This document shows, piece after piece, positions 1 to 32,814 of a stretch of DNA of 32,814 nucleotides. Source of the DNA: Bacteroidota bacterium (GTDB taxonomy: Bacteria; Bacteroidota; Bacteroidia; NS11-12g; UBA955); the NCBI GenBank assembly GCA_037975865.1, contig JBANFU010000127.1:1-32814 (forward strand). Reading direction: 5' to 3'. Within the stretch, counting starts at the first letter, position 1, and each line of letters opens with the position of its first letter. The notes below the pieces were generated by a model. It made no database searches, was not told the DNA's origin, and worked only from the letters and a program-made list of their open reading frames with translations. The position numbers and the translations under genes are program-made.

Positions 1-1
1 T

Positions 2-2077
2 CAATACGGAGCAGGCCTCGGCGTGGATGAGTTCGTGATGGGAATGGCACACCGCGGTCGTTTGAACGTGCTCGCCAACATTTTCAACAAAACTTACAGC
101 CAAATTTTTGGCGAATTCGAAGGCAAAGTCTTCCAAAATGAAACCGAAGAAGGCTTCGAAGATTTTGAAGGCGACGTAAAATACCACCTCGGTTATAGCA
201 CCGATATCGATACCGCCAGTGGCAAAAAAGTACACATGCGCTTGGCCGACAACCCCTCTCACCTCGAAGCGGTAAACCCCGTGGTGAAAGGCCTCGTTCG
301 CGCCAAATTGGATTCAAAATACCAAGGCGATGTCACCAAAATCTGTCCGATCTTGATCCATGGCGATGCGGCGATTGCAGGTCAAGGCATCATGTACGAA
401 GTGGTGCAGATGAGCGGTTTGGAAGCCTATTATGTGGGCGGTACCATCCACGTGGTTACCAACAACCAAATTGGTTTCACCACCAACTACCTGGACGCAA
501 GAACTTCTACCTATTGTACCGATGTGGCCAAAGTAACCCTTTGCCCCGTGTTGCACGTAAATGCAGACGATGTAGAAGCCGTGGTACATGCCGTGAAATT
601 GGCCATGGCCTATCGCCTCGAGTTTAACCAAGATATTTTCATTGATTTGTTGGGTTACCGCAAATACGGTCACAACGAAGGTGATGAGCCCCGTTTTACC
701 CAGCCATTGATGTATAAGCTGATCGATAAACACCCCAACCCCAGAGAGATTTACAAGCAAAAACTCATGGAACGCGGCGATATCGATGCGGCGTTGGCCC
801 AAGAGATGGAAGCCGATTTCCGCGCCCAGCTGCAAGCCAAATTTGAAGAAGCCAAAGGCGATTTCAAACCCAAAACCTCCGATGTAAAAAATACCTGGGA
901 AGGGTACCACCACGCCAAACCCAAAGATTTCCAAAACCCAGTAAAAACAGGTGTTGACGTAAAAACCCTGCAAACATTGGGCAAAAAATTGGCACACATT
1001 CCCGAAGACAACTTGCCCATCAAAAAAGTACAAAACCTGTTCGCCGATCGCGCAAAAATGGTTGAGAACGGCACCTTCGATTGGGCCATGGGCGAATTGT
1101 TGGCCTATGCCACCCTGTTGTCCGAAGGTCACCCCGTGCGTTTGGTGGGTCAGGATGTGGAGCGTGGAACGTTTTCGCACCGACATGCGGTCATCAAAAA
1201 GGAAGACAGCGAGCAAGAGTATGCGCCGTTGAACAACCTCACAGAGAGTCAGGCCAAATTGAGCATTTTTAACTCTTTGTTGAGCGAATACGCGGCCTTG
1301 GGTTACGAATACGGATACAGCACCAGCACCCCCAACGGATTAACCATTTGGGAGGCCCAGTTCGGCGATTTCTCGAACGGTGCGCAAATCATCATCGATC
1401 AATTCATCGCCAGTGCCGAAGCCAAATGGGGCAAATTTAGCGGCTTGGTGATGTTGTTGCCGCACGGACAAGAAGGCCAAGGCCCTGAGCATTCCAGTGC
1501 GCGTTTGGAGCGCTACCTGCAGTTGTGCGCCGGTTCCAACATGCAAGTGTTGAACTGCTCTACCCCGGGTAGTTTGTTCCATGCGATGCGCCGTCAATTG
1601 AAGCGTGACTTCCAAGTTCCGATGGTGATCATGAGTCCCAAGAGCTTGTTGCGTCACCCCAAGTGCGTAAGCACGATGAAAGACCTCAGCGAGGGCGAAT
1701 TCCAAGAGGTAATCAACGACACCCAAGTGGCGAAAAAGGTGCGCAGAGTGGTTTTCTGCACCGGCAAAATCTACTACGATATTTTGGCTGGCAAGGAAGC
1801 GGGCAACCACAGCGATGTGGCGGTTGTGCGCATCGAACAGTTGTATCCATTGCCAGAGTGGAAGTTGGCTGAGATTTTCGAGCAGTACAAAGGCGCCGAA
1901 TTCTGCTGGGCACAAGAGGAACCCAAAAACCAGGGTACTTGGTTGCATTTGGCTCGCTACGATTTCCCATCGGCTTTGCGATACATCGGCAGAAAGAGCA
2001 GTGCATCACCCGCTACGGGCTACAAGAAAATCTACGACAAAGAACAAGCCGAGATTGTTGCGGCGTGTTTTAAATAG
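2..2077 (+). CDS. sucA: 2-oxoglutarate dehydrogenase E1 component (5' end outside the window)
   Basis: The frame is open from position 2. Motifs: GMAHRGRLNVL, GDVKYHLG, NPSHLE, TPP-binding HGDAAIAGQG...NNQIGFTT, GHNEGDEP, RGTFSHRH, WEAQFGDF, GPEHSSARLER. Confidence 0.97.
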   Translation, partial: QYGAGLGVDEFVMGMAHRGRLNVLANIFNKTYSQIFGEFEGKVFQNETEEGFEDFEGDVKYHLGYSTDIDTASGKKVHMRLADNPSHLEAVNPVVKGLVRAKLDSKYQGDVTKICPILIHGDAAIAGQGIMYEVVQMSGLEAYYVGGTIHVVTNNQIGFTTNYLDARTSTYCTDVAKVTLCPVLHVNADDVEAVVHAVKLAMAYRLEFNQDIFIDLLGYRKYGHNEGDEPRFTQPLMYKLIDKHPNPREIYKQKLMERGDIDAALAQEMEADFRAQLQAKFEEAKGDFKPKTSDVKNTWEGYHHAKPKDFQNPVKTGVDVKTLQTLGKKLAHIPEDNLPIKKVQNLFADRAKMVENGTFDWAMGELLAYATLLSEGHPVRLVGQDVERGTFSHRHAVIKKEDSEQEYAPLNNLTESQAKLSIFNSLLSEYAALGYEYGYSTSTPNGLTIWEAQFGDFSNGAQIIIDQFIASAEAKWGKFSGLVMLLPHGQEGQGPEHSSARLERYLQLCAGSNMQVLNCSTPGSLFHAMRRQLKRDFQVPMVIMSPKSLLRHPKCVSTMKDLSEGEFQEVINDTQVAKKVRRVVFCTGKIYYDILAGKEAGNHSDVAVVRIEQLYPLPEWKLAEIFEQYKGAEFCWAQEEPKNQGTWLHLARYDFPSALRYIGRKSSASPATGYKKIYDKEQAEIVAACFK

Positions 2078-2173
2078 CAATCGTATGAACCAGTAGGCAC
2101 CCTACTAATCGTCTTCAACTACAACGACGGTCATCGCCCCAAGCTCACCAAGAATATTTATCTGAAGCGATAA
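2078..2173 (+). pseudogene. Possible remnant of a T9SS type-B (gliding-motility-associated, CHU_C-like) C-terminal domain
   Basis: Start-less reading frame QSYEPVGTLLIVFNYNDGHRPKLTKNIYLKR*. It resembles the end of type-B CTDs (PxGTY...NDG...xYLxR*). Recognised by eye only. Confidence 0.45.
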
Positions 2174-2232
2174 ACCTTGGGTTTTTCGGCACCTTCATGA
2201 ACAATTGTACAACTTTCATCGTTTAGAATATC

Positions 2233-3353
2233 GTGATCACATCATCAGGAAAGAGCGGTTTTTACTTCAAAGAATTTGAACCCAAAGCCATTTCACCTTT
2301 TGACAAACTGTTCGATATTTTCAAAGAACTCATCGTGCATACCTCGGGCGACTTCGACGAAGCCATAGACTGGTTGCGGGAGCTCGATAAAGAATATGTA
2401 CTCACCGATGAGCACTACACCATCGATGATTTTATTGAAGACCTCAAAGCAAAAGGGTATATCAAAGACGATGTTGACCCCAATGGCGAAAAAGGCACCG
2501 CTCTAACGGCTAAAATCGAAAGGGCCATTAGGCAGTCGGCCCTGGACCAAATTTTCGGAGATATCCGCAAAAATGGGAGCGGCAACCACAAAAGCAAGGC
2601 CACCGGACAAGGCGATGAGCTTACGGGTGAATTCCGACCTTATCAATTTGGCGATGGCATTGAAAAAATCTCCCTCACGAAAGCCTGAAAAATGCGCAAA
2701 TCAACAATGGTGCGCAAGCTTTCCAGCTCACCGAAGACGATTTGGTGGTAGAAGACACCCAATACAAATCCCAAATGAGTACAGTTTTGATGATCGACAT
2801 CAGCCATTCCATGATTCTATACGGTGAAGATCGCATTACCCCCGCCAAAAAAGTGGCCATGGCCCTGACCGAACTCATCACCACACGATACCCCAAAGAC
2901 ACCATCGACATACTTGTTTTTGGCAACGATGCCTGGCGAATCCCCATCAAAGACATTCCCTATTTAACAGTGGGACCGTTTCATACCAATACGGTGGCCG
3001 GACTGCAATTGGCGATGGACATCTTGCGGAGAAAGCGAAACACCAACAAGCAAATCTTCATGATCACCGATGGCAAACCCAGCTGCGTTCGTGAAAAAGA
3101 TGGGTCCTATTACAAAAACAGCAATGGTTTGGATGCCTACATCACCGAAAAGTGCTACACTCAAGCCGCCCAAGCCCGAAAACTCCACATTCCCATCACC
3201 ACGTTCATGATTGCCAGAGACCCCTACTTACAGCAGTTCGTGGACACCTTTACTGAGGCCAACCAAGGCAAAGCCTTCTACACCGGGCTGAAAGGACTGG
3301 GAGAAATGATCTTCCAAGATTACGAATCAAACAGAAAAAAAAGACTGAAATAA
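2233..3353 (+). pseudogene. vWA-domain protein split by a 1-bp frameshift near 2677-2679 (pseudogene or sequencing error)
   Basis: ORF 2233-2688 ends ...EKISLTKA*. The -1 frame continues ESLKNAQINNGAQAFQLTEDDLVVEDTQYK directly into ORF 2742-3353, which has the MIDAS motif DISHS...TNT...ITDG. Adding one base at ctc-ac-gaa gives a continuous protein of about 373 aa. Confidence 0.85.
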
Positions 3354-3354
3354 C

Positions 3355-4785
3355 ATGATAACAAATTTAGGTGAACTCAAATCCTCAGGATACCAAAGTC
3401 AGTCTATAAAAGATGAACTTCGCAACAACCTCATTCAATACCTAGAAGCCGGAACCACCGTATTTGAAGGCGTTCATGGCTTTGAAAATTCTGTGATTCC
3501 TGAATTGGAAAGAGCCATCCTATCCCGACATAACATCAATTTATTGGGATTGAGAGGACAGGCAAAAACCCGCCTCGCGCGGATGATGGTTCAACTCCTC
3601 GATGAATATATTCCCGTGGTTGCTGGTTCCGAAATTAACGACGACCCCCTCGCGCCATTATCGCGCTATGCCATTGATTTGATTGCCGAAAAAGGCGATG
3701 ATACCCCCATCACATGGCTGCACCGCTCAAACCGATTTTCAGAAAAATTGGCCACCCCAGATGTAACCATCGCCGATCTCATTGGCGATATTGACCCCAT
3801 CAAAGCCGCCCATCTCAAACTCTCTTACGCTGATGACCGCGTGATTCACTTTGGAATGATTCCACGGGCCAACCGATGCATTTTTGTGATCAATGAAATC
3901 CCTGATTTACAAGCGCGAAACCAAGTGGCCTTGTTCAACATACTTCAAGAAGGCGATGTGCAAATCAGGGGCTTTAAAATTCGTTTACCCCTAGATGTTC
4001 AGTTTGTATTCACGGCCAATCCGGAAGATTACACCAACCGCGGCAGCATCGTTACCCCACTGAAAGATCGAATCGGTTCACAAATATTGACCCACTACCC
4101 TGAAACCATCGCCATTGCCCGAAAAATATCCGCCCAAGAAGCACGCATCAACGCAGCGCAATCAAGCCGGGTATATGTGCCCGATTTGGCCTATGACCTG
4201 ATAGAACAAATCGTTTTTGAAGCACGGAAAAGCGATTATATCGACCAAAAAAGTGGCGTCAGTGCCCGCATGAGCATTTCTATGTTGGAGAACCTCATCA
4301 GCACCGCCGAACGTCGTGCCCTCATTAACAAAGAGACGAAAACCACCCTCCGTGTATCCGATTTCATGGGCACAATCCCAGCCATCACCGGCAAAGTGGA
4401 ATTGGTCTATGAAGGTGAACAAGAGGGCGCTGCCTTCGTGGCCGAAGAACTGATCGGTGCTGCCATCAAAGAAGCGTTTTCCACCCGATTCCCCAAAATC
4501 GAAAAGCTTTCCAAACAATCCGAAATCGGTCCGTATACCAGCATCATGGAAACTGTTTTCGCCGAAGGGGGCGTAGTTCTGTATGATGAATCGGATTCAA
4601 CCGAATACGCCGAAACACTCAACAACATCGAGCCATTGGAATTTTTATTAAACCGCTATCAGCCCGATTTTCCCCAGACCGACAAACTATTCCTCAAAGA
4701 ATTGGTCCTTTGGGCTTTGGTAGAATATCAAAAATTAGGCAAAGAAAGACTGAAAAACGGCTTTCAATTCGTCGATTTGTTTTAA
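3355..4785 (+). CDS. ChlI/MoxR-like AAA+ ATPase (Bacteroidota 'magnesium chelatase' family), partner of the vWA protein
   Basis: Walker A variant GLRGQAKT, Walker B variant FVINE, sensor-1 FTANPEDY, arginine-finger region LKDRIG, and GVSAR. Starts 1 bp after the vWA gene stop. Confidence 0.85.
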   Translation: MITNLGELKSSGYQSQSIKDELRNNLIQYLEAGTTVFEGVHGFENSVIPELERAILSRHNINLLGLRGQAKTRLARMMVQLLDEYIPVVAGSEINDDPLAPLSRYAIDLIAEKGDDTPITWLHRSNRFSEKLATPDVTIADLIGDIDPIKAAHLKLSYADDRVIHFGMIPRANRCIFVINEIPDLQARNQVALFNILQEGDVQIRGFKIRLPLDVQFVFTANPEDYTNRGSIVTPLKDRIGSQILTHYPETIAIARKISAQEARINAAQSSRVYVPDLAYDLIEQIVFEARKSDYIDQKSGVSARMSISMLENLISTAERRALINKETKTTLRVSDFMGTIPAITGKVELVYEGEQEGAAFVAEELIGAAIKEAFSTRFPKIEKLSKQSEIGPYTSIMETVFAEGGVVLYDESDSTEYAETLNNIEPLEFLLNRYQPDFPQTDKLFLKELVLWALVEYQKLGKERLKNGFQFVDLF

Positions 4786-6182
4786 TCCCGCAACTCCCAT
4801 AAACCCACATTCTCCACGTGATGGGTGTGTGGGAACATGTCCACAGGCTGAACCTTCACCAAACGATACGCCGCATCCAACAACGCGGCATCGCGGACCT
4901 GGGTCGCTGGATTGCAACTTACGTAAACAATGCGCTTGGGTCTGGCCTCCAGCAATCGATCTACCACACTCGGATGCATGCCATCGCGCGGAGGATCTGT
5001 GATTACCACATCGGGTCTTCCGTGCTCCGCAATGAACTCTGCCGTCAAAATATCCTTCATATCGCCGGCGTAAAATTTGCAGTTCTCCACCCCATTCAAC
5101 AACATGTTATCCTTGGCATCCTGGATCGCCTCTTCCACGTACTCAATCCCCACAACTTCCCTCGCCTGATCGGCCACAAACAACGCAATGCTGCCTGTTC
5201 CCGTATACAAATCATACACCAACTCATCGCCCGTTAACCCGGCAAAATCCTTGGTGATCTCATACAAATTCTCGGCCTGCAACGTATTCGTCTGAAAGAA
5301 GCTCTGCGGCCTCACCTTATACGTTCTGTTGCCCAATCGCTCCGTTAGATAAGGCTTGCCCGCAAACAACTGCACCTCCAAATCCTGCAAGGTATCGTTG
5401 CGCTTGGGATTGATTACATATACCAAACTTACAATTTTATCAAAGGTATCGGCGATGTACTGCATCAGGCCCGCATTCTCTGCGCGCTCTTCGTGAAACG
5501 ATACCAAAACCATCCACTCTCCATCGCGGTTGCACCGGAACATGATGTTGCGCATCTGTCCTTCCTGCTTAATCACGTTGAAAAAGTCTATTCCATTCGC
5601 CTCGCAATACCCCTTCACCCCGCGCTGAATCAAATTCACGTAATCGGGCATCAAATGACATGCCTCAATGTCCAATACCTTGTCGAATTTTCCCGGCATA
5701 TGAAACCCCAACGCCGTTGGAAATGGCTCGCCCTCGGCAGGCATTACTGTCACCCAACTGCGATCGGCAAACGTCAGTTCCAGCTTGTTGCGATACCCGT
5801 AAACCTGTCCACTACCCAAAATCGGCATCACCTCAAACCCCTCCACCTTGCCAATTCGCTCCATCGCATCCACCACCTGTTGCTGCTTGAATGCCAACTG
5901 ATCCGCATAGCCCAAATGCTGCCATTTACAGCCGCCACACGTGCCAAAATACGGACACGTAGGATCCACCCGCAACGATGATTTTTCGTGGAACTTGATG
6001 ATTTTGCCTTCCATGAAGTTCTTTTTTTTCTTCACGATCTGCACGTCCACCACATCGCCCGGCGCAGCATACTTCACAAAAATTACCTGTCCGTCGTGAC
6101 GGGCAATACAATGACCTTCGGCCGCAGCCGCTTCAATGGTCAGTTTCTCGAACAATCGAAACTCTTTTACTTTTCTAGCCAT
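4782..6182 (-). CDS. rlmD: 23S rRNA (uracil1939-C5)-methyltransferase
   Basis: N-terminal TRAM domain, 4Fe-4S motif CPYFGTCGGC, SFFQTN, SAM-binding DLYTGTGSI, DPPRDG, YVSCNPATQ, DMFPHTHHVE. Confidence 0.95.
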   Translation of the reverse strand: MARKVKEFRLFEKLTIEAAAAEGHCIARHDGQVIFVKYAAPGDVVDVQIVKKKKNFMEGKIIKFHEKSSLRVDPTCPYFGTCGGCKWQHLGYADQLAFKQQQVVDAMERIGKVEGFEVMPILGSGQVYGYRNKLELTFADRSWVTVMPAEGEPFPTALGFHMPGKFDKVLDIEACHLMPDYVNLIQRGVKGYCEANGIDFFNVIKQEGQMRNIMFRCNRDGEWMVLVSFHEERAENAGLMQYIADTFDKIVSLVYVINPKRNDTLQDLEVQLFAGKPYLTERLGNRTYKVRPQSFFQTNTLQAENLYEITKDFAGLTGDELVYDLYTGTGSIALFVADQAREVVGIEYVEEAIQDAKDNMLLNGVENCKFYAGDMKDILTAEFIAEHGRPDVVITDPPRDGMHPSVVDRLLEARPKRIVYVSCNPATQVRDAALLDAAYRLVKVQPVDMFPHTHHVENVGLWELRD

Positions 6183-6188
6183 ATAGGA

Positions 6189-6812
6189 TTAATGTCGCTT
6201 CTTCACCTCCGCCAACAACTTCAAAAATTGATCCGGGGGCAAATACCCTGCCTGGGAAGCCCGCTCATCGTTTTTGGCTGGATGAAACACAAAATAACTG
6301 GTGGGATATCCCCCGGGCTGACCGTTGGACAACCAATACAAGAGCTCGTTGCTCTTCAAATTATACTTTCCAAAACTGTGTGTCATCTCCACTTCTGGAT
6401 TGAATTTCACACAGACAAAATCTTGGTTCAACGCAGCAATCACATCGGCATTGGTATAGGTTTCCCGATCCATCACTTTGCACCAACCACACCAATCGGT
6501 GTAAGCATCCACCAACAAAATCTTGTCTTCCGCCTTGGCTTTGTTATACCCTTCGGCATATTCATACCATTGCAGCTTGTTGGAAACCGCTTTCTTCGTC
6601 GCAACCGCACTGTCGCCTGCGGGGGTTTCTGCACTTTGCGATGTTTGCGTTGCATCCACCGATGACGCTTCAGCACCCGTTTCAGCGGCACTCGCACTTT
6701 CAGTCGCTGCACCACCCTCCGATGTTGCGTTACAACCACTTTGGGCACCACCAACAATCAATGATGCCGTCATGAGCCCAAAGGCAAACAAGATGTTTGA
6801 TATTTTTTTCAT
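6189..6812 (-). CDS. Exported thioredoxin-fold protein (SoxW/DUF255-like) with an Ala/Ser/Thr-rich linker
   Basis: N-terminal signal peptide, low-complexity linker, then DAYTDWCGWCKVMD (CxxC) and the cis-Pro loop GYPT. Confidence 0.85.
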   Translation of the reverse strand: MKKISNILFAFGLMTASLIVGGAQSGCNATSEGGAATESASAAETGAEASSVDATQTSQSAETPAGDSAVATKKAVSNKLQWYEYAEGYNKAKAEDKILLVDAYTDWCGWCKVMDRETYTNADVIAALNQDFVCVKFNPEVEMTHSFGKYNLKSNELLYWLSNGQPGGYPTSYFVFHPAKNDERASQAGYLPPDQFLKLLAEVKKRH

Positions 6813-7666
6813 GATACTACTTTCGTTTTAAAACTGATGTCCAGCGACATCACACTGTGGGTAAGCGATCCCAAAGAAATGAAATCAACCCCTGTTTCTG
6901 CGTAGGACCGCAAATTGCCCAAATGAATACCCCCTGAGGCCTCGGTTTCACACCGTCCCGCGATTTCTTTCACCGCCACCACACACTGCTCCGGTGTAAA
7001 ATTATCGAGCATCACACGCTGAACACCGCCCAAAGCCATCACCTCCCTCACTTCGTCCATGTTTCGGGTTTCCACTTCGATGCCCAACGAGAGTCCCTGA
7101 GCTTTCAAATAGGTGTGCGTGCGATTCACCGCCGCCGTTATGCCTCCCGCCGAATCGTTGTGGTTGTCTTTCAACATCACCATATCGTAGAGTCCAATGC
7201 GATGATTCTTCGCGCCGCCCATCGTCACCGCCCACTTCTCCAAAGCCCTGAGACCTGGCGTGGTTTTGCGTGTATCCAAAATCGTCGTGCCCGTGCCCTC
7301 CACCAACTTCACCGCCTGATAAGCCTGGGTGGCCACACCCGATAAGCGCTGCATGAAGTTCAACATCAACCGCTCACCGGCCAATAACGCATGTACCCGG
7401 CCTTTCACCGCAGCAAGCTGGGTTCCGGCCGACAAATAATCGCCATCTTGTGCCATTGCCTCCCAAGAGATTTCGGGATCCAGCCGACGTAAAATCACTT
7501 GGCCCAACGCCAACCCGGCAACCACACCCTCCTGCTTGAGTAACAGGCGCGACTCACCCATCGTACCCTCCGGAATCGATGCCAAACTGCTGTGATCGCC
7601 CCCGCCAATGTCCTCAGCCAGACAGCGATCAATCAAATCCAATATCTCGGCGCTCTCGAAATTCAT
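6809..7666 (-). CDS. nadC: Nicotinate-nucleotide pyrophosphorylase (quinolinate phosphoribosyltransferase)
   Basis: Motifs EDIGGGD, ERLMLN, DTRKTTPG, HRIGLYD, LKDNH, EVE, MLDN, EASGG. Start reassigned to the ATG at 7666 (TGATG overlap with the upstream stop). Confidence 0.96.
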   Translation of the reverse strand: MNFESAEILDLIDRCLAEDIGGGDHSSLASIPEGTMGESRLLLKQEGVVAGLALGQVILRRLDPEISWEAMAQDGDYLSAGTQLAAVKGRVHALLAGERLMLNFMQRLSGVATQAYQAVKLVEGTGTTILDTRKTTPGLRALEKWAVTMGGAKNHRIGLYDMVMLKDNHNDSAGGITAAVNRTHTYLKAQGLSLGIEVETRNMDEVREVMALGGVQRVMLDNFTPEQCVVAVKEIAGRCETEASGGIHLGNLRSYAETGVDFISLGSLTHSVMSLDISFKTKVVS

Positions 7667-9885
7667 CAATTCACCATCACCGTTGTCACCGCCTGCTGCG
7701 TAGCGCCGTGAATCAACACCAAATACTGTCCGGCCGACCATCCCTTCACATCCAAGGACATGCTACCGCTTTGACTTTTGCCTTCAAATACGGTACGCTC
7801 GTAAAAGTCGACCACGGTCACTTTTACTTCGCTGCCCTTGAAATTTGAGAGATCAATGCGCATCACATCCGAACTGGGATTGGGGTAAATATTGGCAGTG
7901 ACCACCGACAAAGGCTTGCTTGCAATGGTGGGTCCGCCACAGGCTGTTCCACCACTCACGTATTTCATCGTGGAGAAATCGATAAAACAAGCCCATTCTG
8001 GATGATCCACAAACGGGTTACGGTTTTTCTGTACAGAGGCCACATACTCATGGCGAGCAATCTCCCATCCATTGGGAGGGAACTGTTTGCTCCAACGCTT
8101 CAACACGTTCTGGTCTTGGTTCATCCCCAAAAACTCATTGGCTGTGGGAATGGTAAACGGAGCCCCAGCACGGTTGTAAGTGGCGCAAATGTAAAAGTTG
8201 GAACGACTCAACGCACCCTTGGCGAAATCGCGGGGTTCGTAAGCAAATCCACCCGCAGAATCGGTACCAAATTTTCCACCGTAGAAGTTCATGGTCACGG
8301 TCTTCAAGTTGTTCATGGGATAGTTGCTACGCACGGCATTACCCTTGTTCTGATGCACCAAGTACAACAAATACAAATCGCTGTAATTGGCACTATCCTG
8401 ACTCGCCTCACCCATCCAAGAATAAGGATAAGAGTGTTCGCGACTCAAGTAATTGGGGTCGTTCACATCAAAGAAAAACGGCGGCGTAAACACATAGGGG
8501 TAGCCGGTGTAAAAGCAATTGATGACTTTTTTGCCGTCGGTGGTATCGCGGGCATCAAAATTTGAGGCCATGGTAGCGCCGAAGTTGCTATAATAAACCT
8601 GGAAATGGGGACGAACAATGCCACGCAATTTTGACACCAACAACGTATCGGCGGAGGTCAAAGAGCCGTAATAACTCCCTGGATTGAGTCCTGGCGTGGT
8701 GTATTCCAAGGTACTCGCTGAGGTGCTGAAGTAATTGACATAAGTGTCGTAACCGTTGTAGGCATAGGCTTTCACGTAGTATTTAGTGTCGCCCCAGATG
8801 TTATCAAAATTCACATTCGCCAGAGCTCCAGCATGCATGATACGGGCGCCACCAAGGTATTCACCGCGCTGGTAAGCCACCCCATCGGTAGGGGTTGCCG
8901 TGATGGGCGAAGTACTCAACATCACCAAATACCCATCGGCACTGGAAGCAGTTATTCCCAACACCGATTTCCAAGCCAAATTGCTCACCAAATTCAGGGC
9001 CCCTGGCGCAGATGTTGGCTCGGTGGCCAGACTGCCACGGATGGCATATACATTCACATTGAAGGGCAACTGCAAACTGTCGTTGCTCAAAATACCCAAG
9101 GTGGCTTTCAGAGATCCGCTGGTGACATTCTGATTCACATCAATGGTAAGCGTGGTGGATTCACCGGCTTTCACGGTAACAGGGAAAGACTGTGTGGTGG
9201 TAAAATCAGCGGCATTCGTGCCTGATTTTTGCAATCCAGACAAGGTAAGATCACCCACAGTGCTGTTGTTTTTGATGGTCAAATCAAACGAGTTGGCATT
9301 GCCAACACGGATTTCGTTGCCATTGATTAGGGTTTTTCCAGCATAATCTACTTTGATCTCTGGTTTTGCCCCGCCTTTGCCGGGACGTACTTCGATGTCG
9401 TCGATGGCCAAGTTATACCCCGATGTTTTCGATGTGAAAATCAAGCGAGCGTAGCGAGCGGTGCTTCCCACCTGGGCAAACAATGGCTTGGTTCCCATGG
9501 GCATATCCGTATCCACGAATTTCTTCACGGAAGTCCAAGTGCTGCCGTCAGCACTCGCCTCCACATCAAAAGTTCCCTTCCAGGCCGTTACACCCGAAGC
9601 GCCCGTTCCCGAAGCGTAAAACCACAGCGTATCTGCCGTTCCTGTCCAATTGATTTTAATCCACTCCCCCGTAACATCCAACCGGATGGCCGCGGGTGTA
9701 CTCTTTACCAAATTGGCCGACGTATAAACGAAAGTACCTGAAGTACCTTGATTCAACGTAAAACCTGTTGGTGCTCCCGCAGGATCGTTACAATTCCAAA
9801 AGGCCGGCAATGTAGCCTGCGAAAATGCCATACCCACGCTGCTAACCAAGGCTAAGGCAAATCCATATAGTTTTTTCATGTTCAT
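7666..9885 (-). CDS. T9SS-secreted multidomain endonuclease I (EndA/Vvn-type His-Me nuclease)
   Basis: Signal peptide, then beta-rich N-terminal modules (jelly-roll-like, Ig-like, FN3-like). Catalytic region has SREHSYPYSW, NAVRSNYP, EPRDFAKG, QKNRNPFVDHPEW. Type-A CTD IYPNPSS...GQYLVLI at the C-terminus. Confidence 0.88.
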   Translation of the reverse strand: MNMKKLYGFALALVSSVGMAFSQATLPAFWNCNDPAGAPTGFTLNQGTSGTFVYTSANLVKSTPAAIRLDVTGEWIKINWTGTADTLWFYASGTGASGVTAWKGTFDVEASADGSTWTSVKKFVDTDMPMGTKPLFAQVGSTARYARLIFTSKTSGYNLAIDDIEVRPGKGGAKPEIKVDYAGKTLINGNEIRVGNANSFDLTIKNNSTVGDLTLSGLQKSGTNAADFTTTQSFPVTVKAGESTTLTIDVNQNVTSGSLKATLGILSNDSLQLPFNVNVYAIRGSLATEPTSAPGALNLVSNLAWKSVLGITASSADGYLVMLSTSPITATPTDGVAYQRGEYLGGARIMHAGALANVNFDNIWGDTKYYVKAYAYNGYDTYVNYFSTSASTLEYTTPGLNPGSYYGSLTSADTLLVSKLRGIVRPHFQVYYSNFGATMASNFDARDTTDGKKVINCFYTGYPYVFTPPFFFDVNDPNYLSREHSYPYSWMGEASQDSANYSDLYLLYLVHQNKGNAVRSNYPMNNLKTVTMNFYGGKFGTDSAGGFAYEPRDFAKGALSRSNFYICATYNRAGAPFTIPTANEFLGMNQDQNVLKRWSKQFPPNGWEIARHEYVASVQKNRNPFVDHPEWACFIDFSTMKYVSGGTACGGPTIASKPLSVVTANIYPNPSSDVMRIDLSNFKGSEVKVTVVDFYERTVFEGKSQSGSMSLDVKGWSAGQYLVLIHGATQQAVTTVMVN

Positions 9886-9900
9886 ATTTTCTGTTCGATA

Positions 9901-12609
9901 TTAATAGGTAATCCGAATACCGGTGGTAAAACGCAACCCCGGTGAAATAAAGACTTCCAAATTCTTGGGGTTGAATGTATTGATGGGATTGCCATCCACA
10001 TTGCGATGCTGTCCGTCTGAGATGTAAATGTTGTTCGTTACGTTGTTCACCATGCCGTAAATCTGCACCTTCATGCCGCCCTTCATGGTCCACTTATAAC
10101 CACCCGTCAAATTCATGTACCAGTAACTCGGTAATCGGAACGATTCCTGTCCTTTGTATTTTCCTGTCAAAGCCGTAGGATCAAAATCCGCATAGTGCTT
10201 GGCAAAATGGATGTACTGGGCAGTGAAATAAGCCCCCTTCAAATACGTGGGCTCCCAACGCATCAAAATCGCCACCTGTTTTTGTGCCGCATCGCCCACA
10301 TGAACCCCCGTCGCATCAAAATCTACCTTGGCAATGCTGTCGCCCAAATCGTTGCGAACAATCACCTCCGAACCCGAATTCCAAATCCAATCGCCCAAAC
10401 TCAAACTACCCTCCAAGGTGATACCGTCGCCCGCCCGAAACGAAGACTGCAATTCTGCCCCCATATGCCTTGCACCCAAGCCATTGATGTTGAAACTGTA
10501 GTTGTTGCCGTCCAAATCGGTGAAGGTCGACAAGAAATCCACCGGTTTGTTCATCCAAAGAGTATAGTATGCATTGAAGTTTAAAGCCAATCGCTTCGAT
10601 TTGTAGCCCGAGCCACCCTCCACCGCCATCACCCGCTCATTGCGGATGTCGCGCACCTGCACATTGCGGTTGTCAAATACATTGCTAAATCGGGTGGGAC
10701 GGTTCAAATAACCCACGTTGCCAAACACGTTCAATTTCCGACTGATGTTGTGATTCACCCCCGTCTTCAACGTGAAACCCTTGCGCTGTACCCAAGCCGT
10801 TTTCTGTCCGTACTGACTGTCTAAGTTCAACTTGAAATAATCGATCCGTTGCAACCAAGTGTTCGAAACACTCGCATTCACAAAAGCCGTTGTCCGATTT
10901 TTGCTGTATTCCAACTCCCCAAACATCCCCGCCCATCGCACCAAACCATCGTTGTTATAACCAAAAATATCGCCACTGCGGTACATGTGCTTGGCATCGA
11001 AAGCGGGATTCTTTTCGGACTGACTGGGGATGAAATAATCTCCGCCCAACAAGTTATAACCCTCGCGGTAATGCCTTCCGCGGTATGTGCGCAAATCAAT
11101 GCCACCGGTGAACGACCACAAATTACTCAACTTGTGCTGGGTGGTATTCAACAAACCGTACCAATTGTGGTTATTCACAGCACGCTGCAAAATCCCCGCC
11201 GATTTGTTCTCCGTCAGAGAATATTTGGGGTCTACCGGCGTAGTGAAATCACTGCCCGATGAGTTCAAGAAATAGATTCCTTGAAAATCGTACTGACCAT
11301 AATTCTGCGGCAACTGTGGGATTTTCAACGTGCTGTTGGAACTTACCCCGCCGCCACGACCGTAAGACGCATATGCGGTTGTGGTAATCAACGTCTTCTT
11401 CGACAAAGCCCAGTCGTGCTTCACGTAAAACTGCGGTTTGTGGAACATGTTCTCCCGCTCGTTCAAAGCGTAACGGCGCGACCACATCGTATCTGTTTTG
11501 TCCGCACTTACCTTGGCCTCATTCAAATAGCCCCAATGTTGGTTATAGCGATTGCCTTGATTATAAGCCATGCGCGGCAACACGGTGTCAATGCCCAACT
11601 CCTGCGCCATCGCCCTGTCGTACATCGAAAGTCGAGCCCGAAAACTGCGCTGACCATGGCTCTGTGGTGCTCCAACACCCACAAAACTGAGGGTGTGCGA
11701 TCCATGTGACTTGGTCTTCCACTGTTTTTCAGCCTTACCAAAATAGGCATACATGTCATCGTATAGATAATCAACGTATCCGGCACTCTGCCGCTTGGTA
11801 ACACTCAACAAAAAACCCCAACCACCCTTGAGGCGACCGCTGTTGTAATTCATCGAGAACTGCTCGTATTTGCTGTCGCCCATTTCCACACTGGCTTCCA
11901 AACGTGCCTGCTGTGAAATGCCTTTGGTGATGATATTCATGGTTCCTCCTACCGCGGGGTTGGCGATGCGCGATGATCCGAGACCTCGCTGAACTTGGGT
12001 CAGAGCAGTTACCCCGCCCAATCCAAACCAGTTGCTCCAGTACACCTGACCGTTTTCCATGTCGTTCACGGGAATACCATCTACCATCACGGCTATGTTG
12101 CGCTGACTGAATCCCCGAATGCTGATGCGCGCATCACCGGCACCTCCCCCTTGATTGGTGGCGTAGACGCCCGGTGTTTGGTTCAGCAGCAAGGGCAAAT
12201 CCGTACTACCCAATCGCTCAGCAATGTCTTTCCCTGTAAAATTGGAATAGGCCACCGGCGTTTTTCGATCTTTCGCCACACTGGCCGTAATTTGAACCGC
12301 CTGCATGGCCGCACTTTGATTGTCGAGCCGAAAATTGACATCCGTAATCAAATTGCGATCAGCCTGTATCAACACAGTATCGTTATCAAAACCCTCCAAC
12401 TGCGCCACAAGCACATACTCACCCATGGGCAAAACCAAGGTGTAACTACCATCTCTTCCTGAAAGGGCCGACTGATTTCGGGTGCTTATTTTGGCGCCCT
12501 CAAGTAATTCACCACTGATGGCGTCAACCACCTTACCTTTCACAGTGACCTGGGCTTTTGCCGTCAAAGACAACGTCAGACCCAAAACCAACAGGATGAT
12601 GCTGCGCAT
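9901..12609 (-). CDS. TonB-dependent outer-membrane receptor (non-SusC type)
   Basis: Signal peptide, CarboxypepD_reg-like N-domain (VKGKVVDAISGELLEGA), plug domain (TPGVY, ISIRGF, VMVDGIP, QVQRGLGSS), beta-barrel, and C-terminal aromatic residue (GIRITY). Confidence 0.93.
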   Translation of the reverse strand: MRSIILLVLGLTLSLTAKAQVTVKGKVVDAISGELLEGAKISTRNQSALSGRDGSYTLVLPMGEYVLVAQLEGFDNDTVLIQADRNLITDVNFRLDNQSAAMQAVQITASVAKDRKTPVAYSNFTGKDIAERLGSTDLPLLLNQTPGVYATNQGGGAGDARISIRGFSQRNIAVMVDGIPVNDMENGQVYWSNWFGLGGVTALTQVQRGLGSSRIANPAVGGTMNIITKGISQQARLEASVEMGDSKYEQFSMNYNSGRLKGGWGFLLSVTKRQSAGYVDYLYDDMYAYFGKAEKQWKTKSHGSHTLSFVGVGAPQSHGQRSFRARLSMYDRAMAQELGIDTVLPRMAYNQGNRYNQHWGYLNEAKVSADKTDTMWSRRYALNERENMFHKPQFYVKHDWALSKKTLITTTAYASYGRGGGVSSNSTLKIPQLPQNYGQYDFQGIYFLNSSGSDFTTPVDPKYSLTENKSAGILQRAVNNHNWYGLLNTTQHKLSNLWSFTGGIDLRTYRGRHYREGYNLLGGDYFIPSQSEKNPAFDAKHMYRSGDIFGYNNDGLVRWAGMFGELEYSKNRTTAFVNASVSNTWLQRIDYFKLNLDSQYGQKTAWVQRKGFTLKTGVNHNISRKLNVFGNVGYLNRPTRFSNVFDNRNVQVRDIRNERVMAVEGGSGYKSKRLALNFNAYYTLWMNKPVDFLSTFTDLDGNNYSFNINGLGARHMGAELQSSFRAGDGITLEGSLSLGDWIWNSGSEVIVRNDLGDSIAKVDFDATGVHVGDAAQKQVAILMRWEPTYLKGAYFTAQYIHFAKHYADFDPTALTGKYKGQESFRLPSYWYMNLTGGYKWTMKGGMKVQIYGMVNNVTNNIYISDGQHRNVDGNPINTFNPKNLEVFISPGLRFTTGIRITY

Positions 12610-13556
12610 TATTTGATCAATTTTGCCGAAGCCTTAGCGCCTTTTTGGCCGATAAACTCCAAAGTGTAAACCCCTGCAGGCAAATGAGCTACATGCAGTG
12701 CATACTGCGACATGTCGTCCATTCCCACATGGTCATAGGTTACCGAAACACGCTGACCGGCAGCATTCAAACAAATCAATTGAGAAAGTTCAAATGGCAA
12801 GAAAACAGCAGCCGAGGTAACTGCGGGGTTTGGATAAACCGCCACCTGAGAAATTACAGGCGTTTTCACAGCAGCTGAAGGACCTTGGGTACACAAGCAC
12901 GTGTGAAAGCCCAAAGAATCAAACATATCACGGGGATTCAAAACCCACTCCAATTTGGGATTGAATTCCAACGGATTTTTGGCAACACCCGTCATTACGC
13001 TGTCTTTACGAATCAACGTTTTGTCTAGCGTGTACCATGTACCTGTACCCGTGTATGGGGGTTTGTCGCTCCAAGCCGGACTCGGGCGTTCGCCAATTTT
13101 TCCAAAAATATCAACGGGCACCCATTTTCCGGTGGCATCATTGTATTTGTCCAACGACATGGCATCATCTCCGTTAAAACTCATGCTAAAACTGGTGTTG
13201 TAGTCCTTACTCAAAAACAAATCCGCCTTCAAACGCAAAGACAGAACAACGGGCGTGTCCTGCCCGATTTTCGTAGTATCCGTGCGATCGATCACCAATA
13301 CAGCAACATCTTTAGGTTGTAATGTGCCAGAGAGGATGTCCGACATCTGAGCCGTCCAAGCAGCAGAACCATTCTGCCAACGGGTTACGCGGTATTTGCT
13401 TAAATCTACAGCATTGCTGGTTGGATTATAAATTTCCAACGCTTTGTTGTTACGTGAACCCTCTACATATTCTGAAATGAATAGTTCATTGCACTGCGCT
13501 TTGGCTTGGAAAATGCCCATCAAGGCGATGCAAAAAATGCCAATCGTTTTCTTCAT
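12609..13556 (-). CDS. T9SS-secreted lamin-tail-domain (LTD) protein with no recognisable catalytic domain
   Basis: Signal peptide MKKTIG...AKAQ. LTD motifs ELFISEYVEGSRNNKALEIYNPT and SFNGDDA, like the N-terminus of ExeM/NucH nucleases. Type-A CTD VYPNP...LPAGVYTL...KLIK. Start reassigned to the ATG at 13556. Confidence 0.85.
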   Translation of the reverse strand: MKKTIGIFCIALMGIFQAKAQCNELFISEYVEGSRNNKALEIYNPTSNAVDLSKYRVTRWQNGSAAWTAQMSDILSGTLQPKDVAVLVIDRTDTTKIGQDTPVVLSLRLKADLFLSKDYNTSFSMSFNGDDAMSLDKYNDATGKWVPVDIFGKIGERPSPAWSDKPPYTGTGTWYTLDKTLIRKDSVMTGVAKNPLEFNPKLEWVLNPRDMFDSLGFHTCLCTQGPSAAVKTPVISQVAVYPNPAVTSAAVFLPFELSQLICLNAAGQRVSVTYDHVGMDDMSQYALHVAHLPAGVYTLEFIGQKGAKASAKLIK

Positions 13557-13649
13557 GATGCAAAAATCACAAAAAAGAGGCAAAAACAGTTGTTTTTAGC
13601 AATAAATAAACGACAAATTAGCCAGTGAATCCGCAATTTTGTAACCCAT
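13557..13649. promoter_or_regulatory. Divergent promoter region of the nuclease/nucleotidase locus
   Basis: Near-consensus Bacteroidota -7 boxes on each strand: GATTTTTG (minus, 13561-13568) and CAATTTTG (plus, 13634-13641). Inverted repeat AAAAACA-GT-TGTTTTT at 13582-13597. Confidence 0.5.
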
Positions 13650-14528
13650 ATGGTCACTCGCCTCAATCAAAAGACTGTCAGTGTTCCCAGCAGCCTCAAT
13701 TCGTTGGCTTGGATTGGTAGTATCTTATTGATTTTCAGCAGTTGTTTTTCCGCGCAAACCACGAACAGCATCCGTCCCAGTTTCCAAGTGGTGCAAAACC
13801 AAGCGGTGTTAGATTCCTTGCCCGATGACAGTGAGAGTTTGGCTCTGATCAGTCCCTATAAAATCAACATGGAAGCGCAGATGTCGGCCTACATCGCCAC
13901 CATCGATTCTCCGTTTTCCAACGCATTTTTTGTAGGCAATTTGGGTCGGTTGGCGGCCGACTACATGTACATCGCGGGCAACAAAATCAGTCAGCAACAG
14001 TTTGGGGTTCCGTGCCACTTTGCCATCAGCAACAATGGCGGTTTCCGAACCGGTCTTTATCCCGGACCTGTAACCATGAAACAATTGTTTGAAGTAATGC
14101 CGTTTGATAATGAACTGGTTTTACTTCAACTTCCCGGAAACTATGTAGACAGCCTTTTCCAATACATCGCCCAACTTCAAGGCACTCCCGCAGCCGGTTT
14201 TTTGATGTCGTACAGCAAAGGAAATTCGCGAAAAGAAAATCGCTATCAGACCCTGAAAATCAATGCTCAGCCCGCCAACAGCATCAAAGAGTTGTTAAGC
14301 CCGCAGTATACTCAATCGTTCGATTCGCGACGTGATTACCTCATTGCCGTGAATTCCTATATGGCCGTGGGGGGCGATGGGTTCACAATGCTCAAACACG
14401 CGAAGCGCATTCACTACACCGGCATCAACTTGCGCAACGTCATTGCTGAACAACTCAGAGCAGAATACGAAACCCATCATTTCATCGATCCTCGAAAAGA
14501 AATTCGCATCTACCATGAGCCTCAATAG
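13650..14528 (+). CDS. 5'-nucleotidase C-terminal (substrate-binding) domain, probable lipoprotein
   Basis: Hydrophobic segment ending in LLIFSSC. 5_nucleotid_C motifs LGRLAAD, NNGGFR, EVMPFDN, YMAVGGDGF. Confidence 0.88.
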   Translation: MVTRLNQKTVSVPSSLNSLAWIGSILLIFSSCFSAQTTNSIRPSFQVVQNQAVLDSLPDDSESLALISPYKINMEAQMSAYIATIDSPFSNAFFVGNLGRLAADYMYIAGNKISQQQFGVPCHFAISNNGGFRTGLYPGPVTMKQLFEVMPFDNELVLLQLPGNYVDSLFQYIAQLQGTPAAGFLMSYSKGNSRKENRYQTLKINAQPANSIKELLSPQYTQSFDSRRDYLIAVNSYMAVGGDGFTMLKHAKRIHYTGINLRNVIAEQLRAEYETHHFIDPRKEIRIYHEPQ

Positions 14529-15414
14529 AAAACAGTTTTTACAACAAATGGCTGTTTTGGCGGCGGCCTCAGCATTACCCCTCGATGCCATGGGCAAAGG
14601 TCTTTTCTATGCCTCGGACGCGGCATACCTCAAAAAACGAGAACCGCTCGATTTGCTCGTTTTACATACCAATGACCTCCACTCTCGAATCGACCCGTTT
14701 CCCGCCAACCACCCCTTGGCCGGAAAAGGTGGAATCGCCAATTTGGCCACGCTGATTCGCGAACACCGTGCCCAACACACCCACATTCTGCTACTCGATT
14801 GCGGTGATGTATTCCAAGGCACCCCCTATTTTAATCTGTTTGGCGGACAAGTGGAATACCAATGGATGCAAAACATGGGCTATCATGCCACCACCATGGG
14901 TAACCACGATTTCGATAACGGCATAGAACACCTGGCCAATATGTTAGAGAAAAATCCGGCCATACCCATGATCAATTGCAATTACAATCTCACGAAAACC
15001 CGCCTCAAAGAATTCGTGAAACCATACAGAGTCTTGGAAATCGGCGGTAAAACCATCGGGATCACCGGCGTAGGCATCAGCCCCGAAAATCTCATTTTGG
15101 AGAGAATGATTCCCGGTTTGGTCTACCAAGATCCCGTTGCCTCCGTGCAAAAAACCGTAGATTATCTCCGAAATCAAGCCCACTGCGATGCCGTTTTTGT
15201 AATTTCTCACTTGGGATATTCTTACGACACAGACAAAATCGACGACCTGAAACTGGCAGCCAAAACCCACGGAATTACTGCCATCGTAGGCGGACATACC
15301 CACACCTTTTTGGAAAAAGCCACCGAAGTAACCAACACAAAAGGACAAACGGTTTTGGTAAATCAGGCGGGTTGGGGTGGATTGATGCTCGGACAACTCC
15401 GGTTTAGCCTTTAA
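14515..15414 (+). CDS. 5'-nucleotidase catalytic (calcineurin-like metallophosphoesterase) domain with a Tat-like signal
   Basis: N-terminus MSLNRKQFLQQMAVLAAA. Metal-binding motifs HTNDLHS, DCGD, GNHDFD, ISHLG, GGHTH. Start reassigned to the ATG at 14515, overlapping the upstream gene by 14 bp. Confidence 0.92.
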   Translation: MSLNRKQFLQQMAVLAAASALPLDAMGKGLFYASDAAYLKKREPLDLLVLHTNDLHSRIDPFPANHPLAGKGGIANLATLIREHRAQHTHILLLDCGDVFQGTPYFNLFGGQVEYQWMQNMGYHATTMGNHDFDNGIEHLANMLEKNPAIPMINCNYNLTKTRLKEFVKPYRVLEIGGKTIGITGVGISPENLILERMIPGLVYQDPVASVQKTVDYLRNQAHCDAVFVISHLGYSYDTDKIDDLKLAAKTHGITAIVGGHTHTFLEKATEVTNTKGQTVLVNQAGWGGLMLGQLRFSL

Positions 15415-15422
15415 TTTGCAGT

Positions 15423-16469
15423 GTGAGTTTAGCAGAAGAAGAAATCCTCGACGAAGGATTATACGAACACTACGCGTTTACCTCGGATCCGGGCCAAGAG
15501 CCCATGCGCGTCGACAAATGGCTGATGCATAAAATTGCCAATGCCAGTCGATCCAAAATCCAGGCAGGCATTGAGTCTGGTGCTGTGGTGGTCAACGACA
15601 AACCCACAAAAAGCAACTATAAAATCAAACCGAACGATCATGTTCGTGTATTGCTGCCCACCGCCCCCAGAGACACCGAGGTTTACCCCGAAAACATCCC
15701 CCTCAACATTGTCTATGAAGACGATGACCTGTTGGTGGTAAACAAAGTGGCTGGCATGGTGGTGCATCCCGGACACAACAACTACTCCGGAACGCTGGTG
15801 AATGCCTTGGTCTATCATTTCGGACAACTGCCCACGAAAGACCAATATCACCGTCCTGGTTTGGTGCACAGAATTGATAAAGATACTTCGGGCTTGTTGG
15901 TTATTGGAAAAACCGATTATGCCCTATCGCACCTGGGAAAACAATTTTTCGACCACAGCATCCACCGCAGGTATTGGGCCTTGGTTTGGGGCGAGCCCAA
16001 GCCCAAAGACGGCACCATACGCAGCTACCTGAACCGAGATCCATCAGACCGTCGCAGATCGCGCTGTTTTGAAACGGAAGAAGAAGGCAAATTGGCCATC
16101 ACCCATTATACCACACTCGAGAATTTTTACTTCGCTTCCCTGGTTCAATGCGAGTTAGAAACCGGCCGAACCCACCAAATTCGCGCCCATTTTTCAAGCA
16201 TCAAACACCCCCTATTTTCAGATGAATTGTATGGCGGATCGGAGATAAAAAAAGGATCCGCCCTGCCCAAATTCAAACCGTTTATTGAAAACTGTTTCGA
16301 CATCATGCCGCGACAAGCATTGCACGCCAAAGAGTTGGGATTCGTTCATCCCACTACCGGCAAAAACATGTTCTTCAGCAGCGAACTGCCCGAAGATTTC
16401 AGTACCGTATTGAATAAAATCAGAAAGTACACCCAAGCGGCTCCAGCGTTGGAGTCGGATGACGAATAA
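15423..16469 (+). CDS. rluD: RluA-family 23S rRNA pseudouridine synthase (RluD)
   Basis: S4 domain (RVDKWL...SRSKIQ), NKVAGMVVHPG, catalytic HRIDKDTSG, ETGRTHQIR, RQALHA. GTG start. Confidence 0.93.
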   Translation: MSLAEEEILDEGLYEHYAFTSDPGQEPMRVDKWLMHKIANASRSKIQAGIESGAVVVNDKPTKSNYKIKPNDHVRVLLPTAPRDTEVYPENIPLNIVYEDDDLLVVNKVAGMVVHPGHNNYSGTLVNALVYHFGQLPTKDQYHRPGLVHRIDKDTSGLLVIGKTDYALSHLGKQFFDHSIHRRYWALVWGEPKPKDGTIRSYLNRDPSDRRRSRCFETEEEGKLAITHYTTLENFYFASLVQCELETGRTHQIRAHFSSIKHPLFSDELYGGSEIKKGSALPKFKPFIENCFDIMPRQALHAKELGFVHPTTGKNMFFSSELPEDFSTVLNKIRKYTQAAPALESDDE

Positions 16470-16470
16470 A

Positions 16471-17547
16471 TTACTCGTATTTCAGTGTGATTTCAGCGCT
16501 GCGGGGAACAGACTGACAGGTGAGCACGTACCCTTCTGCGATTTCAGCATCACTGAGACCTTCGCGCTCCAGCATGTGCATTTTACCGGCCAAGACTTTG
16601 GCGCGACAAGTGGTACAAACCCCTACAGTGCAACTGTATGGAGGATCAATGCCTTGTTTCATCGCAGCATTTAAAATCGTGGTATTTTGATCACAAGTTA
16701 CCGTATGCGTTTTTCCGTAAACCGTTAAGGTTACCTGAGCTACGCCATTGAAATCGGTGCTCTGTGCGGGTTTTTCATCGGCGGCACTTTTGCTTGTAGG
16801 TGCAGCGAAATACTCCGTATTCACCCGGTCATTCGCAATGCCCAATCCACGCAATCCGTCTTTGATCACCTCCATCATGGGTCCAGGACCACAGATAAAG
16901 TACTGGTATTGATCAAATGAACCACCAATTTTTGACTTCACAATGGACTGTACCTTGTCCACATTCAGCATGCCTTTCAAACCAAAATAGGTGATGGGGG
17001 CTGTGTCATAATTGTGATGCACCTTAAAACGACCGTTGCTTGATTTTTCCATGTCGGCCAACACTTGCTTAAAAATCACCGATTCGGGATTTCTGTTGGC
17101 ATAAACCAAGGTGACTTTGCTGTTGGGCTCGTCCGCCAACACAGCCTTGGCGATACCCAAAACAGGCGTAATTCCGCTACCGCCGCCAAAAAGCACATAG
17201 TGTGCCGAACGAGACGATTCTGGCACCACCGTAAATTTACCCATGGGAGGCATCACCGCCATGACATCGCCTTCCTTGATTTCGCTGTTGAGGTAGTTAC
17301 TCATCTTACCACCATCAACGCGTTTCACCGTAACTGCCGGCAAAGCGTCAACACCCGCATAGGTGCACAAGGAATAGGAGCGACGAACTTTTTCTCCCGC
17401 CAATTCTACTTCAAAGGTGAGATACTGTCCGGCCGTATACGCAAATGTATCTTTCAGGTTTTCAGGAACTTCGAAATACAAAGTAGTGGCGTCCGCAGTT
17501 TCACGAACCAATTTCTTTACGGTTAAGGGAAAAAATCCTTCTGTCAT
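16471..17547 (-). CDS. FAD/NAD(P)H oxidoreductase with C-terminal 2Fe-2S ferredoxin (PaaE/KshB-like)
   Basis: RSYSL (FAD), GGSGITP (NAD), FICGPGPM, PYSCTVGVCTTC...LTCQ (2Fe-2S). Start reassigned to the ATG at 17547. Confidence 0.92.
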   Translation of the reverse strand: MTEGFFPLTVKKLVRETADATTLYFEVPENLKDTFAYTAGQYLTFEVELAGEKVRRSYSLCTYAGVDALPAVTVKRVDGGKMSNYLNSEIKEGDVMAVMPPMGKFTVVPESSRSAHYVLFGGGSGITPVLGIAKAVLADEPNSKVTLVYANRNPESVIFKQVLADMEKSSNGRFKVHHNYDTAPITYFGLKGMLNVDKVQSIVKSKIGGSFDQYQYFICGPGPMMEVIKDGLRGLGIANDRVNTEYFAAPTSKSAADEKPAQSTDFNGVAQVTLTVYGKTHTVTCDQNTTILNAAMKQGIDPPYSCTVGVCTTCRAKVLAGKMHMLEREGLSDAEIAEGYVLTCQSVPRSAEITLKYE

Positions 17548-17555
17548 ATTAAGTG

Positions 17556-17563
17556 CAAATTTA
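17556..17563 (-). promoter_or_regulatory. Bacteroidota sigma -7 box
   Basis: TAAATTTG matches TAnnTTTG and lies 8 nt upstream of the reductase ATG. Confidence 0.6.
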
Positions 17564-17622
17564 ACGCTGTTGCTCCGAGAAGAACACAATTAATCACAAT
17601 TGGTTCAGCATTTCGAGGAAAA

Positions 17623-18711
17623 TCACATCAAACGTTGATAGGCGCGCCACCAACGATCTGGCATTTCATCGGCACACACTTGCTCGTAATCTCTGTACGA
17701 ACAGCCAATGAAAAACGTCCGCTTATCATAGGGGTGAGGAATTTCCATCCACCAGCGGTTGCTTTTTCTACTCTTATAGAACACGATTTCATGACCCGTA
17801 GAACTCAACCGATTCCGATAAATTAAAAATTCCGTGGAATCATGGGTTGGATGGTCGTGGTATCGACTTGTAAACCCATCTACGAAATACCAGACCATTT
17901 GGGCCAACAAATCGGTGGAAGCCTCATCCTGCATGTCTGATTTCAACCCATAGAAAAAGGCCGATGACAACTGATTCGAAATACCCGCGTAGCGCGCAAT
18001 TCGCGCCGCTTCCTCGGCATACAATCCGTTGGGAGAACCCAATTGCGTAGCCGGCGCGTCACATTTGCGAATGGAATTCAAGTCAAACTGCAAAATATGA
18101 GCACTCCGTAAAATCGGTTCTGTCTCCTCAATCGAATCCCTCACTTCACCCAATCGGTGGTTTTCGAAATACATTTTCTCCAATAACGCTGCCGTGCTCT
18201 CCGAAATGTAATAAGCCTGGGTGGCCAAAAAATCAATGTTGAATAAATTGGAGGGCTTCTCTACCAAGATAGAACGCAGCGGCGTACCTTCTTCCATATC
18301 GATGCCCGGTGTAACCTGAACGATTTCAACAGGTGTGTCATGCTGTCGGTAAGCCTTGTAATGTCCGTAAATCAGACTGTCACTTCCACCCACAACTACT
18401 ACGTGAATGCCCATACCCAACAACTCACCCATCGCCTCGCTCAAAGCAAATTGTCGCTGTTTTTCGTCGTCCGTTTCCACCAAATTTCCCAAATCGGCCA
18501 TGACCAAATCGCCAAATCGCCATTGTAAACGGTAAAACGACTGTCTGAAAGCGTCCGCACCCGCACCACTACCAATGAGTACCAACTTGGTTTTTTTGAG
18601 CTTGGGAAACGCCTTCCCATGCACCAATAACTTGCCTCCAACGGTTTCCTTACGATCGCGGTGCGGTGCCCAAACCGATTCGTCAATGGGGGTAAAAAAT
18701 GCGTCCAACAT
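17623..18711 (-). CDS. Arginase/formimidoylglutamase-fold protein (Bacteroidota type, degenerate metal site)
   Basis: Motifs ADLGNL, VVVGGS, SPNGLYAEEA, AQMVWYF, and C-terminal FYKSRKSNRWW...CSYRDY...PDRWW. The canonical DxHxD motif is absent. Confidence 0.8.
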   Translation of the reverse strand: MLDAFFTPIDESVWAPHRDRKETVGGKLLVHGKAFPKLKKTKLVLIGSGAGADAFRQSFYRLQWRFGDLVMADLGNLVETDDEKQRQFALSEAMGELLGMGIHVVVVGGSDSLIYGHYKAYRQHDTPVEIVQVTPGIDMEEGTPLRSILVEKPSNLFNIDFLATQAYYISESTAALLEKMYFENHRLGEVRDSIEETEPILRSAHILQFDLNSIRKCDAPATQLGSPNGLYAEEAARIARYAGISNQLSSAFFYGLKSDMQDEASTDLLAQMVWYFVDGFTSRYHDHPTHDSTEFLIYRNRLSSTGHEIVFYKSRKSNRWWMEIPHPYDKRTFFIGCSYRDYEQVCADEMPDRWWRAYQRLM

Positions 18712-18845
18712 GCTTCACGAAAATCCCTAACACCCAGACCATTGGCAAATCAATGAATCCACATGACTACAATAATGGAATCGAGCGACCCAAATGGTCA
18801 CTACTAAGGGTTTACTTACAACCCAAAAAAAGACCTGTATACCGC

Positions 18846-19742
18846 TTACGGGGTAATGGTTGCCTCAACCCAATCATAGGAGCCGAGTGCCCCAACAGCA
18901 TCGTTACTCCAGTTGGAATACAACAAGACGGGCTCAGCAAATGGGTTATCCGAAACCTGTAAATCACGCAAATAACGCTCCTTGTATCCTTCGTCCATCA
19001 CCCAAAATGTACCCGCACACTCGTGTAAAATCAAAGGGTCTGTTGGCGTTCCACCTCCCGGACCCATGTCCATGAAAATTCGGTCGTTGAAGAAATACCG
19101 CAAAGTATCGGCCGACTTGCCCTCCGCAATGCCTTCATTGCTGAAAAATAGCTCACTGCCATAAAAATCGCCCTGACCGTCTTCCATCACCATGTTGAAT
19201 TTGGGCGCGTAAAAAAAGCCCGTCTTGGTTGTGCCCGATTTCAATTCCATCGCCACATTCACGCTCTGACCGCCCCAATTGTTGGCCTCCAATTTGCCAA
19301 TGCGATATTGACCAATTAACAAATCGGTTTCTTTCAATGCGGGTGGAACCGTGGTCTTGGAAAAATAGGTTGACCCATCCTTGAGTACCACATCCACACG
19401 ATATTCATGTTCGTTCACTATAGGCAAGGCAAAAGCACGTATGCGATACAACATGATCGCAGAATCAAACGGAATCCTCACTGATTTACCCACGGTGATA
19501 TCCGTGATTGTTACGGTAGCATCTCCAATGCGAGGCACTTCATAATCCTGTGGACCGAAATACGGTTTGGTGTAACCCAACTCCACCGTAATATTCGGGT
19601 CCTTCGGTGATAAATAGCAGGTAATTGCGGTCCGTTTTTTATACGTGGGCAAATCCACTGTAGCATCTTGGTCATAACACCCCGTGGCCAAAATCACCAC
19701 CGACAACACACCACCAATCCAACGAAAAATATTGTTCATCAT
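18846..19742 (-). CDS. DUF4249-like lipoprotein
   Basis: Lipobox-like ILATGC. Motifs DATVTITD, TTVP, DNPFAEPVLLYSN, GALG. Lies directly downstream of a TBDR. Confidence 0.78.
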   Translation of the reverse strand: MMNNIFRWIGGVLSVVILATGCYDQDATVDLPTYKKRTAITCYLSPKDPNITVELGYTKPYFGPQDYEVPRIGDATVTITDITVGKSVRIPFDSAIMLYRIRAFALPIVNEHEYRVDVVLKDGSTYFSKTTVPPALKETDLLIGQYRIGKLEANNWGGQSVNVAMELKSGTTKTGFFYAPKFNMVMEDGQGDFYGSELFFSNEGIAEGKSADTLRYFFNDRIFMDMGPGGGTPTDPLILHECAGTFWVMDEGYKERYLRDLQVSDNPFAEPVLLYSNWSNDAVGALGSYDWVEATITP

Positions 19743-19750
19743 GACTTTGC

Positions 19751-22156
19751 TTAACGAAATTTATAAGTCCAACTTAGAGACGGAATCATTGGAAACAGCG
19801 TGGCCTTTTTCAAGGTCCGTACCGTTCCAGCGTCATTCAACTGACCATAGTAAAAGAAGGGATTGTAACGATTGTAGGCGTTGTAAAAACTCAATTCCCA
19901 CGTTTGTATACCCCGTTTTTTCTCTTTCTTGAACTGCAAGCCCACATCCAAACGATGATAAGCCTCCATCCTGAAACTGTTGCGCTTGCCGTAATCGATC
20001 AGCTCGTTGTTAAAAAACCCAGCCGCCGCATCCCAGACTTCAGGAAACGAACCCATGTAATGGCCCGAACCCCGCAAATATCCCTGTGGCATCGTGATCG
20101 CATTGCCGGTGCCATAAACCCACGTTGCAGACGCCGTGAACAATTTACTCAATCGATAAATGCAAACAATAGAAGCATCATGCCTTCTATCGTACTTGGC
20201 GTAGTATTTCAACCCCTGATTAACCTCGTCGAACTGCAATTGCGTCCAACTCAATGTATAGCCTATCCATCCACTCAACTTGCCTACCTGCTTTTGCAAG
20301 AACACTTCTGCTCCGTAGCTCCAGCCCAATCCACTGGTAACTTGGCTTTCCCATGCTTTATCATTGGTGGAAACATTGGGATTGAAGAAGTCATCGCCCA
20401 ATAAAAACAAAGCCCCCTCTTTGTAGGTGATTACGTTGCTCATGGTCTTGTAATACCCTTCTACGCTCAACGAAAATCCCTTATTAAAATCCTTGGCAAT
20501 GCCCGTGGCCAACTGTTGACTTTGCATCGGTTTCACATTGGCCGTTGCCGGAACCCATAAATCAGTTGGCAATCCAATGCCCGTACTGCTCAACAAATGA
20601 ATGTATTGATTCATCAGAGCATAGCTCGCCTTCAAAGCCAAATCCTTCCGGATATTGTAGGCCATACTCAAACGAGGCTCGGGGTTCAATACCTGTTTAT
20701 TCTCTACCACATAATGACTCAATCGCAAACCGGGATAAAAGTTCCATGCCCCCTCCCGCCATTGATCCTCCACATACACCCCACTTTCATAGGTGTTGAT
20801 GACCTTGATTTTGCGGTTGAAATTAAAATTTGAACCCACTTTCAAGACGATGGCACTCGGACTGAATTGATGGTTAATCGTTGAAAACCCAGCGCGAATC
20901 ATGTGCTTGGGATTGGGCCTGAAATCCACGTCGTACTTCACCCCGTAATCGTTGATGGTACTGGAATATCCCAACTCGAACTGACTTGTGTCGTTTTCCT
21001 TTTGTAGGATGTTAATGCTCAAATCATAGTGACTGTAAATCAATGCGGTATTCGCAAATGTCCTGGGGTTGAACTGATGATTCCATCGACCCGTCAATGT
21101 CTTATTTCCCCAGCCAAAATTGGTTTTAAATTGCGATTTTGCCTGTTTGTCGTTCAGGTAAAATTTATCACGACCAAAATACCCGGATACGTATAGTTTG
21201 TCTTTGTTCGACAGGATATAATTGGCCTTGGCGTTCATGTCGTAGAAGTAATACCCTGCATTCGCGCCATTGGTACTTGCCATAATCAAAGGCTGAACCA
21301 ACGCATCCAAATACGTTCGACGTCCAGATATCATGAATGAACTTTTTCCTTTGACGATGGGCCCCTCAAAGACCGCACGAGAACTAATCACGCCAACACC
21401 CACCTCGCCAGCAAATTTCTTGTTATTGCCCTCCTTCATGTTCATGTCGATCACACTCGACAACCGTCCACCGTACCGGGAAGGGAACCCGCCTTTAACC
21501 AACTCCACACTGCGCAAGGCATCGCCGTTGAACAAAGAGAAAAATCCAAATAAATGACTGGCGTTGTATACAATCGCTTCATCTAAAACAATCAAATTCT
21601 GGTCGGGACCCCCGCCTCGAACGTAAATGCCCGACTGTCCTTCCCCGCCCTTCTGCACGCCGGGCATCAACTGTATCACTTTCAACACGTCTTTTTCGCC
21701 CAAAAGAGCCGGAATTTCTTTGATCTGCTGCACCGGAATGTCGATCCTGCTCATATCGGCACGATCCGCGATGGTCGTCTTTTTCGCCTTAATTTCAACT
21801 GCACCCATCGACTCAACAACTTGGATAGCCGACAATTCGATGTTTACTGCTGTATCCGCTTTGGCCGTCCAATACACACTGTCGGCATAAAAACCGGGAA
21901 ATCGAAAATACACCCACTGGGCTTGTCCGATAGGAATGGTGATGGAATAAAACCCGTAGCTGTTGGATAACGTTCTGCTGGCATTGGGTGTGGCAGCAAT
22001 CACCACGCTGCCCAACATTTCACCGCTGCTTTTTTCGCGCAGATAGCCACTGATACTGGCCTTGGAACTGGGCGATTGGGCCTGGATTGGATGGGCTGAA
22101 CTCACCAATAAGCCAAACACAAGGAACCAAGATTTGCTTAACAATCGACAGATCAT
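19751..22156 (-). CDS. TonB-dependent receptor (DUF4249-associated type)
   Basis: Motifs PALLGEKDVLKVIQLMPGV, YVRGGGPDQNL, HLFGFFS, KGGFPSRYGGRLSSV, PTDLW, YHRLD, and C-terminal WTYKFR. Confidence 0.93.
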   Translation of the reverse strand: MICRLLSKSWFLVFGLLVSSAHPIQAQSPSSKASISGYLREKSSGEMLGSVVIAATPNASRTLSNSYGFYSITIPIGQAQWVYFRFPGFYADSVYWTAKADTAVNIELSAIQVVESMGAVEIKAKKTTIADRADMSRIDIPVQQIKEIPALLGEKDVLKVIQLMPGVQKGGEGQSGIYVRGGGPDQNLIVLDEAIVYNASHLFGFFSLFNGDALRSVELVKGGFPSRYGGRLSSVIDMNMKEGNNKKFAGEVGVGVISSRAVFEGPIVKGKSSFMISGRRTYLDALVQPLIMASTNGANAGYYFYDMNAKANYILSNKDKLYVSGYFGRDKFYLNDKQAKSQFKTNFGWGNKTLTGRWNHQFNPRTFANTALIYSHYDLSINILQKENDTSQFELGYSSTINDYGVKYDVDFRPNPKHMIRAGFSTINHQFSPSAIVLKVGSNFNFNRKIKVINTYESGVYVEDQWREGAWNFYPGLRLSHYVVENKQVLNPEPRLSMAYNIRKDLALKASYALMNQYIHLLSSTGIGLPTDLWVPATANVKPMQSQQLATGIAKDFNKGFSLSVEGYYKTMSNVITYKEGALFLLGDDFFNPNVSTNDKAWESQVTSGLGWSYGAEVFLQKQVGKLSGWIGYTLSWTQLQFDEVNQGLKYYAKYDRRHDASIVCIYRLSKLFTASATWVYGTGNAITMPQGYLRGSGHYMGSFPEVWDAAAGFFNNELIDYGKRNSFRMEAYHRLDVGLQFKKEKKRGIQTWELSFYNAYNRYNPFFYYGQLNDAGTVRTLKKATLFPMIPSLSWTYKFR

Positions 22157-22163
22157 AAAGATG

Positions 22164-22171
22164 CAAACTTA
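22164..22171 (-). promoter_or_regulatory. Bacteroidota sigma -7 box
   Basis: TAAGTTTG lies 7 nt upstream of the TBDR ATG. Confidence 0.6.
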
Positions 22172-22227
22172 GGCATACGCCACAGCATTTTGGTATTGAA
22201 AGGTGGTCTGTTCGACGAATTAACCGG

Positions 22228-23031
22228 TTAAATGGCTACCGGTGCTTTGATTCCAGGATGGGGATCGTAACCCTCCAAGGTGAAATCTTCAAAGGTGAAA
22301 TCAAACAAATCTGTCACAGACGGATTCAATTTCATGGTAGGATAGGGTCTAGGCTCTCTCGACAACTGCAATTGAACCTGCTCCATGTGGTTGCTGTAAA
22401 TGTGCGCATCGCCAAAGGTGTGCACGAAATCGCCAGGCTGCAAACCACAAACCTGTGCCATCATCATCGTGAGTAGGGCATAACTGGCAATGTTAAATGG
22501 CACGCCCAAGAACAAATCCGCGCTGCGCTGGTATAGCTGACAACTCAATTTTCCATTGGCCACATAGAACTGAAACATGGTATGACAAGGCATCAACGCC
22601 ATTTGCTTGATTTCTCCCACGTTCCAAGCATTGACTAAAATCCGACGACTGTCGGGACTGTTTTTTATCAAATGCAACGCCTCGGCAATTTGGTCAATAA
22701 CAGATCCGTCCTTGGCCTCCCAAGAACGCCACTGCTTGCCGTAAACAGGACCCAAGTTGCCATCAGCATCGGCCCATTCATCCCAAATACTCACGCCATG
22801 CTCTTTTAAATAGGCGATGTTTGTTTCTCCCTTCAAAAACCACAACAATTCATAGACGATGCTCTTCAAGTGCACCTTCTTGGTTGTTATCAGTGGAAAC
22901 CCTTTCTGTAAATCGAAGCGCAACTGTCCGCCAAACACACTAATTGTGCCTGTACCAGTACGATCCGATTTGTGGTCGCCATGCGCCAGAACGTGTCGCA
23001 AAAAATCTTCGTAAACAAATGCAGCGCTCAT
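22228..23031 (-). CDS. thyA: Thymidylate synthase
   Basis: Motifs [31 protein letters not shown], catalytic [26 protein letters not shown]. Start reassigned to the ATG at 23031. Confidence 0.97.
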
Positions 23032-23049
23032 GAGTGATAGGGGGTTGGA

Positions 23050-23057
23050 CAAAATTA
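23050..23057 (-). promoter_or_regulatory. Bacteroidota sigma -7 box for thyA
   Basis: TAATTTTG on the minus strand, 18 nt upstream of the thyA ATG. Confidence 0.5.
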
Positions 23058-23256
23058 ATTGATTCAAAGACACCCAACGGAAACCGCAGAGAATATTCTC
23101 CAAAACATTTCAACAAATGGTGAGGCGCCCATGAAAATCTTCAAATAAGCGTTAATTTGACACTTATCATGGACTGTGCCACTCAAAATCCCAAAAAAAC
23201 TCCACAAGAATTGATAAAATCGATGGGTACATCCACGTGAAGATGCAAAAAACGCG

Positions 23257-23264
23257 TAAGTTTG
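23257..23264 (+). promoter_or_regulatory. Bacteroidota sigma -7 box for pdhC
   Basis: TAAGTTTG lies 15 nt upstream of the ATG at 23280. Confidence 0.6.
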
Positions 23265-23279
23265 CAAGTCAATACGATT

Positions 23280-24530
23280 ATGGCAGAAGTTGTTAGATTA
23301 CCCAAGATGAGCGACACCATGACAGAAGGTGTCATCGTTAAGTGGAACTACAAAGTAGGTGATACCGTAAAAAGCGGAGACATTTTGGCGGAAGTAGAAA
23401 CCGACAAAGCCACAATGGACATGGAGGTATACGCCAAAGGAACCCTCCTACATTTGGCTTTGAATGAAGGTGATGCAACGCCTGTTGACAGCATCATTGC
23501 TGTGGTAGGAAATCCCGGTGAAGACTTTCAATCACTGTTGGGATCCGCGCCGGCTCCAGCAGCCACACCCGCTGTGGCAGTAGAAGCCGCAGCAACTCCA
23601 GCACCTGTAGCCGCAACGCCTGTAGCAGCCGCTCCTGTGGCAGCCGCACCAGTATCAACCCCCTCTGTTAGCAATGATGAACGATTGAAAGCCAGCCCCT
23701 TGGCCAAAAAATTGGCTGAAGAAAAAGGCATCGACATCACACAGATACAAGGCAGCGGAGAAAACGGCAGAATTGTGAAGAAAGACATCGAAACCTTCAC
23801 CCCCGCGGCAACCAAAGCGTCTGCTGTAGCCGTAGTACCTGCCGGTGAAGAGAGTTTCCATGAAGTGAACGTATCGCAAATGCGTAAAACCATTGCCTCT
23901 CGTTTGGGTGAAAGCAAATTCTCTGCACCCCACTTCTATCTTACCCTAGAAATCAACATGGACAAAGCCACACAGGCACGTGAACAAATGAACACGGTGA
24001 GCGATGTGAAAATTTCCATGAACGATATCGTAATCAAGGCAGCCGCCGCCGCTTTGCGCAAAAACCCCAACATCAACTCAAGTTGGTTGGGTACAAAAAT
24101 CCGCTACAACCATCACATCCACATTGGCGTGGCCATGGCTGTTGAAGATGGTTTGCTGGTTCCTGTGGTTCGCTTTGCCGACAACAAATCACTAAGCCAA
24201 ATCAGCAGCGAAGTGAAAGAATACGGCAAAAAAGCCAAGGAAAAGAAACTACAACCCCAAGACTGGACAGGCAATACCTTTACAATCAGCAACTTGGGTA
24301 TGTTCGGTATCGATGAGTTTACCGCCATCATCAACCCACCTGATGCGTGCATTTTGGCTGTAGGTACCGTAAAGGATACCGTGGGCGTTGTAAACGGTGA
24401 GATAAAACCCGTGAAAACCATGAAGGTTACGCTGAGCTGTGACCACAGAGTCGTAGACGGTGCCATGGGTGCCCAGTTCTTGAAAACACTGAAAGAATAT
24501 CTAGAAGAGCCCTACCGATTATTGGTATAA
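23280..24530 (+). CDS. pdhC: Pyruvate dehydrogenase E2, dihydrolipoamide acetyltransferase (one lipoyl domain)
   Basis: Lipoyl motif EVETDKAT, Ala/Pro linker, E3-binding ASPLAKKLA...GSGENGRI, TFTISNLGM, catalytic DHRVVDG. Confidence 0.95.
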   Translation: MAEVVRLPKMSDTMTEGVIVKWNYKVGDTVKSGDILAEVETDKATMDMEVYAKGTLLHLALNEGDATPVDSIIAVVGNPGEDFQSLLGSAPAPAATPAVAVEAAATPAPVAATPVAAAPVAAAPVSTPSVSNDERLKASPLAKKLAEEKGIDITQIQGSGENGRIVKKDIETFTPAATKASAVAVVPAGEESFHEVNVSQMRKTIASRLGESKFSAPHFYLTLEINMDKATQAREQMNTVSDVKISMNDIVIKAAAAALRKNPNINSSWLGTKIRYNHHIHIGVAMAVEDGLLVPVVRFADNKSLSQISSEVKEYGKKAKEKKLQPQDWTGNTFTISNLGMFGIDEFTAIINPPDACILAVGTVKDTVGVVNGEIKPVKTMKVTLSCDHRVVDGAMGAQFLKTLKEYLEEPYRLLV

Positions 24531-24539
24531 CAAAAATCT

Positions 24540-24565
24540 AAGGGCTGCTACCGCAGCCCTTTTTT
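24540..24565 (+). terminator. Intrinsic terminator after pdhC
   Basis: Stem AAGGGCTGC-tacc-GCAGCCCTT followed by a T run. Confidence 0.85.
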
Positions 24566-24570
24566 ATGCT

Positions 24571-25059
24571 ATGAAACTCAAGTTTAATCACATACAAGAC
24601 CTGTCAGACGCCCGCTATGCTGCCGCCGCCATGGCAGAATGGATCGGTTTCCGCGTGGGTGAAATTCCACTGCAACAAGTCCAAGAAATTATTGGTTGGT
24701 GCGCCGGACCCAAACTCACCCTGGAATTACACAACACCCACATCAAAGACATGGCCATCAGTTGGTGCGATATCCTGCCAGTGGATGCCATTGAATGTCG
24801 CGCCGCCGACCTTCCCTTTTGGCAAGCCGCCCTCACCAACCCCTCCTATGAATGGATCACCCTGGATGAAACTACAGCCACAGTTCACAGTCAACCGCCC
24901 ACCACAATCACATGGGTAGACCCTGCCAATACCGCCCCGGCCCACATCAAATCGATGAATCTCGAAGCCATTTCGTTAAATTGTGAAAAAGAAACGGTGG
25001 TAGGCATGAAAAATTATGACCTTTGGAATGACCTTCTCGAAACCCTAGAAATTTGGTAA
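24571..25059 (+). CDS. Short TrpF-like (phosphoribosylanthranilate isomerase-like) protein
   Basis: N-terminal IQDLSDARYAAA...WIGF...EIIGW and C-terminal E..VGMKNYD...LLETLE resemble a Bacteroidota TrpF-like family. Only 162 aa. Confidence 0.6.
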   Translation: MKLKFNHIQDLSDARYAAAAMAEWIGFRVGEIPLQQVQEIIGWCAGPKLTLELHNTHIKDMAISWCDILPVDAIECRAADLPFWQAALTNPSYEWITLDETTATVHSQPPTTITWVDPANTAPAHIKSMNLEAISLNCEKETVVGMKNYDLWNDLLETLEIW

Positions 25060-25061
25060 TC

Positions 25062-25328
25062 ATGAAAAATACCCTCCCTTTTGCCCTGATTTGTTGTATC
25101 GCCATGGGCTTTGCTGCCTGCTCAAACAACCCCGAAGGGGCTTTCAACGAAGCAGAAAAACACACCCAAGATTCCTTGGACAGTCTCAGCAATGAAGCCT
25201 TGTTCGATGACCTCTATCAAGATACGGCCAAGCAAGATACAGCCACCGCCAAACCGGGTGATGTAACCACCGAAACACTCCCCAAAACTTCTCCAGAAAA
25301 CACCCCTCTTCAACCCCAACACCCATGA
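25062..25328 (+). CDS. Small hypothetical lipoprotein
   Basis: Signal peptide and lipobox MKNTLPFALICCIAMGFAAC, then an acidic low-complexity mature part. ATGA overlap with asd. Confidence 0.7.
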   Translation: MKNTLPFALICCIAMGFAACSNNPEGAFNEAEKHTQDSLDSLSNEALFDDLYQDTAKQDTATAKPGDVTTETLPKTSPENTPLQPQHP

Positions 25329-26332
25329 AAATTGCCGTTGTAGGCGCCACCGGACTGGTGGGCACAAAAATGCTCGAAGTATTGGCTGAACGCCACTTCC
25401 CCATCACTGAACTATTACCCGCAGCCTCCGCCAAAAGCGTGGGCAAAACCATCGAATTTCAAGGCAAAACCTATCCCATTGTCTCGTTGCAGGAAGCGGT
25501 TGATGCCAAACCCCACATCGCAATTTTTAGCGCCGGAGGTAGCGTAAGTACAGAATGGGCACCCAAATTCGCCGCCAACAACACCTTCGTCATCGATAAC
25601 TCCAGCGCCTGGCGCATGGATCCCTCAGTGCCCCTGGTCGTGCCTGAAGTAAACCCCGATGCTATCCAACCCCACCATAGAATCATCGCAAATCCCAACT
25701 GCTCTACCATCCAAATGGTGGTGGCTCTCAAACCCCTGCACGACGCCTATCAACTGCAACGTGTGGTGGTAAGTACCTATCAAAGCGTGACCGGTACCGG
25801 ACAAAAAGGCGTTGCCCAATTGCTCGCAGAAAGAGCCAATCAGCCCGTAGAGGCGGTATACCCTCATCCCATCGACCTCAATGCCTTGCCGCATATTGAT
25901 GTCTTCCTCGACAACGGCTATACCAAAGAAGAATGGAAAATGATGGTGGAAACCCGCAAAATTATGGACATTCCTGCGCTGAATATCACCGCCACCACCG
26001 TGAGAATCCCTGCCATGGGCGGCCATTCAGAGAGCGTCAATGCGTCGTTTGCTCACCCGTTCGACCTCGAAGAAGTCAAGTCTCAATTGGGCCAAGCCCC
26101 CGGCGTGACCCTACAAGACGATCCCAAAAGCAACCTTTACCCGATGCCCATCACCTGTCACGACAAAGACGATGTATTTGTGGGTAGAATCCGCAGAGAC
26201 GACAGCGCACCCAACACCCTCAATATGTGGGTGGTATCAGACAACCTACGCAAAGGCGCGGCCACAAATGCCGTACAAATCGCGGAATTGTTGCTACAGA
26301 AAGATTGGGCCAAGGAACAATTTACCCTTTGA
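25325..26332 (+). CDS. asd: Aspartate-semialdehyde dehydrogenase
   Basis: Motifs GATGLVG, IDNSSAWRM, PLVVPEVN, catalytic NPNCST, STYQSVTG, GHSE, DNLRKGAATNAVQ. Confidence 0.97.
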   Translation: MKIAVVGATGLVGTKMLEVLAERHFPITELLPAASAKSVGKTIEFQGKTYPIVSLQEAVDAKPHIAIFSAGGSVSTEWAPKFAANNTFVIDNSSAWRMDPSVPLVVPEVNPDAIQPHHRIIANPNCSTIQMVVALKPLHDAYQLQRVVVSTYQSVTGTGQKGVAQLLAERANQPVEAVYPHPIDLNALPHIDVFLDNGYTKEEWKMMVETRKIMDIPALNITATTVRIPAMGGHSESVNASFAHPFDLEEVKSQLGQAPGVTLQDDPKSNLYPMPITCHDKDDVFVGRIRRDDSAPNTLNMWVVSDNLRKGAATNAVQIAELLLQKDWAKEQFTL

Positions 26333-26347
26333 GTTGTTAGTCGTATC

Positions 26348-26815
26348 ATGTTGGTCGACAACCCCCAGGATACCGCCGAAGAAACCCCTCAAGACAACAG
26401 GCCACTGGTGTTAAAGGATGCCCTGTTTCAGGGTGATGCCCACAACGCTCCCTATGCCTTGAGCGTGAGCTCTCCTAAAATTGAGCCGATCGACAAACGC
26501 ATGTTGGTGGCCAACGCGCATGAGAGCATGCAACACCAAGCCGAGCAGCAAATTTCCATGCTGAAAAAACAGGCAGAATTGCTCATGAAACAGGCCAAGG
26601 CCATCGAAGATCGACTTTCGCTTTCTCATGCCATTTACAAGGCCGACATCAACTTTGAACCCGTAATACATGGTATTTACCACCTGTATCAAAAAGACGA
26701 TGGCACGCAGATTTTGAGCATGGTGGCACCCTACGAATGGGGAAGAAATGCGCCTTATACCTTTTTGAATACCGTTCGATTGCTGGCCGATCGCACCTGG
26801 GAAATTTTGGCCTGA
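26348..26815 (+). CDS. DUF2452-like protein
   Basis: PY...SSPKI, a coiled-coil segment, and FEPVIHGIYHLY...SMVAPYEW...VRLLADRTW, as recalled for this Bacteroidota family. Confidence 0.7.
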   Translation: MLVDNPQDTAEETPQDNRPLVLKDALFQGDAHNAPYALSVSSPKIEPIDKRMLVANAHESMQHQAEQQISMLKKQAELLMKQAKAIEDRLSLSHAIYKADINFEPVIHGIYHLYQKDDGTQILSMVAPYEWGRNAPYTFLNTVRLLADRTWEILA

Positions 26816-26859
26816 GCGATACCCGCCTCAACCGCTTTTTCAGTTAAACAGACCCGATC

Positions 26860-27669
26860 TTACGGTTGCTCAGACAGCCATTGGTCCACGGCTTTTCTCA
26901 CCGATCCGGCCGCCAATAACCGCGCTTTGGCTTCTGCTTCCAGCAACCCCGTGGCTTCCATCACCATGTTTGTACCCCTGGCAATCAACTTGTGGTTGGT
27001 GAGTTGCATGTCAATCATTTTGTTGTCCTTCACATGGCCCAACCGAATCATCACGCTGGTAGTAATCATGTTCAACACCATTTTGGTGGCTGTACCCGCC
27101 TTCATGCGCGTGCTGCCGGTGACAAATTCCGGACCTGTTTCCACTTCTACGCACACATCGCACACCGATTTCATTTCACTACCCTTATTACACACTACGC
27201 CCCCCGTGGCAATGCCCAAAGATTGACATTTTCTCAAGGCACCAATCACGTAAGGGGTTCTGCCCGATGCCGCGATGCCAATGACCACGTCTTGGGTATT
27301 CACACCGTACGCTTCCAAATCTCGAAACCCCTGTTCCTCATCGTCTTCGGCAAACTCTACCGCTTTGCGGATGGCTCCGTCGCCTCCGGCGATGATCCCT
27401 ATCACTTTGTCGAACGGAACGCCATACGTGGGCGGACACTCACTGGCATCCACAATACCGAGGCGACCGCTGGTTCCCGCACCCATGTAAAACAACCGTC
27501 CGCCAGCCTGCAACCTAGAAAAAACCAACTCACACAGCGCCGCTATGTGGCTCGCTTCGCTCGCCACCCGCTGGTGACATAAAGCATCCTCCTGGTTGAT
27601 GCCCCGCACCAACGATAAAAAATCCAACGCCTCTAAATTCCTGTGTCCCGAACTCGACTCCGTATGCAT
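26860..27669 (-). CDS. murQ: N-acetylmuramic acid 6-phosphate etherase
   Basis: Motifs GAGTSGRLGIVDASECPPTYG, AEDD, GIAASGRTPYV, GPEFVTGSTRMKAGTA. Start reassigned to the ATG at 27669 (TAATG overlap). Confidence 0.96.
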   Translation of the reverse strand: MHTESSSGHRNLEALDFLSLVRGINQEDALCHQRVASEASHIAALCELVFSRLQAGGRLFYMGAGTSGRLGIVDASECPPTYGVPFDKVIGIIAGGDGAIRKAVEFAEDDEEQGFRDLEAYGVNTQDVVIGIAASGRTPYVIGALRKCQSLGIATGGVVCNKGSEMKSVCDVCVEVETGPEFVTGSTRMKAGTATKMVLNMITTSVMIRLGHVKDNKMIDMQLTNHKLIARGTNMVMEATGLLEAEAKARLLAAGSVRKAVDQWLSEQP

Positions 27670-29234
27670 TACGCAAAAGTATCCTTTTGATAGCGACCGC
27701 CCAAAAATGTCAGCCACTCCTTATACACCCCTTCCGCCATGACGCGAGGAAATTTCGCCTGACCACCCATCTTACCGCGATAATCCATGAAATCCAAAAA
27801 ATCCGATTCCGGCAACCAAAACAACTCCATCCGCTTCAATACATGCTTTCGTTCGGTTGCATAATCATCGTTTAACTCTATTAAAGCCTCATCCAAAATA
27901 CGCTGCGATTCAACCACATCCGGCTTCTCAACCCCCGCAGGATACGCCAAAAACCAGCGATGCCCCATCTCCCCGTTGTCGTGTTTTAACCCCCTCACCG
28001 TAAACTCCGGCACCGAAAATCCCAACGACTTACCCAACGCCAACGTTGCGCGATTCATGTTATCCACCGACAAATGCTCTCCACACAAACTCAAATACTG
28101 CTTGGTTCTCCCCACAATCTTGATTTCACAAGCATCCACATCCGTAAACTGAATCACATCGCCAATCAAATAACGCCATGCACCTGCACAAGTGGTAATT
28201 AATATAGCATAATCCACCCCGGCCTCTACCTCGTCGATGTCCAAGGCCACAGCCCCCGACTTTACATCCCCCGAATCCGTGAAATTGTCTGAATTGAATG
28301 GCACAAACTCGAAATACATTTTGTTTCGAAATACCAATCCCATGCCCGAACTGTTTAGCTTGTTTTGGTTGGCAATGAAACCCTCACTGGCCAAATACGT
28401 CTCAAAATAATAAATGGGACGTCCCAACATCGCATCAATTTGGTCTTTGTAAGGTGTAAGCGATACCGCCCCCCACGTGTAGACACTCAAATGCGGCCAT
28501 ATCTCATGGATATTGTTCAATTGGTAACGCTCTAAAATGCGCTCAAACAACATCTTCACCCATGCCGGCCCTCCCGCAATCATGGCAATGTCCCAATTCG
28601 GGGCCTCGTTTACCATAATCTCCAATTTGTGATGCCAGTCGCGCTCTTTTTTGATTTCGTCTGTGGGTTTGGCAAATCGATCAATCCAAAATGGCAAATG
28701 CAACGTGGTGATACCACTCAAATCCCCAGAGTATTTCTGTCCATCAAAATTCAAATCCGTGCTCCCGCCCATCATCAAATAATGCTTGGTGAAAAAGTCT
28801 TTAGGAACGTCGGTCTTGGCAATGGCAAACAACTGACGTCGGCTCGCCCGAGCCATGGCTTTCAACTGATCCTGGGTCACGGGAATGTACTTGCTCGCCC
28901 CTTGGGTGGTTCCCGAACTCAAGGCAAAATATTTGGCACTGCCCGGCCAAGTCACATTGTCCTCCCCACTGTATTCTCGCTGCCACCAGTCATGCATGGC
29001 CTCATAGTCTGTGATGGGCACCCGCTGCTTAAACTCAGCCACCGTATCTTCAGAAATCAACAATGATTCAAACTGATACCGCTTGCCGTATTCCGTATTT
29101 CGGGCATGAAACAACATTTTTTTCAAGGTGCGATCTTGCCATTTTTTCGCCCGCGCACTTTTCAAAGTGAACACATCGGTCACGTTCTTGGCACGCTCAA
29201 ACAAGGGTCCTAAAAAATTCTTGGGTGATGCCAT
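27669..29234 (-). CDS. GH3 auxin-responsive-family (ANL-type) acyl-adenylating enzyme
   Basis: P-loop SSGTTQGASKYIP, GDLSGI, YLASEGF, WRYLIGD, GRTK, GEHL, GGQAKFPR. Start reassigned to the ATG at 29234. Confidence 0.9.
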   Translation of the reverse strand: MASPKNFLGPLFERAKNVTDVFTLKSARAKKWQDRTLKKMLFHARNTEYGKRYQFESLLISEDTVAEFKQRVPITDYEAMHDWWQREYSGEDNVTWPGSAKYFALSSGTTQGASKYIPVTQDQLKAMARASRRQLFAIAKTDVPKDFFTKHYLMMGGSTDLNFDGQKYSGDLSGITTLHLPFWIDRFAKPTDEIKKERDWHHKLEIMVNEAPNWDIAMIAGGPAWVKMLFERILERYQLNNIHEIWPHLSVYTWGAVSLTPYKDQIDAMLGRPIYYFETYLASEGFIANQNKLNSSGMGLVFRNKMYFEFVPFNSDNFTDSGDVKSGAVALDIDEVEAGVDYAILITTCAGAWRYLIGDVIQFTDVDACEIKIVGRTKQYLSLCGEHLSVDNMNRATLALGKSLGFSVPEFTVRGLKHDNGEMGHRWFLAYPAGVEKPDVVESQRILDEALIELNDDYATERKHVLKRMELFWLPESDFLDFMDYRGKMGGQAKFPRVMAEGVYKEWLTFLGGRYQKDTFA

Positions 29235-29316
29235 AGGGATTTTTCCTGTCACGATGATACAAAAATTACGCCACGCTTGTGCCACCTGCGAATAATTACA
29301 GACCTTTGTGGTTAGA

Positions 29317-29682
29317 ATGGCAGACGGATTAATGCATGAAATCAGGGACAAATGGCTCCAAGTAGTGGCCTTTGTAGAAGAGAATTTTGAGAAAAAACCC
29401 GATCTCAACGCCATCCTGTTCCTCATAGGTGTGAGGGAGTTGGGCGAACTGCGCGACAAACCCTTCACCAAAGAAGAAAAAGTGCACCTGATGCACATCG
29501 CCACCTGCAAAATTTTGAGTTATAGCGGGTATTACAAACACATCGGGTTCGACAAAAATGGTTGGCCCGCTTGGGAAAATGTGTCGCCACTACCCAACCT
29601 CGGTTACCTCGAACAAGAAAGTTTGATGCGACAGCACATTGTTGAATATTTTGAAACAGAAGAAATCATCCAATTCCAATAA
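29317..29682 (+). CDS. Conserved hypothetical protein (Bacteroidota)
   Basis: Motif PDLNAILFLIGVRELG...FTKEEKVHLMHIATCKILSYSGYY...D..GWP.W. Divergent from the GH3 gene. The start could be 29308, 29317 or 29332. Confidence 0.75.
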   Translation: MADGLMHEIRDKWLQVVAFVEENFEKKPDLNAILFLIGVRELGELRDKPFTKEEKVHLMHIATCKILSYSGYYKHIGFDKNGWPAWENVSPLPNLGYLEQESLMRQHIVEYFETEEIIQFQ

Positions 29683-29709
29683 TCAATCCCATAGCGTAAT
29701 ATTGAACCC

Positions 29710-30615
29710 ATGTTGAAAAAAACTCTGAAGTTTCTTCCCGTTGCGATGATCATGGCCGCAGCCCTTGTTCCTTACACGGCCTGCAATACCGAGAACAAAT
29801 CCGCACAAACCGACTCTGCCACCGCTACCCCTGCCGCCCAGTCGGGCGAAGATTTTAGCGATTCTACCGCACCCGCCGATTGGGTTAGGGTTTCCGTTAA
29901 AACCACAGTGGGCGATATGGTGCTGGCGCTCAACCCAGCGCAAAAACAACACACCGAAAACTTCATCAAATTGGTCAACCAAGGATTCTATAACGGCGTG
30001 CTCTTTCACCGGGTGATCAAAGATTTCATGGTGCAAAGCGGCGACCCAAAATCCAAAGGCGCAGCCCCCAACGTTCAATTGGGCGATGGCGGTCCCGGTT
30101 ACACCGTGCCCAATGAAATCAAAAGCGAATACAGGCATTTTAGAGGCGCGCTCTCCGCTGCCCGTCAGAGCGACGAGTTAAACCCGATGAAAAACAGCTC
30201 CGGCTCCCAGTTTTTCATCGTTACCGGAACCCAAGTCTCTGAAGCACAATACAAAATGGCCCTCGAAACCATCGCTTTCGACCTATTCCGTAAAGATCCC
30301 GCCAACGCAGAAATGGTGAGAAATGGCCAAATCATGAGCCAAAGCGGAAACATGGCCGGACTGCGTGCCATCGAATTGCAAGTGAAAGAGAGAATGAACC
30401 CCATCATCGAAAAGTTGTATGCCGAAATTCCCGAAATCGACAAAAAACGATACGCGAACTGGGGCGGTGCACCCAACCTCGATAACAATTACACCGTTTT
30501 CGGAAAATTGGTGTCGGGCTACCACGTGCTCTCAGCCATCGAAAACCAACCCACAAACATGCAAGATCGACCCACCCGCGACATCAGCATCATTGAGGCC
30601 AAAGTGTTGAAATAA
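29710..30615 (+). CDS. Cyclophilin-type peptidyl-prolyl cis-trans isomerase, probable lipoprotein
   Basis: Signal peptide ending YTAC. Motifs FHRVIKDFMVQSGDP, HFRGALSAAR, SGSQFFIV, LDNNYTVFG, with a helical insertion. Confidence 0.93.
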   Translation: MLKKTLKFLPVAMIMAAALVPYTACNTENKSAQTDSATATPAAQSGEDFSDSTAPADWVRVSVKTTVGDMVLALNPAQKQHTENFIKLVNQGFYNGVLFHRVIKDFMVQSGDPKSKGAAPNVQLGDGGPGYTVPNEIKSEYRHFRGALSAARQSDELNPMKNSSGSQFFIVTGTQVSEAQYKMALETIAFDLFRKDPANAEMVRNGQIMSQSGNMAGLRAIELQVKERMNPIIEKLYAEIPEIDKKRYANWGGAPNLDNNYTVFGKLVSGYHVLSAIENQPTNMQDRPTRDISIIEAKVLK

Positions 30616-30647
30616 TTTGGAAATTCGGGGGATAAGTGGTATATTTG
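30616..30647 (+). promoter_or_regulatory. Bacteroidota sigma promoter of the rimP-nusA-infB operon
   Basis: -33 box TTTG (30616-30619), 20-bp spacer, -7 box TATATTTG (30640-30647). Confidence 0.8.
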
Positions 30648-30672
30648 CAACACTTTTCCAATTAACCTTAGG

Positions 30673-30704
30673 AAGGGGACAGGCCAAAAGCAGTCCCCTT
30701 TTTT
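30673..30704 (+). terminator. rimP leader hairpin / premature terminator
   Basis: Stem AAGGGGAC, 12-nt loop, GTCCCCTT, then a T run. Lies between the promoter and the rimP ATG. Confidence 0.75.
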
Positions 30705-30711
30705 GTTGACT

Positions 30712-31182
30712 ATGGCAAACGTAATACAGAAACTCACCGCCCTTGTAGAACAGGAAGCCCCCGCTTTCGGATTGTTCTTGGTAGCCCAAACCACGGGTCC
30801 TGCCAAGTTATTCCAATTCTACATGGACAGCGAAGAACCACTTTCGATGAAGGCCCTTTCCGATTTCACCCGCCACATTTCCCAAAAGATTGATGAGGAG
30901 GATTCGGGGCTGAATGAAGAGGCCTTTACTTTTGAAATTTCATCGCCTGGGGCGGAAAGACCCCTGGTGAATCGGAAACAATACACCAAACACGTGGGTA
31001 GATCGTTCGATTTTATATTGAGCGAACAAACCCTCAGCGGCAAACTCATGGAAATCCGCGAAGACGACACCTTTGTCATCGTAGAAACCGTGAAAGAAAA
31101 AGGAAAAAAATCGGTAGAGGTCACCCATGAAGTGCCCTTCGCCAACATTCAATCTGCAACCATCATAATCAGCTTCAAATAA
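30712..31182 (+). CDS. rimP: Ribosome maturation factor RimP
   Basis: Motif FEISSPGAERPL...QYTKHVGR; directly upstream of nusA. Confidence 0.92.
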   Translation: MANVIQKLTALVEQEAPAFGLFLVAQTTGPAKLFQFYMDSEEPLSMKALSDFTRHISQKIDEEDSGLNEEAFTFEISSPGAERPLVNRKQYTKHVGRSFDFILSEQTLSGKLMEIREDDTFVIVETVKEKGKKSVEVTHEVPFANIQSATIIISFK

Positions 31183-31183
31183 T

Positions 31184-32446
31184 ATGAAAGTCAAGGCAAA
31201 AGATCTCGGCATCAACCTTGTGGAGAGTTTCTCCGAATTTAAGGAGTTCAAGAACATCGACCGCGCCACCATGATGCGCGTACTGGAAGACGTGTTCCGC
31301 AACATTCTGAAAAAGAAGTACGGAAACGATGCCAACTTCGACATCATCATCAACACCGAAACCGGTGACATCGAAATGTATCACCTCCGCCTCATCGTTG
31401 AGGAAGGAGAAGTGGAAGACGCCAACCTGCAAATTGCGCTGTCTGAGGCCCAAACGCTGGAGCCCGACTACGCTGTAGGGGAAGATTGCATTCAACAGGT
31501 GTTTTTGGACGATTTCGGTCGCCGCAGCATCTTGAACGCACGTCAGGCCTTGATGAGTCGCATCATCGAACTGGAAAAAGACGAGTTGTTCAAAAAATAC
31601 AAGGACAAACGCGGTGAAATTATCACCGGCGAAGTATACAACGTGTGGAAACGCGAAATCATGGTTCTGGACGATGAAGGCAATGAATTGTCGCTCCCCA
31701 AAGAACACATGATCCCCCGCGATATGTACAAAAAAGGCGATACCCTGCGCGCCGTCATCCACGAAGTGGAAATGGACAAAGGATCTCCAAAAATTGTGCT
31801 TTCTCGTACCTCACCCGAATTCTTGGAGCGTTTGTTTGAATTGGAAGTTCCCGAAATTTTGGACGGTCTTATCACCATCAAAAAAGTAGTGCGCGAACCC
31901 GGTGAGCGTGCCAAAGTTGCCGTTGAAAGCTACGATGATCGCATCGACCCAGTAGGAGCTTGCGTAGGGGTAAAAGGAGCTCGTATCCATGGTATCGTTC
32001 GTGAATTGCGCAACGAGAATATCGATGTGATCAACTACACCACCAACACCAACTTGTACATCCAACGTTCTTTGCAACCCGCTGCCATCTCTCGCATTGA
32101 GTTGAACGACGACAAAAAAACAGCCGATGTGTTCTTGGATGCCGATCAAGTTTCCTTGGCCATTGGTAAAGGCGGTCACAACATCAAGCTGGCCGGTAAA
32201 TTAACAGGCTATCAGATTGAAGTTTACAGAATGGCCGCAACGACCAACGACGAGGATGATGTGGACTTGGACGAATTCTTGGATGAAATCGATACTTGGA
32301 TTATCGAAGAATTCAAGAAGATCGGTTTGGATTCAGCAAAATCTGTCATCAATACCCCAGTGGAAGATTTGATGCGCAGAACCGAGCTCGAAGAAGAAAC
32401 CATCATCGAAGTTCAAAAGATTCTGAGAACAGAATTCGAAGACTAA
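31184..32446 (+). CDS. nusA: Transcription termination/antitermination factor NusA
   Basis: FGRR, S1 domain, LFELEVPEI, REPGERAKVAV, DPVGACVG, and KH motif AIGKGGHNIKLA. Confidence 0.97.
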   Translation: MKVKAKDLGINLVESFSEFKEFKNIDRATMMRVLEDVFRNILKKKYGNDANFDIIINTETGDIEMYHLRLIVEEGEVEDANLQIALSEAQTLEPDYAVGEDCIQQVFLDDFGRRSILNARQALMSRIIELEKDELFKKYKDKRGEIITGEVYNVWKREIMVLDDEGNELSLPKEHMIPRDMYKKGDTLRAVIHEVEMDKGSPKIVLSRTSPEFLERLFELEVPEILDGLITIKKVVREPGERAKVAVESYDDRIDPVGACVGVKGARIHGIVRELRNENIDVINYTTNTNLYIQRSLQPAAISRIELNDDKKTADVFLDADQVSLAIGKGGHNIKLAGKLTGYQIEVYRMAATTNDEDDVDLDEFLDEIDTWIIEEFKKIGLDSAKSVINTPVEDLMRRTELEEETIIEVQKILRTEFED

Positions 32447-32455
32447 TCAATCTCG

Positions 32456-32490
32456 CTAAGCCCCACAGCCCCCAAGGATGTGGGGCTTAG
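32456..32490. repeat. 12-bp perfect inverted repeat between nusA and infB
   Basis: CTAAGCCCCACA, 11-nt loop, TGTGGGGCTTAG. No U tract on either side. Confidence 0.8.
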
Positions 32491-32555
32491 ACGATAACCG
32501 CTTCATTTCACCCCGTAGAATTGAGGTAAACCTTGGGAATTATTGACAATAGAAC

Positions 32556-32563
32556 TAATTTTG
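32556..32563 (+). promoter_or_regulatory. Possible internal -7 box for infB
   Basis: TAATTTTG lies 9 nt upstream of the infB ATG. Confidence 0.45.
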
Positions 32564-32572
32564 AAAGAAAAT

Positions 32573-32814
32573 ATGGCGGAATACCGTTTAGCAAAAGTAG
32601 CCACCGAGTTGAATCGAAGCTTCCAAGTACTTGCCGATGTGCTCAATCAGCGAGGCTTCGATGTAATGCCCAAACCCACAACGAAAATTACCGAAGACAT
32701 GTATCAAGCATTGCTTCGCGAATTTTCAGCGGATAAGGCCGCCAAAGACGAGGCGAAGCTGTTGAAAACCAACCGCGATAATAAGCCCACGCCGCCGCCA
32801 GCACCCGCTCCGGC
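32573..32814 (+). CDS. infB: Translation initiation factor IF-2 (N-terminal part; runs off the window; absent from the ORF track)
   Basis: Own translation: MAEYRLAKVATELNRSFQVLADVLNQRGFDVMPKPTTKITEDMYQALLREFSADKAAKDEAK..., an IF2 N-domain pattern. Canonical position after nusA. Confidence 0.9.
   Translation, partial: MAEYRLAKVATELNRSFQVLADVLNQRGFDVMPKPTTKITEDMYQALLREFSADKAAKDEAKLLKTNRDNKPTPPPAPAP

What the first reader, a model, noticed from the sequence alone, without database searches (positions are those of the whole stretch)
7666..15414. Candidate extracellular DNA/RNA utilisation locus: secreted LTD binder, TonB receptor, secreted endonuclease and split 5'-nucleotidase
Seen: five exported proteins around one 93-bp divergent promoter region. 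Leftward are a T9SS LTD-only protein, a TBDR and a T9SS endonuclease I. Rightward are the two halves of a 5'-nucleotidase. Known: LTDs are accessory domains of extracellular nucleases such as ExeM, endonuclease I yields oligonucleotides, TBDRs import oligomers in Bacteroidota PULs, and 5'-nucleotidases release nucleosides and phosphate. Inference: a PUL-like bind, cut, import and dephosphorylate pathway for environmental nucleic acid as a P/N/nucleoside source. It uses T9SS cargo and a non-SusC receptor with no SusD. I do not know of a characterised locus with this architecture, but could not search for one.
Basis: partly seen in the sequence, partly recalled or inferred. Interest (0 to 1): 0.85.

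Follow-up and report, generated by a model that had tools for sequence, protein, structure and literature searches.

The report
Secreted-nuclease DNA-scavenging and import locus
A freshwater Bacteroidota genome carries a conserved gene cluster that most likely binds and cuts environmental DNA or RNA at the cell surface, imports the pieces through a TonB-powered outer-membrane channel and strips their phosphate in the periplasm; it is an environmental cousin of the DNA-utilisation loci described in gut Bacteroides in 2025.

Summary
All five genes sit at the stated coordinates around a 93-bp divergent spacer. They are a T9SS endonuclease I, a non-SusC TonB receptor, a lamin-tail-domain (LTD) protein, and the two halves of a 5'-nucleotidase.

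- An LTD gene lies directly upstream in 73 of 77 evaluable loci.
- A T9SS nuclease lies beside the pair in 63 of 68. It is endonuclease I in 39 and a DUF5689-PLD enzyme in 24.
- The split 5'-nucleotidase accompanies 19 of 25 endonuclease-I loci and 0 of 16 PLD loci. It occurs in two different gene orders.

A complex prediction supports the LTD protein docking on the receptor (score 0.66, best control 0.00).

The concept is no longer new. ddbABCDEF of Bacteroides thetaiotaomicron (PNAS 2025) is a characterised DNA-utilisation locus with a distantly related receptor. Here an LTD T9SS cargo stands where the DUF5689 lipoprotein stands in ddb, and a periplasmic 5'-nucleotidase is added. None of my six literature searches returned a description of this variant.

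Three earlier notes of this scan reached the same reading of the LTD-receptor-nuclease trio on other DNA. The substrate, the imported species and the regulation are all inferred.

The parts
7666..9885 (-). T9SS-secreted endonuclease I, 739 aa. Order of parts: Sec leader; N-terminal beta-rich modules (weak F5/8-type-C-like hit at 95-157, choice-of-anchor D at 190-270); Endonuclease_1 domain at about 480-630; type A sorting tail at 666-737.
   Evidence: Pfam PF04231 at 83.8 bits and PF18962 at 43.4 bits. NCBIfam TIGR04183 at 27.4 bits (cut-off 23) and choice_anch_D at 44.4 bits (cut-off 45). It aligns to solved endonuclease I chains 2pu3, 1oup and 1ouo over the C-terminal half of the domain. It is the only PF04231 match in the assembly.
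9901..12609 (-). TonB-dependent outer-membrane receptor, 902 aa, not SusC-like. Order of parts: leader, CarboxypepD_reg domain, plug, barrel.
   Evidence: Pfam Plug at 53.9 bits and CarboxypepD_reg at 40.7 bits. NCBIfam gave only sub-threshold hits to BtuB- and FecA-type models. There are more than 7,700 homologues in the protein collection. The family profile scores 245 bits against a DUF5689-linked receptor, versus 29-53 bits for the other receptors of this genome.
12609..13556 (-). LTD protein, 315 aa. Order of parts: Sec leader, mature end starting Q-C, LTD-like beta-sandwich (about 22-207), linker, T9SS-type C-terminal beta-sandwich (239-314). It is the predicted surface partner of the receptor.
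   Evidence: Pfam LTD at 46.7 bits; Por_Secre_tail at 22.5 bits, below cut-off. It matches the N-terminal module of the ExeM model with E 4.6e-16. The AF2 model has mean pLDDT 89.6. It is adjacent to the receptor in 73 of 77 loci. Complex score 0.66 against a best control of 0.00.
13557..13649 (.). 93-bp divergent spacer between the LTD operon and the 5'-nucleotidase pair.
   Evidence: Sequence read directly. Within the genus a T-rich element of the form TTTTTTGTGATTTTTGCA ends 2-4 nt before the LTD ATG. I read this as a Bacteroidota-type -7 box from recalled knowledge. No regulator site was identified.
13650..14528 (+). C-terminal (substrate-binding) domain of a 5'-nucleotidase, encoded as a separate lipoprotein of 292 aa.
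   Evidence: PF02872 at 77 bits. It aligns to residues 372-498 of the Thermus 5'-nucleotidase 2z1a, with the NGGFR, PFDN and GGDGF stretches matched. The lipobox cysteine is conserved in orthologues.
14515..15414 (+). N-terminal (dimetal catalytic) domain of a 5'-nucleotidase, encoded as a separate Tat-exported protein of 299 aa. It overlaps the preceding gene by 14 nt.
   Evidence: PF00149 at 63.6 bits. It aligns to residues 5-230 of solved 5'-nucleotidases (E 2e-38), with the NDLH, GD, GNHDFD, SHLG and GGHTH stretches matched. The twin-arginine leader is seen in orthologues. TatC is present in the genome.

Best explanation
This is a nucleic-acid utilisation locus built from T9SS cargo.

1. 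The LTD protein is exported by the T9SS. It sits on the extracellular loops of the TonB-dependent receptor as its substrate-capturing partner. It fills the place that SusD holds in glycan loci and the DUF5689 protein DdbD holds in ddb loci.
2. The T9SS endonuclease I cuts extracellular DNA or RNA into short 5'-phosphorylated pieces.
3. The receptor imports oligo- or mononucleotides into the periplasm.
4. In the periplasm a two-piece 5'-nucleotidase removes the phosphate. One piece is a Tat-exported catalytic half and the other a lipoprotein substrate-binding half.
5. Nucleosides enter through a CNT-type transporter encoded elsewhere in the genome, and phosphate is taken up.

Shown here: the domain identities, the operon packing, the conserved co-occurrence, the nuclease swapping, and the in-silico docking.

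Inferred: DNA binding by the LTD, the size of the imported species, assembly of the two enzyme halves, and the physiological purpose (phosphorus, nitrogen or nucleoside supply).
For: **Domains and export signals:**

**Tight operon:** TAATG overlap and a 15-nt gap.

**Conservation near the window:** the five genes are conserved through the genus and into two other genera of the family, one of them with different flanking genes (L037).

**Conservation across 80 species-level loci:**
- LTD adjacent in 73 of 77.
- A T9SS nuclease adjacent in 63 of 68. This is made up of endonuclease I 35 + 3 + 1 partial, DUF5689-PLD 23 downstream, and 1 upstream.
- The 5'-nucleotidase pair in 19 of 25 endonuclease-I loci, in two gene orders.

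**Receptor tree:** the nuclease type changes 7 times by parsimony, at least 3 of them forced by well-supported branches. The 5'-nucleotidase state changes 4 times. Linkage has therefore been kept or regained repeatedly.

**Complex prediction:** score 0.66 against a best of 3 controls of 0.00. That mark was reached by 58 of 80 solved complexes and 2 of 110 mismatched pairs. The runs share at least 96% of contacts and the partner's pLDDT is at least 85. My own alignments were used, so the calibration holds only roughly.

**Receptor relationship:** the family profile scores 245 bits over its full length against a receptor followed by a DUF5689 gene, versus 29-53 bits for other receptors of this genome.

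**Rest of the genome:** SprA, TatC and a CNT nucleoside transporter are present.

**Precedents in print:**
- The ddbABCDEF knockout abolishes DNA depletion (PMC12478041; Results read).
- LTD-bearing EndA-like nucleases of Flavobacterium johnsoniae are induced by phosphate depletion (PMC8115612; passages).
- One of those nucleases is a T9SS substrate (PMC10994853; passage).

**Expression hint:** contigs from 4 of 4 riverine RNA libraries cover the locus. One contig runs from inside the nuclease gene through the receptor and LTD genes in 3 of the 4.
Against: - No experiment bears on this family. DNA binding by the stand-alone LTD protein is assumed from the LTD's presence in nucleases such as ExeM.
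- Foldseek of the LTD model found only generic Ig-like folds with TM at most 0.20, so it gives no structural link to a DNA binder.
- The LTD protein's T9SS tail is below both curated cut-offs.
- No periplasmic exonuclease or phosphodiesterase is in the locus to turn oligonucleotides into 5'-mononucleotides.
- The 5'-nucleotidase pair is absent from all 16 PLD-type loci with room to judge. It also exists away from the locus in one PLD-type genome. It is therefore an accessory, not a core part.
- Three Hymenobacter receptors of the family stand alone.
- No Pho-type or other regulator site was found.
- B. thetaiotaomicron uses DNA poorly as a sole C, N or P source.
- RNA-library contigs cannot exclude carried-over DNA, and no silent control stretch was available.
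- The 80 loci are related to one another, so the counts overstate independence.
Confidence: 0.7

Rival explanations
1. This is a DNA-uptake machine for natural transformation. The LTD-receptor pair would bring intact DNA across the outer membrane for ComEC-dependent import, as the distantly related receptor/DUF5689 pair does in Riemerella anatipestifer.
For: RA0C_RS04915 (a receptor with a CarboxypepD_reg domain) and RA0C_RS04920 (DUF5689) are essential for transformation (PMC8459023; passages). The ddb authors relate their locus to that system. The receptor family here is distantly related to a DUF5689-linked receptor. ComEC is present in this genome.
Against: The locus carries a secreted non-specific endonuclease and, in 19 of 25 comparable loci, a periplasmic 5'-nucleotidase. 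Both destroy rather than preserve incoming DNA. ComEC is found in 10 of 14 control genomes, whether competent or not. No other competence gene lies in the neighbourhoods examined.
Confidence: 0.1
2. The receptor imports small phosphorylated compounds rather than nucleic-acid fragments, for example free nucleotides, NAD or other organophosphates. The LTD protein would bind something else, and the nuclease would serve another end such as biofilm remodelling or escape from DNA traps.
For: The periplasmic enzyme belongs to the UshA/NadN/CD73 family, whose members act on mononucleotides, UDP-sugars and NAD. nadC lies next to the cluster in this family of genomes. Lidbury et al. propose low-phosphate-induced receptors as organophosphate importers in general (PMC8115612; passages).
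Against: The nadC adjacency is lost in L037 and in all co-directional loci, while the cluster itself persists. The one partner always kept is a secreted nuclease of one of two unrelated families. In many of these the nuclease carries DUF5689, the domain of the proposed DNA-binding partner DdbD.
Confidence: 0.15
3. The grouping is only inherited gene order among relatives, with no shared function.
For: Many of the 80 loci are kin. The flanking genes nadC, a thioredoxin-like gene and rluD are also conserved within the family.
Against: The cluster survives changes of flanks, of gene order (divergent versus co-directional 5'-nucleotidase; PLD nuclease upstream in L084) and of nuclease family. This holds across loci whose record titles name Flavobacteriales, Crocinitomicaceae, Saprospiraceae, Bacteroidales and Lentimicrobiaceae. 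The upstream neighbours are unrelated housekeeping genes that differ between lineages.
Confidence: 0.03

Closest known systems
ddbABCDEF DNA-utilisation locus of Bacteroides thetaiotaomicron (Sharan et al., PNAS 2025, PMC12478041; abstract, Results and Discussion read)
   Same: It is a PUL-like locus with secreted nucleases and a non-SusC TonB-dependent transporter, whose adjacent gene encodes the presumed substrate-binding partner. Its receptor has a CarboxypepD_reg domain and is distantly related. A DUF5689-linked receptor from a genome of the same family shares 22% identity over 804 residues with the receptor here. It scores 245 bits against this family's profile.
   Different: - The partner here is an LTD protein with a T9SS tail, encoded upstream. 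In ddb it is a DUF5689 lipoprotein encoded downstream.
- The enzymes here are T9SS cargo rather than SPII lipoproteins.
- The nuclease here is endonuclease I (or DUF5689-PLD in sister loci).
- A split periplasmic 5'-nucleotidase is attached.
- No DUF5689 match exists in this assembly, which is 86% complete.
- The paper's main text does not contain 'lamin', 'LTD', 'endonuclease', 'nucleotidase', 'type IX' or 'phospholipase'. Its supplements were not seen.
Riemerella anatipestifer outer-membrane DNA uptake pair RA0C_RS04915/RA0C_RS04920 (PMC8459023; passages read)
   Same: It pairs a receptor bearing a CarboxypepD_reg domain with an adjacent surface protein, and the pair handles extracellular DNA.
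   Different: It serves natural transformation. Its partner carries DUF5689 and DUF5017, not an LTD. No 5'-nucleotidase is described with it.
Phosphate-starvation EndA1/EndA2 nucleases of Flavobacterium johnsoniae (Fjoh_4721/4723; PMC8115612 passages; NucA as T9SS substrate, PMC10994853 passage)
   Same: They are long secreted endonuclease-I proteins of Bacteroidota associated with LTD domains and the T9SS.
   Different: The LTD there is fused inside the nuclease, and the genes are listed as 'orphan', without a receptor. Here the LTD is a separate gene glued to a receptor. Whether the locus here responds to phosphate is unknown.
SusC/SusD polysaccharide utilisation loci
   Same: The logic is the same: surface binding, surface cutting, TonB-dependent import and periplasmic finishing.
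   Different: There is no SusC-type receptor model hit and no SusD gene. The substrate is nucleic acid, and the surface proteins travel by the T9SS.
UshA / CD73 / NadN 5'-nucleotidases
   Same: Both domains are present, with the conserved metal-binding and substrate-binding stretches.
   Different: The domains are encoded as two genes in reversed order, C-domain first. Each has its own export route, lipoprotein and Tat.

Membership tests
ddb-type DNA-utilisation locus (PMC12478041) | DdbC-type TonB-dependent transporter as anchor | tested here: inconclusive
   No named DdbC sequence was available. A stand-in was used: a receptor followed by a DUF5689 gene in a genome of the same family (L127). 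It shares 22% identity over 804 aa. It scores 245 bits against this family's profile, versus 29-53 bits for other receptors of the own genome. This points to distant kinship, not orthology.
ddb-type DNA-utilisation locus (PMC12478041) | Adjacent DUF5689 partner (DdbD) | tested here: not met
   There is no PF18942 match in the assembly, which is 86% complete. The adjacent gene encodes an LTD protein.
ddb-type DNA-utilisation locus (PMC12478041) | Secreted nuclease(s) in the locus | tested here: met
   Endonuclease_1 with a T9SS tail lies directly downstream of the receptor.
ddb-type DNA-utilisation locus (PMC12478041) | Locus required for depletion of exogenous DNA | not testable with these tools
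   This needs a knockout in a cultured carrier.
Endonuclease I (PF04231; Vvn/EndA type) | Domain match above the curated cut-off | tested here: met
   83.8 bits against a cut-off of 25, covering profile positions 75-235 of 235.
Endonuclease I (PF04231; Vvn/EndA type) | Catalytic His and metal-binding Glu/Asn | tested here: inconclusive
   The alignment to 2pu3 covers the N-x-x-RSN stretch, which is matched. An E-H pair in 'SREHSYP' lies upstream of the aligned part and was seen by eye only. The residue roles are recalled, not taken from a call.
UshA/CD73-type 5'-nucleotidase | Dimetal metallophosphoesterase motifs in the N-domain | tested here: met
   The NDLH, GD, GNHDFD, SHLG and GGHTH stretches align to solved 5'-nucleotidases with E 2e-38. 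The motif roles are recalled.
UshA/CD73-type 5'-nucleotidase | C-terminal substrate-binding domain | tested here: met
   PF02872 at 77 bits. It aligns to 2z1a residues 372-498.
UshA/CD73-type 5'-nucleotidase | Both domains on one polypeptide | tested here: not met
   There are two overlapping genes with the C-domain first. The same split is seen in all 19 loci that carry the pair.
SusC/SusD polysaccharide utilisation locus | SusC/RagA-type receptor with an adjacent SusD-like gene | tested here: not met
   There is no SusC/RagA model among the NCBIfam hits at E<=0.01. The flanking genes are the LTD protein and endonuclease I.
T9SS type A cargo | C-terminal sorting domain above cut-off, and a T9SS in the genome | tested here: met
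   For the nuclease: PF18962 at 43.4 bits (cut-off 27) and TIGR04183 at 27.4 bits (cut-off 23). SprA is present.
T9SS type A cargo | The same, for the LTD protein | tested here: inconclusive
   PF18962 scores 22.5 bits (cut-off 27) and TIGR04183 scores 20.9 bits (cut-off 23). However, the P-N-P motif is invariant or nearly so in 65 homologues, and the AF2 model shows a seven-strand C-terminal sandwich.
ExeM-type extracellular nuclease | Full-length match with a nuclease domain | tested here: not met
   Only the N-terminal LTD module matches: 58 bits against a cut-off of 1300, profile positions 21-179 of 884. The LTD protein has no catalytic domain.
Tat substrate | Twin-arginine leader and a Tat translocase | tested here: met
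   Leaders of the form RR-x-F-[LIV] occur in most orthologues, and R-K in this genus. TatC scores 208 bits in the genome. Actual export was not tested.

The most novel reading that the evidence does not exclude
The LTD protein and the receptor would form a new kind of two-part outer-membrane nucleic-acid transporter. Its surface cap would be delivered by the type IX secretion system rather than as a lipoprotein. The cassette is widespread in uncultured freshwater and marine Bacteroidota and is combined with interchangeable secreted nucleases. The nuclease chemistry would decide whether a periplasmic 5'-nucleotidase is needed. Such a system would be a major, so far unrecognised route by which these bacteria recycle dissolved DNA and RNA phosphorus. 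In some lineages it could also be the outer-membrane door for natural transformation.
Probability: 0.45. Interest if true: 0.75.

Novelty: new variant of a known kind. Interest (0 to 1): 0.6.

Why it matters
Dissolved DNA and RNA are large pools of organic phosphorus and nitrogen in lakes, rivers and the sea, and Bacteroidota are among their main consumers. The only characterised Bacteroidota DNA-utilisation locus comes from gut Bacteroides and uses lipoproteins with a DUF5689 partner.

The cassette described here appears to be the environmental counterpart. More than 7,700 homologues of the receptor scored in the protein collection, although whether they carry the cassette was not examined. 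It gives three testable things:
- a receptor with a predicted partner;
- two alternative nucleases;
- a rule linking endonuclease I, but not the PLD nuclease, to a periplasmic 5'-nucleotidase.

It would also be the first case I know of in which a T9SS cargo is a fixed partner of a TonB-dependent transporter. That statement rests on recall and on the literature searches.

Tried and rejected
- **Fold search.** Foldseek of the LTD model against the PDB gave only generic Ig-like matches, with TM at most 0.20, so it is uninformative.
- **Promoter and terminator scan.** The sigma-70 promoter and terminator scan found no more sites than shuffled sequence, and the model does not suit Bacteroidota.
- **Shared regulator site.** I printed 62 regions upstream of LTD genes and saw no common motif beyond a T-rich element near the start codon. 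One relative has a CTGTCAT-TG-CTGTCAC repeat, but it is not shared. No motif program was run.
- **Linked regulator.** The upstream neighbours are a DPP IV peptidase, Mfd, a PIF1 helicase and acetyl-CoA synthetase. None is a regulator.
- **Purine auxotrophy.** I considered that the locus might feed a purine auxotroph. PurH is present in 25 of 25 genomes searched, including this one, so the idea was dropped.
- **Closest non-family receptors.** The receptors of G037 and G029 (29-31% identity) have no LTD or nuclease neighbours.
- **Notes of this scan.** Searches by place and by sequence returned nothing.
- **Literature.** Searches for 'lamin tail domain' with 'TonB-dependent', and for several term sets on nucleases, receptors and Bacteroidota, returned no paper on this cassette. 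One search looked up the Fjoh locus tags.
- **Expression level.** RNA-library contigs cannot rank genes by depth. The thinner cover over the 5'-nucleotidase genes is therefore not used as evidence.
- **Tree labels.** L072 and L075 were labelled endonuclease-I type for the tree on weak partial hits (E 2e-05). The count of 7 changes is approximate for that reason.

Full report
**Observation**

The window holds the five genes at the coordinates given.

On the minus strand, in the order they are transcribed:
- An LTD protein at 12609-13556, 315 aa from the ATG at 13556.
- A TonB-dependent receptor at 9901-12609, 902 aa.
- An endonuclease I with a type A T9SS sorting tail at 7666-9885, 739 aa.

The LTD stop and the receptor start overlap as TAATG. 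The receptor stop is 15 nt from the nuclease start.

On the plus strand, 93 bp from the LTD start:
- A 5'-nucleotidase C-terminal domain gene at 13650-14528.
- A metallophosphatase (5'-nucleotidase N-terminal domain) gene at 14515-15414, overlapping the previous gene by 14 nt.

The receptor has CarboxypepD_reg and Plug hits. It has no SusC/RagA model hit, and no SusD-like gene lies nearby.

The flanking genes are nadC, a thioredoxin-like gene and a pseudouridine synthase. The assembly is a 2.05-Mb, 278-contig genome estimated to be 86% complete.

**Export routes**

These were read by eye and from orthologues, because no signal-peptide predictor was run.
- The LTD protein has a Sec leader followed by Q-(D/N)-C at the mature end in 65 homologues.
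- The C-domain half of the 5'-nucleotidase has a lipobox cysteine in all orthologues printed.
- The metallophosphatase half has a twin-arginine leader, RR in most orthologues and RK in this genus.
- TatC and the T9SS translocon SprA are present in the genome.

**Is the grouping meaningful?**

Within the genus and two further genera of the same family, the five genes stay together. In one genus (L037) the flanks differ.

I then collected 80 loci, one per species genome, that encode relatives of the receptor at 34-97% identity. They were chosen by the receptor alone. I searched their six-frame ORFs with the window's proteins.
- **LTD gene.** An LTD gene lies immediately upstream on the same strand in 73 of the 77 loci with at least 900 bp upstream. 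The misses are three Hymenobacter loci and L056, where LTD genes lie 650 bp away.
- **Endonuclease I.** Of the 68 loci with at least 600 bp downstream, 35 have an endonuclease-I gene directly downstream.
- **The other 33.** I scanned 27 of the remaining 33 with Pfam:
  - 23 have PLDc_2. A script finds two HKD motifs in each of those 23.
  - 21 have DUF5689.
  - 25 have the T9SS tail.
  - 3 have a divergent Endonuclease_1.
  - One member, L054, is cut by the contig end.
- **The six not scanned.**
  - L123 has a partial endonuclease-I hit.
  - L084 has the PLD nuclease upstream of the LTD gene instead.
  - L078 and L091 have too little sequence to judge.
  - Two Hymenobacter loci have no nuclease.

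In total, a T9SS nuclease stands beside the LTD-receptor pair in 63 of 68 loci. Three are undetermined and two have none.

**The 5'-nucleotidase**

Both halves are present in 19 of 25 endonuclease-I-type loci with enough sequence on both sides, and in 0 of 16 PLD-type loci.
- In 6 loci they are divergent, as in the window.
- In 13 loci they follow the nuclease on the same strand, giving LTD-receptor-nuclease-C-half-N-half.

On a FastTree of 65 receptors:
- The nuclease type changes 7 times by parsimony, at least 3 of them forced by well-supported branches.
- The 5'-nucleotidase state changes 4 times.
- Two rows were labelled on weak partial hits, so these counts are approximate.

One PLD-type genome has the split pair elsewhere, and two others have only fused forms. 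The pair is therefore a movable accessory, recruited specifically to endonuclease-I loci.

A possible reason is the chemistry of the cut ends: endonuclease I leaves 5'-phosphates, while some PLD-family nucleases leave 3'-phosphates. That is recalled knowledge and was not tested.

The two halves align to the N- and C-domains of solved 5'-nucleotidases, with the conserved stretches in place.

**The LTD protein as partner of the receptor**

Near-universal adjacency, with overlapping or abutting genes, suggested a physical pair.

AF2 gives a confident model with mean pLDDT 89.6. It has a beta-sandwich at 22-207 and a second sandwich at 239-314. Foldseek found only generic Ig-like folds.

A complex prediction used receptor residues 113-902 and LTD residues 22-230, each with a 65-row alignment.
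- The scores were 0.69, 0.52 and 0.66, with a median of 0.66. The best of three controls scored 0.00.
- That mark was reached by 58 of 80 solved complexes and 2 of 110 mismatched pairs.
- The runs agree in at least 96% of contacts, and the partner's pLDDT is at least 85.
- Because my own alignments were used, the calibration holds only roughly.
- The contacts fall on receptor segments 344-347, 426-472 and 527-539. I take these to be long extracellular loops, which is an inference.
- On the LTD protein the contacts fall on residues 62-70, 118-121, 144-159 and 194-197. These include the family's conserved N62, G63, Y119 and G155.

This supports binding but does not show it.

**What is known**

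A full-text search led to Sharan et al., PNAS 2025 (PMC12478041). I read the abstract, Results and Discussion.
- ddbABCDEF of B. thetaiotaomicron encodes three nucleases, a TonB-dependent transporter DdbC and a DUF5689 protein DdbD. DdbD is predicted to cap DdbC and to resemble DNA-binding domains.
- Deleting the locus abolishes DNA depletion.
- The authors liken it to a PUL. They relate DdbCD to RA0C_RS04915/04920, which are essential for natural transformation in Riemerella anatipestifer (PMC8459023; passages).
- The main text contains none of 'lamin', 'LTD', 'endonuclease', 'nucleotidase', 'type IX' or 'phospholipase'.

Lidbury et al. (PMC8115612, passages; preprint 10.1101/719427, passages) report the following for Flavobacterium johnsoniae.
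- It induces two long EndA-like nucleases with fn3, LTD and Endonuclease_1 domains under phosphate depletion. These are listed as orphans.
- It also induces several receptors, which the authors propose import organic phosphorus.

One of those nucleases, NucA, was seen as a T9SS substrate (PMC10994853; passage).

Searches for 'lamin tail domain' with 'TonB-dependent', for DUF5689, and for other term sets found no description of the LTD-receptor cassette.

**Relation to ddb**

The own assembly has no DUF5689 match. A genome of the same family that lacks the LTD-linked receptor has a ddb-like locus instead (L127).
- A 939-aa receptor is followed by a double-DUF5689 protein and an LTD-bearing T9SS protein.
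- Divergently transcribed from these are an EEP-family nuclease and a T9SS endonuclease I.

That receptor shares 22% identity with the window's receptor over 804 residues. It scores 245 bits over its full length against the family profile. The other receptors of the window's genome score 29-53 bits.

The two receptor families are thus distant kin within a group set apart from ordinary receptors. The same accessory domains (LTD, DUF5689, endonuclease I, T9SS tails) are shuffled among their loci.

I therefore class the finding as a new variant of a known kind, not a member of the ddb family. The defining DUF5689 partner was tested and is absent.

**Other context**
- The genome encodes a CNT-type nucleoside transporter, which would complete the route.
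- It also encodes ComEC, so a role in transformation cannot be excluded.
- PurH is present in 25 of 25 genomes searched, so the locus does not serve a purine auxotroph.
- No regulator gene or shared operator was found.
- Twenty-four public runs hold part of the stretch, 20 of them on record as RNA.
- In the 4 RNA-library runs I laid, all riverine, contigs about 97% alike cover the locus. Contigs run from 9453 (X2, X4) or 9893 (X3) to about 13540, across the nuclease, receptor and LTD genes. In X6 a contig runs from 10495 to 13516.
- These contigs show presence in RNA libraries. They do not show a single transcript, an expression level, or the absence of DNA carry-over.

**Earlier notes of this scan**

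After reaching this reading I found three earlier follow-ups on other genomes: e1-3228428, e1-2359699 and e1-2266418. They describe the same LTD-receptor-endonuclease trio and name the same closest known system.

They agree with my result and are not independent evidence. What this window adds:
- the linkage of the split 5'-nucleotidase;
- its restriction to endonuclease-I-type loci;
- the counts for the PLD alternative;
- the docking prediction with controls;
- the profile comparison with a DUF5689-linked receptor.

**Verdict**

The best explanation is a T9SS-based nucleic-acid capture, cutting, import and dephosphorylation locus, which I put at about 0.7. The main uncertainties are:
- what the LTD protein binds;
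- what size of fragment the receptor imports;
- what the cell wants from it.

Interest is 0.6. The general idea was published in 2025, but this widespread environmental variant and its predicted T9SS-delivered receptor partner were not found in print by my searches.

Noticed in passing
window 18846-22156 (-): There is a second TonB-dependent receptor (801 aa, Plug hit only), followed by a DUF4249 protein (298 aa). It is a separate receptor-plus-small-partner pair of unknown ligand, about 4 kb from the locus.
   Followed up: no
L127 1070-15143 (G023 contig C57): A genome of the same family lacks the LTD-linked receptor and has a ddb-like locus instead. A receptor (939 aa) is followed by a double-DUF5689 protein, an LTD-bearing T9SS protein and a 1384-aa T9SS protein. 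Divergent from these are an EEP-family nuclease and a T9SS endonuclease I.
   Followed up: partly
L128 414-7180 (G023 contig C57): A 1071-aa T9SS protein carrying a 5'-nucleotidase C-domain and a SusE-like domain lies about 1 kb from another receptor (843 aa). That receptor scores 211 bits against the LTD-linked receptor profile. This may be a third kind of nucleotide-related receptor locus.
   Followed up: no
L071 6987-10948 and L076 6626-10447: Some PLD-type loci carry both nucleases in series: LTD, receptor, DUF5689-PLD, then a short T9SS endonuclease I. In L071 the endonuclease I is split over two overlapping ORFs, which may be a frameshift or an assembly error.
   Followed up: no
L043 7181-8176 = L045 8957-9952: In one genome of the window's genus, the LTD gene reads as two adjacent ORFs separated by a stop. 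All four neighbouring genes are intact. This may be a sequencing error or a recent pseudogene.
   Followed up: no
L106, L107, L110 (Hymenobacter records): Receptors of the same family (about 36% identity) stand without any LTD or nuclease gene. Their neighbours are an RND efflux system, a methyltransferase-type DNA-binding protein and a histidine kinase.
   Followed up: partly
L038, L039 (G037, G029): The nearest receptors outside the LTD-linked group (29-31% identity, 640-654 bits against the profile) have no LTD or nuclease neighbour. They lie downstream of a beta-CASP/RMMBL ribonuclease-like gene and a small beta-barrel-like protein.
   Followed up: no
record titles of L051, L053, L059, L075, L118, L122: Several records with this T9SS-type cassette bear non-Bacteroidota names in their titles: Rhizobium, Thalassomonas, Parcubacteria, Comamonadaceae and Sphingomonadales. 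These are probably mislabelled or mis-binned assemblies.
   Followed up: no
window 13557-13580 and homologous spacers: Within the genus a conserved T-rich element (TTTTTTGTGATTTTTGCA) ends only 2-4 nt before the LTD start codon. This suggests a very short or absent leader. RNA-library contigs from three runs end at 13539-13542, just inside the gene.
   Followed up: partly
window 14515-14560: The Tat leader of the metallophosphatase half reads N-R-K-Q-F-L in the window. Close relatives within the genus have R-K as well, and more distant orthologues have R-R.
   Followed up: no
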